Origin: an uncultured archaeon
Lineage (GTDB): Archaea > Asgardarchaeota > Lokiarchaeia > Sigyniarchaeales > SOKP01
Length of the DNA stretch: 64,000 nt
Assembly (NCBI GenBank): GCA_964508365.1
Contig: CAZDTP010000006.1
Location: 45,777 to 109,776 of the forward strand
Reading direction: 5' to 3'
How positions within the stretch are numbered: the first letter of the stretch is position 1; each line of letters starts with the position of its first letter. This document shows positions 1 to 64,000 of this stretch, in pieces. The notes beneath the pieces were generated by a model, which saw only the letters and a list, made by a program, of their open reading frames with translations, had not been told where the DNA came from and made no database searches. A program made the translations under genes and the position numbers.

Positions 1-133
1 CTATTAGATATTAAATTCTTAACAATTTTTTTTATTTTAATTTATAGCATCTTAAGTTTAACATATTATCTATAGGAAATATAAATTGATGGATAGTCTA
101 TAAAAAATAAGGGATAAAAAATTGTATTTAATC

Positions 134-643
134 CTAATCCATGGCATATTTAGCAGTCCATGACTTAGCTTTTGCTTCAAACTTCTTTTGAGCTCTGAAA
201 TATTGCTCGCCCGCCTCGTGGTTAAGAGGGTCTCCTGGGTTAAAGAAGGGAGGTTCAACATGCATCATACCTTTTAAGGCTTCTGTGATATTAGTTAAGG
301 TTTTTGAAGGTGTCCACCCAGATGCACCAGTTGAAGCGTCTACCTTGCCAACAAGGTCAGGATTAATCAGATCTAAACATATATTAAGTTTTCCTGGAGG
401 AATGCTGCTATCTATATTAGGGTGCCACATTAATGTAACTGCGTATGCGTATGGAGGAGCAAATGGATAATTTTCAGGGAATTTGATTTCGAATATGAAC
501 TTTCCTTTTCCGTAGGGAGTTCCTTCCTTTCCTATTATTGTAAGTCGAAGGTGATCGATACTGCGCCCCCATGGTTCGATGATGACATTAGGATCATCCT
601 TGTACGCTTCAATAGCTTCCGTATAATCGGTTTCTTCTCGCAT
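134..643 (-). CDS. Ubiquitin-conjugating enzyme E2 (UBC fold)
   Basis: GTPYGKGKFIFEIKFPENYPFAPP and WHPNID...NICLDLI with the catalytic Cys; C-terminal NPGDPLNHEAG matches the E2 pattern. Confidence 0.93.
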   Translation of the reverse strand: MREETDYTEAIEAYKDDPNVIIEPWGRSIDHLRLTIIGKEGTPYGKGKFIFEIKFPENYPFAPPYAYAVTLMWHPNIDSSIPPGKLNICLDLINPDLVGKVDASTGASGWTPSKTLTNITEALKGMMHVEPPFFNPGDPLNHEAGEQYFRAQKKFEAKAKSWTAKYAMD

Positions 644-878
644 TAAATTTCACTTCTGTTTTGAATTTTTTAAATTATATTAAATATTAGTTAGGGTTTT
701 CTTTAAAAAAATTTGTGCTATTTTAGATTTTTATTATAAATAGAATATATTGCAAAAACTACCAAGATTGAAAAGATTTATTTTTGTAAATTATTAATTC
801 CCTTCATTCATACAACATCTAAAAGAAAATCGTAAAAATTATATTACTACATTAATTAAAAAATATATCGAAACTTTA

Positions 879-1030
879 CCCCCCTTAGCTCAGTTGGTCA
901 GAGCGCGCGGCTGTAGATCAATATCGCATACTAAGGTTTTTACCTATGAAGTATTGTCAGCCGATACCGTGAGGTCCTCGGCTCAAATGGATTTTCCGTT
1001 TAGGATATTATGGGTATCCGAGAGGGGGGA
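879..1030 (+). tRNA. tRNA-Tyr(GTA) with two introns: 917..965 (position 37/38) and 988..1016 (T-loop 59/60)
   Basis: Acceptor CCCCCCT/AGGGGGG+A; D-arm GCTC/GAGC; anticodon stem CGCGG/CCGTG with GTA at 913-915; T-stem CTCGG/CCGAG; BHB-like CTCA/TGGG helix with 3-nt bulges. Confidence 0.9.
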
Positions 1031-1042
1031 CTATTTTTTTTT

Positions 1043-3001
1043 CTATATATTACTTTTAATCTTCCTTCTATGGTTAACTATTACAAAACCACTTAAAATT
1101 AAAATAAGCATTAGAAAGAGCGCCAATTCATAACCAGGTATAGCTTGATCGCCATTTTGAACTAATGAGTCCAATGATAGATGAAATTCATCCTCTAATT
1201 GAACCAGAACATAATTACTATAAATTAAGCTTACTCGATGAGGTTGCTTTGAAATGTTAAAAAACAATTCGGTTGTTCCATTAATCCAGACTGTTTGACT
1301 AAAAATCAAAGAATTTGAGGCATCATATACGTATAAAGGAACTTGTTGGGAGTAATTATACTCGTTCAGAGGCTCGTTTAAATCTACAATAACTATATTT
1401 AAATTCTGAGTTTCAGAATTGTAAATGTTTTTTGTAATTGAATATTTTGGAAGTAAGAGATTATCGAACCAGGGGAAGAAAAACCAATCTAACGACATTC
1501 CTACTACATCCTCGAATGCCTGCTGTATATCTGATAATATGACGATCTCAAATTGGTGTCTCTCAAAATATAACTTTAAACCTTCTAAAAAGGCTGTAAG
1601 TCCTATAGTTTGGCGTAACTTTTCAAAAATTAGCGGTGCTTTATGATAGGCGACATAGTAATAATCAGTATCTGTAGCTATACATTCGTAAATTGTTTGA
1701 TTTATTTTTGAACTAAACCCATTATTTGCATAGTAAACTCTTACTTCATCAATATAGCGCGTATATTGGAAATATTCCCAATCTCCATGATAATACTCTC
1801 CGTAGTAATCAGTTGACCAACAAGTTAACCCTTCGTCTAAAAATCCTACATCTATTTCGTCGTTTCCAACTAAGTTATACCACCACTGATGGCATATTTC
1901 GTGAGCAATTATTTTTTCTAAAAGCCTTCGTTCTACATCGAGAGGATACCCCCAGCTAGCTATTGATTCCGAAATGTACACTTGATTGGGGTATTCCATA
2001 CCTCCAAAATCCGTGTATTCTTCTACGACATTAAGTGTCGGGTAAGGATATAATCCAAAAGAATTGTTATAAAGAATTAAGGCATTTTCAGCGTGATTTA
2101 AGGCAGAATTGTTCCATAGATATTCATCTTTTAGAAGAAAATAGGTTGAAACATTTACACCATTTAAAATTTTTGATTGTACTTGAAAATACCGCGAAGC
2201 TGAAAAAGTGACTTCCCGTACAGGATAAATAGGATTAAAGTGATAACATGTAGTTGCGCCGCTTTCTAATTTTTCTTCTAAGTTTCCGGTAGCTGCAATT
2301 ATCAATTCGTTAGGGGCGTTAATAAATAAGTTATAATAAGCCATATCAAAATAAAATGGATCACCCGTAGTCAAATAAGAATCAGTGTTCCAACCGTCTT
2401 CACTATCATAAACGCAAGGTATAGGATAAAAACTCGCAAACTTATAAATCCTCGATTGGTCGTAAACGCTTCCGTGAGAATTTGCTCTATCAATTCCTCC
2501 ATCTGGAAGGGTTGCGTTAAATTGAATTATAAATTCGGTTCTTTTTTGAGGTTCTAAATTTGTAGTTAGGTTTACCCACATAATTTGCTGATTTGAATAT
2601 ACCTCAAACGGGATTGCTATATTTGGGTTATCTAAATCTGTAACATTTACAATTTCAATGAGACCAGGTCTTATATCGTAGTACATTCCTGATAAATAAA
2701 TGTGAAAAGGAATTCTTGTATAGTTTACGCTATCGTCATTATAGAAATTCACCGTCAAATTTCCTTCAATAGAAGAGCTTGCTTCGTCCATGATTACAGA
2801 TAAATTATAACGAGAGAAATTCCCGCTGATTTGAGCTAATTTTGGATAATCTTTAACCTTCTCAACAATTTCATCTCCCAAACTAGAGATAAAATTATTC
2901 TTTTGGAATTTAAAAGGGAAGATATAAACGGAAGTGAAAACGCAATTTATTAAGAAAATACCTATTAAAACACAAGTAAATTTATGATATTTCTTTTTCA
3001 T
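1043..3001 (-). CDS. Secreted M1-family zinc aminopeptidase with C-terminal Loki-CTERM-like anchor
   Basis: GGMEY exopeptidase motif; HEICH...DEG (HEXXH-x18-E); N-terminal hydrophobic signal; tail IPGY + TM helix + HRRKIK. The ATG at 3001 is preferred over the TTG at 3013. Confidence 0.88.
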   Translation of the reverse strand: MKKKYHKFTCVLIGIFLINCVFTSVYIFPFKFQKNNFISSLGDEIVEKVKDYPKLAQISGNFSRYNLSVIMDEASSSIEGNLTVNFYNDDSVNYTRIPFHIYLSGMYYDIRPGLIEIVNVTDLDNPNIAIPFEVYSNQQIMWVNLTTNLEPQKRTEFIIQFNATLPDGGIDRANSHGSVYDQSRIYKFASFYPIPCVYDSEDGWNTDSYLTTGDPFYFDMAYYNLFINAPNELIIAATGNLEEKLESGATTCYHFNPIYPVREVTFSASRYFQVQSKILNGVNVSTYFLLKDEYLWNNSALNHAENALILYNNSFGLYPYPTLNVVEEYTDFGGMEYPNQVYISESIASWGYPLDVERRLLEKIIAHEICHQWWYNLVGNDEIDVGFLDEGLTCWSTDYYGEYYHGDWEYFQYTRYIDEVRVYYANNGFSSKINQTIYECIATDTDYYYVAYHKAPLIFEKLRQTIGLTAFLEGLKLYFERHQFEIVILSDIQQAFEDVVGMSLDWFFFPWFDNLLLPKYSITKNIYNSETQNLNIVIVDLNEPLNEYNYSQQVPLYVYDASNSLIFSQTVWINGTTELFFNISKQPHRVSLIYSNYVLVQLEDEFHLSLDSLVQNGDQAIPGYELALFLMLILILSGFVIVNHRRKIKSNI

Positions 3002-3146
3002 GTTTCTAATCAAACAAGTTATTACAAAAAGTTAAAGTAACGTATCTTGATAAATATTTTTACAAACTTCTACTAACTTGATAAAATTCTTATTTTGATT
3101 AGCATTATTTTTCATTAGAAATAGTTTGATTTTTTGATTGAGAGCA

Positions 3147-4064
3147 ATGAAAAAGAAAAGAACTGCTGTTGTTGGTGCTGGTTGGTTTGGTAAGGCACAT
3201 ATAAGAAACTTTCATGACCTTTCAGAGCTTGTTGGAATATGTGATACTAACGAATCTAAAATAGAACCATTAGCAAAACAATACGATGGAGTAAATGTTT
3301 ATACTAATGTAGATGACTTGATTAAAAACGAATCCATAGACGCAGCAAGTATAGTTACACCACCCAAATACATTCCAGAAATCGCTAAGAAATTTGCTGA
3401 TGCGGGTATCGATATTTTAATGGAAAAACCTATGGCGCTTAAGTTAGAGGATTTAATCCCTTTTAAGGATTACGATAATATAAGAATAATGCCGGGTTTT
3501 ATTGAACTTTTTAATCCGGTTGTTGATAAACTATTAAACCATCTTGACGAGATTGGTGAGATTATCTCAATTGCTTCTAAACGCGTTGGTTTGTATCCTA
3601 AGAGAGATTGGGATATGGGAGTAATTCTGGATTTGTCAATCCACGACATTTATCTTCAAGAAAAAATTATGAGTAAGAACGAGATTGTAAATGCTTTTGG
3701 GTTAAAAAAATGTTATAAAGATAATATTCATGCTGATGCGGCATTCATTATTTTAGATTTTGGCACGGTTATCGGTCAAATTGAATCGAATTGGTTGACT
3801 CCATCGAAATTCAGAAGAATTTATGTTAATGGGGAATTTGGGGGTATATCCGCTGATTTCATCACTCAACAAGTAAATATACGAACAGGAATAGATTTGC
3901 AGGGAGAATATCCAATCACTAAAGATACTTCGTTTACACCCTTAAGAGGAGACGAACCTTTAAAGAGAGAGATTAATAATTTTCTTTACGATAAAGAACA
4001 GGATGTTACCCTCGACGATGGTATAAGAGCATTAGACATTGCTTTAAAAATAGTAAATTCTTAA
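3147..4064 (+). CDS. Gfo/Idh/MocA family NAD(P)-dependent oxidoreductase
   Basis: AVVGAGWFG Rossmann motif, EKPMA motif, DLSIHDI motif. Confidence 0.9.
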   Translation: MKKKRTAVVGAGWFGKAHIRNFHDLSELVGICDTNESKIEPLAKQYDGVNVYTNVDDLIKNESIDAASIVTPPKYIPEIAKKFADAGIDILMEKPMALKLEDLIPFKDYDNIRIMPGFIELFNPVVDKLLNHLDEIGEIISIASKRVGLYPKRDWDMGVILDLSIHDIYLQEKIMSKNEIVNAFGLKKCYKDNIHADAAFIILDFGTVIGQIESNWLTPSKFRRIYVNGEFGGISADFITQQVNIRTGIDLQGEYPITKDTSFTPLRGDEPLKREINNFLYDKEQDVTLDDGIRALDIALKIVNS

Positions 4065-4096
4065 TTTTATAGTAAATACAAAATAATTAGGTTGTA

Positions 4097-4528
4097 ATGA
4101 TGGATGAGTCTAATAAGGATCAAGAACAGCACGAATTAGAAAAATTACGTATGAAAAAAATGAAAGCGCTTATGGAGGCTCAAAAGAGGCAGCAAGCAAG
4201 CCAAGAGAGAGTTGTATCAATTAATGATAAAATTATCTATGTATTAAGAGTTGTCCTAGCAACAGATGCTTTTTCTTACTTAGAAAAAATAAGGACGAAC
4301 GAACCAATGGTATATCAGGCAATATACAACGAACTAGTGAGTCCAGATGTTATATCCAATATAGATTATTTAATTTCCATTATCAATAGGCAAGGTGGCA
4401 TACCTAGAAAGATTCCTTTGGATGCGATTATCTATTTAGAACGAAAGATTAAAGGAGTTAAAGGAAAGATTCAAGTTAAAAAGGGTAATGGCGAGATGAT
4501 GGATTTAGGATCTTTTTTGAAGAAATAG
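4097..4528 (+). CDS. PDCD5/TFAR19-like DNA-binding protein (divergent)
   Basis: N-terminal ELEKLRMKKMKALM helix and VLRVVLATDAFSYLEKIR resemble the PDCD5 pattern LRQILTPEARERL. Confidence 0.5.
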   Translation: MMDESNKDQEQHELEKLRMKKMKALMEAQKRQQASQERVVSINDKIIYVLRVVLATDAFSYLEKIRTNEPMVYQAIYNELVSPDVISNIDYLISIINRQGGIPRKIPLDAIIYLERKIKGVKGKIQVKKGNGEMMDLGSFLKK

Positions 4529-4594
4529 TCTGCTTTTCTTCTATAATAGGATAAGATTTTAATTTTTTAGAGCAGTTATTAGTCGGTAATGAAT

Positions 4595-5149
4595 CTATTG
4601 CTCTCTGGCTGAAATTATCGCATTTACTTCCCATTCACCATTATTCATAGGATTAGCATCAATACTCGAAAACTGAAATGCGAATGGACGCTTAAATATT
4701 TGCTCAATCATAGGGCTGAATGAACTAACAGCGAAAATTAATATTCTCTTTAAAATACTCTCAACTTTAGTATCTATTTTGCATTCTTTTAGGACTTCCT
4801 CAACAATATTAATCTCTGCTAAGTTATAATGATATTGATAGACCAATTTAAAATCGACCGGCGTTGGTGCTTCAGGATAAGCCATAGTTAAACCCCTCTT
4901 TCTGAAAGGAAAGAGCGTATTCAGATAAAAGGTAAATATCTCGTCGTAATGATCCCTAAGTAAGTAGGAAATTCTAGATCCTTCTTTGTATTCTGGCCAA
5001 TATGTTTGCATTAACTCAATTAGTCGAGGATAATTTTTGTATTTGTTTTGGCTTTCTTTTTGCAAATAGTATAGTAATCTGTTTTTCAGCGGTTTGAATT
5101 CGTTGTCTTTCGCTACTCTTTCCACGAATTTTCTAAATCTTAGGCTCAT
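4595..5149 (-). CDS. Hypothetical protein
   Basis: 184-aa ORF with SD-like GAGGAG upstream; no recognised motif. Confidence 0.7.
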   Translation of the reverse strand: MSLRFRKFVERVAKDNEFKPLKNRLLYYLQKESQNKYKNYPRLIELMQTYWPEYKEGSRISYLLRDHYDEIFTFYLNTLFPFRKRGLTMAYPEAPTPVDFKLVYQYHYNLAEINIVEEVLKECKIDTKVESILKRILIFAVSSFSPMIEQIFKRPFAFQFSSIDANPMNNGEWEVNAIISAREQ

Positions 5150-5330
5150 GTTTAATAGAGGAGGAATAGGTTATTAAGTACTTTACTATAAAATCTTTAT
5201 TTTTTTATATGATACTCATATATTATAATCTTATGTATTCTGTAAGGACTTTCTCATAAAACATTTGTGAAATATTTTTATTAATTATTCTTGGTAAAAA
5301 TAAATAGTTGGTTAAATTCATAATAGTATC

Positions 5331-6536
5331 ATGTTCAACAAAGTTGCTTTAGTGTATACTGACCAGTACGATAGATACGATTTTGGACCAAATCACCCGT
5401 TACGTCCATTAAGGTTGAAACTAACCTATGAACTTATGGAAAAACTAAATCTCCTGAGTCATGAAAGGCTGGTAATAAAAGAACCAATAATAGCAACTAG
5501 AGAACAAATAGAACAAGCACACGATCCTGAATATGTTGAAGTTGTTAAAATATTGAGTGCCAATCCTGAAGATAGAAAAATTCAACCCTATAGATATGGT
5601 TTAGGTCCAGGTGACAATCCCATATTTAGAGGAATGTATGAAGCTTCCGCTCTTGTATGCGGAGCAAGCATCGTAGCTGCAGATTCAGTTTGGAAGAACG
5701 ATGATATTATAATTGCTTTTAATCCTGCTGGAGGATTACACCATGCTCAAAAAAAAAGTGCTTCAGGGTTTTGTATTTTCAACGATATCGCGGTTGCGAT
5801 ACATCACCTAAAGCAATTAAAAAAAGACATTAAAATAGCGTATCTAGACATCGATTGTCATCATGGTGATGGTGTGCAATGGTTATTTTACGACGATCCG
5901 AATGTTTTAACCATTTCTTTTCATGAAAGTGGAAAGTTTTTATTTCCCGGCACAGGAAGCACAAATGAGATTGGTGAGGGACTGGGAAAAGGATTTTCAT
6001 TAAATTTTCCTTTACTCCCCGAAACCAATAATAGAATGTTTGTAAAACTATTTAGATATTGTGTGCCTAGAATTTTAGATGCATATTCTCCCGATTTGTT
6101 ATTTACTCAACTCGGCGTTGATATGCACTTCAATGATCCGTTAACTCAAATGGGACTTTCTATATCGGCATACAAGGATATTGCTCAAACCCTTTATACT
6201 TGTGCTCATGATTATTGTAATAATAGATGGGTCGCGGTAGGGGGAGGGGGTTATCTCATGACGGTCGTTCCAAGAGCTTGGAGCATAATCCTTGCGAGGA
6301 TGCTAGATGTAAAATTAAAAAATGAATTACCTAACGATTGGATAGAACAAGTTAAGAAAGAAGTTCCGAATGAGGAAACACCTTATTTATTATGGGATCG
6401 CGATGATAAATCGGAGGTCCAGCTCCTTTCTCATCCAGAAATAGCAAAAAAAATGATTGATTATAATAACGATTTAAAAAACCTATGCGATAACGAATAT
6501 TTACCTAATATTTCACAAAAGATAAAAGAAAGTTAA
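5331..6536 (+). CDS. AcuC/class I histone deacetylase-family Zn deacetylase
   Basis: HPLRPLR, GGLHHA, SGFCIFND, DIDCHHGDGVQ, GGGGY motifs. Confidence 0.93.
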   Translation: MFNKVALVYTDQYDRYDFGPNHPLRPLRLKLTYELMEKLNLLSHERLVIKEPIIATREQIEQAHDPEYVEVVKILSANPEDRKIQPYRYGLGPGDNPIFRGMYEASALVCGASIVAADSVWKNDDIIIAFNPAGGLHHAQKKSASGFCIFNDIAVAIHHLKQLKKDIKIAYLDIDCHHGDGVQWLFYDDPNVLTISFHESGKFLFPGTGSTNEIGEGLGKGFSLNFPLLPETNNRMFVKLFRYCVPRILDAYSPDLLFTQLGVDMHFNDPLTQMGLSISAYKDIAQTLYTCAHDYCNNRWVAVGGGGYLMTVVPRAWSIILARMLDVKLKNELPNDWIEQVKKEVPNEETPYLLWDRDDKSEVQLLSHPEIAKKMIDYNNDLKNLCDNEYLPNISQKIKES

Positions 6537-7255
6537 TTGTTAGGGATATTATTTTTTTTAAGAATCCAGTTATCAATTGTAAAGTTTTGAGAGATATCGT
6601 TTGAAGAATTGTAATTTGATCGGATTACCGATTTGGGTATCCAGATTTCTTTATCGTTATTAAATTGGATAAGTAATGCTTTTTCTGTTTCTCCCTCTAT
6701 AACTCCCTTAATTTGACTTACTTCGTTTTCATTAAGTTCGATGGATTGTTTAATGATAGGTAATGCCGTAGCGTCATTATCATGATTCTTTTGTTCATTA
6801 TCTTTTAGACCATTAACACTAGATTTTTCGGAGTTTAGTTTTACTACCGTAGCATACTCTATTTTTTCTTTCAAAATATGCCTTAATAATAGCCGGAAAA
6901 TCTCAGTTTGAGCAAAGTTCAACATTTTAGAATAATTACCAATATAAATCAGAAGTTTTTTCTTAGCCTCATCTTCCCATTTGAAAGATATCTGAGTCTT
7001 CACTTCATTAAAATTATGATAGCTAGACCAGGAATCAGAATTTCTTTGTAGTACCTCAAGAATCATAATTATTTCGTCTAAATTGCATTTTATCGTCTTT
7101 CCTTCTCCTAAAGATGGTTTTTCCCACGAACCATCTGGTTTTTTCTTAATACACTTCAAATATATAAACGAATCCGATTTTGAAGAGCTAAGAAGTGTGA
7201 GTCCTGTTGATTGTCCAAAAAAGCTTTGACTGTGTTTATCTACCATTTTTATCAA
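6533..7255 (-). CDS. Hypothetical protein; N-terminal domain with possible Whirly/PC4-like fold plus a small C-terminal beta domain
   Basis: Repeated beta-beta-beta-beta-alpha pattern; C-terminal ETEKALLIQF...IWIPKS. Confidence 0.55.
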   Translation of the reverse strand: MIKMVDKHSQSFFGQSTGLTLLSSSKSDSFIYLKCIKKKPDGSWEKPSLGEGKTIKCNLDEIIMILEVLQRNSDSWSSYHNFNEVKTQISFKWEDEAKKKLLIYIGNYSKMLNFAQTEIFRLLLRHILKEKIEYATVVKLNSEKSSVNGLKDNEQKNHDNDATALPIIKQSIELNENEVSQIKGVIEGETEKALLIQFNNDKEIWIPKSVIRSNYNSSNDISQNFTIDNWILKKNNIPNN

Positions 7256-7329
7256 TTTTTTATAGTTAATTTTACTTTTTTACTGAATACAGTTATTTGG
7301 ATTTTTAATATTCTAATTATATTTAAAGG

Positions 7330-8117
7330 AAAATTTTGGGGTGGATACAAAATTCAGTGTTTTTTAATATATTTGAATTTATTCAAGGATTATAATTCAT
7401 ATATTTCTTTATTCCATAAAAGCCCCAAGACATAGTAAAAATTGGAAATAATAGAAGAATAAAGTTAAAAATAGCTAAATCTATAAATTCTATTTTCTCA
7501 AAATAAATAACGTACATTGGCACAATAAAGAAAAATATTGATAAGCAAAATATTATAAGAAAGAGTAATTGAAATTTAAAATATTTTTTAAAGCATTTCT
7601 TACAGAAATATCCTTTGATCCAAAATGACATTGGTCTAATGACTTCTTTTTTACTTTGCTTGAATATTTCATTAGATATTGTTTGACCACAGCATCTACA
7701 AAAAGTTGTTGAAGATTTTTTATGGTTTCTCTCCACATAGTATTGATTATGAAAATTTAATGCTCTTTTAAATATGAAATAGATTATTATTCCTTGAACA
7801 ATCCAGAAACTACTCAGAATTAACCATAAGACTAACATTATAAAGTCATGATCATATACAGGAATAACTGTATTCAAAACAATAGCAAGATTATATTCCA
7901 AAAGAAATGCTAATAATTGGAGTAAAATCATTGAAATGCCTAAAAAGATCCATAAATATCCGTATGAGATGGAATATTTCTTTGAAGGAATGTATTTAAA
8001 CACTCGTGAATCCATATAAACTCAATAGTTATAAAGTTTTACTAATCTATACGATATTTGAATATTTAAAAGTAAGGATTTTTTATTTTAACTAAATCTT
8101 GTATCCACCCAAATTTT
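7330..8117. repeat. Imperfect ~28-bp inverted repeats (7330..7358 and 8091..8117) bracketing one gene
   Basis: aaaattttggggtggatacaaaattcagt versus reverse complement aaaatttgggtggatacaagatttagt; perfect 12-bp core GGGTGGATACAA. Confidence 0.7.
7383..8015 (-). CDS. Membrane protein (about 4 TM) with a cytoplasmic CxxC...CxxC loop
   Basis: Hydrophobic segments flank CRCCG and CKKC motifs. Confidence 0.7.
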   Translation of the reverse strand: MDSRVFKYIPSKKYSISYGYLWIFLGISMILLQLLAFLLEYNLAIVLNTVIPVYDHDFIMLVLWLILSSFWIVQGIIIYFIFKRALNFHNQYYVERNHKKSSTTFCRCCGQTISNEIFKQSKKEVIRPMSFWIKGYFCKKCFKKYFKFQLLFLIIFCLSIFFFIVPMYVIYFEKIEFIDLAIFNFILLLFPIFTMSWGFYGIKKYMNYNP

Positions 8118-8313
8118 ATGAACTACCTTAACCATTCGTATGGGTAAGAAACGAGAAAGAAAGGACTAAAGACTTAAATATTAATTAAAAATAGTTATGT
8201 AAGAAAATAGTCATTTTTACTGAAGTTTAAACATAAACAACATTGATCATGTATTGAAATACAAGAAACAAAAGGTTTTTAGAAAAAAATATTAAGTTAC
8301 AATCGAAATTTTT

Positions 8314-9195
8314 TTAATTTAATAAATCTAAAAATCTGTTTAGAATAGCATGATATTCATCTCTTTTGAGTAAAGTGCCCATATGCCCTACATTCTCAAA
8401 TATTATTTCTTCCACATTAGGATATTGACTTCTTAATTCCTCATGATAAGGAAATCCATGATCGTCATTTGCTGTAAAAATAAGAACTTTACCATCCCAC
8501 CCGTAATAATCTTCTATATTGTATTTTTCACCGTTGAATTCACCTGTGAGAATTGATTGGCATTGTATAACGCTTTTCTCTAGTTTATTAAACCTTTCTT
8601 TTATAAATGCCATTGTAAAATTAAACTCCTCCCTAATTTCAGTGATCATTTCTTTATCTTCATCGGCTAATTTCAAAAGTTTTTTTGACATCACCTTCCT
8701 TAATAGAAAAGCTGGTATGAATTTAAGCAGCTTTTTCATTTTTTTAAAATCTTTTACCCATTCATTTTTTGGAGGATAACTATTGATAAGAATAAGCGCC
8801 TCTATATTTTTATAATTTCTATGGAAGTACGGTTGAGCCATAAAACTTCCAAAACTCTGACCTATTAAAATATATTTTTCCACGTTTTCTTTTTTTAGAA
8901 TTTCATTTACTCCTTCACTAAATTCATCTAAACTTTCAAAATTGGTAATTGACGGGGCGATAATCCTATAATTTTTTTCAAAAAATCGAATAGCTTGTAA
9001 ATTACCTTCGGCATTTCCAAGTGCTCCATGAAAGGTAAGAACTGTTTTTTCACCAGTTCCACAGCTAATATATTCTAGTTCCTTATTTCTGAACTTAATA
9101 GTCTTTATGGGATGATTTTTTCTATAATCCACAAGGCGTTGATAAAGTTCCGGGGTTATATCCTTATAAAATTTGGAATTCCTTTGATTTTTCAT
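8314..9195 (-). CDS. Alpha/beta hydrolase
   Basis: FHGALG oxyanion motif, GQSFG nucleophile elbow, C-terminal GH. Confidence 0.88.
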   Translation of the reverse strand: MKNQRNSKFYKDITPELYQRLVDYRKNHPIKTIKFRNKELEYISCGTGEKTVLTFHGALGNAEGNLQAIRFFEKNYRIIAPSITNFESLDEFSEGVNEILKKENVEKYILIGQSFGSFMAQPYFHRNYKNIEALILINSYPPKNEWVKDFKKMKKLLKFIPAFLLRKVMSKKLLKLADEDKEMITEIREEFNFTMAFIKERFNKLEKSVIQCQSILTGEFNGEKYNIEDYYGWDGKVLIFTANDDHGFPYHEELRSQYPNVEEIIFENVGHMGTLLKRDEYHAILNRFLDLLN

Positions 9196-9436
9196 CTCTA
9201 CTACCTTGATTTTTCATCTCACCTAAAATTTTTTTGTCGCTAATTAAACATAGCTATTTTTGATATATAAATATTTTCATTCTTTTATGGAATTTGAATA
9301 ATCGAATTCTTTTTTCTAAATGATTTATCTGGAAAAATAATGGTTTAATTATGAATAAATGAATGAATTTTTTAAGGAAAATATTAAAATACTGAAAATT
9401 TTATTTCGAAAAAATTCAATTCAATCCTTTTAATAG

Positions 9437-10573
9437 ATGATTCATAATTCATTCGATACTAAAAATTTATTATGTTATTTTCATTTATTTAACCTGATGA
9501 CCAAAAAATCTGATTATAAATCAGAACAGGAAAGAATACTCCAGATTAAATACAATTTAATTAAATTTAACCTATTTGAAGGAACGATTGCAGATCATAT
9601 AGAACACATTATCAAAATAATAATTAATATTGGAAAAATTCGGGGGAGGAGCACTCGATTATCAATTATCTTAGTAATTTTTTTCCTTCTTAGAAAATTA
9701 ACTCAAAAGGAACTACAAAAATTAACAGGATATTCACGATCTAGTATTTCAACATCCATGAATTATATGTGTAAATCTGGTGTAGTCAATAAAGTACCAA
9801 TTAAAGGAACTCATACATTTGAATATCGATTAAAGGGCAACGAATTTGAAATGCTCTTAGGAAATTATCTGGCAATTTTAGATTCTGTTATAACAGTAAA
9901 AAATGCATTAGAAATTAAAAAAATCATCAAGGCAAATAGAAATCAAAATAACAAATTAATAAATAATTTTATAGAAACTCTCGATAAATACCAGATATTG
10001 CTTGAAAACATATGTAACAATACAATATCAATGATAAGAAAACCTATAAATCTCATAAAAAATAAAGAAGATAATTGGATTATAAACAAACATACAGATA
10101 ATCCAAATGAAATTATTGCCGCCTTTTTTAATCTAACATTGTTTTATGACCAAAAAAAGAGCCTCTCGGAGATATTATGTCACTTTATAGAGCATAAAAA
10201 ATTAACCCAAAAGGAATTATGTAGTCTAACTAGCTATTCAGCGGGAACAATTTCTCAGGGCTTAAAATTTTTGGTCAATAATAGTTTAATCAAGGAGATA
10301 AATACAAGGAGAGGTGCACAAAAAGAATACTTTGTTATATCAATTTCAGATTACTTCATCCAAAGAAATATTATTATTACAAAAGCCATACTTGGACAGA
10401 AATTAATTTATGAAAAAATAAAGGAGGAATTGGATACAAACATTGGTGAATTAAGCTATTTGAAAGGATATAATGAATTATATATATATTTATTACAGAA
10501 TCTAACAGTTATGCCAATATTTGAAAAAGCATTAGAAGATTATATTAAAATAAAAAATGAAATGAATAAATAA
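9437..10573 (+). CDS. Transcription regulator with two tandem winged-HTH (MarR/GbsR-like) domains
   Basis: Internal repeat LTQKELQKLTGYSRSSIS / LTQKELCSLTSYSAGTIS; the start may be the later ATG (MTKKSDY). Confidence 0.78.
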   Translation: MIHNSFDTKNLLCYFHLFNLMTKKSDYKSEQERILQIKYNLIKFNLFEGTIADHIEHIIKIIINIGKIRGRSTRLSIILVIFFLLRKLTQKELQKLTGYSRSSISTSMNYMCKSGVVNKVPIKGTHTFEYRLKGNEFEMLLGNYLAILDSVITVKNALEIKKIIKANRNQNNKLINNFIETLDKYQILLENICNNTISMIRKPINLIKNKEDNWIINKHTDNPNEIIAAFFNLTLFYDQKKSLSEILCHFIEHKKLTQKELCSLTSYSAGTISQGLKFLVNNSLIKEINTRRGAQKEYFVISISDYFIQRNIIITKAILGQKLIYEKIKEELDTNIGELSYLKGYNELYIYLLQNLTVMPIFEKALEDYIKIKNEMNK

Positions 10574-10926
10574 ATGTTCTTTTCTAATCCTCATTTATTT
10601 TTAAAATGCTATTTTAGTTCAAGATTCTTTTGGGCATGTATAAATGGTGATGATTGGGATTAGCTATTCCAATGAGCTATTAAATTTAATTTATTATTAA
10701 GTATTGAAAATGAATAGATAACTTTTTCTCATACCTGCTTTTTCCTAAAAATATTTTGGGATATACTAATTAATACTTGATTATATCAACTTTTCCTCCA
10801 TCACTGAATTTTGTACCTACTCAAAGTTTGTTAGAAATTCAAGAATCTAGAATACCGTTTGAATATATTAGTTCTAAGAGAATTTTTTTTTACAAAAACA
10901 TCAAAGTTCTTGTGTTTAAGCGCCAA

Positions 10927-11748
10927 ATGAAACAAATATCGTTAATAAGCACTCCCGCAGAGTCATATTTTCATAGAGCAATCAAGCTATTTCTATATAA
11001 ATATATTTATGAAAATAATAAAACAATCGTAAAAAGATCACTTGAAAAATACTTTGGCAACCGTTATGCTGATGTATATTTTAAACTTGATACAGGCAAA
11101 GAAATCGTTGTTGAAGTTCAAAATTCTAAAATTTCTGTTAAAGAAATAATAGCGAGAACTAAGGACTATAATATAAAGGATATTTTCGTCCTATGGATGT
11201 TATACGGGGATGGAAAATGCGCTGCTTCTCCTAAGGGGGCTAAAGATGTAAAATCTATTAAAATAAGTCCAGCAGAAAATTATTTACATCGAATGTATGG
11301 AGGTCGTGTTTATTACGTAAACTTAGATATAAGAAGAAATAAAGCGTCGTTAAAAACTCCTTTCGCAATCCATTATTCTAAACCAATAAAGAAGAACCAA
11401 CGAGGTTTGTTTAAAAATCGTTACGACAGTTTTTACATTCGTAATTCAAATTTTATAACAATTCCTAATTGGAAAATTGTGTGTACAGAATTCTCGGGAT
11501 TTAAGATAGCTCGCTTTTACGATAAAAATATTAAATCCATCTTAAAGAATAAGATTTTGAGTTTTTATGAGATTGAGAAAAAACGAATCCCTAATGATAA
11601 GAAATTCATTCGAGAGATATTGAAAAAATTTAATAAGAAATATGGGATTTACATGATATATAATTCAATTCTTGAATTATCTTCTGAAAATAAGATTGAA
11701 TTTTCTCGAAAAATTATTACAAAGATTAAGAGTAAAATTAATTTTTAA
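10927..11748 (+). CDS. CoiA-like PD-(D/E)XK nuclease family protein
   Basis: ESYFHRAIK...EKYFGNRYADVYF...IVVEVQNSKIS pattern. Confidence 0.7.
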   Translation: MKQISLISTPAESYFHRAIKLFLYKYIYENNKTIVKRSLEKYFGNRYADVYFKLDTGKEIVVEVQNSKISVKEIIARTKDYNIKDIFVLWMLYGDGKCAASPKGAKDVKSIKISPAENYLHRMYGGRVYYVNLDIRRNKASLKTPFAIHYSKPIKKNQRGLFKNRYDSFYIRNSNFITIPNWKIVCTEFSGFKIARFYDKNIKSILKNKILSFYEIEKKRIPNDKKFIREILKKFNKKYGIYMIYNSILELSSENKIEFSRKIITKIKSKINF

Positions 11749-12263
11749 TACTTATTATTAATTTTAATTACAGATATAATAGTCGTTAAAAATCAATTAG
11801 ATTTTTATGAAAAATCTCATAAATACGACTAAATAACTTGCAGTAATTATAATTTAGATTTTCCTTTTTGTCATGTGAAAAGATAGATATCTTTAAATAG
11901 TTGAAAATTCAATATAACCTTAGAAAAAAAAAATTGGAAGCCATGATTACATATATATTCTTATACCTAAGAGTCTTAGGACTCAATACCTCAACCCTTA
12001 ACCCTGTTATTAGATAAATACGTCTCCTCTTTTTATATTTTTGAACATCTTGGTTTCCGATTTTACTTCTTTTTACATATTTTCGATTTTTGAACTTAGA
12101 AATCGTCTTTTTTTTTAGAAGATGCATACCTTTGGTCGTAGTTTAATTAGGCAAAATGTTGAATAGTTAAAACCAAATCAAGAATTGAAAAGTCTGAAAA
12201 AATTTATAAAAAACAAGTCTATTAATTAATAAGAAGAAATTATTAATTGAGTTGAGGTTGGAA

Positions 12264-12710
12264 ATGGTTAAAACAATAAAATTAAGAAATGGTTCAGAGA
12301 TAGAATTTGACGAAAAGGCACCCCAAACTCTTTTTGAAATAATAATTAGCGAGATTTTAATACCTAAATATAAAGAGAATAAGGATTGGAACTTAACCAT
12401 AAATATTATACTTGAAGAGATAAATCAAATCATATCCAAATACGAGTTAGAACCGACGTTAAAAATAGGGCTTTTAAACCAGGTAGAAAAGCACTTGGAT
12501 AAAGACATTGAGGAATTAACCGGTTGCGATAAAATTGAGATATTATTTTTGAATATGGATGATATTGTTGAAGATCTTAAGAAACTAATTGTCGCTGGTA
12601 AAGATAAACAAGATTTACGTAATGACATGGCACATCTAATCTTCCCACTCACAGTTTTTGAACTTGGAGAGCTATTTATTTATTTAGGAAAGAGAGCGTT
12701 TCTCAAGTAG
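12264..12710 (+). CDS. Hypothetical helical protein
   Basis: 148-aa ORF from ATG 12264; no motif recognised. Confidence 0.65.
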   Translation: MVKTIKLRNGSEIEFDEKAPQTLFEIIISEILIPKYKENKDWNLTINIILEEINQIISKYELEPTLKIGLLNQVEKHLDKDIEELTGCDKIEILFLNMDDIVEDLKKLIVAGKDKQDLRNDMAHLIFPLTVFELGELFIYLGKRAFLK

Positions 12711-12770
12711 GTTAAATTAACTTACATTCAATTAAATTAACTTGTAGAGTCTGTATATAAAAATTCTTAT

Positions 12771-13748
12771 CTACTTTTTTACTAGAGTTGTTATTGGTCG
12801 CGATTGCAAAGTGTATAATGTGTTGTTTTCTATTGCCCATTCAATATCTTGAGGATAGTTAAAAAGCGCTTCCAACTTCAAACCTAAATTATGAATTTGC
12901 AAAAGTTGAGATGAATTTAAAGAGCACATTTCTCTAAATTTTCTTTCAGTGTCAATAAGTATAGTAGAATCGCCTTTTGGATTAGCAACAGAAGTTTTTT
13001 CTTTTTTTCCAATTATCATTTTTATTATATCAAAATTGTCTTTCTTAACTACTATCAAATCGGGAATAATTGTATTGTTCGTGATTGTTTCACCAAGACC
13101 CCAAGTAGAATTAATCATCATTTGGTCAATATTGTTGTTGATTACATTTGCTGTAAATAATACTCCTGAAACTTGAGGTTTTAACATTCTTTGAACGATG
13201 ATAGCCATTTCTAAATTCAAAGGAGTAATATTGAATCCTCTTTTGTTTAATTGTATAAGATATAAGAGAATTTGAGGTGAAAAAAGAGAAGCCCAACACA
13301 TTTTAATCGATAAAATAATTTCTGTGATACTTTTGATGTTAAGAAACGATTGAGCTTGCCCAGCGAACGAAAAATTATTTGAGTCCTCATAATTAGCAGA
13401 AGATCTAACTGCATAAGAGTAATGCTCATCAATATCTGAAAATTCTTTGATGTGCTTTTGTTGTATCTCTGAAATTATGTTTGATGGCATTTTAGAAGTT
13501 AAGAATAAATCCTTAATCTTTGTTGAAATTTCAATTACTTCTTTTGGGTTGTACTCTTTCGCAAAAATTTCTTCAATGATAGGCTTAATGCGAGATTCTT
13601 TGATGAACGATGTAAAAGCTTTAGTACTTATAGCATACCCCAGAGGGACATTTATTTCATTTTTAATTAAGGTAAAAATGTTGGAAGCTTTCCCTCCAAA
13701 AAGACGTGTATCTTCTTTACCTTCTTTTAAACTTGTTATATATTCCAT
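12771..13748 (-). CDS. Stand-alone PEP synthase/PPDK-type ATP-grasp (nucleotide-binding) domain
   Basis: FGGKASN, AVRSSA.YED...SFAGQ, VQRM...SGVLFT, WGLGE, DIEWA...LQSRPIT. Confidence 0.92.
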   Translation of the reverse strand: MEYITSLKEGKEDTRLFGGKASNIFTLIKNEINVPLGYAISTKAFTSFIKESRIKPIIEEIFAKEYNPKEVIEISTKIKDLFLTSKMPSNIISEIQQKHIKEFSDIDEHYSYAVRSSANYEDSNNFSFAGQAQSFLNIKSITEIILSIKMCWASLFSPQILLYLIQLNKRGFNITPLNLEMAIIVQRMLKPQVSGVLFTANVINNNIDQMMINSTWGLGETITNNTIIPDLIVVKKDNFDIIKMIIGKKEKTSVANPKGDSTILIDTERKFREMCSLNSSQLLQIHNLGLKLEALFNYPQDIEWAIENNTLYTLQSRPITTLVKK

Positions 13749-13787
13749 AATATGATTGTGAAAACTATCTTACTACTAACCATGAAT

Positions 13788-14159
13788 TTAATCATAAACA
13801 TAAAGAAACCCTTTATCTTCTCCATCGTGTGTAATTTTTACTTTTTTATCGATCAGTAATGGTATCTCGTTAGGAGAAATTTTAATTCCCATGATGCAAG
13901 GGATTCCAAACTCTCTCGAGATAATAGCTAAGTGGGAACCAGCCCCACCTGTAGAACAAATAGTACCGGTTAGATCTGATAAAATGGGCCCTAATGTTGT
14001 TATCCCGGCATCGTGTACTAAACATATTTTACCTTTTGCTTTATCAAACAAATCGATCACGTGTTCAATCTTAGTAACATAGACTAAAGTTCCTGAAACC
14101 TCTAATTTAGATGAACATGACAAGCCTTCACCTACTTTCCTCATGATTATAATCCCCAC
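13788..14159 (-). CDS. Stand-alone PEP-utilising swivelling phosphohistidine domain
   Basis: GGAGSHLAIISREFGIPC matches the phospho-His signature. Confidence 0.9.
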   Translation of the reverse strand: MGIIIMRKVGEGLSCSSKLEVSGTLVYVTKIEHVIDLFDKAKGKICLVHDAGITTLGPILSDLTGTICSTGGAGSHLAIISREFGIPCIMGIKISPNEIPLLIDKKVKITHDGEDKGFLYVYD

Positions 14160-14306
14160 GGAGTAAAATCTTTCTCAATGTTTAATATATCAAAATCTTA
14201 AGTATTGTAATTAAATGTATTTAAAAAACTTAAAACTATTTCATAGATTTAAATAGAATTAAGTTTAAAATTAAATATAAAAGGAAAGATTTTAAGGGAT
14301 TAACTT

Positions 14307-15464
14307 ATGGACATTAAAGAAGCAAATGAATTAATAGCTCATGCTTCCGAGCTAGTTGATTACCAAGTATCAAAAAGAGGTCTTTTAGAGACACAACTTT
14401 TCCCAGTAACTGCTTATATTTGCGTATCGTTTTATAATGCTTACGATATGTTATATGAAATTTTGAAAAAAATTTCGGAAAAAACAACTCCTGAAATTAT
14501 GGGAAGGGAAAGTCGAAAAATCTTGTCAGAAATTCATGCTCTAAGTATATTTTATATTCCGTTATACTACATGATTGGGAGAATGGGAGAAATTCAAAGG
14601 AAGGGTGGTGATCCTAGAAGTGAAAGCCCAGAAAAAAGAAAACAAACATTATTTGTATTAGATTTTTGGAAAAAGTTGGCCACCTCTTATTTCAAGGATG
14701 AAAAACTATCTGTTTATGACTCTAACAAAAAAAACATGGTTTTAGATCATTCTACCGTTAAAAAAACTTTAAAAAATGTCATAGATCTTTCTAAAGATGA
14801 AGTTATTAAACTAAAAAGAACCGTAGCAAATCTTGAGGTTGTTTCTTTTCTTGACGAATGTGAAGCAAGAGCAAAGATATGTGATCATGGACCCTACAAA
14901 ATTAACGATAACGAAAGTTTAGTTTTTAGAGAGATTTCACATCTTTACGATGGTGGTAGCCCACACTTCCCTTGGTCAGAAACAAATGCCAAAGCTCCTT
15001 TTAATAATATTGCTTTTGCTTTTCGATTGAAGGATGTACAAAATAATTTCGATGATTTCGCTACTCTTGAAACTATTCCTCAAGATTTTACGGATAACAT
15101 CACAGGTGTTGCCCTCTTAACTCGTAGCGAACAAAAAATTAAAACTCTTGATTGGAACATCTTAGATTCATTTAAAGACTATTCGGAAAGAGCGAATAAA
15201 GAGTTATTTTTGAAGTTTTCGAAATGGGATAGAAAACAAAGGTTAATTGCTGGTGCGTACGCTTACTGTTATGGATATGCTAGATACACCAATTTTGTTG
15301 GAATCACGAATGATATAAATTGGGATCTTACGGAGAAAACGATGAATACTTACGTACCAATGTTTATGGAGAGCGATTTTGACCCAGGTATCCCGAGGCT
15401 TTTTCGGAGTAAATCTAAAAAGAGAAAAGAAGGCCCATCGTTATACTTACTCCCCGAGGAATGA
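14307..15464 (+). CDS. Hypothetical protein, candidate substrate-binding subunit of the split dikinase
   Basis: 385-aa ORF divergent from the dikinase domains; stop overlaps the next start (ATGA). Confidence 0.6.
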   Translation: MDIKEANELIAHASELVDYQVSKRGLLETQLFPVTAYICVSFYNAYDMLYEILKKISEKTTPEIMGRESRKILSEIHALSIFYIPLYYMIGRMGEIQRKGGDPRSESPEKRKQTLFVLDFWKKLATSYFKDEKLSVYDSNKKNMVLDHSTVKKTLKNVIDLSKDEVIKLKRTVANLEVVSFLDECEARAKICDHGPYKINDNESLVFREISHLYDGGSPHFPWSETNAKAPFNNIAFAFRLKDVQNNFDDFATLETIPQDFTDNITGVALLTRSEQKIKTLDWNILDSFKDYSERANKELFLKFSKWDRKQRLIAGAYAYCYGYARYTNFVGITNDINWDLTEKTMNTYVPMFMESDFDPGIPRLFRSKSKKRKEGPSLYLLPEE

Positions 15465-16390
15465 AAGTTATGGATAAAAGTTGCTTACCTCTTGGTTTAG
15501 ATAGTCGCGATGAACTACTACATCAACCTACTGACGAATTAAAATGGCGCGAATCTTACTATTTTAATTGGGCAGATTTGGAAAATAGAATTTCAGGTTT
15601 TTCAACAATAGGGATTGTTCCTAACGAAAATAGACGAGAGATTGTATTTTTATTATTTTTAGAGGATCGAAATGAAGTATATTATAAGGAACTTCCATTA
15701 CATGAATACGAGACAGATGCAAATGTGATGTTAAAATATAAAAATCTCTCATACAAACTTATTGAACCATTTAAAAAGTGGGAGATAAGTTATAAATCAA
15801 GAAAAATAGAGTTTGATATTACCTTTGAAACTAGATTTCCAACTTTCAATTTTGGTAAAGATTCATCTAAATCTTGGCACCAGCATTTTGAATCGTCAGG
15901 AGTAATTTCGGGTAAATTGATTAAGAAAGACGGAGAAGTCATCAACATTAACGGGTATGGTCAACGCGACAAAAGTTGGGGCTTTCGAGACTGGCACCAG
16001 TTTGATAAATGGTACGCTGGTCATTTTCAATTTAAATTTTGGTCATGTGCATTTCGAAAAGATTTTAGTAGTGATCAAATTGATTTATCGGGTCATACAT
16101 CGACTGAAAAAGGAAATATTCCTATATCTAATCTAGAGATTAAAACTCAAATAGATTCTGACCTGTTTAATAGTCCACTTATTACATACTATGAATTTAC
16201 GGATGCAAATGATAAAACATATAAAATTAAAGCTGAGCGATTTGCTAGAAATTCTTTTATTCGGTTTGTTAGAAGTTTTGACGGGGGAAATACAGAATTA
16301 TTTGAACAAATGGCAATTTTAAAAGATTTGAAAAGCGGAGAAACTGGAGTTGGTATGATGGAACATTTAAGGACCCATAAGTTAGAATAA
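15461..16390 (+). CDS. Tocopherol cyclase/CrtC/AttH-like double beta-barrel protein
   Basis: WRESYYFNW and GYGQRDKSWGFRDW motifs. Confidence 0.65.
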   Translation: MKVMDKSCLPLGLDSRDELLHQPTDELKWRESYYFNWADLENRISGFSTIGIVPNENRREIVFLLFLEDRNEVYYKELPLHEYETDANVMLKYKNLSYKLIEPFKKWEISYKSRKIEFDITFETRFPTFNFGKDSSKSWHQHFESSGVISGKLIKKDGEVININGYGQRDKSWGFRDWHQFDKWYAGHFQFKFWSCAFRKDFSSDQIDLSGHTSTEKGNIPISNLEIKTQIDSDLFNSPLITYYEFTDANDKTYKIKAERFARNSFIRFVRSFDGGNTELFEQMAILKDLKSGETGVGMMEHLRTHKLE

Positions 16391-16520
16391 AGAAATAATT
16401 TCTTATTTTCGGCTTCCATTTGTGTTAAAAAATATGAAAGAAATAGTTTTATTAAGTAAAAAGTCTAATTTGTATTATTAAAATTAATATTAAAATTTTG
16501 AAGCAAAAAGGGATTAATTC

Positions 16521-17390
16521 ATGTGTCAGTGGTGTATGTCTCACGGTGCGGGTAAAAAATGGTATATGAACGCTAAAAATTACTCCGATGAGCTTGCTGA
16601 AGAAAGTAATATGAAAGATTACTTGACGGAGCAATGGATGAATTTTGAGCAAGTTTATATTAGAAAAATTATGGGGTTTTCTTCTAAAGATTTAGGATAT
16701 AAGTTGAAAATGCCAGTAATTGGAAAAATCCTTCGTTGGAGGGCTGAAAACATGATCCACAGCCAAAAAAAAAGGAGAAATCCCGTAAGAGCTGATGGGC
16801 ATTTCGGTCAAGTTATACCCTTAGAGGATGCTCAAATTATCATGTCAGAACTTGCGGCTGAACCTATAATATGTAATTATTGTATGTGTCGTTGGATGCA
16901 AAGAAAGAAAAAAGAAGCTGTCTGCATAAACTTTGGTGTTTTGTCAGAGGTCCTCGAAAAATTACCCCGTTTTATACCAAAAGATCGAGTAGTAAGGATT
17001 GACCGAGAGACAGCAGTTGAAAAATTGGAAGAATTTAATAAAAAAGGTTACATTTCAAGCGTTTGGTTTCAACCAATACCATACATAAATGCAGTCTGTT
17101 CGTGTGAGAGCCCTGAGTGTGGAGCGTTTACATTACGTAACAATTTTGATATCAACGTGATGTATAAAGCGGAATATATTATCCAATTAGATCAAGATAA
17201 ATGCCAAGGATGTAAATCATGTGTTGCTATGTGTCAATTAAGTGCGATTCGGTTTATTCCTTCAATGGATAGAGTTATAATCGATTATAATAAATGCTTT
17301 GGATGCGGCGTTTGTCGTCACGCTTGTAAACACGACGCCTTAAAATTAATTCCCCGAGAGGATTATCCGGGATTTGATGGAACGTACTAG
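16521..17390 (+). CDS. 4Fe-4S dicluster domain protein
   Basis: C-terminal CQGCKSCVAMC and CFGCGVCRHAC; extra Cys motifs CQWC, CMC, CSC. Confidence 0.88.
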   Translation: MCQWCMSHGAGKKWYMNAKNYSDELAEESNMKDYLTEQWMNFEQVYIRKIMGFSSKDLGYKLKMPVIGKILRWRAENMIHSQKKRRNPVRADGHFGQVIPLEDAQIIMSELAAEPIICNYCMCRWMQRKKKEAVCINFGVLSEVLEKLPRFIPKDRVVRIDRETAVEKLEEFNKKGYISSVWFQPIPYINAVCSCESPECGAFTLRNNFDINVMYKAEYIIQLDQDKCQGCKSCVAMCQLSAIRFIPSMDRVIIDYNKCFGCGVCRHACKHDALKLIPREDYPGFDGTY

Positions 17391-17398
17391 GTGATTAT

Positions 17399-17677
17399 AT
17401 GAGTAAAGCAAATAAAAAGAAAAGAACTAAGATCAGAATAGATTATTCTATTTGTGGAGAAAAAGGAAAAATTGATCCCAGAAACTGCGGTTTGTGTATG
17501 AAAGCGTGTGATCCAGCGGTATTTATTATGCATGAAACGTTAGGCACCGAGAAGAAGCAAAAAGACATGTACGATCCTCAAGATTGGAGAATCACGCCTA
17601 TATGGGGCTCACTCTGTAGTCGTTGTTATAAATGTGTCGAAGTTTGCCCCGAAAATGCAATTACAATTACATGGTAA
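17399..17677 (+). CDS. Ferredoxin
   Basis: CGLCMKAC and CSRCYKCVEVCP. Confidence 0.85.
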   Translation: MSKANKKKRTKIRIDYSICGEKGKIDPRNCGLCMKACDPAVFIMHETLGTEKKQKDMYDPQDWRITPIWGSLCSRCYKCVEVCPENAITITW

Positions 17678-17721
17678 ATCGTTAAGTTCAAAAATCTTTA
17701 ACTTTTTATTATTTTTAGAGT

Positions 17722-19734
17722 ATGAAAAGAAAGTTTAATCCTAAAGATATAAAGATCGGTTTGAAATTACCAACTATTCTAACCCCTTTAAGTTCTATAT
17801 TTATCCGTATGGCATTTCTTGTAGATTATGTTTATTCTCCCCTTTTCAAAATTTTTGAACTAATTGGGCGATCGAAAAGACTCAAAAATATCAATTTTCT
17901 ACCAGAAACTAGTTCGATTAGACTCAAGGAAGTCTTGATAGAGCTCGAAGATGGGGGAAAATTAGCGACAGATATTTACTTACCTAAAGAACTTTACAAA
18001 AAAAAGGGAACGGGGCCGACTATTCTAGTAAGACTACCTTATTGGAAAGATCGTCTTAGTATTTTAGGATACTTTATAGCTTCTAAAGGATATGTCGTTG
18101 TGATTCAAGATATTCGGGGTTGTGGTCGATCAAGGGAGTATGGTACTAATTCACTATATATGTACGAACGACAAGATGGAATCGAAACTTTACGTTGGAT
18201 TACTCGTCGATTTTGGTATAACAAAAAAATAGGAATGTGGGGGTTATCATATTTAGGTATAACTCAACTAGCCGTATCTTGGAATAATGACAATTTACTG
18301 GCTTGTTTAAATCCTATCCATAGCTCTTATTCCAATGTGTTTTGGCATCCTGGTGGGTTGTATCCTGTTGGTTTATCGGGAGCTTTATACTTAATAATGA
18401 ATTCTACCGCAAAAATGAAGAAATTAACAACTATGGATTTTAACCAATGGGATAGGAATGGATACTACAAAAAACTCTTTTTCGATCCTTCGAATAGTTT
18501 TTATAACGAACCATTAGACTCCAAAAAGCCAAGGTTGTCAGATATGGCATCCGTCGAGAATCCCAAATACTCGATGAAAATGATGAATAGTGTGTATAAA
18601 ACAGATGTCGATGTTTCAAAGATGGATGATGGATCGTTTATAAAACTAATAAAGGAGTTATTTTACAAAAGAAATATATTTCATAACTATGACCTATCTC
18701 CATACGCATTTGGACTCAACTATGAATTTAACACACCCATGTTATTTATAGGGGGGTGGTATGACATGTTCATAGAGCATATGATGCGAGATGTTATGTT
18801 AATACAAAAAAACGCACCAGATTTTTTCAGAGAGAAGTTTAAAATGATCGTTGGACCGTGGAGTCATATGAATATGGATAAGCTTTTATTAAAGCCATTG
18901 AAATATTCACATTTAAAAGATGATTTTAGATTCTTCCAAAAAATCCTCCCCTTCTGGTGGTACGATTGTTATTTAAAAGGGGAACAATCGCTTTTATCTG
19001 AAATTCCTCCATTACAGATTTATATCTTAAACAAGGATATTTGGAGAGCTTTTTATAAATGGCCTCCAACTTCGACTGATTTAAAGTTATATCTTCATTC
19101 AAATGGGAAGAGTAACAGCCTAAACGGAGATGGACTTCTTTCTAAAAACAAACCTAAAGAAGAACCGCCAGATCAATACCAATTTGACCCTTCTAATCCC
19201 GTGATTACTAAAGGTGGGAGAAATTTGTTCTTATTAAGTGGTCCTCAAGATCAAACCGATAATGAAAGATGTGACGACATTCTAATTTTTACTACTCGTG
19301 CCCTTGAAAAAGGTTTGGAGATAATCGGAGAGGTAAAAATAATATTTTATGCATCAACTACCGCAGAAGATACGGATTTCATGGTTAAACTAACCGATGT
19401 TTACCCAAACAATAAAAAATCAATAAATCTAATTGATTCAGGGATTAGAACGCGTTATCGTAGCGGTAACTTAGATGAACCTGAATTAGTTGCCCCTAAT
19501 AAGATTTACAAATTCGAAATAGTAATCGGATCCATTGCTATTTATTTTCCAAAGAATCATAAAATACGGTTAGAGATTACTTCAAGTAATTTTCCAAGAT
19601 TTGACGTTAATTCTAACCTTGCTGGGAAAAAAAATAAAAAGAAATACCAAATCGCCACCCAAACAATATATCACGATAAAGATCACCCATCACATATAAT
19701 TATCCCTGTTTTTAATGGAAAAGAAAATAAATAA
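17722..19734 (+). CDS. CocE/NonD (Xaa-Pro dipeptidyl-peptidase-like) serine hydrolase
   Basis: QDIRGCGRS, GMWGLSYLG nucleophile, GGWYD, GPWSH, C-terminal jelly-roll RLEITSSNFPRF. Confidence 0.9.
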   Translation: MKRKFNPKDIKIGLKLPTILTPLSSIFIRMAFLVDYVYSPLFKIFELIGRSKRLKNINFLPETSSIRLKEVLIELEDGGKLATDIYLPKELYKKKGTGPTILVRLPYWKDRLSILGYFIASKGYVVVIQDIRGCGRSREYGTNSLYMYERQDGIETLRWITRRFWYNKKIGMWGLSYLGITQLAVSWNNDNLLACLNPIHSSYSNVFWHPGGLYPVGLSGALYLIMNSTAKMKKLTTMDFNQWDRNGYYKKLFFDPSNSFYNEPLDSKKPRLSDMASVENPKYSMKMMNSVYKTDVDVSKMDDGSFIKLIKELFYKRNIFHNYDLSPYAFGLNYEFNTPMLFIGGWYDMFIEHMMRDVMLIQKNAPDFFREKFKMIVGPWSHMNMDKLLLKPLKYSHLKDDFRFFQKILPFWWYDCYLKGEQSLLSEIPPLQIYILNKDIWRAFYKWPPTSTDLKLYLHSNGKSNSLNGDGLLSKNKPKEEPPDQYQFDPSNPVITKGGRNLFLLSGPQDQTDNERCDDILIFTTRALEKGLEIIGEVKIIFYASTTAEDTDFMVKLTDVYPNNKKSINLIDSGIRTRYRSGNLDEPELVAPNKIYKFEIVIGSIAIYFPKNHKIRLEITSSNFPRFDVNSNLAGKKNKKKYQIATQTIYHDKDHPSHIIIPVFNGKENK

Positions 19735-19791
19735 GATAATTACATAAGAAATCGAGGGAGTAAGATTATTAGATTATTCCAGCTGAAATTG

Positions 19792-20595
19792 TTATTTCGT
19801 CATATTTTTCAGTGGTTTTGCTGATGTATATAAATAGCTAAAATAAAAGTTGCTTGCGGGTCCAAATGCTATATGATCGGTAGCTACCCCGAAATAGCTT
19901 AATGCCTTGAAAAAGCCTTGCGTCAGTATAATAAAAGCGTCTTCCCCTTCGTCCATTACTACGCTTGCTCCAAACACTTGATTACGAGAACGAATTTCAG
20001 AGATTTCACGATATTTTTCGATTACTTCTCTAAATTCTTTGTCTTTCAATGCGTCTTCTTCAATAAGCATTTTTATATCAGTAACTCCTCTAGCTCTTGC
20101 TTTTTTAACATCATCATAAAATACATCTAAAAACTCATAATAGGGAGCAACGAAGTATAGAGAATTTTTAGCGCGATTGATGAGATCAATACTGCGACTG
20201 ATACATACATCCCGTCCTCGGTGAACATATAAAGCAATTTTTATAGGAGTGTCATGAGATTCGTAAATAGGTTTGAGCATGTGGATGATTTTGTTTGAGT
20301 GTTCATCAAAATTATCGTTAAGTTGTTTCTTTGCGATAATTAGCACTTCATCAGGACTTTTTGCAAAATAAGTTGACGGACGAGTGTTTTCTTCTCTTAG
20401 AATGAACATTTTTTCCTTTTCTAATTGAGTTAAAATATTGTAAATTCTAGAATATGGAACACCTGAGGCATCAGAAAGCTCCCTTGCATCCATAGGTCCT
20501 TTTGAGATTAGAGTTAAATATATTGAAATCTCATAATCTGTTAATCCAATCGCATGCAAAGAATTTTTAACATTATCGGGAGTTTCATTTGACAT
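19792..20595 (-). CDS. TrmB family transcriptional regulator
   Basis: GLTDYEISIYLTL...ELSDASGVPYSRIYNIL HTH plus effector domain. Confidence 0.9.
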   Translation of the reverse strand: MSNETPDNVKNSLHAIGLTDYEISIYLTLISKGPMDARELSDASGVPYSRIYNILTQLEKEKMFILREENTRPSTYFAKSPDEVLIIAKKQLNDNFDEHSNKIIHMLKPIYESHDTPIKIALYVHRGRDVCISRSIDLINRAKNSLYFVAPYYEFLDVFYDDVKKARARGVTDIKMLIEEDALKDKEFREVIEKYREISEIRSRNQVFGASVVMDEGEDAFIILTQGFFKALSYFGVATDHIAFGPASNFYFSYLYTSAKPLKNMTK

Positions 20596-20720
20596 TATAC
20601 TGCACAGCTATTCAAATTTGTGTAATAAAGATGTTTTAAATACTTATAAGAGTTTTGTTAATTATTAGTTGAATAAATATTACATACTATATAAGATATT
20701 ATTGGTATTATTTTTTTTTT

Positions 20721-20775
20721 GAACCCTTGCGGGGCAAGTCATCTTGCGACTAATATTTTCTCGCAAAACTCATCC
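20721..20775 (-). promoter_or_regulatory. SECIS-like element (eukaryote-type, form 1) followed by a GNRA hairpin
   Basis: AUGAG-UUUUGCGA-GAAAAUAUUAG-UCGCAAGA-UGAC: 8-bp helix, tandem GA core, AAAA loop; then CCC-GCAA-GGG. Confidence 0.75.
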
Positions 20776-20792
20776 TTTTTTTAAAATAATGT

Positions 20793-20972
20793 TTAAAATA
20801 CATTTGTAAAGATACTGCATGTACTAGGTCATCCTCCTCCTGCTTCCTCAAGAGACCCAAAATATATTACTATCAAAGAGATAATTACCGTCAATGTAGC
20901 TATTAGTGCTATTAGAATAATATAGAGAACGATTTTATTGATTCTATCATTTTCAAATAATTTTAATCGCAT
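20793..20972 (-). CDS. Candidate small single-pass membrane selenoprotein (59 aa; Sec48 at TGA 20829..20831)
   Basis: MRLKLFENDRINKIVLYIILIALIATLTVIISLIVIYFGSLEEAGGG-U-PSTCSIFTNVF; TATATAAA about 25 nt upstream of the ATG; SECIS-like hairpin downstream; absent from the ORF track. Confidence 0.65.
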
Positions 20973-21150
20973 AAAAAAAGCCTATAATGATTTTTTATAT
21001 ATGTTAATTTTAAAATATTAAAAGCTTTTTCATAAAAAAATCCTTTTGGATTCAGAAAATTGACCGTTTGTTACTAGTGTATAAAATAAGTGTTTTTAAT
21101 TACGCTTCAATTAATTGATATTAAGCAAAAATAGAAAGACTTTCAAGATT

Positions 21151-21966
21151 ATGAATATAAATCATCGAGAATCTAAGAGCATCATAACTAAGAGCAACAT
21201 ACCCAAAATAGATTTTGTTATTAATCCTTATGTTGGTTGTCAGCATGGGTGTATTTACTGCTATGCGGAGTTCATGATAAGATTTACTGGCCACAAGGGC
21301 GATAAATGGGGCGAATTCCTGGATGTTAAAAATTACGACTTCGAGAAAATTAAACCTAAGAAGTATGATGGAAAAAGAATACTCCTTAGCTCTGTAACAG
21401 ACCCTTATATTCCTTTAGAGTTAAAATATAAAAATACTCGAAAGATTCTCGAAAAACTCGTTGGAACAAAAGCAGAGATTTCAATTTTAACGAAATCTAA
21501 ATTTGTTACACGAGATATTGATTTATTTAAAAAGTTTGATAATCTTGAAATTGGTATTTCAATCAGCTCTTTAGATAACGAATTCGCACAATTGATAGAA
21601 CGGGGAGCTTCAAGACCAAAAGAACGATTAGAAGCTTTAAAAGAAATACACGAGAACGGAATTAAAACTTATACCTTCATTTCACCATTTTTTCCAAAAA
21701 TTACTAATTATAAAGCGATAATAGAGGAGACAATGGATTATACAGATTCATATATGTTTGAAAATTTAAACTTCAGACCTCATAATGTTCCAAGAATTTT
21801 AAACATTATAAAGCAGATACATCCTGAATTTTTACCTCTGTATAAAGAATTCAGGAAGGACCATTCTAAATGGGATTCTATTGAATCAGAAATAGACGCC
21901 TATTGCAAAAAGATGAAACTTTTTTATAAAATCGAATTTCATCATGGGGGATTTTCAAAAAGCTAA
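21151..21966 (+). CDS. Radical SAM protein, SplB/Rv2578c-like DNA repair family
   Basis: INPYVGCQHGCIYCYA (CxxxCxxC), SSVTDPY, ILTKS. Confidence 0.88.
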   Translation: MNINHRESKSIITKSNIPKIDFVINPYVGCQHGCIYCYAEFMIRFTGHKGDKWGEFLDVKNYDFEKIKPKKYDGKRILLSSVTDPYIPLELKYKNTRKILEKLVGTKAEISILTKSKFVTRDIDLFKKFDNLEIGISISSLDNEFAQLIERGASRPKERLEALKEIHENGIKTYTFISPFFPKITNYKAIIEETMDYTDSYMFENLNFRPHNVPRILNIIKQIHPEFLPLYKEFRKDHSKWDSIESEIDAYCKKMKLFYKIEFHHGGFSKS

Positions 21967-21991
21967 ATAGATCCAAAATCCCCTAAATAGA

Positions 21992-22480
21992 TTAAAATAC
22001 TTCATCAATATATCTTTTTAATTGCTTCACATCTTCAAAATAAAATATGCTAACATTTTCTTTAAAGAATGGTTTTAGTAGCCCCCCTCTCTTTAAAACT
22101 TCAGTGATTTCTACATCTTTTAGAACAAACACTTTTGTTTTTTCATAGTATTCTTTAAAGGAGAGGATTATCCCCATCTCAATCATATGTCCGCCCTTAT
22201 CATGTTCGATGATCATAATGATCTCATCCGAGAATTTTGCGATTAAATCAAATTTTAGAATGAGATTTTCAAGATGAGTGCGTCTAAATTCTTTTTCAAA
22301 GAATCCAAGATTATTTTCATTCACATTTATTATCTTTTGCACTTCTTGAAGATTAGTGAATGTATCATCACTGTATGAACCACAAATGAAAATTTTATTC
22401 TTTAAAAGGTCGAAAACCGAAAAAACGCTAATGAATTCATCTAAAAATTCGTCCCATGCACTATGATGTGAGACCTCCAT
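21992..22480 (-). CDS. Hypothetical protein, possible nucleoside 2-deoxyribosyltransferase-like fold
   Basis: IFICGSY...DEIIMII...GGHMIEMG flavodoxin-like pattern. Confidence 0.5.
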   Translation of the reverse strand: MEVSHHSAWDEFLDEFISVFSVFDLLKNKIFICGSYSDDTFTNLQEVQKIINVNENNLGFFEKEFRRTHLENLILKFDLIAKFSDEIIMIIEHDKGGHMIEMGIILSFKEYYEKTKVFVLKDVEITEVLKRGGLLKPFFKENVSIFYFEDVKQLKRYIDEVF

Positions 22481-22653
22481 TTAATTTCCCCTAAAATATA
22501 CTAAACATATTAGAAATTCGTTTATTTTATAAATTATTATATGTCAATGATAATTGACTCTATTAGATTTGAGTTAGATTTAAATATGCAATTAAATATA
22601 TTTACCTTGGAAATAAACGAAAAAATTAATATAAATAATAGGAGGGAGATAAT

Positions 22654-23004
22654 TTGAAGCTTCCGTTGAAATTTGAGAATAAAAGAAAAGGATTGGAATT
22701 TATATCTGAAAAAACCCGTTATAAAATTCTGCTCACACTATTAGCAAGCGAAGTCCCCCTGTCTTTCAGTCAATTAAAAGTACTTTTACCTTCAATACCA
22801 GAGAACAATTTAAATTATCATATTAAAATCTTGAAAGAGAATGATTTCATAAAAAATAAGAAGGTTTCAGAATATAAACGCTCAGAACCAAGGTCATTCT
22901 ATTCCCTAAGTGAACGTTCTTATGAACTGCTTAAAGATTTAGGATTAACCGATGTGAAGGAGGAATTGACAGCAATTCTTGAACAGAGCCAGAACAAACA
23001 ATAG
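22654..23004 (+). CDS. ArsR-family winged-HTH regulator
   Basis: RYKILLTL...LSFSQL...NLNYHIKILKENDFI; SD GGAGG. Confidence 0.8.
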   Translation: MKLPLKFENKRKGLEFISEKTRYKILLTLLASEVPLSFSQLKVLLPSIPENNLNYHIKILKENDFIKNKKVSEYKRSEPRSFYSLSERSYELLKDLGLTDVKEELTAILEQSQNKQ

Positions 23005-23020
23005 ATTATTAATGAACAAC

Positions 23021-23344
23021 CTATTCTAATCTTTCTATTTTAAAATAAACGGGTCGAAACCAGTCAGAACAACTGGTAATTGCCACTCCTTGTTCTTTCA
23101 TTCCAAGAATATTGCCCCCCGAAGCAATTAGATTGATATCATTTCGAATATCTGCCCAAGCCCAATCGCAAAATTCTGTAGGAACAGAAGCTAAATTTGG
23201 ATCAATAATAAATTCTTGACCAACTTCAAATTTTTCACAAGGACCCATTTCTTTGAAATCCTCTACCACATATTGGTTAATTAAATCTTTATTATGCGTT
23301 CTTTTAATAATAGTAATTTTACAATTTGGTAATTTCATTCTCAA
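23021..23344 (-). CDS. TIGR04076-like protein
   Basis: PCEKFEVGQEF...FCDWAWADI...SCSDWFRPVYFKIER. Confidence 0.7.
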   Translation of the reverse strand: MRMKLPNCKITIIKRTHNKDLINQYVVEDFKEMGPCEKFEVGQEFIIDPNLASVPTEFCDWAWADIRNDINLIASGGNILGMKEQGVAITSCSDWFRPVYFKIERLE

Positions 23345-23367
23345 TCACCTTTTTAGGATGAAATAAT

Positions 23368-24360
23368 TTATTTTATTTTGCTTATAATTTTTTCAGGTAT
23401 ATGGATTGCAAATGTACACTCTAGATCACCATACAAACCCGTTTTTATGGGTTCAACAGTTATTGATTGTTCAAAAATCTGATCCCAATATAGTTTGTAC
23501 CAGCCGGCACTACAATGACAAAAAATTTTTAAAGATTCATTATCAGTTCCCTCTTTCAAAGCGCCTCGAATCCAAGGACAGTAACATAAATAAAATTTCT
23601 TCATTTTCTCATCCTTAGCAGTTAAAAATTCCTTAGTTTGATAGGGAACTTTACTGGTATAAACGATATTTTCTTTTCTCACTCCTACTAACATTTGGTT
23701 ATTTCTTACAAATTCAATTACTTCGTCATCCACGATCTGCGCAAATTCTAATGTTCCTTCATCTCGATGCTTCTCAAGCCTTTCTATTAAATCGTGGTGT
23801 TTCTTTAGTAAAAATCCATCAATTCCTAATTCGGCAAGAATTTTTTTATCTCCTTCAATATCATCAGGGGGACGACCGTGAAGACAAGGTGAAAGAAGTG
23901 TGATAGTATCTTCTTTTCCAAGATTATCTTCCAATCTTTTCATAATGCTTTTAGTAAAATTCGGTTTTTTTTCTGGATGCACTCCTAATGGAGGAATAGT
24001 TAAATCTCTAAACATTTCATTCCTCATTTGTTCTCCATGAATTTCAGCTATTCTTGAAAATAATGTATCCATTGCATTATAGGATTCAACAATATCTATA
24101 GTTTCAGTAATAATATCATATTTCTTGGAATAATTAGCATAACTCAAGATCGCTCTTAAAAAATCAAGAACAGAATCTTTATCAGTAGAGACTAGATATT
24201 CCGTATACTCAACTAGTTTTTTTGGATTAACTGAATCGAGACTTAGGTTTTCTTTTTTGAGATAATTTTCATAGTCGCCCAGCTTTGAAAGAAATATATT
24301 TATTACTTTAATATCAATATCATTTTCTTCTAAAAAGTTTTGAAAATTCCTTTCATTCAT
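23368..24360 (-). CDS. Hypothetical Cys-rich protein (DUF6144-like C-terminal domain)
   Basis: CYCP...FCHCSAGW...ECTFAI motif. Confidence 0.6.
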   Translation of the reverse strand: MNERNFQNFLEENDIDIKVINIFLSKLGDYENYLKKENLSLDSVNPKKLVEYTEYLVSTDKDSVLDFLRAILSYANYSKKYDIITETIDIVESYNAMDTLFSRIAEIHGEQMRNEMFRDLTIPPLGVHPEKKPNFTKSIMKRLEDNLGKEDTITLLSPCLHGRPPDDIEGDKKILAELGIDGFLLKKHHDLIERLEKHRDEGTLEFAQIVDDEVIEFVRNNQMLVGVRKENIVYTSKVPYQTKEFLTAKDEKMKKFYLCYCPWIRGALKEGTDNESLKIFCHCSAGWYKLYWDQIFEQSITVEPIKTGLYGDLECTFAIHIPEKIISKIK

Positions 24361-24660
24361 TTTCTAAATATATCTTTGTATCTTAATATCTTTTATTTTT
24401 AAAATGTAATTTATAATTATCAAAATACTTTATTTAGAGAAATTGAATTTATGAAAGCTATCGATTATACTTTCCAAAAATCTCCTACAAGACAAATGAA
24501 AAAATTCAAGGAATTACAAAGTAGAAAAATCTCTGATTCTTTTTTAAAAAGATTTAGCCAGTTTAGTCTAGTGGGAGGTTAAGAATTTCTAAATTATAAA
24601 CAGTTAAGTAATAAGGAATAATTCTATTATTTTATAAAAAATACAAAAGTTGGATTTAAT

Positions 24661-25146
24661 ATGGGTATTAAGAAAGGTGATATCATCAAAGTTGAATATG
24701 AAGGAAGATTAGAAGACAGAACCATATTCGATAGCACGGAGCTTCAAGGAGGGGAGCCGTTAAAATTTGAAGTTGGCACTAGAATGTTAATTCCAGGATT
24801 TGATGATTCTGTTATTGGTAAAGAAGTAGGGGACTCGTATGAGATTACATTAAGCGCTTCTGAAGCTTACGGTGTGATTGATCCCTTATTAGTTCAAACT
24901 GTTAGCATAAATCAACTGCCAGAAGATTTGGATCCTGAACCCGGAATGATGCTCGGAGTCGGTGACGCTAACGGGACTCACTCAATGGCTTGGGTTAAAG
25001 AAGTAGATGAAGAGTTTATAAAAATTGATATGAACCACCCACTTGCGGGAAAAACGCTTCATTTCAATATAAAAATTTTAGAAACAGGCTGTGAACCAGA
25101 CCCACCGGATGCTCATGAATGCGGTTGTGGTTGCGAGCATCAATAA
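24661..25146 (+). CDS. slyD: FKBP-type peptidyl-prolyl isomerase, SlyD-like
   Basis: IFDST, IPGFD, DMNHPLAGKTLHFNIKI; His/Cys tail HECGCGCEH. Confidence 0.9.
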   Translation: MGIKKGDIIKVEYEGRLEDRTIFDSTELQGGEPLKFEVGTRMLIPGFDDSVIGKEVGDSYEITLSASEAYGVIDPLLVQTVSINQLPEDLDPEPGMMLGVGDANGTHSMAWVKEVDEEFIKIDMNHPLAGKTLHFNIKILETGCEPDPPDAHECGCGCEHQ

Positions 25147-25248
25147 GTATATACTGGTTTGTTCTTTATAAATAGATTTTTATTATTATTATTGAATTCC
25201 TAGTAAATAATTTAATTTATTTATTTTAGATTATTCTTAGAAATAGAA

Positions 25249-26571
25249 ATGAGCTATAAATTTACAAAAGAGGAATTAGAAGAACTTTTAATTGATTATA
25301 ATAAAATTGCGTTAAAAGAACAGAATCTCGATATACCGTCTCAAGTCTGTATTTGGGATGAAACATTGAGGGATGGCGAACAAAGTCCTACTGTTTATCT
25401 TACACTTGATGAAAAAATCCATTTAGCAAAATTAATGGATGAAATTGGAGTAAAATTAATTGCCGTTGGTTTTCCTGCTGTATCCAAAACGGAAAAAAAA
25501 ATCGTTAAAACTCTCGTTAGTGAAAACTTTGAAAGAGCAACTATCCTCGGAATAGCTCGACCAAAAAAGGAAGATATCGACGCATGTATAGAGGCAAACC
25601 TTAAAGAAATTGTAATTTTTATGCCTATATCTCCAATATTTAGGAAGACATTAAAACAAAAGCCTGAAGAGCAGTTAGAAATGATAACTGACGCAATTCA
25701 TTACGCAATTGATAACGGCTTCAAAGTAAATTGGGTTTCTGAAGACGGAACACGGTGTGATTTCAATCATTTGAAAAATGTGTTTCAGACGGCGATTGAA
25801 GCAGGCTCTGAAAGAATTGTGCTTGGCGATACTGTTGGCGTTTTAACTCCTTATTCTACTTCTTACTTGTACAAGCGTATTAAAAAAGAGGTGTTGAACC
25901 CTCTCAAGAAAAAAATCCCAATGGGTATTCACACACACAATGATTTTGGTTTGGCTGTTGCGAATACGATTACGGGAGTTATTGAAGGATGTACGTACCC
26001 ACACACATGTATTAATGGATACGGAGAAAGAGCGGGAAACGCCGCATTAGAAGAAGTTGTAACTACTTTAGAACGAATTGGGATAAATACTGGTATTGAT
26101 ATGAAAAGATTACCAGAGTTAAGTGAAGTCTGTGAGAAATACTTCAACCAACCTTTAGCTTTGAATAAACCAATAGTTGGAGAACATGCATTCTCTCATG
26201 AAAGTGGTCTTCATATAGCCGCAATTTTAGCACATCCTTTAACATATGAGCCAATTAATCCACATATGGTAGGAAGAAGAAGAAAATTCTATCTTGGAAA
26301 ATTTTCAGGCTCCAAATCGATTTTACACGCTCTTAAAAAAAAAATTAAAATCTTGGATTTAGATATTCCAGATGCAATTATAAAGCAAATTGTATCTGAA
26401 GTGAAAAAAAAACATGAGGAAACTTCCAAAAAGGATCTTAGAAAATCTTTTAATTTGATAAAACAGGAATTAAAGAAAATTTCAAGGGGCGTTGGAGATA
26501 AAGAATTCTTCGAAATTGTAAATAAATACGCCCAACCGTATGTTCCTGACGATTTTAAACCTAAAAATTAA
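25249..26571 (+). CDS. DRE-TIM acyltransferase (homocitrate/isopropylmalate/citramalate synthase family) lacking the regulatory domain
   Basis: DETLRDGEQ, HTHNDFGLAVAN, GERAGNA, HESGLH. Confidence 0.9.
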   Translation: MSYKFTKEELEELLIDYNKIALKEQNLDIPSQVCIWDETLRDGEQSPTVYLTLDEKIHLAKLMDEIGVKLIAVGFPAVSKTEKKIVKTLVSENFERATILGIARPKKEDIDACIEANLKEIVIFMPISPIFRKTLKQKPEEQLEMITDAIHYAIDNGFKVNWVSEDGTRCDFNHLKNVFQTAIEAGSERIVLGDTVGVLTPYSTSYLYKRIKKEVLNPLKKKIPMGIHTHNDFGLAVANTITGVIEGCTYPHTCINGYGERAGNAALEEVVTTLERIGINTGIDMKRLPELSEVCEKYFNQPLALNKPIVGEHAFSHESGLHIAAILAHPLTYEPINPHMVGRRRKFYLGKFSGSKSILHALKKKIKILDLDIPDAIIKQIVSEVKKKHEETSKKDLRKSFNLIKQELKKISRGVGDKEFFEIVNKYAQPYVPDDFKPKN

Positions 26572-26599
26572 GAAATTTGAATTGTGCCCTTTATTCTAA

Positions 26600-27973
26600 T
26601 TATTTTAATTTTTTATCAATTTCGTCGATCTTTTTTTGAGTTGAAAGCAAATCACTTTTAAGTTGACTAGCGCGTTTCTCGAAAGAATTTTCTTCCATCT
26701 GTCCAGAATCATGCTTTTTTTCTATGAAATCAAGTAAGTTTCGAACCGAATTGAGTTTACTTTCCAATGCTTTCTTTTCAGCTACTAAATCTCTCTTTTT
26801 AACTTTTCCAGAGACTTTTGCTATTGGAACAGGTTTTAGTTTGTTTGTATCATCGATTTTAGGTAATCCAATGAAATCTCCTTCATCTTTAAATTTTAAA
26901 ATTTCTGGCTTTGGTGGTAAATCTGTTAGAACATCATTACTTTCTAGTAATTTATCGAAACCATTAGATTTTGAGTCATCTGTATTTTCTTCTTCTATGC
27001 TTTTTGCATTTTCTGGGGGATTGCTATACTCTAAGATTACTTTTTCTGATGTTATAGTTGTTTTAATCAGTTTATCAATTGTGGTTTTAATCGTATCGAT
27101 TTGATTTTGAAAAATTTTTAATAATTCCACTAACTCGCTCTTTTTTGAAATTTTCATCGAAAAATCGATATCGACTTTTCTCTTTTCGCTCAATGACGAT
27201 TGAGGTATTTCAGAAGTGTAATTCAATGGATCAACATCAGATGCTTGTTTTCTGGTAACTATCTCGGGGACCGCTCCACTCGTATGTAATTCCATTCGAT
27301 AATCGGAGATCAACCATGAAAAGATATTATATGCCAAATTTGGATGTTCGTCATTACTAAAGCCTCCTCCTACACGATCTCTAAATAATTCATAACTACC
27401 AATCGCACATAATCTTCCTTTATCGGGTTCAGAAACACAGACTAAAGCGGAAGAGAAAGGCTCCGAGGTTTCATTTGATGCAATTATTGAGATAGAATTA
27501 CCTAAAACGCTGAGCGAACAGCCTGATCTATAACAAATTGAACTAATACTATTTGTAATTGGGTGTGGAGGCATGAAGGAAGTAATTATTGGCGTGTTTT
27601 CCATACCTAGATTATAAGTTTCATCTAAAACTTGGTCGTTTTCAAAAACTATTCCAAATATTTGACTTAATTCACTTAAATTACTGTTTCTACCTCTATC
27701 TCCACCTGCGTGTGAAAGAAGTAATAGTCCCCCACCATCATTTCTTACCCAATTATTAATTTCAGTTATTTCCATTGATGTAATTTTTGCAAAATCGGGA
27801 CATACAAACACTAAGATATCAAAAGGTTTAAGGGAATTTTGATTAATTGGAGTTTCCAGAAAATTGTAGCACATAAAATCGTTTGCGTTTAAAAAATCTC
27901 GTAATTCTGTGAGATTCTCGTCGATCTTACCTCTGGGTTTATGTGCTACATCAAAAGCGATTTTATAAGGCAT
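26600..27973 (-). CDS. Cytoplasmic GIFT (GldG/IFT52-like) domain protein with C-terminal coiled coil
   Basis: GGGLLLLSHAGGD...NLSELSQIFGIVFENDQV...GRLCAIGSYELFRD; no signal peptide. Confidence 0.65.
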   Translation of the reverse strand: MPYKIAFDVAHKPRGKIDENLTELRDFLNANDFMCYNFLETPINQNSLKPFDILVFVCPDFAKITSMEITEINNWVRNDGGGLLLLSHAGGDRGRNSNLSELSQIFGIVFENDQVLDETYNLGMENTPIITSFMPPHPITNSISSICYRSGCSLSVLGNSISIIASNETSEPFSSALVCVSEPDKGRLCAIGSYELFRDRVGGGFSNDEHPNLAYNIFSWLISDYRMELHTSGAVPEIVTRKQASDVDPLNYTSEIPQSSLSEKRKVDIDFSMKISKKSELVELLKIFQNQIDTIKTTIDKLIKTTITSEKVILEYSNPPENAKSIEEENTDDSKSNGFDKLLESNDVLTDLPPKPEILKFKDEGDFIGLPKIDDTNKLKPVPIAKVSGKVKKRDLVAEKKALESKLNSVRNLLDFIEKKHDSGQMEENSFEKRASQLKSDLLSTQKKIDEIDKKLK

Positions 27974-28125
27974 GATATTTCATTTTACAATTTAATTTAT
28001 TCAGTGAGATTTCAAATTCTTCTTATAATTAATATGGATATTACTAAAAATATATTTTACGGGATTAAAAAATTTCTTAAAATAATCCAATTTTAATCGT
28101 TTTTAATCAGATAAAAAATGAGAAC

Positions 28126-29223
28126 TTAATAAATGCTTTTATCTCCTATTATTAAGTTATTTTTGCTAATATTTTCAACTATGACATTACTACCTATTAT
28201 CGAATTTTCTGATATCACATTTTTCAGAGTAGTATCGCTTTCAACAACGCAATTCTCAAGGATGCAATTTTCTATCATAGAGTTAGCTCCAATTGAAACA
28301 TACGGACCGATGACCGATGTTATAATTGATGTGTTTTTACCAATGTAAACAGGATTTTTTATAAATGACTTCTCAGATAATATATTTAACTCAGAAAATA
28401 CCTCCTTTTTTATAACCTGTTGTTCTAATAAATACTTATTACCAATTAATACTTCAGAAGGTCTTCCAAAATCTAAAATGCCTTTCTTTAAATTAACAGC
28501 AGCAATTTTAAATCCACTATCTATTAAGTCTTGTAGACTTTCAGTTAAATAAATCTCTTTTGAATCATCTGTCCTTTTATCTAAATAGCCCTTTATTATG
28601 TCAAAAAGAGCGTTAGTAGCTGAATTGGAAAAAGCGTAAATACCAGCAATTGCTAAATTAGAAACATAATCTTTAGGTTTTTCGATTAACTTTTGAATAA
28701 GTGAATTACTATCAGCGATGACAATACCGTAGGAGCTTGCGTCTTCTTTTGGTACTTCCATAACAGTAATTATTCCATCCACATCAGATTCATAATATTT
28801 ATACATTAAATAGGAGTATTCATCAATAGGTATCATATCAGCTAAAAAGATTAAGGACCCCTCACGTTTATCGACTTCTTTACTCGGACAGTTGAGTTCT
28901 TCGAATCTTGATCTAGCCAAATATACCGCTTCGCCCAAACCCCAGTAAAATGGTATATCATCGTTGTATCCTCGCGGTATTTGCTCTATAAAGGTCAATT
29001 TAAACTTATCATGATATTTTTGTTTAACAAATTCAGTGATTTGTCTTCTTTTATAACCTACAATTAAAATTAACTCTGTTTCTGAATCGAACGTATCGCC
29101 AAATTTATTTAGGATATGCTCTAGAACAGTTTTACCCGCTACATGTATGAAAGTTTTTGGTTTACTTAATGTAAAAGGTCGTAATCTCGAGCCAATTCCC
29201 GCACAAGGACCAATAATTTTCAT
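28126..29223 (-). CDS. Sugar-phosphate nucleotidyltransferase with short hexapeptide-repeat tail
   Basis: CAGIGSRLRPFTLSKPK, EKPK, left-handed beta-helix C-terminus. Confidence 0.9.
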   Translation of the reverse strand: MKIIGPCAGIGSRLRPFTLSKPKTFIHVAGKTVLEHILNKFGDTFDSETELILIVGYKRRQITEFVKQKYHDKFKLTFIEQIPRGYNDDIPFYWGLGEAVYLARSRFEELNCPSKEVDKREGSLIFLADMIPIDEYSYLMYKYYESDVDGIITVMEVPKEDASSYGIVIADSNSLIQKLIEKPKDYVSNLAIAGIYAFSNSATNALFDIIKGYLDKRTDDSKEIYLTESLQDLIDSGFKIAAVNLKKGILDFGRPSEVLIGNKYLLEQQVIKKEVFSELNILSEKSFIKNPVYIGKNTSIITSVIGPYVSIGANSMIENCILENCVVESDTTLKNVISENSIIGSNVIVENISKNNLIIGDKSIY

Positions 29224-29277
29224 ATTTTAGCTTCCTTCAATATTCTATAATTTTTTTAGATAATTAAATAAAGCATA

Positions 29278-30054
29278 TCAATAAAACTTTGACTTATCTG
29301 AATCGAAGATTCTCTGAAGATATCCAAATAAGTAATCTAAACCCTGATCTTCTTTAATAGAGCAAGATATTAACTCAGATGTGGAACCTAATTGACTGAA
29401 CACTTCTGATATTAGCATAGATAACTCTCTTATTAAACCACTTTCTCTTTCATTTGTTGAATCCTCTAACGCTTTAAAGTCTTGGCTCCAATTAACTACC
29501 ATCTCAATTTGATCTTCACTTAATAAATCCGCTTTAGACAATACATTAATCTGGGGAATATTCCTAAACCTAAATTGCACAGAAGCAGCTAAAAGTAATG
29601 TTGAAATGAAGCCATTTGGTCTCATTACAAGATTTGAATCAAATAAGAAAGAAACAGCCCTTTGAATTGATCCAAAACCTAACGAACTTGCTATTAAAGG
29701 CCCAGTCTCTCTAAAAGCAAATAATTCAAGTTGTCCTGCAGTGTCCACAAATACCCAATCTGGATTGTATTCATCGATTTCATACTTCAAATCGTCTAAG
29801 AAGTTAACCATTAAATCAGATGCTAAAATCATCGCACCATTCGGCCCTAATCCGTACTCTGTCATCACTTCTTCAAGAACTATAAAATCTCTGATGTCAA
29901 TATCAGGTGTATAAGGCATAAATCTCACACCAGGATCAAGGTTTAGCGTGATTGCTGAGATTTCTGGGTCTCTTTCAGTTACATAATCCCGTAACAATCC
30001 CGTAAGAGAGCTTTTCCCACTACCAGCGGTACCGATAAAATAATTTAATAAAAT
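29278..30054 (-). CDS. GPN-loop GTPase; true start unresolved (ATT at 30054, or frameshift from ATG at 30070)
   Basis: In-frame P-loop GTAGSGKS lies upstream of the track start; NLDPG, GLGPNGA, DTAGQLELF, LSKADLL. Confidence 0.88.
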   Translation of the reverse strand: MLLNYFIGTAGSGKSSLTGLLRDYVTERDPEISAITLNLDPGVRFMPYTPDIDIRDFIVLEEVMTEYGLGPNGAMILASDLMVNFLDDLKYEIDEYNPDWVFVDTAGQLELFAFRETGPLIASSLGFGSIQRAVSFLFDSNLVMRPNGFISTLLLAASVQFRFRNIPQINVLSKADLLSEDQIEMVVNWSQDFKALEDSTNERESGLIRELSMLISEVFSQLGSTSELISCSIKEDQGLDYLFGYLQRIFDSDKSKFY

Positions 30055-30201
30055 TTTTTTGTCTCACCATTGAGTTTTGTATCCTCATTTATAACTTAAT
30101 TGTTGAAATTAATTAAAGATTTATAATGAAACGAGCAAAAACTCAGATATTTAAAACTTTTAGGATATTTAACGATATCAGAATTGAATAGGGATATTAA
30201 T

Positions 30202-31182
30202 TTAATTAGGTGCCTTAAGTTCTTCTAGGTTAACTTCTTGTTCTTGTTGTCGTTTAAACCTTTTAATTTGGTTTTCAATTGCTTTCTCTTCCCTCTTCAT
30301 TAGCTCCTCGTCATTCAATGTGATAGCTTTGAGCTCCTCTTCTCCCATTGGTTTTAAAAAATCTTTAATACTAAAACCATTGTTTTTTTCGGTCGTTTCC
30401 TTGAATTTAGCTTTCATTTCTTTTATTACTAATAATTTTGCCGAAGAACCTCTATTCTGAATAAGAGAGGGGAGATCTGTTTCTATTATCCTTTCAATAC
30501 CCGGTCCCGGGATTCTTTGCGGTATTCTTACGGGTGGTCCAGAAAGTATCGGATTAACGGGTAAATTTTGTAGTGTTAATGAGAGATTTTTTAAATGTTG
30601 TTCTATGCTCTTTAAGGTTTTATTATTCTCATCAATCAATGAAAGTAAAGAATTATCGACTGAAATGTTTTCAATACTTTTTTTCTCGTAGATTGTCGTT
30701 CTCTCCTCAGTATTCTGATTAAAATCTGTTTTTACTGCTTGGATTACTCTTTCTTGAGTTACCTTTGTTCTTTTATTTTTGCTCCCATGTAAATCTATGT
30801 ATTCAAAACCGTCATAACAGTCATCGTTAACCCAAATATCGGAGATGTTAAATTTTTCCGTAAAAGTATACTCAACTTTATGACCGGAGTTTAAGAAAAA
30901 AGTTAGTTTTAAAACCTTGATTTGGATGTCCATAAAACCTTGAATCTCATCTAATTCTATTGAAAATCCTAACCGATTCGTGGCATGGTAAAACTTTTTT
31001 ATTGAAATTAGAGTTGGGGATTGTTTATAATAAATTTCGTGTTTAACAATCTTAGACATTTCAAATTGAAAATTCAAGCGATTAATTTTTTCTGGAAGAA
31101 ATAGAACTTGTTCTTCATCGTTCTTTTCAAATTCTAAGAAAAGATTCTTTTGATCGTCCCAAAATACTTGGAACAATTCCAT
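30202..31182 (-). CDS. Hypothetical protein with beta-rich N-terminus, Pro-rich linker and helical C-terminus
   Basis: 326-aa ORF; GPPVRIPQRIPGPG segment. Confidence 0.7.
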   Translation of the reverse strand: MELFQVFWDDQKNLFLEFEKNDEEQVLFLPEKINRLNFQFEMSKIVKHEIYYKQSPTLISIKKFYHATNRLGFSIELDEIQGFMDIQIKVLKLTFFLNSGHKVEYTFTEKFNISDIWVNDDCYDGFEYIDLHGSKNKRTKVTQERVIQAVKTDFNQNTEERTTIYEKKSIENISVDNSLLSLIDENNKTLKSIEQHLKNLSLTLQNLPVNPILSGPPVRIPQRIPGPGIERIIETDLPSLIQNRGSSAKLLVIKEMKAKFKETTEKNNGFSIKDFLKPMGEEELKAITLNDEELMKREEKAIENQIKRFKRQQEQEVNLEELKAPN

Positions 31183-31344
31183 TTTGGTTATAACCCGTTT
31201 AAATTATCGTTAAATTTTCAAATCAAATTGATTATGTTTAGATTCTATTCCAAACTTTAAAAGAACACGAGTTTACAAAATTATTGATTTACAAGTGTAT
31301 TTCACGTTAGTTTATGGATATCTTCTAAATAAGAAAAGTTTCAA

Positions 31345-31728
31345 TCAATGTTCTTTAAGATTTGTTAGATAATACACAGGTTTTTTAAGAATCTTACTAA
31401 AATAATTGATCTCTTCTCTTGATTGTTCACCTATATAGTTCTCAACATCTAAGACTAATATTACCTCTTGATCGATTAACTTTCTTAGAGCAATTTCTTG
31501 TAATTTATCCCATTCATTATTGTTAAATTTTTCTTTGTTTAATAACCCATCTACAGAGCAGATTGATACTAGTTTTTTATATTTAATTTGTAAAATCGAT
31601 TCGATTTTGATGAAATAATCTTTAAATCGAATTGAACCAACTAAAAAGATTTTAGTTTCCTTGATCCTCGAAAAATCATAATCACGGAATTCGTCCAAGA
31701 AATTCTTATTTAACCTTTCTTTCTCCAT
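31345..31728 (-). CDS. Small protein, nucleoside deoxyribosyltransferase-like/DUF4406-like
   Basis: IFLVGSIRF...VILVLDVENYIGEQSREEINY...KPVYY. Confidence 0.55.
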   Translation of the reverse strand: MEKERLNKNFLDEFRDYDFSRIKETKIFLVGSIRFKDYFIKIESILQIKYKKLVSICSVDGLLNKEKFNNNEWDKLQEIALRKLIDQEVILVLDVENYIGEQSREEINYFSKILKKPVYYLTNLKEH

Positions 31729-31766
31729 AGTAATTGTAATAATACTAGTTCATATTTAATTTTCAC

Positions 31767-32564
31767 ATGAAGTTAGATACAGTCTATTTCGCTGAAAATT
31801 TAGACTTTATGCAAAAAATGAATCCAGATTTTATCGATCTTATTTATATAGATCCACCATTTTATAGTGGGGTCGATTATAAAGATTTTTCTGATATATG
31901 GGGGTCGATTGATGAATATTTAGATTTTATGAATTCACGGATTAAGGAAATGCATCGAATCCTTAAGAAAACTGGAACTTTTTATTTACATTGCGATTCA
32001 AATGCAATTTTTGACTTAAAACCGATATGCGATAAATTTTTTGGGAAAAAAAATTTTCGAAGAGAGGTTATTTGGAATGTAGGAAGTGTTTCAGGATTCA
32101 AAAGCCAAATAAAAGGATGGGTACGTCAGCACGATACGATACTATATTACACGAAATCTGACTCTTTCACATTTAATAAACAATATTTGCCATATAAAGA
32201 GGACTATATTAAAAAAATGTTTAGATATAAAGATGAGAAAGGACGCATCTATCGAAAACGAAGAGGAGGTAAGCAATACTTAGATGAAAGCCTTGGTACA
32301 CTAGTAGGCGATGTCTGGAACGATATATATTCATTTCAGACGATCACAAGATCTAAAGAATATCTCGGTTATCCTACACAAAAACCGGAAAAACTTCTGA
32401 GAAGAATAATTTTATCCTCCTCCAATGAAGGAGATATTATTGCTGATTTTTTCTGTGGATCTGGAACGACTATAGCTGTTGCTAAAAGGTTAGGTAGGAA
32501 ATGGATTGGTGTGGATAATAATCCTAACGCTGTTGAATTGTGTAAAAAAAGGTTAGATTTTTAA
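31767..32564 (+). CDS. Orphan beta-class N6A/N4C DNA methyltransferase
   Basis: YIDPPF (motif IV) precedes YPTQKP and ADFFCGSGTT (motif I); no cognate endonuclease adjacent. Confidence 0.92.
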   Translation: MKLDTVYFAENLDFMQKMNPDFIDLIYIDPPFYSGVDYKDFSDIWGSIDEYLDFMNSRIKEMHRILKKTGTFYLHCDSNAIFDLKPICDKFFGKKNFRREVIWNVGSVSGFKSQIKGWVRQHDTILYYTKSDSFTFNKQYLPYKEDYIKKMFRYKDEKGRIYRKRRGGKQYLDESLGTLVGDVWNDIYSFQTITRSKEYLGYPTQKPEKLLRRIILSSSNEGDIIADFFCGSGTTIAVAKRLGRKWIGVDNNPNAVELCKKRLDF

Positions 32565-32596
32565 TAAATAATCCAAAGCAAAAAAATGTTCAAAAT

Positions 32597-32989
32597 CTAC
32601 TTTTTAAACACGATTTTGTCAATACCAATCCATTCTTTAGCTTCCTCGATGTTAGATACAATTTTTCTTTTAGAGGATTGAGCATGATCTAAGAGATATT
32701 TAATTTCTTCATTTAAAGGTGGGTTTTTTTTAATTATGAAAGCAGATCTAAAAAGTCTTTCATTATTTCTCTTTAAGAGTTCTAAGATAATTTCAATTGA
32801 AGCTATGCTTAAAAGAATAGCATCGGTAATATCGACGATTATGCTCAAATTTTCGTTGATATCTTTTGTTAATACTTTAAATTCTTCTATAAATCTCTCT
32901 GCTACTGGTGGAGGTAAAGTACCAGTTACCTTTATATAGAAACAACTGTCGTTAATTTTTTCAAATTGATACATAATAATTTGAACCAT
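32597..32989 (-). CDS. Small STAS/SpoIIAA-like protein
   Basis: IIVDITDAILLS and SNIEEAKEWIG pattern. Confidence 0.5.
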   Translation of the reverse strand: MVQIIMYQFEKINDSCFYIKVTGTLPPPVAERFIEEFKVLTKDINENLSIIVDITDAILLSIASIEIILELLKRNNERLFRSAFIIKKNPPLNEEIKYLLDHAQSSKRKIVSNIEEAKEWIGIDKIVFKK

Positions 32990-33305
32990 TCAGTTTTAAA
33001 TTAATTTTAAACACTTTACTCATATTAACTTTTTTATTTCAAGGTGAATTAGTATCATTTCTTGGAGGACAAACGATTTAGGCTTTAATCTATATAAAAA
33101 TTTAATGACAAGCAAGGAAAAAATATTAGAAAACACTCCCACATAGGAAAAATCTTCAAGGATTAATCAAAATCTCTTTCAAAATTAACACTGGAAAAAT
33201 TACTATATTAATACTGATATATCATTAAAAAAGAATTTTTCATTTCTAAATATACTAATTAAATGAGATTAGAATTATTTCAATTAAAAAAATAGGGATA
33301 ATTAA

Positions 33306-33764
33306 ATGACTTTTAAATGTGAGATAATTGAACGCGAAGCTCAACATACCCTATCTGTAAGAACTACTAGCGCAGTCCAGAATTTGCCTGAAGTATTAGG
33401 AAAGAACTACGGAGCAATAATGCAATATCTAGGCCAACTGAATAAACAAATGAGCGGTCCTCCATTTGTAGCTTACTACAATATGGATATGCAAAATTTG
33501 GAAATAGAGATTGGAATTCCTGTTTCTAATAAATTATCTGATAAAGATGAAATTAAAGCAAGTGAAATACCCTTCGGAAAATTTGCATCTTGTCTTTACA
33601 TTGGACCCTATAGTGAAATTAGACCTGCTTATGAGTCATTAACAAAATATATTGAGGAACAAGGATATGAAGCAGCGGGGTATGTTTATGAATTGTATCT
33701 AAACGATCCTTCTGAAGTACAACCCGAAAAACTTCAAACAGAAATACTTTTTCTACTCAAATAG
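33306..33764 (+). CDS. GyrI-like small-molecule-binding protein
   Basis: GPPFVAYY, YIGPYSEI..AY, YELYLNDP. Confidence 0.88.
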   Translation: MTFKCEIIEREAQHTLSVRTTSAVQNLPEVLGKNYGAIMQYLGQLNKQMSGPPFVAYYNMDMQNLEIEIGIPVSNKLSDKDEIKASEIPFGKFASCLYIGPYSEIRPAYESLTKYIEEQGYEAAGYVYELYLNDPSEVQPEKLQTEILFLLK

Positions 33765-33777
33765 AATTAATAAATTA

Positions 33778-34650
33778 TCATTTTCCTTTTTTATTCTTCC
33801 ATTCTCTGTAAGAATGCAATAATTTTTTTACTTCTTCTCGTTCTATATTATCTTTTGCGAATTGTTTTTCTTCTCCTTCGATTGGATTCATACCTAAAAA
33901 TAAAACATAGAGCTTTTCAAGTTTTTCCAAACTTTCAAAATTCTTTAAACTCTTTAATTGGTTTGTATCAAGGTATAAAGTTTCTAGATTTACTAACGAT
34001 TCCAAATTTTTGATCTCTGTTATTTTATTACTGTTAAGGTACAGAACAGTAAGTTTAGTCAATGTATCTAAGCCCTTGATCTCTGTGATTTGGTTGTAAG
34101 CAAGAAACAAGCGCTCTAGATTAGTTAAAGCTTCCAAATTTTTGACTTCTGATATTTGGTTTCGATTGAGCTGCAGAACCACGAGATTAGATAATTTTTC
34201 TAAGTTTTGTATTTCCTTTATTTGGTTCCCAACAAGTTCCAATCGTATAAGATTAGTTAATGATTCAAGTCCCTTAATTTCAGCGATCATATTATTATTA
34301 ATCTCAAGCCATTGAAGATTAGATAAAGCATCGAGTCCTTTCAGCTCAAGAATCTGATTTCCATTAAGGAAGATACGGTCAAGCTTGGTCAAGGGTTCTA
34401 AGCCCTCAATTACTGTGATTTGATTATTGCTAAGAAATAGTTGTTGAAGATTTGTTAGCTCTTCCAAACCTCTGAGTTTTGCTATTTTATTGTTTGCAAG
34501 GTCTAAAGCAGTTACATTTTTTAACTTCTCAAGTCCTTTTAGCTCTGTGATATCGATAATATCCATGTAATTTATTGTTAATCTAAAATGACCGAGTTCT
34601 TCTCTTACGTTAAATTTTTTACCTTTAACCTTTACCGATCCAAGCCCCAT
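33778..34650 (-). CDS. Leucine-rich repeat protein (SDS22-like)
   Basis: About nine 22-aa LxxLxLxxNxIxxIxxLxxLxx repeats. Confidence 0.93.
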   Translation of the reverse strand: MGLGSVKVKGKKFNVREELGHFRLTINYMDIIDITELKGLEKLKNVTALDLANNKIAKLRGLEELTNLQQLFLSNNQITVIEGLEPLTKLDRIFLNGNQILELKGLDALSNLQWLEINNNMIAEIKGLESLTNLIRLELVGNQIKEIQNLEKLSNLVVLQLNRNQISEVKNLEALTNLERLFLAYNQITEIKGLDTLTKLTVLYLNSNKITEIKNLESLVNLETLYLDTNQLKSLKNFESLEKLEKLYVLFLGMNPIEGEEKQFAKDNIEREEVKKLLHSYREWKNKKGK

Positions 34651-34760
34651 TATATTCCATCAAAATTAGTTCATATACTTATCTTTAAATTATGCTCTGA
34701 AAATATAAAAAATTTCTCATTTTTCTTTTTTTTTTGGCGAAAATTTTTTTGAAGCAAAGA

Positions 34761-34819
34761 TTTAAATATTAAAACGTCCATCCATATATTGGACGTCAAT
34801 AATAACGATGGACGTTATT
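34761..34819 (+). promoter_or_regulatory. TATA box followed by nested palindromic operator-like sites
   Basis: TTTAAATA 34761-68; AACGTCCATC 34773-82 / GATGGACGTT 34807-16; TGGACGT at 34790 and 34809; AATAACG/CGTTATT at 34801/34813. Confidence 0.65.
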
Positions 34820-34850
34820 TATTTAGTTTTAAAAAAAGAGGAGGGAAAAA

Positions 34851-35693
34851 ATGAATTCCAAAATAATATTTCTTAGAGATAAGCAAATGAATGATTTAAA
34901 GAACTTTTTTAAGAAAATAGAATTTTCTACCGAGAACGTATCTAAAGAGTTTAATATTGAAGAAATTTCCTCTCAAATAAGTGAGAAATATGAAAAAACG
35001 ATTAGTCCAGGGCAAGCAGAAGCAGTCCTGCGTCGAGTTATGGGAATTACTCTTTCAAGTAAAGAGCGTAGCCAATTATACGATTTACGGAAAAAAATCC
35101 AAAGATATGAAAAGTTTTTAACTAATTTTACAGAATGGGGAGTAAAATATGATCATTTGCTAAAAATGATAATTCTTGGTCTAACAGAAGAACAATCTGA
35201 TTATCTTCCACATGTTTTTAATAAACTGAACCTAGTTCCTGAGAGGGATGTAATTGGTGTTAATTTTTTCACAAAGTTAACTGAAAATTTCGATAAAACC
35301 TTAACAAGACTACAAATCTGGGATGTTACAAGTAGCAACCGATTTGCCACTATAAGACCCCAATACTATAGAGGTGCAGCAGCAGCAATTCTAGTGTTTA
35401 ACAAAGAAAATCGTGACTCTTTCGATATGATTAAAAAATATTATAATGAATTTAATGAAATCACGGGGTTAAAATTTAAACTTAAACTTAAAAGTAGAGT
35501 TCTGAAGGAGATTTCTATACCCATAGCACTTGTGGGTATAGGAAGTAATTTAGTCATACCATATGAAGAAATTTTATCTCTTACTAAAGACATAGGAGCC
35601 AATTATTTTGAAATAGGAAATATAGAAGATGACCGCTTTCAAGAAACGCTCGATCTTATTGCCACTCAAATATTAGTAAAACTTCAAGAATAA
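34851..35693 (+). CDS. N-terminal HTH-like domain fused to a degenerate Rab-like small GTPase
   Basis: IGVNF, LQIWD, RFATIRPQYYRGAAAAILVF and IPIALVG are Rab-like; G1 and G4 degenerate; SD GAGGAGG. Confidence 0.75.
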   Translation: MNSKIIFLRDKQMNDLKNFFKKIEFSTENVSKEFNIEEISSQISEKYEKTISPGQAEAVLRRVMGITLSSKERSQLYDLRKKIQRYEKFLTNFTEWGVKYDHLLKMIILGLTEEQSDYLPHVFNKLNLVPERDVIGVNFFTKLTENFDKTLTRLQIWDVTSSNRFATIRPQYYRGAAAAILVFNKENRDSFDMIKKYYNEFNEITGLKFKLKLKSRVLKEISIPIALVGIGSNLVIPYEEILSLTKDIGANYFEIGNIEDDRFQETLDLIATQILVKLQE

Positions 35694-35856
35694 ATATATT
35701 TTTATTTTATTTTTTGTATTTAAAGCAAGCTAAGCCATATCTATAATAGAATTATGAAAATATTCCATTTTCCTACTGCTTGGTTCATTTGAGATATCAT
35801 TTTTCACTTACTTTTGAAAAATTAGTATAATATATAATTTTAGTTATGTAAAAAAA

Positions 35857-36522
35857 TTAGGTTAATATTTGTTTATTTTGGGGTGGTTGTATTTTTTCTC
35901 TTTCAGCCAGTTTCTCAGAAAGTTGATTTCTCAGGTTTGAAAGCTTCAAAGCCTCTTTATCTATATCATTAGTTCTAGTAATTAACTTACTATTAATTTT
36001 GATCAATTTTTTTTCTTGTTTACTAATATCTTCTTTTATCCTATTTACTTTCTCTTCAGTTAGAGGCTTTCGCTTTAAGTTAATATATTTGTATTGAATT
36101 TTTGAAAGTTTACTTCGTTCTTTAGCAAGAAGAAATTTATCTCCAACCAAATCTAATTTTTCTTCTGCGATTTCTCTTTCTATTTTAGCGATTTTCCTAT
36201 GAATCTCTGCTATATAAATTTGAACTTCTGCTCTCTTTTCCATATATTTAGCATGATCTAATTCTATCTTTAAACCAGCCTCAGAGAGTTTTAGAATTTC
36301 TTTTACTTCTTGTTTATCTTGTATATATTTCCTTGTTTTCTCTGTTAAGCTTTCTTTAGTTTTTACTAAATCAAAATCTGTTTTAGCCAATGCTTCACGA
36401 GCTTTTGCTCTATCCAATTCTTGGTTTGCAGCTTTTTTAGATTCTTGGGCTAACAACTTTTCATGATTGGCGATTTTGAGGTTATAATCTGCAATTTTCT
36501 CTATATTGGGTATATCTTCCAT
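35857..36522 (-). CDS. Coiled-coil protein
   Basis: Continuous K/E/L-rich heptads. Confidence 0.7.
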   Translation of the reverse strand: MEDIPNIEKIADYNLKIANHEKLLAQESKKAANQELDRAKAREALAKTDFDLVKTKESLTEKTRKYIQDKQEVKEILKLSEAGLKIELDHAKYMEKRAEVQIYIAEIHRKIAKIEREIAEEKLDLVGDKFLLAKERSKLSKIQYKYINLKRKPLTEEKVNRIKEDISKQEKKLIKINSKLITRTNDIDKEALKLSNLRNQLSEKLAEREKIQPPQNKQILT

Positions 36523-36785
36523 AACATCACCTTCGAAATTACTTTTTTATAAAATTTATTATAACTTAGATATTTTTTATTAGTGCGAATTCAAGTAAAA
36601 AATTTTATTATGATAGTTTATAAATTTTTATATAAAAATTATAACAATCTATTTTCATGAAGGAAAAAACAAGAAAACGATAATTAGATCTGATAGTTAT
36701 GGAGATGAATTTGAATATCTCTTTAATTTTATTTCATTGGAGTTGCTCGTAGAGTGTCAAAGTCCATTGTTATAATCCTGAAATT

Positions 36786-37547
36786 TTATACTTTCTTAAA
36801 GTTCTCAGGCACATTTAGATTTATTTCAAAGAGTTTATCTTGAATTTTATTCTTTAATTCCTTAGAGAAATTATTAACTATCTCATCTGGAACATAGTTT
36901 AGGTATTCGTTTATTTCACTCTGAATTATCAATCCTAACTGATTCATTAATTCCTCAGTAGTTTCGTGTTTCCTTAAGTAAATATTTTTGTAGGTCTGAA
37001 TATATCGCATATTGAACTTTTTTAACCATCGTTTACCTTTTTGTTCCATTAGAGATAAAATTTGTCTAGAGCTTGAATCATTAAAGTTTTCATATTCATA
37101 TTCATATTTAATTAGCTTATCTTCGCAATGTTTTATAACTTGAGCTCTCTCTTTTGAATTTAAGTCTGTATTGGAATTAAGAAAAATGATAACCATAAAT
37201 TTCTCAAGCAAAAAGTAGATTTGAGCTTTAATATTAGAACCATAGATTTCGAGGTGCGAGAGGTTTTTTATGTTAGCTTGCCCAGCAAAGATTTTAAACG
37301 AGCTTAAATACATCGAAACCAAGTCAAGTTCTAAAAGATTTTTTTGATCCTCTGATAAGTAAGATTTAATAGGTCTATAATCGTCATCCTCATTTGAATC
37401 ATACTCAAAAACCGTAATAGTGTTCCCATACTGATCTGCGATAATAATTCCAATAATCGGGGGTATGACATTAAAATTATGCGTCCGATAAACGGTTTCT
37501 GTTAATTTTTTTTCAACGAAACTATTACCTTTCTGAGCTTCGAGCAT
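36786..37547 (-). CDS. Hypothetical protein, possible longin/roadblock-like domain
   Basis: IIGIIIADQYGNTI beta-hairpin, helix DLVSMYLSSFKIFA, three beta strands, then a helix. Confidence 0.5.
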   Translation of the reverse strand: MLEAQKGNSFVEKKLTETVYRTHNFNVIPPIIGIIIADQYGNTITVFEYDSNEDDDYRPIKSYLSEDQKNLLELDLVSMYLSSFKIFAGQANIKNLSHLEIYGSNIKAQIYFLLEKFMVIIFLNSNTDLNSKERAQVIKHCEDKLIKYEYEYENFNDSSSRQILSLMEQKGKRWLKKFNMRYIQTYKNIYLRKHETTEELMNQLGLIIQSEINEYLNYVPDEIVNNFSKELKNKIQDKLFEINLNVPENFKKV

Positions 37548-37739
37548 AAATCTAAATAAACTTCTACACTATAAATTAAAGAGGGGGTGTTGATTTTTAG
37601 GAAAAAATAGAGAACTTCCGACATTTATGATCGTGAAACAAGTCTTTCACGTACAAACATATCACCCAGCTATGTAAAAAGTTATGATAATTAAATTTAT
37701 GCTATAATTTATTTTGAATCATAAAATCAAAAAAACAAG

Positions 37740-37843
37740 TGGGAGCGACCGGATTTGAACCGGTGACCAACAAGTCTGGAGCCTGCCGCGTTCAGCACTA
37801 TGCACCGAAAGGGCAAAGTTATACCGGGCTTCGCCACGCCCCC
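37740..37843 (-). tRNA. tRNA-Trp(CCA) with a 28-nt D-loop intron (37792..37819, position 21/22)
   Basis: GGGGGCG/CGCTCCC+A; GCAGG-CTCCAGA-CTTGT; ACCGG-TTCAAAT-CCGGT; BHB-like GGTA/TGCT helix with TAA and GAA bulges. Confidence 0.9.
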
Positions 37844-37992
37844 GTGTTTTAGGAAAATAAGTCGTGGCGTAAATTAATTTGTTTTAAATAACTACTAATT
37901 TATAAATTTACTAATTACTTATTTTATTTCTGTTTTATGATATGTCTTAATAATTTAGGATTAAAAAAATTTTTGAACTTGCACTTTCACTA

Positions 37993-38487
37993 CTAGACAA
38001 TTTTTGATCCACAGAATTCACAAAATCTAAGGTTTTCAGCATTTTTTAAAGATGCCCCGCATGTTTGACAGAAATTTGGTTTTTCTGGTAAATGTTCTCC
38101 CTTATCATATACTTTATACTCAAAGGGTAATTTATCTCCTTCGTATTTGGGGAATTCGAATCCACAATTGTCGCAATAATTAATCTTTCCATCCATGTAA
38201 ATGTTACAATTTGGACACTTGTTTATTAGTTTTAAACCACAATTACGGCAAAATTCTGTGTATATGCTAATAGGAATGTTGCAGCGGGGACAATGTTTTT
38301 TAGATTCTCCAGTATATCGGTAAATGATAAGACCGATAAATGTAATACCTAATATTGGAATTATAATCACTAATAGAATAACCAGTTCAACAAAAAATAG
38401 TCCCATAGTGAGGAAACAAACTATTAAGAAAATAACTAATCCAATTACCACTGAGAAACTTTTTTTGTTGTAATCTCGAACACTCAT
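37993..38487 (-). CDS. Membrane-anchored multi zinc-ribbon protein
   Basis: Two N-terminal TM segments, then six CxxC pairs. Confidence 0.85.
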   Translation of the reverse strand: MSVRDYNKKSFSVVIGLVIFLIVCFLTMGLFFVELVILLVIIIPILGITFIGLIIYRYTGESKKHCPRCNIPISIYTEFCRNCGLKLINKCPNCNIYMDGKINYCDNCGFEFPKYEGDKLPFEYKVYDKGEHLPEKPNFCQTCGASLKNAENLRFCEFCGSKIV

Positions 38488-38549
38488 TAGAGAAAATTTG
38501 TTCTATGTATAAATAGATTCTATAACTAGTAAAGACTTTATCATTTTTA

Positions 38550-38720
38550 TTATAATTCTTTTTTATCTTGTGCTGTTTTACAATAAGGGCAGATTAAAGT
38601 ATCAATAGCAATCTTTTCCCCACAAGCGAAGCATAAATATTCATTATCCCCAAATTGGATTTTTTTTTCAATTACCTTTAGCTCTTTTTCTGTATTTTCT
38701 GGTGTTTTATTATCTGGCAT
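38550..38720 (-). CDS. Small zinc-ribbon protein (56 aa), absent from the ORF track
   Basis: MPDNKTPENTEKELKVIEKKIQFGDNEYLCFACGEKIAIDTLICPYCKTAQDKKEL. Confidence 0.75.
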   Translation of the reverse strand: MPDNKTPENTEKELKVIEKKIQFGDNEYLCFACGEKIAIDTLICPYCKTAQDKKEL

Positions 38721-38936
38721 AATTAATTCAAGTTTGAATTATTTATATCTACATTCTTCTGTAATAATGAATTTGTGTAAAGTCTATAAAAAAAATGGAG
38801 TCCAATATTTATTTAAGCTCCTAAATAATCCAAGTTATGACAAAATTTAAGAGCTATTCATTATTTTAGAGATGTATAATATATACTTTTAAGTTCTATC
38901 ACTAAAAAAACATATAATTTAGGAGATTTATAAGAA

Positions 38937-39140
38937 ATGCCAGGATCTCATGGAAGCTTAACAAAAGCTGGGAAAGTTAAACAACAAACACCCAAAATAG
39001 AAAGAAGTGGAGTAAATTCGAGGAAGAAAAAATCACCTCGGATGAGATTTCGTACTCTATATATACAAAGAATAGAGAAAGGTAAATATGGAGGGCAACG
39101 AGAATCTCTAGGTGCTAAGCGAGCAAGCTACAAACGATAA
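38937..39140 (+). CDS. rps30e: Ribosomal protein eS30
   Basis: HGSLTKAGKVKQQTPK signature. Confidence 0.93.
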   Translation: MPGSHGSLTKAGKVKQQTPKIERSGVNSRKKKSPRMRFRTLYIQRIEKGKYGGQRESLGAKRASYKR

Positions 39141-39155
39141 CGATTTTTTAAATAA

Positions 39156-41045
39156 TTACGCTATAACTCCAATTTTTTTCAGCTGGTTTATTAAAATCTG
39201 GCTTTGCTGGTAATAATGTGTAGAATTATTACTGTCCTTAGCTAATATATCATAATAATCACACATCAATAAGTTCCAACGTATTGCTCTACGGATACCT
39301 GGAATTTCTTTTAAATTAAGCGAAAGTTTTTTTTCAATAGATTTCATTAGATAAAGTGCTTTCTTTGAATCTACTCTATGATGTATATAAAACTCAGCTA
39401 ATTCTAAAACCAAATCATGGAGTATTGGAACGAATTCTTTATCATCAAAATTGATGCCGACTGAATCTATTCCAGCTCTTAAAAGTTTTTGGGCTTGAGA
39501 AAGATTACCTTTAGATTTGTAATTTTTTGCTCGCATAAGATGGTAATTAAGTTTGACTTTAATTGATTTATTACCTAACTGTAAGGCCTTTCTAAAATCC
39601 ATTTTAACACTTGCTAATTTATTTTGCGCTATATGAATTAACCCGATATATAGATAAGCCATTCCTAGAAATTCGTCCTTATCTATAGATGATTCCTCGT
39701 TTTTTAAGAATTTTACGATGATATTAAAATGTTCCTTTGCTTTATCGTATTCTTCCACCTGATAAAGTCTTTTTCCTAAATAATAATGAATTTTAATGAT
39801 ATAATCAACCGGAACCTCTCCTGATTTAGCTACTTCTAAGGCACTTCGTAAATAATTTACAGCCATATCTTCTTGATTGAGTAGTGTAGCAATTTCTCTC
39901 AATTTTAATAATATTGATACAACTACTTTTTTTTGGCGATTTTTATTAAATATTTTTAATGAATCATTTAGGAGTTGAGTTGCCTCATCAAATCGATAAT
40001 TTTTAATTAAAGCTTCAGCGTCAATATAGGAATTAATTGATTTAATAACCTCAAAATTAGTAGGTGGTGTATTAAAAAGGTCGTTATGGATATGATATAA
40101 TTCTCCTTTAGACAATGTGCTTTCATAGTGTAGGGCCGAAAAAGGGAAATTATTCATGCCTGATTCAAAATCGTTTGTATCTATTTCTCTTTTAGGATTA
40201 AACTTGATAAAATCATTTTGATTGATTTTTGCTAAATTAATTATTTCTATTATCGAGTTCAACATCATACGTGAAAATTTAATCCAATTCTCTACATAAG
40301 TTTCAAGACTAAACTCAGCATCGCTAAATAAAGAACTTACAATATATGGAGTATAGGAGTCGAATGATGATCTAATATAGAACTTATTGTATTCTAAATC
40401 TTTAAAAAATGTAAAATACCCTCTTTCTAAAATAAAGAATTCGTCAAAAGGTTCATCGTTAGAAAAAAATAATGTTTCTGATGTTCGGAGCTTTGGTACT
40501 CCTTCTTTTAATTCCCAAGGTAATTTGAAAGTTGGCTTTAATCTAACATTGTCTAAAATATTTACGATTTTATTAGTGTATGTCTTATCAAAATTCTCGA
40601 ATTCATCGCGTTTATTCATAAATGATATACGAATACGATTTAACCATCTGCTATCGTTTTCTTCAGTGATTGTTTCAGGAATTGTTTTATTCAACAATTC
40701 AAGGAGGAGTAACTCCTTACCTTTGATGGGAAAATTGTGTTCTAGTGAAATCTGAAGTGCTAAATCTCTAAGCATTTTCACGATGAATATAATTACTCTG
40801 TCTGTATTTTGATTCAAATCCCATAATTTAAATGCAAGGCTAATTCGGAAACTTACTACTTCAAACGGAAAATTTAGTCTTAAAGGTAGTGTCACAGGAA
40901 ATTTAATCGTGAATAATATCAATTTATCCTTTTTAACACTATATCTAAAATAATTTTCTATAGTTCCGTCTATCTTGAATCCATTTTTCTCGATTGCCTC
41001 TTTTAAATTTACGAGTTCTGTAGACGAAAAAGGTCTAAGCGACAT
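39156..41045 (-). CDS. Hypothetical protein with C-terminal TPR-like repeats
   Basis: IHYYLGKRLYQVEEYDKAKEHF and LGMAYLYIGLIHIA helical pairs. Confidence 0.7.
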   Translation of the reverse strand: MSLRPFSSTELVNLKEAIEKNGFKIDGTIENYFRYSVKKDKLILFTIKFPVTLPLRLNFPFEVVSFRISLAFKLWDLNQNTDRVIIFIVKMLRDLALQISLEHNFPIKGKELLLLELLNKTIPETITEENDSRWLNRIRISFMNKRDEFENFDKTYTNKIVNILDNVRLKPTFKLPWELKEGVPKLRTSETLFFSNDEPFDEFFILERGYFTFFKDLEYNKFYIRSSFDSYTPYIVSSLFSDAEFSLETYVENWIKFSRMMLNSIIEIINLAKINQNDFIKFNPKREIDTNDFESGMNNFPFSALHYESTLSKGELYHIHNDLFNTPPTNFEVIKSINSYIDAEALIKNYRFDEATQLLNDSLKIFNKNRQKKVVVSILLKLREIATLLNQEDMAVNYLRSALEVAKSGEVPVDYIIKIHYYLGKRLYQVEEYDKAKEHFNIIVKFLKNEESSIDKDEFLGMAYLYIGLIHIAQNKLASVKMDFRKALQLGNKSIKVKLNYHLMRAKNYKSKGNLSQAQKLLRAGIDSVGINFDDKEFVPILHDLVLELAEFYIHHRVDSKKALYLMKSIEKKLSLNLKEIPGIRRAIRWNLLMCDYYDILAKDSNNSTHYYQQSQILINQLKKIGVIA

Positions 41046-41189
41046 AAATTAATGATGAAAGTTATTGCTTAATAAACAAATAAAAATTCCGAATATTAAT
41101 TTTTATACATATCCTCATATTAACAATTATAAATAGTTAGATTTATTTGATAATATTGAGGAATAATTAAGAAAACAAGAGGTTTCGAG

Positions 41190-41885
41190 ATGGATATCGC
41201 AAAACTCAACAAAGAACTTAGTTATAAAATTAATAAAGCAAATGGGCTCGAAAAAATTCATAAATATCAAGAAGCTGTAGATTTATGGTTAGAAATTAGC
41301 GAGATGACTCTAAGAGTATCAAAAACGCCAAATCTCGAATTTTCTTACAAATCAATGCTTATTGATAAGACTAAACAAATGATAGAACATATTAAAAACC
41401 TCAAACAAAAACTCATAAGTCAGAGAAGAGTAGAACAACGTATAGAACAGAAGCCTATTCATCAAAATACAGTTTCAGAAATAGAACCAGAACCTACTAT
41501 AAGCGAGACTAAAATCGAATCCATGCCAAATTCAATATCCGAAATCTCGAATGAAACTGAGATAAATATCTCTCAGGATGATTTTAAAGAAGTTAAAGTT
41601 GTGAAAGACAGTGATATTGAAAATCTACCCATTGGATTCAAGGAAATTGAAACTACTGAAGACTTTAAAATTATAACACCTCATGATAAAGACTATCTTT
41701 CGAAGAGAATAAGTCAAGATCACACTTTGGGCAGTTCTAAACAGGAACAGAAAGATGTACAATTACCAAAAAGAATTGAGCCAGATCCGCCCAGTGATAG
41801 ATCAAATATTATTTGTTTCGCTTGTGGGAGTGAAATTTCTTCTAAATCTAGGAAATGCCCCATTTGTGGTACTGATTTAAAATAG
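41190..41885 (+). CDS. MIT-like domain, disordered linker and C-terminal zinc ribbon
   Basis: KANGLEKIHKYQEAVDLW...KTKQMIEHIKNLK three-helix pattern; CFAC...CPIC. Confidence 0.6.
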   Translation: MDIAKLNKELSYKINKANGLEKIHKYQEAVDLWLEISEMTLRVSKTPNLEFSYKSMLIDKTKQMIEHIKNLKQKLISQRRVEQRIEQKPIHQNTVSEIEPEPTISETKIESMPNSISEISNETEINISQDDFKEVKVVKDSDIENLPIGFKEIETTEDFKIITPHDKDYLSKRISQDHTLGSSKQEQKDVQLPKRIEPDPPSDRSNIICFACGSEISSKSRKCPICGTDLK

Positions 41886-41900
41886 CATATGTTTCTATTT

Positions 41901-42584
41901 TTAGAAATTATAGAATTTTCCAGCATTGCTTAAATTGAAAACACCAAATCTCTCAGATCTCTTTCTTTTCAAGGTAAACCACCCCATTCTTGTATCTTTA
42001 AGAGCTAATTGAGTCTTATAAAGAGCCATTATATCATATATTTGATCACGATATTCTGCTATGCGAATTTTTACTTGTTTTTCCATAGGAGCCTTCATTA
42101 CATTATAAATCGCGTACACATAAAATTCGGTATTTACAAGGTTTAATTCTATGGCTGCTTCTTTAGCAATGGAATGTGTTGCTTGATGATCTGGATGATT
42201 ATTATTGTCACTGGGTATCACTATCCGATCTGCATCGTAGATAATCGTTTTAGCAAGAGCTATTCCTCTGCTGATTTGATTCAAAGCGTCTTGATCGTGA
42301 AATTCAAACATATGAACATTTTCATCCGGAAAACCAAAAGCTTTAGCAACTGATTTAGCTTCTTTCAGTCCGATTTGACCGATCTGATCTTCGCTGAAAT
42401 TAATATATTCCTGTGCTTCTTCTATTATAATTTGATTATTCTTTTTGCCCCATGAGATTAAAGCACGATTATCTGTTACATAAACTATATGGACTTCATG
42501 TCCCTCCTTCATCCATTTTAATATTGATCCTCCTGTTCCGTATATTTCATCATCTGGGTGAGGAGCAAATACGACGATCTTCAC
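41901..42584 (-). CDS. PIG-L/LmbE family de-N-acetylase
   Basis: APHPDDE and HPDH motifs. Confidence 0.9.
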   Translation of the reverse strand: MKIVVFAPHPDDEIYGTGGSILKWMKEGHEVHIVYVTDNRALISWGKKNNQIIIEEAQEYINFSEDQIGQIGLKEAKSVAKAFGFPDENVHMFEFHDQDALNQISRGIALAKTIIYDADRIVIPSDNNNHPDHQATHSIAKEAAIELNLVNTEFYVYAIYNVMKAPMEKQVKIRIAEYRDQIYDIMALYKTQLALKDTRMGWFTLKRKRSERFGVFNLSNAGKFYNF

Positions 42585-42599
42585 AATTTACTCTTATTT

Positions 42600-43154
42600 T
42601 CAGTTATTTTGATTTCTATTATATTTAATTTCTTCGTACTTTTCAATTGCTCGGTCCCGCCACACTGTATTCCATTTTTTGAATCCTGATTTAACGTACT
42701 TTTCTCTTTTATAGAAATCGTACGAGACCCAATTAAAAAGAACAAAGTATCTCTTTGCACCGCTTTTAGTTGTTAATCTTTTTGACCTAATTCCTAAATC
42801 GTTACGTAAGTGATTCACAAATCTCAGTTCAACTGCATCTTGAAGTTTTCCCTCAATAATAGCATCTTCGTATAATATACCTTCTTCAATAAAATACGCT
42901 CTTACGTCATCAAAGATATTTCCACGACATAGTAGAACTTTTTCTTTATTTTTATCGAAGTTTAGCTCCTTTAAGCCCTCTTTTACTAAATCAACAGTTC
43001 TCTTTACGGGCATTTTATTTTCCCAGTTTTCTCCTTTAAACAGGTTTACAGGGAGATTTTTAAAAATAGTTTTTTTAGTATTTTTCCGATAAAAACCTAT
43101 AAAAGCATCTCCAACCAAATCTCCAGTTCCGGAATCATCTATTTCAATCGACAT
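42600..43154 (-). CDS. Hypothetical protein, possible RNase H-like fold
   Basis: IEIDDSGTGDLVG resembles the RNase HII N-terminal DEAGRG region. Confidence 0.5.
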   Translation of the reverse strand: MSIEIDDSGTGDLVGDAFIGFYRKNTKKTIFKNLPVNLFKGENWENKMPVKRTVDLVKEGLKELNFDKNKEKVLLCRGNIFDDVRAYFIEEGILYEDAIIEGKLQDAVELRFVNHLRNDLGIRSKRLTTKSGAKRYFVLFNWVSYDFYKREKYVKSGFKKWNTVWRDRAIEKYEEIKYNRNQNN

Positions 43155-43281
43155 TGTTCCGTATTCAAAACTTTTTATAAAAAATAGTAACTATATTATG
43201 ATATTAAAAATAATTTAAAATTCCTTTGAACATTAAGAGATTCGTAGTTAATGGCATTAAATAATTCATAGATAGATATTA

Positions 43282-44076
43282 ATGGAAGTTGAAATTTTAG
43301 TCATCGGGAATGAAATACTTATTGGAAAAACTCAAGATACTAATTCAAATTGGTTAGCTAAAAGAATTGCTAAATATGGTCATAGGCTAAAAAGGATCAC
43401 TGCTATTGAAGACAATATTAAGGTTATTTCAACAACCCTACAAATTACTTTAAAACGCAAACCCAACATCATAATTACAACAGGGGGTCTTGGACCGACC
43501 TTTGATGATATGACATTAGCTGGTGTAGCGAAGGGCTTGAATCGAGAATTAGAACTCAATCAACACGCATATAAATCTATAGAGAAAGCTTACGAATATG
43601 CTTACAAAAGAGGAATTCTGAACCTTAAAGGGATGACGAAGGAAAGAGAAAAGATGAGTTGCCTTCCTCAAGGATCAATACCCCTGCCAAACATCAGAGG
43701 AACTGCTCCAGGAGTTAAATTAACAGAAGGAGATACTACTATTTTTGTACTCCCAGGTGTTCCATCTGAAATGAAAGCAATCTTCCAAACTGTTGTAAAA
43801 CCAATCTTAAAAGAAAAAAGAGGAAAGTTTGTTGAGAAAGGCTTGTTTTTTATGGGTATTGGCGAGTCGCAGATAGCTCCTTATATTACTAGAATCGAAC
43901 ATAAAAACCCCCGACTTTGGATAAAAACTCATCCAAGAATCGGACTTTCATTAGAAGTTGAACTTTCTATAACAGCTTTTAATGTTGAGAACGGAGAAGA
44001 ATTAGCAGAAAAAGCGTTAGATGATATTAGAGAAGTTATCTTAGGTTTAAATGGTAAGATAAGGGAGAGAAAATAG
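43282..44076 (+). CDS. CinA-like molybdopterin-binding domain protein
   Basis: IGNEILIGKTQDTN, TTGGLGPTFDDMT, LPGVPSEM. Confidence 0.9.
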   Translation: MEVEILVIGNEILIGKTQDTNSNWLAKRIAKYGHRLKRITAIEDNIKVISTTLQITLKRKPNIIITTGGLGPTFDDMTLAGVAKGLNRELELNQHAYKSIEKAYEYAYKRGILNLKGMTKEREKMSCLPQGSIPLPNIRGTAPGVKLTEGDTTIFVLPGVPSEMKAIFQTVVKPILKEKRGKFVEKGLFFMGIGESQIAPYITRIEHKNPRLWIKTHPRIGLSLEVELSITAFNVENGEELAEKALDDIREVILGLNGKIRERK

Positions 44077-44077
44077 A

Positions 44078-44812
44078 ATCTAAAATTATAATTACATAAA
44101 TTTAGAGTTTAGGAGAGGCATTTGTATCCTCAATTTCAATCGTCCCGATAAAAAAAACGCCCTTAGCTCTGACATGCGTTCAGAAATAATAGACGCTCTA
44201 CTCTCTCTCTAAGAAGAAAAAAGAATTAGAACAGTTATCTTTTATGGAGGAGAGCAATTCTTTTCCGCTGGATTTGATAGAGACGAAGTTCAAAAAGTCG
44301 TACAAGGTGAAGGTGATTATGAGGAATTCGTAGAATCTAACCATCTTTTCCACCAGACTTTATTTGATTTTCCAAAACTACTCATTGCTGCAATAAATGG
44401 ATATGCTCTCGTAGGAGCATTTGATCTTACTGTAATTTGCCATCTTAGAATTGCTTCCAAGGGAACATTATTTGGCCATCCAGAAATTAGATTTGGGGCT
44501 TGCCCTTTATTTTTCCCATATATGGGTCTTGTAGGTAGAGGTAAAGCTCTTGAACTAACTTTGAATACAGGCTCAAAAGAGAATTTTCTAAGTGCTGAGG
44601 AAGCTTATCGACTAAACATCATAAATAGACTTGTTGAACTGGGTGAAATACTCGAAGAAGTGATTAAGCTAGCAAAAGAAATCAACAAAGCTCCAGAATT
44701 CACAGTTTCACAACTACTTCAAGTTAATAAACTTAATTTTGATAGGGTTAAAACTTTTGATAGTGAAATTGAAATAATACTTAAAAGTATGAAGTCACTA
44801 TTAGGAAAATGA
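44078..44812 (+). pseudogene. Enoyl-CoA hydratase/isomerase (crotonase) pseudogene
   Basis: One frame gives ILNFNRPDKKNALS, SAGFD, AAINGYA and HPEIRFG, but carries a TAA at 44210 and has no start codon; the track only catches 44522..44812. Confidence 0.8.
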
Positions 44813-44984
44813 GTTGAACTTAGACCCTCATAAGAATTTATTCAAATTAAGAGATAATTAGATTACCGAATACATCATAAGCCACTATATTTGCTTTAGC
44901 CGCAGGAGATTTTAAGTAGTTTTTCTAATATTTTAAGTTTTCTTAAAGCCTATTAGGGAGAATTAAGAATCTGTATTATTAACC

Positions 44985-45338
44985 TTATACATACATTCCT
45001 TCAGGGGGAGGTTTTATATTTGTAACTCGATAACTTTGGGAATAAACTTGCCTTAAAATATCCCTGAATCTCATATAACTATTTCGCCAGAACAAATCAC
45101 TAAGATCTATGTTTCTTGGATTATAACCTGCTTGATCGTAAATTTTTCTTCTTTTTGGATCTATTAATGTGTTATAAGCGTCATGTAGCTCTATAAACTT
45201 CTCCTTAGCTTTGGGATCGGATTTATTTAGATCAGGATGATATTTTTTTGCTAATCTCCGATAAGCTAATTTGATTTCTTCTTCAGAGGCGTCTTCTTCG
45301 ATTTCAAGAATTTTATAATAATCTTTATCCTTATCCAT
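44985..45338 (-). CDS. Small J-domain (DnaJ type III) protein
   Basis: DYYKILE...[14 protein letters not shown]. Confidence 0.92.
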
Positions 45339-45557
45339 ATTCGTAACTTTGCTTTTTCTTTGTATAAGAAGAAAACGAGGAAATATAAACTTAAGGTCGA
45401 ACTAATATTGAGTATTATTCGTTATTTTATTAAATTTAAAGGTGTTTTCAACTATTTCTTTTTAAAAAATTAATTAAGTAGGGTTATATCTTATTCTAAG
45501 TAGAATGAGATAAGATAATGGTTCGGTAAAAGATTGACGCCGTTGTGCAACGGGCTT

Positions 45558-45598
45558 CTCGATAAGCACCCACATGTGTGTTTTAGCCTATTTCATTG
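45558..45598 (-). promoter_or_regulatory. SECIS-like element in the selD 3' UTR
   Basis: AUGAA-AUAGGC-UAAAAC..mini-stem..GU-GCUUAU-CGAG: AUGA/GA core, 6-bp helix, AAA bulge, 9 nt after the stop. Confidence 0.65.
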
Positions 45599-45604
45599 AC
45601 GTCA

Positions 45605-46636
45605 TTATACTTTACTTATTTCAATCTGTTCAACTTTTTTCGACATCCTAACAAGTTCATTTTCTTTGTTATCAATTGTACCAACAGTCCAATTAGAAAT
45701 GCCATTACTAGAGAGAGCGTTAGAAAAATCCTCTACTTTGCTCGGATCGATAGCTAATAGCATACCGCCAGCCGTTTCAGAGCACAAACAATCGGTAAAA
45801 GCGTATCCTAATTCCTCAGAAAGGTTTTTCGAAAACTTAATTGAAGGAACTGTTTCAATAATAGCAGATAATCCAGAATTTTGTAACATTTCTTTCAAAT
45901 GACCAGACAATCCGAAGCCAGTAACATCAGTCATAGCATGAATAAAAGAGAAATCGTCATATGTGTAAATCGTTTTTACTACGCCTTGATTAGATGTTGT
46001 CATAAGGTTTATGGCTAATTTAATCGAATCACTGAGCTCATTCGATGAATATTCCTCCAGCATATCTGGAAAATCTTTTTGTAACCTATATGCTGCCATA
46101 ATTGCTTGTAATCCAATAGGTTTTGTTAAGATTAATTTATCGCCTTTTTTTACACCGTGTTTCCGGATTAAATTGTTTTTATCGACAAAACCAGATGCTT
46201 CTCCACCAATAAGAGGCCACTCGCTATATATCGTATGACCTCCAACCACTTTGGAGTTTATTTTTTGTTCCATAAACCTGTTAATTCCTCTAAGAATTCC
46301 TTCTGCAATATTCATTGGAGTGTTTTTGTTGATAGCTAAAAACACGAGCATTCCTGAAACTTCTGGAACATTCATCGCAAATATATCATTTGTTACGTTA
46401 CAAGCAGAGATTTCGCCCATAATTTCGGGTTCATCTACAATAGGAGTAAAAATATCAATACTTTTCACTTGAACCAGGTCGGAATTTGGAACGGGCACAA
46501 TAGCAGCATCATCAATAAATCCTTTTAAACCAGTTTTCTCCAGTAATTCTTCTAATTGATTTGCACCAAGTTTACATGATCAACCATAGATTTTAACTTG
46601 CTTTGTCAACCGATATTCCTTTTTTTGTTCAGTCAT
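45605..46636 (-). CDS. selD: Selenophosphate synthetase, selenocysteine-containing (343 aa; Sec19 at TGA 46580..46582)
   Basis: MTEQKKEYRLTKQVKIYG-U-SCKLG continues in frame into DDAAI...DIFTP...NDIFAM...GGHT...DVTGFGL; GAGGTGA directly before the ATG. Confidence 0.93.
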
Positions 46637-47100
46637 TCACCTCACACTTTTTACGATATCCATTTTTATTTAATTCTAATATGTTTTTGATATGAATTAA
46701 TGTTTATTAATTTTTTCGATATTATTTATCAATTGTTTCGATAAGCATCTAAATTCAATTTTAAGATACATATTACACCCATGTTATATCTCCTTTAATT
46801 TACAATTTGGCTTTGAGATTAACTAAGAATCTCTTAAGTAAATTTATGTTATGTTTTATTTCCGGTTAAAACAAAAAAAAATTAAAGATTTCTTCTATCA
46901 AAAGAGAAATTCTTTAGGTGTTACAAATAATTTTATGAAATGGTACTTAAAAGAGTGGAAGCGAATAAATTTTCACAATACTAAAAGTTCGGAAAATTAA
47001 TTCTCAATTAAAATAAAAAACAGGATAAGCTATTCGATGCCGTTGTGCAACGGAATAAGCAATTTTTATTATCTGCCTAGATAAATAATTGAATAAAATA

Positions 47101-50010
47101 TTAAGGTAAAAGGAGACTAATTTTTTTCGTAATTTTATGAGTGATGTCGAAGGGATCTTTATAATAAATATTAAGATTTACTTCATCAACTGATGGATCT
47201 GTTAAATTCTTTTCGATATTATGTTTTAATTTTAAGACATAATTAAACTTAAAAACATTTCCAGGTTTCAATTCATTGAGATAAAGATATTTAGGAAAGC
47301 TTTCGCTTCGAAGAAAAGTTAAATAACCAGGGGTCTTAAGAGATATTTGTAAATCTGAAAAAAGTAAATTTGTAGGATTATTCAATTTAAAGTTAAAATA
47401 GAGCTTATTTCCAATTGTTTTTAGATTCTTAAATAAAAGAATATCTCTCGGTTCAACAATATCTTCTATTTTTGGTGAATAGAGATCATCTTTTATAATT
47501 CGTGCATTAAGTTTATTCTTATTTACAAATTTTACAATCTTTTCTTTCAAGACATTAATATCAGTGTCAATATAAGATGCGAGACTTTCTAATTTAATAG
47601 GATTCATAACATCAAGATAATATTTTATTTGACTCAGAGTAAGTTCATCATTACTCTTCTGATTGAAGTTTTTCAATTTGTTTATAAGAACTTCTTTAAA
47701 CGAGACAAATTTAGTTACGGTTGGTCTTGCCCACAGGTTAAAAATATCATTTTCCTCAGTGAGTTTCCCTATAATATTGTCAATCTGATTCTCGTATTCC
47801 ACAATAAAATTTTGAATTTGGTTAGTATTCATTTCTATAAGTTTTCTTGCATCAGAAAACTCACATTTTTTTAATAAAGTATCCAACTTAATTTTTAAAC
47901 CATCAAAATTGTTATTGAACTTTTTTAATCCTTCAATACTTTGCGAAATTATTGATTGAATATGACCTTGAAATAATACAGAGGAGAGGAGATTTAATTT
48001 TTGTTCTTCAGGATTTCCATTAGATTCCTGAATTTCTATTAGAATTCTATCTTTCAAGCTTTTAATTTTTCGATCTAAATCGCTTAGAAATTCTTGTAGT
48101 TCTATTTTCACTCCAACCCATTTGCTTAGCATAGACTTAAAAATTTCGTTAAATTCAACATTATGTACCAAAATTTCTCGAATATCGTCATCCAATTTAA
48201 ACATATAATTTCTAAACTGTGTTATTTGGGTAAACTTCTCTTCAAGATCCGAATTTCCTATATTTTCTAAGATTAGTCCATCTAGTTTTTCCAAAAATTT
48301 AGAATCCCTAGCGTATTCATATTGGGCTTTTAAAATATTTATACGATCTTCTAATAGCTTAATCTTCGACTTTAAATTTGTTGTAAATTCCTCTTTTTTT
48401 TCTTCAAAGACCTCGGAGATGAATCCTTTAATAATACTTAGTTCATCAATTATTGTTACTTTGGTTTCTTCCCAGTCTTCAATTAAATTGAACGCAAGCC
48501 TTTTGTACTCGAACTTGTTTAATCTTTTATTAAATTTCTTAATTTTATTTAAAATTTTACGATAGATTTTATCTAATTCTATTTCAGTTTGTCGGAATTT
48601 GAATTCTTTTATGTAGGAATTCATTTTTTCACGGAATTCGGCGGGAATTTTCTGAAATTCCCGAATTTTTTTTTGAAACACATCTAAATCTTCATTAACT
48701 TCTTGAATTGTTTCGTCAATATTCTGAAATGTCGTTTTAATGTTTTTTATTGTATTAAGAATTTCCTCACTTACATCCGGATCATTTTCTGTTTTTAAAT
48801 TTTTCTCCAGCTCGATAAAAATCCAGACTGCTATTTTCTTACTTTCCAAAATATAGCAGATATTTCGTAATAGGATTATCGTTTTTTTTCGCTCTCGCCA
48901 GTACTTTGATTCTAAAGTATAAAGTATTTTTGTAATCTCGTTTTCTATTTCCACTAAATATTCTTCGTATAGCCGTTTAAAAACAAGCGAAATCCCATCC
49001 CGAACATTTTCTGATGGATTTTCAAACTCCTCAAAGATATAACTAAAAATTTGCATTATATTGTTTTGACATAAATGGTATAGAGCGTTTATAACTACAT
49101 TTCTAAACTCAGAATTTCCAGTACAGAGCGCGGTTATTAAATTAGCCCAAATTTGATCAAAATTATTCTCCGCTATTGTTACTAACGAATCAATTACTTT
49201 TAATTGAATTCGATAATTATTTTCTTTTAAAAGATTAATAAGTTTAGGGATAATAGGGATGATTTCCGATGATTTTTCTTTTCCTATTTCTCCGAAAAGC
49301 CATATGATCAACTCCTTTACTCGCGATTTTTCGTTATAAAGTAGATTAAGTAGGACATAGGTGATTTTTTCTTTCGAAAGAAAATAGGTGCCAAGTATTT
49401 TTAACAGTTCTGCCGCTGATCTGGCAACATCATCATCTTCGTCTCTCAGATTTACTATAATAATCGAAAGCAAAGGTTCGAATTCTCGAATCTTTGTATA
49501 ATCCTGGTTTAAAATTTTTTTCAGCGTTTTAATTACTTGAAGTTTAACTTTCCAATCAGAATCCATTAATTTCTCAGTAAATTCTTCAATAATGTTTTGT
49601 AGTTGCTCCCTATCGATATGTAAAGAAAGAATTAAATTTCCCATAATTTTTACTGCTAAGCGTCGAATTGAGGATTCTTGGTCAAATAAACGTGATCGAA
49701 TCTTATCGATAAGATCAATCAGTAGATTCGGTCGATACATAGTTATTTGGTATAGTATTTCTAAAGACACTAATCTAACCCAAGAATTAATGTCGTTTAT
49801 CAAGTTGCTTAAATTTCTAACTGTTCTTAAGGAAATTGCCGGAGATTTGTCACATATTTTATTTAATAATGTTAAGCTGTCATAGATTAGTTCTTTGTTA
49901 GAAGTTGCAGAATTTTCAATTACTTCAAATAACTCATCAGCTGCTTTTTCATAGCTACCACTTAAAATTAGATCTTCAACCTTTTTTACATCTAAGGTCA
50001 GAATAGTCAA
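47101..50010 (-). CDS. HEAT-repeat solenoid, coiled coil, PCI-like winged helix and Ig-like C-terminal domain
   Basis: Multiple L.D.d..VR..A HEAT repeats; IKLESLASYIDTDINVLKEKIVKFVNKNKLNARI; beta-rich C-terminus. Confidence 0.75.
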   Translation of the reverse strand: MTILTLDVKKVEDLILSGSYEKAADELFEVIENSATSNKELIYDSLTLLNKICDKSPAISLRTVRNLSNLINDINSWVRLVSLEILYQITMYRPNLLIDLIDKIRSRLFDQESSIRRLAVKIMGNLILSLHIDREQLQNIIEEFTEKLMDSDWKVKLQVIKTLKKILNQDYTKIREFEPLLSIIIVNLRDEDDDVARSAAELLKILGTYFLSKEKITYVLLNLLYNEKSRVKELIIWLFGEIGKEKSSEIIPIIPKLINLLKENNYRIQLKVIDSLVTIAENNFDQIWANLITALCTGNSEFRNVVINALYHLCQNNIMQIFSYIFEEFENPSENVRDGISLVFKRLYEEYLVEIENEITKILYTLESKYWRERKKTIILLRNICYILESKKIAVWIFIELEKNLKTENDPDVSEEILNTIKNIKTTFQNIDETIQEVNEDLDVFQKKIREFQKIPAEFREKMNSYIKEFKFRQTEIELDKIYRKILNKIKKFNKRLNKFEYKRLAFNLIEDWEETKVTIIDELSIIKGFISEVFEEKKEEFTTNLKSKIKLLEDRINILKAQYEYARDSKFLEKLDGLILENIGNSDLEEKFTQITQFRNYMFKLDDDIREILVHNVEFNEIFKSMLSKWVGVKIELQEFLSDLDRKIKSLKDRILIEIQESNGNPEEQKLNLLSSVLFQGHIQSIISQSIEGLKKFNNNFDGLKIKLDTLLKKCEFSDARKLIEMNTNQIQNFIVEYENQIDNIIGKLTEENDIFNLWARPTVTKFVSFKEVLINKLKNFNQKSNDELTLSQIKYYLDVMNPIKLESLASYIDTDINVLKEKIVKFVNKNKLNARIIKDDLYSPKIEDIVEPRDILLFKNLKTIGNKLYFNFKLNNPTNLLFSDLQISLKTPGYLTFLRSESFPKYLYLNELKPGNVFKFNYVLKLKHNIEKNLTDPSVDEVNLNIYYKDPFDITHKITKKISLLLP

Positions 50011-50314
50011 GAGCCTACCAGATTATAATTCTATTATTAAACCAATTATTCTTTTGATGTTAATCTTTAAAAATGTTTTTCAATAAAAACAATAAAATTA
50101 GGTTTTTTAAAATTATTGAAGGAAAAAAATTGAATAAGAAAAAGAAAAAACAAACTTGAAATCATTCTTTTATGTCTACACTGGTTATTTTTGCTTGGGT
50201 TACTTTTAAATCTAAAAAAAGATTACAAAAAGATGGCCAAGTAAGTACAAGTTTTATAAAATTTAATAACTCTTTCCTTTTAAATAGAGAAGTTTAACTT
50301 ATAAATTCGAGGCT

Positions 50315-51628
50315 TTGGATAACATGGTTAAGAATTCAAAAGATCAAGAAAAATTTGGTGAAAAAATTTATACATCTCTAATGCTTTTACATGAGATTAA
50401 ACGGGAAGTAGCAAAATTTATACCCATAGAAGATTTATGTAGAGGTGTGCTATCTAATGAGAAATTAAGTATATTATTAGGTCAGGAAAAAAGTCATATC
50501 CAAAATATATTTGAAAAAGCTAGAAAAGACCCTAAATACATAATTGCTCAGAAATTTCTACATGATTATATAACAAATTTAAAATCTAAATTTAATCGAG
50601 ATTGTGAAAATGCTATAAAGAAGATTAAACATTACGCAGTTGTTAATAGTCCTCCTAACAATAATTTAGATAGACTTAGATATTCTCATCCAAATCTTAT
50701 AAAGGATTTTTTTAAAATAGTTGACACTAAAGAAAAAGCATACTGGCTTGGATTTATTTATGCTGATGGTTCAATATATCGAGCTTATAAAGGAGATGAA
50801 TATACTAGGTTTGGAATAAAAATTGCTCGAAAAGATAAGATTTTAATTGAGAGGTTTGCCAAGACGATAAATTTTAATCCCAAATATATTATAGAGTATG
50901 ATAGGACTAAAATAAAGGATGGAGTTGAGGTTCAGTATGAAATGATAAAAATGGAGTTTAAAAGTAAAATATTCACGGATTATTTAAAGGAACTTGGAGT
51001 GGTTCCAGATAAAACATTTCGAATAGAATTACCCAATTTAGGTGGGAGAGAATTGGATTTAGCTTTCCTCCTTGGTTTTTTTGATGGGGATGGGAAACAA
51101 GGATTAACAGTATTAAGATCTGGAAATGCACGATTCTTGGAACAAATAAAGACAAGATATGATCTGCCCTTTGAAGTTAACCCTGATAAAGATAATCCTA
51201 AGGCTTTTTCTTTAAGTCTTGGAAGTATATTATTCAACGAGATGATGTTAAATTATGAATTAAGCCTTCCACGGAAGAGGAAAATCTTTACAGTAAATAA
51301 ATATAAAACAATGAAATTAAGCAAAGCATTAATTAGAGATTTGGTGTGGGAAATGCCCATATATGTAATTGCTAGAATTTATGATCTATCTCAAAGTACA
51401 TTAACAAGATTAATTAATAAATTTGGAATAAAATTACCTCCTAAATCCTATTGGATAAATAAGAATTATTTGGGGAAAGAAAATGAAAAGACATTTGATA
51501 CGTTTTTTGAATTTTATAAAGAAAATCCAAATGAACAAAATAACTTCTATTATAAGAGTTTTCCATTTAATGCACCTTCTACAATTAGGATTTGGTTGTC
51601 CAAAGCAAGAAATTTAATAAAAAAATAA
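50315..51628 (+). CDS. Free-standing double-motif LAGLIDADG endonuclease-like protein
   Basis: YWLGFIYADGSI and FLLGFFDGDG motifs; C-terminal HTH-like segment. Confidence 0.85.
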   Translation: MDNMVKNSKDQEKFGEKIYTSLMLLHEIKREVAKFIPIEDLCRGVLSNEKLSILLGQEKSHIQNIFEKARKDPKYIIAQKFLHDYITNLKSKFNRDCENAIKKIKHYAVVNSPPNNNLDRLRYSHPNLIKDFFKIVDTKEKAYWLGFIYADGSIYRAYKGDEYTRFGIKIARKDKILIERFAKTINFNPKYIIEYDRTKIKDGVEVQYEMIKMEFKSKIFTDYLKELGVVPDKTFRIELPNLGGRELDLAFLLGFFDGDGKQGLTVLRSGNARFLEQIKTRYDLPFEVNPDKDNPKAFSLSLGSILFNEMMLNYELSLPRKRKIFTVNKYKTMKLSKALIRDLVWEMPIYVIARIYDLSQSTLTRLINKFGIKLPPKSYWINKNYLGKENEKTFDTFFEFYKENPNEQNNFYYKSFPFNAPSTIRIWLSKARNLIKK

Positions 51629-51643
51629 CAAAAATAAAAAAAA

Positions 51644-52192
51644 TCATTCAAATAATTCGATAATTGCAGTTCCAGGAGTTGAAACTCGTTCTCTATAGGT
51701 TAGTAAACCTTCTGGAACTTCTTTTGTTTTCACGAGACCACGTTCTATATCCTTTTCGGAAATGTATCCTCTCTCACCTGCTTCAAATTGTTCAACTAAA
51801 TTACCATCATCATCTTTGATATCCACTTTAGTGATAGTCCTCTGTTCTACATCAAAATAGACTCTTTTTCCATCAACATTATTTACTATAGCTTTAGTGA
51901 TTATTCGATCTCCACACCTCACAAATCCTCGCATTTCTATATTGACTTCTATTAAATTTCCTGACTTTCCATGCTCCAAATGGTCTTCAAATAATTTTGT
52001 GATTAAGCCTGTAGAGAATAAACCATGTGCGATTATCCCCTTTAGCCCTGCTCGTTCAGCAACAACATCATTGGTATGAATTGGGTTAGTATCGCCGGAT
52101 GTTTTTGCGTATTCCCGCAGTAAATCCCTAGTAACTCCCTCAAATTGATCTTTTACGACATACCCAACATTATAATCAGATATTTTTGTCAT
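51644..52192 (-). CDS. MaoC-like (R)-specific enoyl-CoA hydratase, catalytic subunit
   Basis: YAKTSGDTNPIH...IAHG hydratase-2 motif. Confidence 0.88.
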   Translation of the reverse strand: MTKISDYNVGYVVKDQFEGVTRDLLREYAKTSGDTNPIHTNDVVAERAGLKGIIAHGLFSTGLITKLFEDHLEHGKSGNLIEVNIEMRGFVRCGDRIITKAIVNNVDGKRVYFDVEQRTITKVDIKDDDGNLVEQFEAGERGYISEKDIERGLVKTKEVPEGLLTYRERVSTPGTAIIELFE

Positions 52193-52193
52193 T

Positions 52194-52694
52194 TTAGTAC
52201 CCTCCTTTCCTAACCCCTGCAGTAATTACTACATCGCATACGGGTTCTTCATTTTGATTTGTTACATTAACTAAGAATTTATAAAATAACATCATATTTT
52301 TCTCATTTAACCATACATCTTCACATGAACCAGTAACTTGTAATTTATCACCAGGTTTGACATCAACGCAACCTTCCCAACTGTAGATGTTTCCTGTGTG
52401 TAACAATTTACCAGGATCGAGCATTATTCCCCGCGTTTTACCATCCTGAACTACATTAAAACCTATGAGTAATTTATACACTGCTTTGATCGTGAAATGG
52501 TTGGCAAATCCATGGCAGGCTACTATCCCACTTTCTTCAGAACCAACATATTTTGTGTCAGTTATTCCATATACTTTTGCAAAGTTCACCAAAGTTTTAT
52601 ATCTAACATTAACTGTAGCAGATCCGGGAATTTTTATTCCTTTAACATTGTTTATTAGAAAAACAGCATTTTTTTTCATTTCTTCGATATCCAT
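52194..52694 (-). CDS. MaoC N-terminal-type hot-dog partner subunit
   Basis: FAKVYG...LLHTGNIYSW...VKPGD; adjacent to the MaoC gene. Confidence 0.7.
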   Translation of the reverse strand: MDIEEMKKNAVFLINNVKGIKIPGSATVNVRYKTLVNFAKVYGITDTKYVGSEESGIVACHGFANHFTIKAVYKLLIGFNVVQDGKTRGIMLDPGKLLHTGNIYSWEGCVDVKPGDKLQVTGSCEDVWLNEKNMMLFYKFLVNVTNQNEEPVCDVVITAGVRKGGY

Positions 52695-52784
52695 AATGAT
52701 TTCACTTCATATTTTTAATTGATATTTATTTAATTTAGATTAATTTTACTTAAATTAACCTAATATTTGAGGTTATTAATAGCT

Positions 52785-53522
52785 TTAGAGTTCAATTTGA
52801 CTGATAATTTTTGTATATATTTTTTTTTCATCAGGTATGTCAGTAGTAAAAAACTCAATTATCCGTTGGTTGTTAGGTCTTCCATTTAGTATATAGCAGG
52901 ACATTTTGTACTTTTCTATTAATTTTAATAAATGTGAATCAATAGGCTTCGATTTCTTAATATTATTATTGTCTTCTATTATTTTATTTAATTGATTGGT
53001 GTCTTTTAACTCGCTATATTTGAGAGTGGAGATAGTTCTAATTAATTCCTTATCGATATTAAAGATACCATCTACATTTTTGATTAAGAAACATCGATTC
53101 AACTTTAGCTTATTAGCAATATAAAGTGCTATAGAGTCCGAAGTTACATCCCAATTATGTGGTAGAGTATCTTCTTCACGGAGAAAACTATATGGAAGGA
53201 AGATACAAAACATTTGTTTAGCGTCTTGAAATGTCTTTAATTCTTCAATAATTTCCCGATCAGGATATTTTCTATTTAATATTATTCCGTTGTAATTCAT
53301 GGAATAAATAGCTATCCAATGAGCTAGGTCGTCTCCGATTTGTAAATCTTTGTCCAATCTTCTAACAGAATTAGAGAAAGTTCCCCCACCAGGGAGAATA
53401 ATGATTTTATGAAGAATTTTTTCTTCATATAATTGAGTCAGTTGGGAGAAAGTTGAATTAATATTGCTAGTATTTTCTAGAATTTTTCCTCCAATTTTAA
53501 AGACCGCTTCTTTATACTGCAT
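52785..53522 (-). CDS. mfnE: Amino-acid-kinase family protein, methanofuran biosynthesis kinase MfnE-like
   Basis: KIGG, PGGGTFSN.VR, HWIAI..M, HNWDVTSDSIA; adjacent to mfnF. Confidence 0.75.
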   Translation of the reverse strand: MQYKEAVFKIGGKILENTSNINSTFSQLTQLYEEKILHKIIILPGGGTFSNSVRRLDKDLQIGDDLAHWIAIYSMNYNGIILNRKYPDREIIEELKTFQDAKQMFCIFLPYSFLREEDTLPHNWDVTSDSIALYIANKLKLNRCFLIKNVDGIFNIDKELIRTISTLKYSELKDTNQLNKIIEDNNNIKKSKPIDSHLLKLIEKYKMSCYILNGRPNNQRIIEFFTTDIPDEKKIYTKIISQIEL

Positions 53523-53537
53523 ACTGATTAATATGTT

Positions 53538-54617
53538 TTATAATTGAAAATAGAAAGCTCCCGCAACAGCAAATGCAGAAGAACTAATATGATCAGGAAT
53601 CCCAGTTATTTGTTCGTAGTTTTTAATGTTACTGTATCCCAATTTTCTTAGCACCTCTTTTATCAAAAACCCTGCAGATAAGCCAGTAATTACAAATATT
53701 GAATTTTGGTCAAATTCAGGCAATTGCCTATTCAAATTGCCCATAAACTCTTTGATATCAATTGAAATCATCTCAATTTGCTTATCATAAATATATTTCG
53801 CTATTATATCTAATTCTTTTGTTGAAATTGATTCAAGATCCATACATATCATTCTTGCTAATCTCGCGTAACAATCATTTAAGGTTTTTGAGCGATTATC
53901 TGCAGTATCGTTAATATATTCTGTTTCAGAAATATTATTTAGTATCCTATGTACATCAGAGACAAGAGCGAATTTTTCGAACGATATTCTAACCATCTTA
54001 TCCTTATAGGGTAAAAAATGCGTAATCGATGGAATAGTTGCTCTTAAGCCTCCCGTGTAAATCAATTCGCGATTCATCAATCTTTCCACATCATTCTTTC
54101 CTCTTGAAACAGGAACAGAATTTAAAATTGGGATTACATCAATAGTAGTTGATCCCGCATCAATAAGAATGCATTTGGGAACAAATTTACCTAAAAATAA
54201 GGAAGTTGATACCCAATTTGTTGCTGCAACTGAAATTGGATCTGATTTAACTTGATCGAAGCCGCTGAATTCATTTCTGTTATTAATAAAAAACATCTTT
54301 TCCTTGTCAAAAATTTGCTCTAAGGCGTTTAATATCGTTAAAATCCCTTCTCGCTTAGTCTGAAAAGCATCTGAGAGTTCAGCAGTAATTGATATTGAAA
54401 TAAAATGTACATCTCCTAAAGGTAAATTTTCTCGCATAATTAGTTTTTCTACAACTCTTTTGAACATAGCAGGAATGTCATTCAAAGTTTTCTCCCAGAA
54501 AGGAAAATATTCAATATAAGAAAAACTTTTATTTATATTATCGTTTTCAATTTGAAGTAAAGCAGCCTTAGTATTTGCACCTCCAATATCGAGTCCTAAA
54601 ATATATTTAGCTTTCAT
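53538..54617 (-). CDS. mfnF: Hydantoinase-A family protein, methanofuran biosynthesis MfnF-like
   Basis: GLDIGGANTKAA, TAELSDAF, IDAGSTTIDVIPI, ELIYTG..R. Confidence 0.8.
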   Translation of the reverse strand: MKAKYILGLDIGGANTKAALLQIENDNINKSFSYIEYFPFWEKTLNDIPAMFKRVVEKLIMRENLPLGDVHFISISITAELSDAFQTKREGILTILNALEQIFDKEKMFFINNRNEFSGFDQVKSDPISVAATNWVSTSLFLGKFVPKCILIDAGSTTIDVIPILNSVPVSRGKNDVERLMNRELIYTGGLRATIPSITHFLPYKDKMVRISFEKFALVSDVHRILNNISETEYINDTADNRSKTLNDCYARLARMICMDLESISTKELDIIAKYIYDKQIEMISIDIKEFMGNLNRQLPEFDQNSIFVITGLSAGFLIKEVLRKLGYSNIKNYEQITGIPDHISSSAFAVAGAFYFQL

Positions 54618-54693
54618 AACTGTATTTTAAGCAATTGAAAAATCCTAACAAAAAATTATACATAAGAATTGAAATAAATGAAAATTTTAAATC

Positions 54694-55188
54694 TTATGAC
54701 GCTTTTTTTCTTCTTTTTCTTGTTTCTTGAACTTCAAAGAGCATTCCTAGCGTTTCTTCCGTATCAAAGTAAGCATAAACTTGTTTTCCGATCGCCCCAT
54801 AATAAATCATCTCGTATCCTTGTTTTTCGAAATACTCGATATAGGTTTCAATGTTTTCAATAAATAGACTAATATGATGAAATCCTTCCCTCCCTTGATC
54901 TAAAAATTCTTTATAGATACAATCTCCACTAATATGTTGTATCAATTCAATTTGTAAACCAAATTGTCGGCTTATAGCTATTTTGGTGTTAATTTCTCCA
55001 TCCTTCCCTCTATATTTAACAATGTCCGTAGTTTCTGGTAAAATCGCAAATTTAGGTACGTTGAAGAGTGTTTCAAAAATCTTAGTTTGTTTTTCAATAT
55101 CTTTATACACAAATCCTAGCTGATCTACTTTTAGATTTCCAAAATTAATATTAAATTCTTCCATAATTATTTTTCTCTGGCTAAGCAT
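54694..55188 (-). CDS. VOC family protein (glyoxalase/methylmalonyl-CoA epimerase-like)
   Basis: DQLGFVY, QIELIQ, GFHHIS, YFDT...LFE. Confidence 0.85.
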   Translation of the reverse strand: MLSQRKIIMEEFNINFGNLKVDQLGFVYKDIEKQTKIFETLFNVPKFAILPETTDIVKYRGKDGEINTKIAISRQFGLQIELIQHISGDCIYKEFLDQGREGFHHISLFIENIETYIEYFEKQGYEMIYYGAIGKQVYAYFDTEETLGMLFEVQETRKRRKKAS

Positions 55189-55283
55189 ATAAAAATTACT
55201 AAATGGAACTATCCTATAAAATAATAAATAATGTTTGTTTATGATAAAAAATCATGTCCTAAGGATGTGAAAGCGTTTGATTA

Positions 55284-56324
55284 TCATTCATTACCACTAT
55301 AACGCTTTGTTATAAATTCTTTTAACAAATCTATATTTTCTCCAGACAAGGCATTAATTAAAAAGTAATCTTTTTCTTCCATATTTATTCTTTTTCTAAG
55401 ATTTTTAATTTCTTCTGCGCTGGCTAAATCTATTTTATTGAATACTATTACTATTTGGATTTTTCCTTCTTTTGTAAAATTATTTTTAATTTCGTGATAT
55501 AAATCTAATTGCGAATCAATTGAATAACCACATGAGGGTGTGGGATCGAACACAAAAATAATTAAATCTGAGATTAATCGCAGAGCTAGAATTGCTTGCA
55601 ATTCAATATTGTTCCTTTTAGACATAGGGCGATCTAAAATTCCAGGTGTGTCTAAAAATTGCAACTTGATTTTGTCAAACCGTTTTTCAATATCGAAATG
55701 CCCCATTATCAGCTTTTTTGTAGTAAAGGGGTATTCTTGCACTTCAATTCGCTTGTTTGTAGATATCTGCTTAACAAAACTACTTTTGCCAACATTAGGG
55801 TAACCTGCAACAACGATACAATTCAGTGTATCATCAATTGAGGGGATTTCTCTTAAACGGCCTCTAATTTTGTTTAAATATTCCAGATTAGGATTCTGTT
55901 TATTAATAATTGAAGATATTCTACCAAACGCAGCCCTTCTTATTCGGTCGGCATCTTTAGGACTTTCAATCTGGCTTAATTTTTTTGAATATTCCCTTTG
56001 GAGTTTTCTCAATAATGGTAAAATTCCGTTTAATTTACCCAGAATTAATCTTAATTCGTCAACATCAACTAAAAGTGAAGCCAACTCTTTGTAAAAATCG
56101 GGTAATTCTTCAATCATCGGAACTCTCTTAATAATGGTTAAAATCCGATCCAATAATTCTTCAATAGCTACTTTAATTCGTTTAGATTCTTTTTTTTTCG
56201 CCTTAAGGAGAATAGGTGCATTTTTAGAAACTTGAGCGCTACTTTTCATAGCTCTACTGAAGGCTATATCTAAGAGTTCTTTTGAAATAGGGACATGAAA
56301 AAAAGATAAAAACGGATTCTTCAT
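55284..56324 (-). CDS. NOG1-family ribosome biogenesis GTPase
   Basis: VAGYPNVGKSS, YPFTTK, DTPGILDR, NKID. Confidence 0.93.
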   Translation of the reverse strand: MKNPFLSFFHVPISKELLDIAFSRAMKSSAQVSKNAPILLKAKKKESKRIKVAIEELLDRILTIIKRVPMIEELPDFYKELASLLVDVDELRLILGKLNGILPLLRKLQREYSKKLSQIESPKDADRIRRAAFGRISSIINKQNPNLEYLNKIRGRLREIPSIDDTLNCIVVAGYPNVGKSSFVKQISTNKRIEVQEYPFTTKKLIMGHFDIEKRFDKIKLQFLDTPGILDRPMSKRNNIELQAILALRLISDLIIFVFDPTPSCGYSIDSQLDLYHEIKNNFTKEGKIQIVIVFNKIDLASAEEIKNLRKRINMEEKDYFLINALSGENIDLLKEFITKRYSGNE

Positions 56325-56385
56325 CGAAGTTCGAAGTTCAAAATTAAAATTATTAGTTACATAAAAGTAGCCTAAGCCTAAAATA

Positions 56386-57747
56386 TTACGATTTCGCTTT
56401 TAAATCCAAAATTTTCTGCTCTACTTCTGAGATTTTATTTGATAAATCAATGCTTTCTTTAGGAATTGATTGGTATAATTCAAGGATATATTGATACCTT
56501 GCCAAGGCTCTTGAGAAATTATTTGAACTTTCTTCCTTTTCAGCCTTTTCTTGAACCAACTTTATCTTTTCAATCTTACTCTTTATATTTGGAGACAAAG
56601 CTGTCTGCTGTTGGCGTAGTTTCTTGCTGTGTTTTTGTTTCTCACTCATTATTTTTGAAACCCTGCTTTGAAATTCTTGCTCCTCTTTTACTTTACTTAC
56701 TCTTACGATTTCTTCTTTCTTTTCTTCTTCTTTTTTATACATATCAATATTCCAGAGTTCTTTCTCTAGGATGCTTATCTGATTGTGCCAGCCAAGCTGA
56801 GTAAATAATTCAATTGCTTGAGTATAGAAGGCTTTTGCTTCGTTGTATTCTTTTTTTTTAAGTTTCTGGTTTCCTTTTTCTAATAATTCTTGTCCTTTAG
56901 CAATTAACTCATCCTTATCCTTTTTTTCTTCCCGTAACATTTGAATCTTATTCTGCTTTTCTTTCCATTTGTTTTCAAAATTCTTTTGTTGGTCTTTCAT
57001 ATTAGATAGTGATGTTTTCTTAAGTTCTTCGTTTCTTTCCTCAGTTAATTTCATCTGTTCAAGCAATTTAGAACCTTTAGGATGAATTGTATTTGAATGA
57101 TTTCTTTTAGTACGTTTATATTCTTCGATCTCAACTGGTTGGGGTTTAGCTCCTAAACCTTGTTGTATTCTTTGCCTCCTTCTCTCAGCGGAAGCTAAGG
57201 CCACAATATCTTTTAAATTTATAGGAATCCCTTTAGATTTTCGTAATTTTGCCATGCGTTGATAGTCTTTTATCTCATTTATTTGCCACAAAATTTGTTT
57301 ACACTCATTTTCAAATTCGAGATGCTTAAATATGCTATAGGCTTCGTTATATAATTTTATTGAGTCTTCATATTTATCTTCAAGAGCTAAATTTCGTGCT
57401 TTTTCTAGAACAACATTACCACTTACTTCAGATATTTGAGTGTTCTCGGATTTTATTTCTCCTAATTTTTCTAAGCTTGATTTAAACTGAGTTTTAGGTT
57501 CAATCTTTTCTTGATCTCTTCCAGACCTTTGTAATGAACTTTTTTCATCTCCCCTTAAATGTTTCAACTGATCAACTTTCTTTATAATTATTGAAACTTG
57601 TCCAGTTAATCCTAATTTAGTGTAATTATCTTTTGCTTTTATTAAAACTGAAATCGCCAATTCGTAATTTTTATCCCTCTCAGCGATTTTCGATTGATTT
57701 TCCAACTCTTCTGCTTCCTTTAATAAATCTGTTTCTCTATTCAGCAT
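56386..57747 (-). CDS. Helical repeat protein with four MIT/TPR-like units and coiled coils
   Basis: Repeats such as KNYELAISVL, KYEDSIKLYNEA, KEYNEAKAFYTQA, NNFSRALARY. Confidence 0.65.
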   Translation of the reverse strand: MLNRETDLLKEAEELENQSKIAERDKNYELAISVLIKAKDNYTKLGLTGQVSIIIKKVDQLKHLRGDEKSSLQRSGRDQEKIEPKTQFKSSLEKLGEIKSENTQISEVSGNVVLEKARNLALEDKYEDSIKLYNEAYSIFKHLEFENECKQILWQINEIKDYQRMAKLRKSKGIPINLKDIVALASAERRRQRIQQGLGAKPQPVEIEEYKRTKRNHSNTIHPKGSKLLEQMKLTEERNEELKKTSLSNMKDQQKNFENKWKEKQNKIQMLREEKKDKDELIAKGQELLEKGNQKLKKKEYNEAKAFYTQAIELFTQLGWHNQISILEKELWNIDMYKKEEEKKEEIVRVSKVKEEQEFQSRVSKIMSEKQKHSKKLRQQQTALSPNIKSKIEKIKLVQEKAEKEESSNNFSRALARYQYILELYQSIPKESIDLSNKISEVEQKILDLKAKS

Positions 57748-57860
57748 CTCTTATCGCTTGGTTATTCCTTAATATAATAAAATAATATAAAAAATTTAAT
57801 AAAATTATTCAATATACTCTCATTAAAGAGGTTAGAAATATAATATAAACTCAAACTAAT

Positions 57861-58955
57861 ATGTCTTCTGAAAAAATTAAAATTGGGATTTTAGGAGCTA
57901 CAGGGATCGTTGGTCAAAATTATATTAGTCTATTGATTGGACATCCATGGTTTGAAATCGTAGATGTTGCAGCATCACCCAGATCGGCAGGAAAGCCGTA
58001 TAGAGAAGCCATCAAGGGAAGATGGCAAATGGCTATGGATATCCCATTAGAAGTTAGAAATTTAGTTGTAAGGGATGTCCAAGATTTTGATTCTCTTAAA
58101 AATGAGGTTAGTTTTGTGTTTTCTGCGATGGATTTGCCTAAGAAGGAAGACACGAGAGCAATCGAATTTGAATACGCTAGAAAGGGTATTCCTGTTATAA
58201 GTAATAGCTCAGCGAACAGATGGACTCCTGATGTGCCTATGATTATACCTGAAATCAATTACGATCATATAGATATAATCCCCATCCAGCAAAAAAATAG
58301 GAATTTGTCACGGGGTTTTGTGATCGTTAAACCAAATTGTTCTATTCAAAGCTTTATGGCTCCTATTTTTGCTTTGGAACGAAAAGGTTATAAAGTTGAT
58401 AAGTTGATAGTGACGATGCTTCAAGCAGTTTCTGGAGCGGGTTATCCTGGAGTTCCCTCACTAGATATTTTGGATAACATTGTTCCTTACATCGGAGGAG
58501 AAGAAGAAAAATCTGAGAAAGAACCACTCAAAATTTTAGGACATGTTGGCGAGAACGGAATCGTTAACGCGGATTCGATTCAAATAAGTGCAACTTGTAT
58601 TAGGGTTCCTGTTACGGATGGTCATACTGCTTCTGTCAATATTAAATTTGAAAATCAAATTCCAAACGAAGAAGACATAATTAAAATTTGGAAAGAATTC
58701 AGATCGCTCCCTCAAGAACTTAATCTGCCTTTTGCTCCAAAGCAGCCAATTATATACCTGGATAATTTAGATAGACCACAACCTAAAAAAGATAGAGATA
58801 ACGACAAAGGTATGGCAGTTACTATTGGCCGATTAAGGAAGGATACCATTTTTGATTATAAATTTATTGCGTTAAGCCATAATACAATAAGAGGCGCAGC
58901 AGGTGGAGCAATATTAAATGCAGAATTACTGAAAGCCAAAGGATTCATAAAATAA
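57861..58955 (+). CDS. asd: Aspartate-semialdehyde dehydrogenase
   Basis: LGATGIVGQ, PNCS, QAVSGAG, CIRVPVTDGH, HNTIRGAAG. Confidence 0.96.
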   Translation: MSSEKIKIGILGATGIVGQNYISLLIGHPWFEIVDVAASPRSAGKPYREAIKGRWQMAMDIPLEVRNLVVRDVQDFDSLKNEVSFVFSAMDLPKKEDTRAIEFEYARKGIPVISNSSANRWTPDVPMIIPEINYDHIDIIPIQQKNRNLSRGFVIVKPNCSIQSFMAPIFALERKGYKVDKLIVTMLQAVSGAGYPGVPSLDILDNIVPYIGGEEEKSEKEPLKILGHVGENGIVNADSIQISATCIRVPVTDGHTASVNIKFENQIPNEEDIIKIWKEFRSLPQELNLPFAPKQPIIYLDNLDRPQPKKDRDNDKGMAVTIGRLRKDTIFDYKFIALSHNTIRGAAGGAILNAELLKAKGFIK

Positions 58956-58962
58956 ATTTGAT

Positions 58963-60522
58963 TTAAAAGTTATGCATATCGATCGCAATTTTGAGCAAAT
59001 CCTTCATAAAAAAGAAACGATTTTTCCTCTTTAGTAGAGAATATGGAGGAATTTCGGGGTAAATTTGAAAAATTTGAGGTTGCTTCAACATTTTCAGAAC
59101 TTTCAAGATGGAAAACAAAGATATCTTATGGAACTTAAAGATAAATGTATTTAAAATCGCTTCTATAAGGTTTTTATTTAGAATTATAATATTAGTTATA
59201 AATCCATATCTCTCTGAATAGGCAAACCTTATTGAATCTAAAGATTTTTTGTCGATCCCAGACAGGAGTTCTTTTTCAGTTATATTTTTTACTTTCGTGA
59301 GAGTTCCTTTGTCTATTTCAAGTAGTAAAGTAGTTGGTGCTTGGCTACTTATATCGTTCTTTTTTTTGCTGGTAGTAATAATTAGTAGAATTTTTGCGTT
59401 TAACCCCACAAATGTATCAAATAACCCGAAAAGATATTCAGGAATAGCCCAGTGTGAAAGTTTTTTTAAGTTTAAATCTATACCTATAAGTCTTATTAAA
59501 AATCTGATTAATGTATTAAAAATTTTAGGTTTGGGGTACGTACTCCAAAGCAAGTCATATCTTCTAATTCCATACAAAAACTTTTGAAAGAATAATTTTA
59601 AAATCTCCTTATCAATCGGTATTTCATTTTCAAATAATTCTGAGAGGTATTTTAAAATAACGTTGAAGTTAATATTGAAAACATTATCCACCATGAAGGT
59701 TTGTTGAGCTTTCTCAATAGCTGTAAATAATCCATAAGAATTTATATTGTAATCTTCCCTTTCTATCGGGAATAATTTAACTTCAATATCAGATTTTAAC
59801 TTATTGCTTTCAATTTTCTTCAGATTTATGCCAAATGATAATTGATCAGATGCCATTGCCACCAAGACATTAAACGAAGGAATTATATCTTCAATAAAAG
59901 CGAAAATAGATGACAATTTGATGCCTTCAAGAAGACTTATATTATTTCTTAAAAATTGTAAAATGTATGGTTCGGGATACGTAGCTATTAAATTATCAGT
60001 TAGAGATATTTGTATTAAATCCAAAAAACTTCGGAATATATCAGAAATGGTAGAATCACCAATCTTTCCAGAATGACTATTTATTAAATCCAAACCTCTT
60101 TTTTTTATTATTCTGATACTATTAACTTTAACACCGTGATTTTTTAAGATTGATGATTGAAATTTATTAAATATTTTGTTCATATCACCCAAATTCTCTT
60201 GCTTAAGTCTAACTAAATCGTTTGGTAATTTCTCTATTGTTTCATGAATTCCCGGTTTATTGGTCTTATATAAATACACACTAGACACAATATTTTTAAT
60301 ATCGGAATCTAACACGATGATATCGAGAATATTTTGTTGCTCATTAACATATCGCGGGTAAAGAACTGCAAACAAATTATATAATAAAAAGGCGTCAATC
60401 TGAATGGGAGTTAAAGGAATTCTGACTTTCTCATCTAATTTTTCCGGGTTTTCAACTATGTTTACCTTTGAATTAAACTTTAAAATATTTAGCCAGTTTT
60501 TTCGTAAATCTTCGTTAATCAT
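58963..60522 (-). CDS. Hypothetical protein
   Basis: 519-aa ORF whose start overlaps the upstream gene stop. Confidence 0.7.
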   Translation of the reverse strand: MINEDLRKNWLNILKFNSKVNIVENPEKLDEKVRIPLTPIQIDAFLLYNLFAVLYPRYVNEQQNILDIIVLDSDIKNIVSSVYLYKTNKPGIHETIEKLPNDLVRLKQENLGDMNKIFNKFQSSILKNHGVKVNSIRIIKKRGLDLINSHSGKIGDSTISDIFRSFLDLIQISLTDNLIATYPEPYILQFLRNNISLLEGIKLSSIFAFIEDIIPSFNVLVAMASDQLSFGINLKKIESNKLKSDIEVKLFPIEREDYNINSYGLFTAIEKAQQTFMVDNVFNINFNVILKYLSELFENEIPIDKEILKLFFQKFLYGIRRYDLLWSTYPKPKIFNTLIRFLIRLIGIDLNLKKLSHWAIPEYLFGLFDTFVGLNAKILLIITTSKKKNDISSQAPTTLLLEIDKGTLTKVKNITEKELLSGIDKKSLDSIRFAYSERYGFITNIIILNKNLIEAILNTFIFKFHKISLFSILKVLKMLKQPQIFQIYPEIPPYSLLKRKNRFFFMKDLLKIAIDMHNF

Positions 60523-61946
60523 CGCTGCTGATTCCTCTTTTTAGTAGGTTTTTCCGATTCCTTATTGACAACTTGATTTAATAGAGCATTATAGAAAGAG
60601 AGATTTGGAGTTTGTTTTTTTCCATAATATTTAAGGAGAGTATTTAAGCTCGTATGGAACTCTGGTGGACATCCTGGAAGTTCTATTATGGATTTGTTTA
60701 CTTTCTTTTTAATAATATTGTCTTTTTGAGAAGAAGTATCTTTCTTTACTTTGTCTCCTACGGTTTTAATGATATTATCTTTTTTTGCTACTTTAATATA
60801 TCGAAAATCACGATTCTTTGTACTTTTTAACGCACAGTCTCCAAAAACTATAATATTTTCTACTGTATCAGGTTCAGGAGGATTTTCACCAATCAACATT
60901 GACTGTTTTCTTATGTATTTTAAATCTTTTGTCATGTGGGTTTTCATGAAATTTAAAAGGTAATACGCCTCTTTGAAGCAACCAGAACAAATTCTTCCAG
61001 TTTGTAGATATGTGTTAGTAATCGTAATTTCATCCAACTTATTAACTGAGAAATTAACTATTAACTCGTTAGCATCAAGGTTTTCACCTTTTAAATTAAT
61101 TTCAGAAGCAGTAGTTATTCCTAATTTTCTATTGCTCGCTTCTAATAGGATTTCGCTACTTAATAAATCAATTTTTAATAAATTTAATGTGGTTAAGTCC
61201 ACTGCTATCGCATCAGATCCACTAACTACTAACCCTGTACGAATTAAATTTGAATCCTTGTATATTAAGGGACCAGCACCTTCCAAGAAATAAAACATAT
61301 CGTTTATAACTAAACAGGGCTTTTTAATACTGAAAACATCGAGAATGTGTGATATTAAATCTTGCTTAAATTGGTCTAATAACAAATAATCTTTCCCGCT
61401 TCTAATTACCTTATGAATTTTCTGAGATTTAGAAGACACTAAAGAATAACAATTCAGTAATGAAAGCGTGCATTTGAATAAGGGGTCAACGCTTACTTGA
61501 TTGAGTATAATTAATTTATCAGATTCAAGCACTCTTGTTGGATATTCGATACTTTTTTCGTTTACAGCGACATTACTAAATGGGGATATTACCTGATCAT
61601 CCAAAGATATTAATTCTGCTCCAAGGTTTTCTAAGTAGGATTTGAGATCTAAGGTGTTATTAAGCGTGCTGGTTTTTATACCGTAATCTGGAAACCCTCC
61701 AACATATATTTTTGTTGCTCCTGCATCCTTGCACAAGATTATTAAAGTTCTAAGGGAATCCATACTTACATTAACAGGAAAGCCACTAGGTGCTCTTAAA
61801 TTAATTTTGATAAAAACTTTATCTTCCTTTTCAATAAACCTTGAAATCCCACCAAGTAATTCAATCCCATTGTTTATAGCCTTAGTCGGACTGTCGTTTT
61901 TGGTTATAGCCACATTAGTGCTATTAATTTTAGAGTTCTCAATCAT
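60519..61946 (-). CDS. DUF362-family protein with Fe-S-like Cys motifs
   Basis: VFIKINL, SGSDAIAVD, CSGC, GDC, PGCPP. Confidence 0.75.
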   Translation of the reverse strand: MIENSKINSTNVAITKNDSPTKAINNGIELLGGISRFIEKEDKVFIKINLRAPSGFPVNVSMDSLRTLIILCKDAGATKIYVGGFPDYGIKTSTLNNTLDLKSYLENLGAELISLDDQVISPFSNVAVNEKSIEYPTRVLESDKLIILNQVSVDPLFKCTLSLLNCYSLVSSKSQKIHKVIRSGKDYLLLDQFKQDLISHILDVFSIKKPCLVINDMFYFLEGAGPLIYKDSNLIRTGLVVSGSDAIAVDLTTLNLLKIDLLSSEILLEASNRKLGITTASEINLKGENLDANELIVNFSVNKLDEITITNTYLQTGRICSGCFKEAYYLLNFMKTHMTKDLKYIRKQSMLIGENPPEPDTVENIIVFGDCALKSTKNRDFRYIKVAKKDNIIKTVGDKVKKDTSSQKDNIIKKKVNKSIIELPGCPPEFHTSLNTLLKYYGKKQTPNLSFYNALLNQVVNKESEKPTKKRNQQR

Positions 61947-62011
61947 TACTAAATATTAAAATTAAATAATCAAATAAATCTTTATTAAAATATTAGGAGT
62001 TGTTTTAGAAT

Positions 62012-62902
62012 ATGGAGCAAAGCACTATAAAAATACTCTTAGAACAAACACAATTTAAAATCCCCTCTGATACAATTGGAATAGATATAGGTCAGAGCTT
62101 AACAAAGATTGCTTATCTAAAAGATAATGAAATTATCTTTAAAATAGGAGCAACAAATCTTAAGGGAATAGTTGATTTTCTTGATGAGAATAAAAGTAAA
62201 TTTAATAGGGTTAATTTTACTGGCGGAAAAGCTTACAAGCTTTATAAAAAATATTCAAACAGTTTCAGTACTACCCTACTCAACGAATTTGAGTCAAATA
62301 TAAAAGGATTAGAATTTCTTTATGAATATTACAAGAAGAAAGCATTTCCTCCATCTCTTATTGTCACATTAGGAACAGGGACTTCAATAGTCCTAAAAGG
62401 AGATAAGATTGAACACTTGGGTGGATCGGCTATGGGAGGAGGTTTCTTTATGGGTCTAATTAATTCACTCTTTATTGAGTCATCAATGGATTTTAAAAAG
62501 GCAATAAATCTCGCTAATAAGGGGAATAGATTCAAAGTTGATTTAAAAGTAGGAGATATCTATGATATTGAAGACGATAGAGTAGATAAGATATTTAGAG
62601 AATTCACAGCTGCTTCGTTCGGTAAAATAAGCAAAGCAAATGACTTTATTTCAATAAAAAAGGAAGATATCATTAATTCAATAATAGGAGTAATTGGAGA
62701 AAACTTAGGAATAATTGCTACTCTTATGGCAGAAAACCATAAGATGAAGAACATAGTTTTTTGCGGGGGATTTCTCATCGGAAATAAGCCACTAAAGCAA
62801 ATTCTGTCCTTATTATGCAAATTCAAAGGAATTAAATCGCAATTTATTGATAACTCTGTGTTTTCTGGAGCTTTAGGGTCCCTTCTGTTCGATATAAATT
62901 GA
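62012..62902 (+). CDS. Type II (Fumble-family) pantothenate kinase-like protein
   Basis: GIDIGQSLTK, TGGKA, EFESNIKG, LGTGTS, GGSAMGGGFFMGL, GDIY, ASFGK. Confidence 0.85.
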   Translation: MEQSTIKILLEQTQFKIPSDTIGIDIGQSLTKIAYLKDNEIIFKIGATNLKGIVDFLDENKSKFNRVNFTGGKAYKLYKKYSNSFSTTLLNEFESNIKGLEFLYEYYKKKAFPPSLIVTLGTGTSIVLKGDKIEHLGGSAMGGGFFMGLINSLFIESSMDFKKAINLANKGNRFKVDLKVGDIYDIEDDRVDKIFREFTAASFGKISKANDFISIKKEDIINSIIGVIGENLGIIATLMAENHKMKNIVFCGGFLIGNKPLKQILSLLCKFKGIKSQFIDNSVFSGALGSLLFDIN

Positions 62903-63022
62903 TAATTTGTAATTTAAATAGTAAAGTGTGCCCATGGGAGATATCTACTCATCGATTTTTAGTCCTAAGACTACTCTCGTAAATACACTATAATGGGCAC
63001 AAAGAATGTAAAGTAAGGTAAT

Positions 63023-63670
63023 TTAAATAGTCTCGGAGTGTTTCCTTAACATATCTTCGTTAGTTTTACCCATTTTGATTGCGAGCTCAGCGATTATGGC
63101 ATCTAAATATACGAATGCGGCTATCTCGAACATAGTTCCTTCAGGGGTAAGAATTGCAGTATCATCGTGAAGATCAACTTGATCTCTTTTAGTACGGCCC
63201 TTTAGCTTTATAGTAATATCAGCAACTCTCCCGATAATAGTCTCGGGATGGGAAGTAATTGAAATTATACCAAAAGGTTTAGCGGAATTCACGTAATTTT
63301 TGAGAAGGCTTACCACGATCGATGTTGTTCCCGATCCAGAAAGGACTATTAAAATATCCTCGTTTGTTAGCGCAGGTATTGACCCTAAGTTAGTCACCAT
63401 ATAAACATCTGCTCCAAGATGGACCAACCTTGTCGCAAAGCATTGTAAAATAAAAGCAGAGCGTCCACTTGCTAATAAGAAGAATTTTCTCTTCTTTACT
63501 AAGCCACCGTAGACCATATCGATAAATTTCTTAGTATGTGAAAAATGTTTAGGTTTGCTTAAATGTTGCATATTGTCTTGAAGATTTCCTAATATCACAT
63601 CCATAGATTGAAATAAAATCTCTCTTTCTTTTCCATTAAGCTTTCGTTCACTATTAATATTATCAGCCAT
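63023..63670 (-). CDS. hxlB: 6-phospho-3-hexuloisomerase (SIS domain)
   Basis: GRSAF...RLVHLG, SGSGTT, PEGTMFE, H at C-terminus. Confidence 0.85.
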   Translation of the reverse strand: MADNINSERKLNGKEREILFQSMDVILGNLQDNMQHLSKPKHFSHTKKFIDMVYGGLVKKRKFFLLASGRSAFILQCFATRLVHLGADVYMVTNLGSIPALTNEDILIVLSGSGTTSIVVSLLKNYVNSAKPFGIISITSHPETIIGRVADITIKLKGRTKRDQVDLHDDTAILTPEGTMFEIAAFVYLDAIIAELAIKMGKTNEDMLRKHSETI

Positions 63671-64000
63671 ATCAAATCAAAAATCTATTTTTTTTTGATA
63701 TATATAGTAACTAAGCATCGATTTAAAAAATAGATATTGGTTCGATAAAGTTCAATCCTAATCTTTTTAAAAAACACTTATCAAGGGATTAATTCTTTAA
63801 TACTACACAGCTATTATAATTCTTTAACAAGTTTTTTCCACTCTAATAACCATTCTTTGAATTCTTCATCTGATTGAAATGGAATGTTCGTTTGTATCTG
63901 GATTTTTCCAAAATCATTATTATCGTTTGATAAGAGTTAATATGAATTAATTCCAATCCTTGAAGGAACACACTTTGATCGTAGATTATGAGTGATAATA

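Follow-up and report, generated by a model that had tools for sequence, protein, structure and literature searches.

A small Lokiarchaeial gene with a eukaryote-like SECIS and an in-frame UGA that is almost certainly read as selenocysteine

Does a tiny reading frame that appears to stop after 47 codons continue through its UGA to make a membrane selenoprotein? The frame lies on the minus strand of a 64,000-nucleotide stretch of DNA (hereafter, the window; positions 45,777 to 109,776 of contig CAZDTP010000006.1, assembly GCA_964508365.1) from an uncultured archaeon of the Lokiarchaeia. An initial annotation proposed that this frame encodes an unannotated, 59-residue, single-pass membrane selenoprotein that is served by its own eukaryote-type SECIS element and that is possibly an analogue or relative of the eukaryotic selenoproteins SelK and SelS. 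Here, we examined whether the frame and hairpin are real, whether the UGA is likely to be decoded, and what the product might be.

The reading frame and its hairpin

We first confirmed that the described features are present in the sequence. An ATG at 20972 opens 47 codons that encode a basic N-terminus, a hydrophobic helix, and the segment GSLEEAGGG. These are followed by TGA, then by 11 more in-frame codons (PSTCSIFTNVF), and then by TAA. The features of the locus are as follows:

20994–21001 (−), TATA-like box (TATATAAA) centred about 25 nt upstream of the ATG; a candidate promoter of a leaderless or near-leaderless mRNA
20793–20972 (−), full coding sequence of 59 codons, with Sec at codon 48, plus the TAA stop (20793–20795); gene callers stop at codon 47
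20850–20933 (−), predicted single transmembrane helix, residues about 14–41, preceded by a basic N-terminus (R2, K4, R10, K13)
20829–20831 (−), UGA codon 48, proposed to be read as selenocysteine
20817–20819 (−), Cys52 codon (TGC), the proposed resolving partner of Sec48 (U-x-x-x-C)
20739–20773 (−), lokiSECIS core: AUGA (20770–20773), 9-bp helix II (20761–20769 with 20741–20749), 11-nt loop GAAAAUAUUAG (20750–20760), and GA (20739–20740)
20775–20777 (−), 5′ strand of the short lower helix (helix I, AAG), which pairs with CUU at 20736–20738
20736–20738 (−), 3′ strand of helix I (CUU)
20723–20735 (−), second hairpin abutting the SECIS (4 bp, CGCAA loop)
19792–20595 (−), TrmB-family regulator gene, the conserved downstream neighbour in this genus; context, not shown to be part of the unit

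Three details of the initial annotation required correction. The stem, reported as 8 bp, is 9 bp (GUUUUGCGA with UCGCAAGAU), its lowest pair being G-U, so that the geometry is AUGA/9 bp/11-nt loop/9 bp/GA. The AUGA, placed 56 nt after the TGA, starts 58 nt after the first base of the TGA, with 55 nt in between. The hairpin that follows, described as having a GCAA tetraloop, is 4 bp with a 5-nt CGCAA loop. The suggestion of a leaderless mRNA is plausible. The motif TTAATATA[TC]ATAAAAAAT sits at the same offset in the close (PSTC) clade, although the genome is AT-rich.

The DNA is about 30% G+C, and the only flanking genes are a divergent radical-SAM gene (21115–21966, +) and the downstream TrmB-family gene (Pfam TrmB, E 8e-17). 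The small frame is therefore the only one that this hairpin could serve. The radical-SAM gene and an unknown 162-residue gene (21992–22480, −) accompany the small gene in only part of the genus and are probably not functionally tied to it. Compared with its close kin, this genome's copy is 4–6 residues shorter because it has TAA where they have TTA (Leu) (20793–20798, −), so the tail ends at TNVF.

Comparison of the hairpin with the lokiSECIS of known genes

Is the hairpin a SECIS? The Lokiarchaeota SECIS, also called the Asgard type I eSECIS-like element, has been defined by an AUGA before a 9-bp stem, an 11-nt apical loop that starts A-rich and ends in G, usually preceded by A, a GA (or AA) after the stem, and a position just behind the stop codon (PMC4989117). 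The element matches each of these points. On the other hand, Rfam reported no SECIS family here, including RF00031 (SECIS_1), either at gathering score or at E up to 10, and returned only a tRNA-Trp and noise. This is expected for a lineage-specific form, in which the core motif is shared but the stem is shorter. Single-sequence folding was also uninformative (z = −1.4).

To test membership more directly, we carried out a strict pattern scan of the whole 4.07-Mb genome on both strands. It gave only five perfect 9/11 matches: this element, three that lie behind known selenoprotein genes (VhuD, VhuU-like, and PrxL), and one on contig C28 of the assembly that looks like chance. The VhuD element on contig C53 is nearly identical to the element studied here. 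Next, we built a covariance model (R2) only from six SECIS elements of known selenoprotein genes in this genome (three VhuD, PrxL, HdrA, and VhuU-like) and scanned the window with filters off. The element scored 59.3 bits (E 5e-14) and was the only significant hit, the next scoring 13.6 bits. Similarly, a reverse model (R1), trained only on elements of the new family, recovered the VhuD, PrxL, and HdrA elements from the whole genome. Hairpins comparable to the second one at 20723–20735 also follow the SECIS elements of the VhuD, PrxL, HdrA, and VhuU-like genes.

The genome contains other elements of interest. On contig C22 (about 21310–21817, +), an unknown 154-residue frame with two adjacent in-frame TGA codons (HAD-U-U-ADN) and no Pfam match is followed, 8 nt after its stop, by a 9/11 lokiSECIS with a 3′ hairpin, and it may be another unlisted selenoprotein. 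On contig C89 (6344–6407, −), a SECIS-like element (38.7 bits with R1, one stem mismatch, 3′ hairpin present) has no convincing UGA-containing frame upstream and could be a relic or serve a very small unrecognised gene.

Does the genome have the machinery to use such an element? The window carries a Sec-type SelD gene with one in-frame TGA (about 45605–46612, −). Its 3′ UTR (45525–45606, −) does not fit the 9/11 pattern but starts with a 7-bp outer helix (UGACGUC with GGCGUCA) enclosing an AUGA, consistent with the distinct 'type II' SelD SECIS described in the literature. SepSecS (381 bits), a full-length PSTK-like gene, and a SelB-like gene are also present in the genome. However, tRNA(Sec) was not detected by Rfam RF01852 (whose best hit is a tRNA-Leu), by ARAGORN with or without introns, or in a scan of the contig holding the SelB-like and SepSecS genes. 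This result is weak, as the published Loki tRNA(Sec) carries a T-loop intron (PMC4989117) and only 29 tRNAs were found in the 149 contigs, and whether the genome has the full decoding machinery stays open.

Conservation of the UGA and of the sequence behind it

If the UGA is decoded, it should be conserved among relatives. A six-frame search with the read-through peptide found relatives with exactly one in-frame TGA in about 25 genomes of the same genus. Profile searches extended this to 36 of 41 genomes of the genus, 44 of 54 genomes of a second genus, and 93 of 134 genomes of the same GTDB family, most with an in-frame TGA, whereas almost nothing was found in the rest of the phylum. A search for related loci in which U was passed on as Cys returned nothing, but a DNA pattern across the UGA found seven named MAGs carrying the close clade (bin41, bin49, Hel_238_bin105, E44_bin85, CSMAG_616, ABR04, and ABR11). 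We curated 44 sequence-distinct members. All 44 keep the TGA, none has TAA or TAG there, and in alignments of 24 and of 44 peptides the Sec position is the only invariant column. In this genome, TGA closes only 13.9% of long open frames compared with 69.5% for TAA, and the true terminal stops of the 44 genes are 31 TAA and 13 TGA. An ordinary stop would therefore not have stayed TGA.

Furthermore, synonymous changes occur directly after the UGA in the close clade (CCT/CCG, AGT/AGC, and ACA/ACG), and the Cys codon varies only between TGC and TGT. Cys is kept at +4 or +2 from Sec in all 28 curated members of the genus. The dN/dS is 0.33 before the UGA and 0.53 after it. It should be noted that the stretch after the UGA is short (11 codons here) and evolves fast, so the coding constraint rests on few sites.

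All 44 members also carry the 9/11 element, which starts 43–121 nt after the UGA: 51–60 nt in this genus, 43–45 nt in short forms that end in UC or UG, and 95–121 nt elsewhere. In a gapless 65-column alignment, AUGA, GA, and the loop adenines are invariant. Of 16 proposed pairs, 15 show changes on both sides, none of 500 shuffles reaches the observed values, and sliding the partners by 1–3 columns drops pairing from 90% to 30–52%. Three helices are supported: the 3-bp lower helix, all pairs of which covary across 43 distinct sequences (AU, GC, UA, and CG at the middle pair); the 9-bp main stem, with compensatory changes in eight of nine pairs and a lowest pair that is often unpaired, as expected next to a kink-turn core; and the abutting 3′ hairpin, all four pairs of which covary. 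Terminal UGA stops lie at most 5 nt before the element or are the UGA of its own AUGA, which fits the minimal-distance rule proposed in PMC4989117. The VhuU-like hydrogenase gene of this genome (motif DCULSCAAH; SECIS at contig C8, 45839–45873, −) likewise has no stop before its SECIS, its frame ending at the UGA inside the AUGA, and four members of the small-protein family do the same.

Could the frame and hairpin be a chance combination in AT-rich intergenic DNA? The frame is short, Rfam finds no SECIS family, and the folding energy is unremarkable. However, the gene recurs across about a hundred genomes with 30–76% peptide identity to close kin, and this, together with the covariance score and the covariation, refutes a chance origin. 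Alternatively, the gene might make mainly or only the 47-residue peptide ending in GGG, the hairpin being a duplicated SECIS copy with little or no recoding activity at this short spacing, so that the selenoprotein is at best a minor product. The near identity to the C53 VhuD element fits recent copying, the 58-nt spacing is shorter than the 83 nt of the VhuU-like gene, and expression data are lacking. Yet, the TGA is invariant in the 44 curated members, synonymous changes and a conserved Cys follow it, short-form relatives keep a 43–45 nt spacing, and the SECIS is kept by compensatory changes across genera, which a dead copy would not show. We consider this alternative unlikely.

A third possibility is that the small frame is a selenium-sensing leader for the TrmB-family gene, in which termination or readthrough at the UGA would report the Sec-tRNA supply and set expression of the regulator, the peptide itself being unimportant. 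The TrmB gene follows on the same strand in all 28 loci checked in the genus, starting about 140 nt after the SECIS in 27 of them, and the spacer (20596–20722, −) is strongly conserved, with repeated TAGTATG-like words and a TTAATTAACAAAA-TCTTATAAG block, and is probably the regulator's promoter and operator. On the other hand, no TrmB was found in the roughly 270–330 nt of downstream flank examined in other genera, the peptide is under purifying selection and keeps a membrane helix and a basic N-terminus, and the spacer contains its own TATA-like promoter motif for TrmB. We consider this reading very unlikely. In five other subfamilies, the neighbours (MFS transporters, a hydrolase, a ParA-like ATPase, radical SAM, gelsolin, PNPOx, and PGK) include no common partner, so gene context gives no hint of function outside the genus.

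Taken together, these results support, with a probability that we put at roughly 85%, an unannotated selenoprotein gene belonging to a family specific to a single lineage of Lokiarchaeia (Promethearchaeia). By inference from the known Loki system, and without transcript, ribosome, or protein data, a short, probably leaderless, monocistronic mRNA would be translated for 47 codons. At UGA-48, the 3′-UTR lokiSECIS would direct the Sec-specific elongation factor with Sec-tRNA(Sec) to insert selenocysteine, and translation would then run 11 more codons to the UAA, which ends 19 nt before the SECIS.

The predicted protein and its possible function

What might the protein do? The AlphaFold2 model has one long helix (9–43, pLDDT 79–91 in the core), a loop holding GGG-U-PS, and a short low-confidence helix. 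Lys+Arg average 4.3 in the 15 residues before the helix and 0.27 after it, the N-flank being richer in 44 of 44 members. The positive-inside rule therefore predicts a cytoplasmic N-terminus and a Gly-rich linker carrying Sec48 and Cys52 just outside the membrane, in agreement with the outward-facing Sec suggested by the initial annotation. The helix and tail evolve fast, while the Gly-rich linker and Sec stay fixed, which suggests an anchor that presents a reactive selenol. By inference only, Sec48 and Cys52 may cycle between a selenol/thiol pair and a selenenylsulfide, in which case the protein would be a membrane-tethered redox centre on the cell surface. Around Sec, the family shows U-x-C, U-x-x-x-C, UC-stop, UG-stop, C-x-U, and CxxU, almost always after a Gly-rich linker. 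However, some members have no Cys near Sec (UG-stop, UPG-stop), so a U/C redox pair cannot be the universal mechanism.

No Pfam family was found for the protein. Like SelK and SelS (PF10961, PF06936), it is small and has one N-terminal membrane helix, a Gly-rich segment directly before Sec, and Sec near the C-terminus (12 residues from the end here and 2 from the end in the short forms, some of which end in GGGUC or GGGUG). However, neither model is hit by the window's peptide at E up to 1 or appears among the families listed for the 44 members at E up to 10. The predicted topology places Sec outside the cell rather than in the cytosol, most members have a Cys partner and a hydrophobic tail after Sec, and no ERAD context exists in archaea. 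Thus, the proposal of a relative of SelK/SelS has no support, and only that of an analogue stands. It remains a remote speculation that these anchor-plus-Gly-rich-Sec proteins are the evolutionary source of SelK and SelS, such that a membrane-tethered C-terminal selenol, together with the eukaryote-like SECIS, predates eukaryogenesis and later changed topology and acquired its ERAD role.

We also searched for Cys-containing homologues. Among 1.84 billion cluster representatives, there are 34 matches, most of which are 46–52 residues long and end exactly before the Sec position, while the few longer ones carry W there, which is TGA read under another table. No Cys form was found among these or in the genomes searched, which is unusual for a selenoprotein family, and apparent hits without a stop were partial matches that contain the UGA further on. 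Three genomes of other Asgard families encode single-pass proteins of about 100 residues with a basic N-terminus and an external run of CxxxC repeats, which could be Cys-type analogues. They align only over the N-terminus and helix (hhalign 95% over 32 columns), which is probably compositional, and homology is not shown. Similarly, the FeoB-associated Cys-rich membrane protein (PF12669) is a tiny protein with a basic N-terminus, one helix, and a Gly/Cys-rich tail, but only four members match it, at E 0.14 or worse.

The decoding signal is thus already known from the HdrA-VhuD, VhuU/FrhA, and PrxL genes (PMC4989117; PMC11227280), whereas the protein is new: it belongs to none of the seven Asgard selenoprotein families (PMC11227280) or the 11 archaeal families counted in a 2026 review (PMC13188914), and further text searches found nothing in the literature we could search. 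The listed families were all found by homology to known families, whereas this one is an orphan found through its SECIS, and gene callers truncate it at the UGA. Asgard selenoproteomes are therefore under-counted, including that of the MAG bin41, which the 2026 review cites as the archaeal record holder and which carries this gene. This is the first candidate membrane-anchored selenoprotein in archaea, probably with Sec displayed outside the cell. Furthermore, its UGA-to-SECIS spacings, which in the 43–60 nt range are the shortest seen here, give natural data on the minimal working distance of the eukaryote-like SECIS: spacings of 43–60 nt appear to be decoded, while terminal UGA stops 5 nt or less from the element are not.

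Follow-up and report, generated by a model that had tools for sequence, protein, structure and literature searches.

Organization of the locus

The window, by which we mean the whole 64-kb stretch of DNA that was analyzed, derives from an AT-rich Asgard genome (31.8% GC) of the Lokiarchaeia/Promethearchaeota and carries an open reading frame for a 280-aa protein (Table 1). This protein consists of an N-terminal region of 98 residues, referred to here as domain X, and a C-terminal Rab-like G domain with degenerate nucleotide motifs; the gene is preceded by a TATA box and a short palindromic array. Divergent from it lies a gene for a leucine-rich repeat (LRR) protein, an arrangement reported in a first-pass annotation of the DNA and confirmed here, and convergent with it lies a gene for a 253-aa protein.

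Table 1. Positions of the genes, domains and promoter elements discussed in the text, numbered from the first nucleotide of the window.
Feature	Coordinates	Strand	Basis or remark
Syntenic block	31767–32564 (+), 31345–31728 (−), 30202–31182 (−), 32597–32989 (−)		DNA methyltransferase-like gene (DPPF motif) and three unknown genes
GyrI-like protein gene	33306–33764	+	Stand-alone small-molecule-binding domain; Pfam 5.8e-21
LRR protein gene	33778–34650	−	Divergent; Pfam LRR_4 2e-46; context, outside the operator
BRE-like purine-rich stretch AGCAAAGA	34753–34760	+	Directly upstream of the TATA box
TATA box TTTAAATA	34761–34768	+	Identical or nearly so in 30+ related promoters
10-bp inverted repeat AACGTCCATC / GATGGACGTT	34773–34782 / 34807–34816		
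ACGTCCA half-sites	34774 (+), 34790 (−), 34809 (−)		
Operator unit 1, GTCCAT-N7-TTGGAC	34776–34794	.	12/12 match; most conserved unit in all homologs
Operator unit 2, GTCAAT-N7-ATGGAC	34795–34813	.	11/12 match; abuts unit 1
AATAACG / CGTTATT palindrome	34801–34807 / 34813–34819		
Shine-Dalgarno-like GGAGGG	34840–34845	+	5 nt before the ATG at 34851; sequence
Open reading frame, 280-aa protein	34851–35693	+	
Domain X, residues 1–98	34851–35144	+	New domain, proposed DNA binding and dimerization; AF2, profile matches
Rab-like pseudoGTPase domain, residues 99–280 and stop codon	35145–35693	+	Pfam Ras/Roc, PDB Rab matches, Foldseek
221-aa coiled-coil protein gene	35857–36522	−	No family match
253-aa protein gene	36786–37547	−	Convergent; possibly roadblock/longin-like; context
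tRNA-Trp (CCA)	37739–37807	−	ARAGORN

The two flanking genes accompany the locus to different extents. Synteny of the LRR gene holds in most close homologs, the gene being absent at one locus (L003) where the operator described below persists. The 253-aa gene adjoins the X gene in all orthologs that are at least 72% identical, with the exception of genome G240, in which a TPR gene occupies the place expected for the X gene. The 253-aa protein gave no Pfam match, and its nearest named cluster in the ESM atlas, Roadblock/LAMTOR2 (score 0.84), is taken as a lead only; a proposed X-like C-terminus in this neighbor was rejected (hhalign probability 0.7%, BLASTP E 1.0). It is more conserved (80–88% identity) than the pseudo-Rab protein (64–75%), and several of its homologs in the genus carry an in-frame TGA or TAA inside the matched stretch. 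The LRR and 253-aa proteins are candidate partners in this lineage rather than universal ones.

Several further features of the surroundings were recorded. Only in this genome and in L001 and L057, its nearest relatives, is the X gene separated from the 253-aa gene by a gene for a 221-aa coiled-coil protein; this gene looks like a recent insertion because its two neighbors are directly convergent in the other homologous loci. The GyrI-like gene is located between the LRR gene and a block whose synteny with the pseudo-Rab locus extends to most relatives, and at L003 it stands directly upstream of the pseudo-Rab gene, replacing the LRR gene; the 130-aa protein of the block has no Pfam match. The tRNA-Trp gene is matched in Rfam partially (model positions 10–63) and barely over threshold (30.6 bits). 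Finally, the contig at L001 (DATKTW010000115.1), titled Candidatus Nanopelagicaceae bacterium, holds the Asgard locus from the pseudo-Rab gene through eS30 and a 629-aa gene at 93–100% protein identity, and is probably a mis-binned contig.

The Rab-like G domain

Assignment of the C-terminal half to the Rab family, as proposed in the first-pass annotation, is borne out by both sequence and structure comparisons. Residues 99–280 match Pfam Ras (4.8e-15) and Roc (7e-11), align with solved Rab11, Rab1 and Ypt1 chains at E about 1e-12, and in an AF2 model built on 77 homologs (pLDDT 84) resemble Ypt1 and Rab11 by Foldseek at E 1e-11 to 1e-12 and a TM by target of about 0.7–0.8. The Rab-type segments IGVNF, QIWD and RF..RPQYYRGA are kept, and three of the motifs for nucleotide are lost: GLTEEQSD stands at the G1 position instead of the P-loop GxxxxGK[ST]; WDVTSSN, aligned to WDTAGQE, lacks the DxxG of G3; and VGIGSN, aligned to the NKxD site, lacks the [NT]KxD of G4. 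The replacements read earlier from the sequence (P-loop by GLTEEQSD, DxxG by DVTS, NKxD by IGSN) are therefore correct at the aligned positions.

These degenerate forms recur in about 85 Lokiarchaeia homologs at 54–94% identity, and among the 77 homologs G110 and L111 are invariant and Q115 nearly so. Because homologs retain the degenerate motifs, the gene appears to be that of a pseudoGTPase under selection, not a decaying one; judging from the motifs, the domain would be unable to cycle nucleotide, and this half of the protein, whose fold places it in the Ras superfamily, is best classed as a putative pseudoGTPase. The domain is acidic (pI 5.8), carries an extra Lys-rich β-hairpin at about residues 207–224 according to secondary structure, and ends in ...ILVKLQE, without the prenylation cysteines of eukaryotic Rabs.

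Domain X and its predicted dimer

Folded alone by AF2, residues 1–98 gave a model with pLDDT 92, in which strand 5–7, helix 10–22, strand 33–35 and helices 36–46 and 53–63 form a β-α-β-α-α arrangement, followed by a long helix (70–97) and lacking a wing. The domain is basic (pI 9.4), and its members have the common core S-x-GQA-x-A...R..G..L-S-S-x-ERS-x-L..LRKKI..Y..L...F. Comparisons of this fold remained at noise level, whether by Foldseek against the PDB (best E 1.6), by a wide VIA-align search (best Z 4.6, to HAD cap, PWI and RNase II segments) or by a shape search of the ESM atlas (TM by target at most 0.48), and a feature search of the atlas with residues 1–98 gave no usable match. At the sequence level, the X profile found among PDB sequences only a non-significant match to GyrA 400–433 (E 1.6), and Pfam searches with 34 X cores returned scattered matches with E above 0.004, none of them significant; HTH_33 was touched weakly by two of the 34 cores (E 0.045). 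The winged helix-turn-helix that had been ascribed to the N-terminus is thus unsupported as a fold assignment, given a confident model without a wing and structural matches that are all noise. X may still be a divergent helix-turn-helix, which is compatible with the missing fold and sequence matches.

Prediction of the full-length homodimer gave an ipSAE of 0.60 compared to 0.00 for the best control. Among proteins of solved structure, 20 of 30 homodimers and one of 23 single-chain proteins attained this value. Runs agreed in at least 98% of contacts, and partner pLDDT was at least 83. The predicted interface is symmetric, comprising residues 47–51, 59, 62 and 70–99, with antiparallel packing of the two long X helices; the prediction supports a two-fold dimer that would be suited to a palindrome. 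Many of the most conserved X residues lie within this interface, so that conservation of X is no argument by itself for DNA contact.

Distribution of domain X

A profile search of 1.84 billion representatives recovered only 38 proteins with domain X. Some share the X-pseudoRas arrangement of the window protein; others extend it to X-pseudoRas-Ras, with an intact second G domain (in P0097: GDVEVGKT, NKAD and SAK), or to CDC48_N-CDC48_2-X-pseudoRas-Ras; and in proteins without a GTPase domain X occupies the C-terminal half, in some cases with a zinc-ribbon-like tail. Of the 399 Asgard genomes searched, 47 encode the domain, most of them from the family of the window. Within the window's genus the distribution is patchy, with X in 27 of 42 genomes, and a single copy is present in the own genome. 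Neighboring genes vary, from the LRR and 253-aa genes of the window to MoxR and VWA genes (P0106) or an integrase gene (P0107), and in another genus of the family the X gene is found inside a GTPase operon.

Promoter and operator units

The TATA box at 34761 and the Shine-Dalgarno sequence upstream of the ATG lie where the first-pass annotation had placed them. A TATA box of the TTTAAATA type precedes the array in most loci, and in these the first half-site begins 7 nt after the box. Directly before the box, CAAAGA or CAAACA is kept in nearly all homologous promoters; from its position, AGCAAAGA would be a TFB-recognition element. The repeats described earlier are also present, namely the 10-bp inverted repeat AACGTCCATC/GATGGACGTT and three ACGTCCA half-sites (the heptamer occurs four times in the 64-kb window, three of these inside a 42-bp span in this promoter), and repeats are conserved in every homologous promoter, more than expected by chance. 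Alignment of these promoters defines a conserved unit of 19 bp, GTCCAW-N7-WTGGAC, with units abutting head to tail, and the repeats of the window are best read as two such abutting units. The additional AATAACG/CGTTATT palindrome exists as claimed but is not kept in homologs, and looks incidental.

Arrays contain one to four units, mostly two or three, and the two-unit layout of the window recurs at six other loci (L003, L007, L089, L098, L101 and L117). The usual archaeal distance from TATA box to start site is well established, and the region from about −15 to +4 is the classical position of an archaeal repressor operator; when this distance is applied to the window, unit 1 is predicted to span about −15 to +4.

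Departures from this layout were observed in some lineages. At L031, L035, L038 and L040 only unit 1 is palindromic, and later units keep the right half-site alone (TTGGACA, GTGGACA) at 19–20-bp spacing, which suggests arrays of oriented half-sites rather than full palindromes. At L044 (G192), L028, L042 and L047, an array of three to four units stands before a three-gene operon: an 84-aa ORF is accompanied by a gene for a 197-aa Ras GTPase and one for an X-pseudoRas-Ras protein of 520–680 aa, in some cases with CDC48 N-domains. At L022 and L052 (P0107-type), where X occurs without a GTPase domain and the locus adjoins a tyrosine integrase gene, GGCCAA-N7-WTGGAC units flank the TATA box on both sides.

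Association of the operator with domain X

The 38 non-redundant X loci, 175 kb in total, contain 49 units that match the consensus at 11 or all 12 positions; 50 block shuffles give an expectation of 0.54 (maximum 3). All 49 lie within the promoter of the X gene or of its operon; in the multi-domain lineage, they stand upstream of the operon comprising the 84-aa gene, the 197-aa Ras GTPase gene and the X gene. The operator occurs with X-pseudoRas, X-pseudoRas-Ras and CDC48_N-X-pseudoRas-Ras proteins, with the GTPase operon, and with X proteins that lack a GTPase domain; it accompanies X across five domain architectures and four Asgard families. Neighboring genes and C-terminal domains differ among these loci, leaving X as the sole element common to them.

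A genome-wide motif search gave no other convincing site in the own genome. Only five sites there deviate from the motif at one position or none, namely the two of this promoter and three others that lack a TATA box, two of the latter falling within open reading frames. At up to two mismatches, 82 sites compare to 86 for a reversed-pattern control, and a regulon beyond this promoter in the own genome was rejected. Within the genus, 32 exact sites occur in the 27 genomes with X (control pattern, 3) and three in the 15 genomes without X (control, 3), a comparison that is descriptive because the genomes are related. The exact-motif scan covered 399 Asgard genomes and was used within the own genus only, background swamping the signal outside the AT-rich family.

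Correspondence of operator and X variants

Two natural versions of the operator correspond to two versions of X. Operators of the GTCAAT/ATTGAC type, as at L087 and L095, pair with K-Q-R-T-Q at X residues 71–75 (Q72/T74, or N74), and those of the GTCCAT/ATGGAC type with K-E-R-S-Q (E72/S74). Within the window's own family, the match between operator and X variant (E72Q/S74T) holds at 31 of 32 loci, and it survives at least three discordances with the G-domain tree. In the whole-protein tree the state of residue 74 switches at least four times. Reading these switches as independent covariation events was rejected, since a tree of X only, with residues 71–75 removed, collapses the T/N74 rows into one clade; a test of independent pairs gave three in the same and none in the opposite direction (p = 0.25), too few pairs for a sign test. 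The G-domain tree requires five changes of residue 74, of which at least three are forced. Given one clade in the X-only tree and at least three forced changes in the G-domain tree, the pattern may be read as the single origin of a co-inherited operator-plus-X module that was later recombined onto different G domains. The variant match is consistent with co-adaptation, and may also stem from one origin together with physical linkage over about 280 bp.

Proposed mechanism and alternative explanations

The operator after the TATA box of every X-domain gene suggests a new self-regulating transcription factor family on a small-GTPase fold. Our preferred reading, to which we assign a probability of about 0.6, is that X would be a new dimeric DNA-binding domain and that the protein would repress its own promoter under the control of its pseudoGTPase domain; the start site, the direction of regulation and DNA binding are what we infer. 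Specifically, X would form a two-fold symmetric dimer via its long helix and bind the tandem 19-bp palindromes, and since the operators, 7 bp after the TATA box, would cover the expected start site, their occupancy just downstream of TBP/TFB would exclude RNA polymerase from recruitment. The resulting autorepression would probably be cooperative along the 19-bp array. The pseudo-Rab domain would serve as the input module, a docking surface for a protein partner that is most likely a genuine small GTPase; in the simplest model, this GTPase would pair with the pseudoGTPase and alter operator affinity, thereby coupling small-GTPase signaling to transcription. A protein partner is preferred over a small ligand because genuine GTPases are fused or operonic in relatives. 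The earlier proposal of an autoregulated transcription factor with a Rab-like sensor gains strong comparative support as a whole, without its winged helix-turn-helix and with a protein rather than a small ligand as the indicated input. The charge of the two halves, X being basic and the G domain acidic, would also favor DNA binding by X.

More tentatively, and with slightly less than even odds, X might represent an undescribed DNA-binding fold in a transcription factor family gated by a small-GTPase fold, which would relay the state of the expanded Asgard small-GTPase network directly to the promoter via the pseudo-Rab domain, acting either by itself or next to a live Ras-like GTPase in a tandem arrangement; operator and X would then be a co-adapted specificity module shuffled between G domains.

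Against DNA binding by X stands the fact that the searches linked it to no known DNA-binding fold or family. This would be expected if X served only for dimerization or as an adaptor within a pseudoGTPase scaffold or decoy, the operator being bound by an unrelated transcription factor that controls X genes in trans. Mapping of the conserved residues to a protein–protein interface points the same way, and the CDC48 N-domain fusions, typical of protein-handling machines, would also suit a purely protein-binding adaptor. However, such a factor would need one target per genome and would have to stay with X in five architectures and four Asgard families that have no neighbor gene in common, and it would lack a target in those genomes of the genus that have no X, in which the motif is at background; moreover, the operator variant tracks the X variant. 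Control in trans is consequently considered unlikely. We regard it as very improbable that, instead of being operators, the 19-bp arrays serve a mobile X cassette as recombination sites or iterons. The patchiness of X in the genus (27 of 42 genomes), the integrase gene adjoining one X locus, the TPR gene that replaces the X gene in G240 and the apparent recombination of the operator-plus-X module onto different G domains would fit a mobile element, but the fixed 7-nt spacing from the TATA box and the placement at the start site have the look of a repressor operator, and the arrays are confined to one flank of the gene, no second copy bordering a cassette.

The first-pass annotation had also raised the possibility of an RNA switch, i.e. 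that the palindromes act as RNA, in the form of 5′-leader hairpins governing translation or stability. Unit 2 and later units would indeed be transcribed, stems of 6 bp with 7-nt loops are feasible, and the leader of the window holds an AAUAACG/CGUUAUU stem. Nevertheless, across 82 units, pairs with a deviation in a half-site were unpaired 98 times and paired 15 times, and the W:W position was complementary in 35 of 64 units, which is chance level. Because deviations are uncompensated and the W:W position is at chance, the half-sites appear to be conserved as sequence, not as a stem. In addition, the best conserved unit 1 starts 7 nt after the TATA box, placing its first half-site between the box and the expected start site and hence upstream of the latter; the AATAACG/CGTTATT pair lacks conservation; the presumed 5′ leader folds no better than shuffled sequence (MFE −9.2 kcal/mol, z = −0.43); and no Rfam family matched at this promoter or leader. 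An RNA element is thus disfavored and seems scarcely credible beside a DNA operator bound by X.

Comparison with known systems

Asgard archaea possess dozens of Ras-superfamily GTPases, the cellular roles of which are almost entirely unknown and which tend to be considered solely as precursors of membrane trafficking. Neither the family nor the domain nor the operator was described in the literature searched, which included the main paper on Asgard small GTPases. If true, the proposed mechanism would provide the first direct, testable link from the Asgard GTPase expansion to gene regulation, and would extend the archaeal set of DNA-binding domains by a new one. The system is simple to test, consisting of a single protein and a 38-bp operator, with two specificity variants that occur naturally.

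Among small GTPases, the window protein has the G-domain fold and Rab-type segments in common with eukaryotic and Asgard Rab/Ypt proteins, Rab11, Rab1 and Ypt1 being its best relatives in the PDB; it differs in the conserved loss of the G1, G3 and G4 motifs, in lacking a prenylation cysteine, and in having the 98-residue N-terminal domain and the Lys-rich β-hairpin insert. Asgard Rabs likewise lack a C-terminal prenylation tail (PMC10933270), and pseudoGTPases are exemplified by the pG domains of p190RhoGAP (PMC5593906) and by AAGAB (PMC12490416). Like the window protein, pseudoGTPases combine a G fold under selection with missing nucleotide motifs, the fold serving protein–protein interaction in the known examples; p190RhoGAP pG domains and AAGAB act in cytoskeletal signaling or as assembly chaperones, unlike the role proposed here. 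To our knowledge, no pseudoGTPase is joined to a DNA-binding domain or linked with an operator.

Regarding transcription factors, membership in the archaeal downstream-TATA repressor, MerR or STAND-HTH families is not supported, and the following likenesses are to be read accordingly. Archaeal repressors of the MDR1, LrpA, Phr and TrmB types have operators downstream of the TATA box, and the likeness extends to a palindrome between TATA box and start site, to autoregulation and to dimeric binding, which is predicted here. As would be looked for in a repressor, the palindrome at this locus lies between the TATA box and the inferred start site and is kept in orthologous promoters, and a symmetric dimer is predicted. 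Those proteins use recognized winged helix-turn-helix or ribbon-helix-helix domains with small-molecule or metal sensors, whereas an unrecognized domain is joined here to a GTPase fold. MerR-family proteins such as BmrR, which are remodelers of bacterial sigma-70 promoters, combine an N-terminal DNA-binding part, an antiparallel dimer of long helices, a C-terminal sensor and a palindrome inside the core promoter; the resemblance is architectural and a functional analogy only, no sequence or fold match to MerR having been found. STAND/LAL-type regulators such as MalT and AfsR are active STAND ATPases with LuxR or SARP helix-turn-helix domains, and share with the window protein the fusion of a P-loop NTPase switch module to a DNA-binding domain, the latter being proposed here; the module of the window protein differs in being a TRAFAC small-GTPase fold that has lost its nucleotide motifs, and the optional second GTPase of its relatives is intact.
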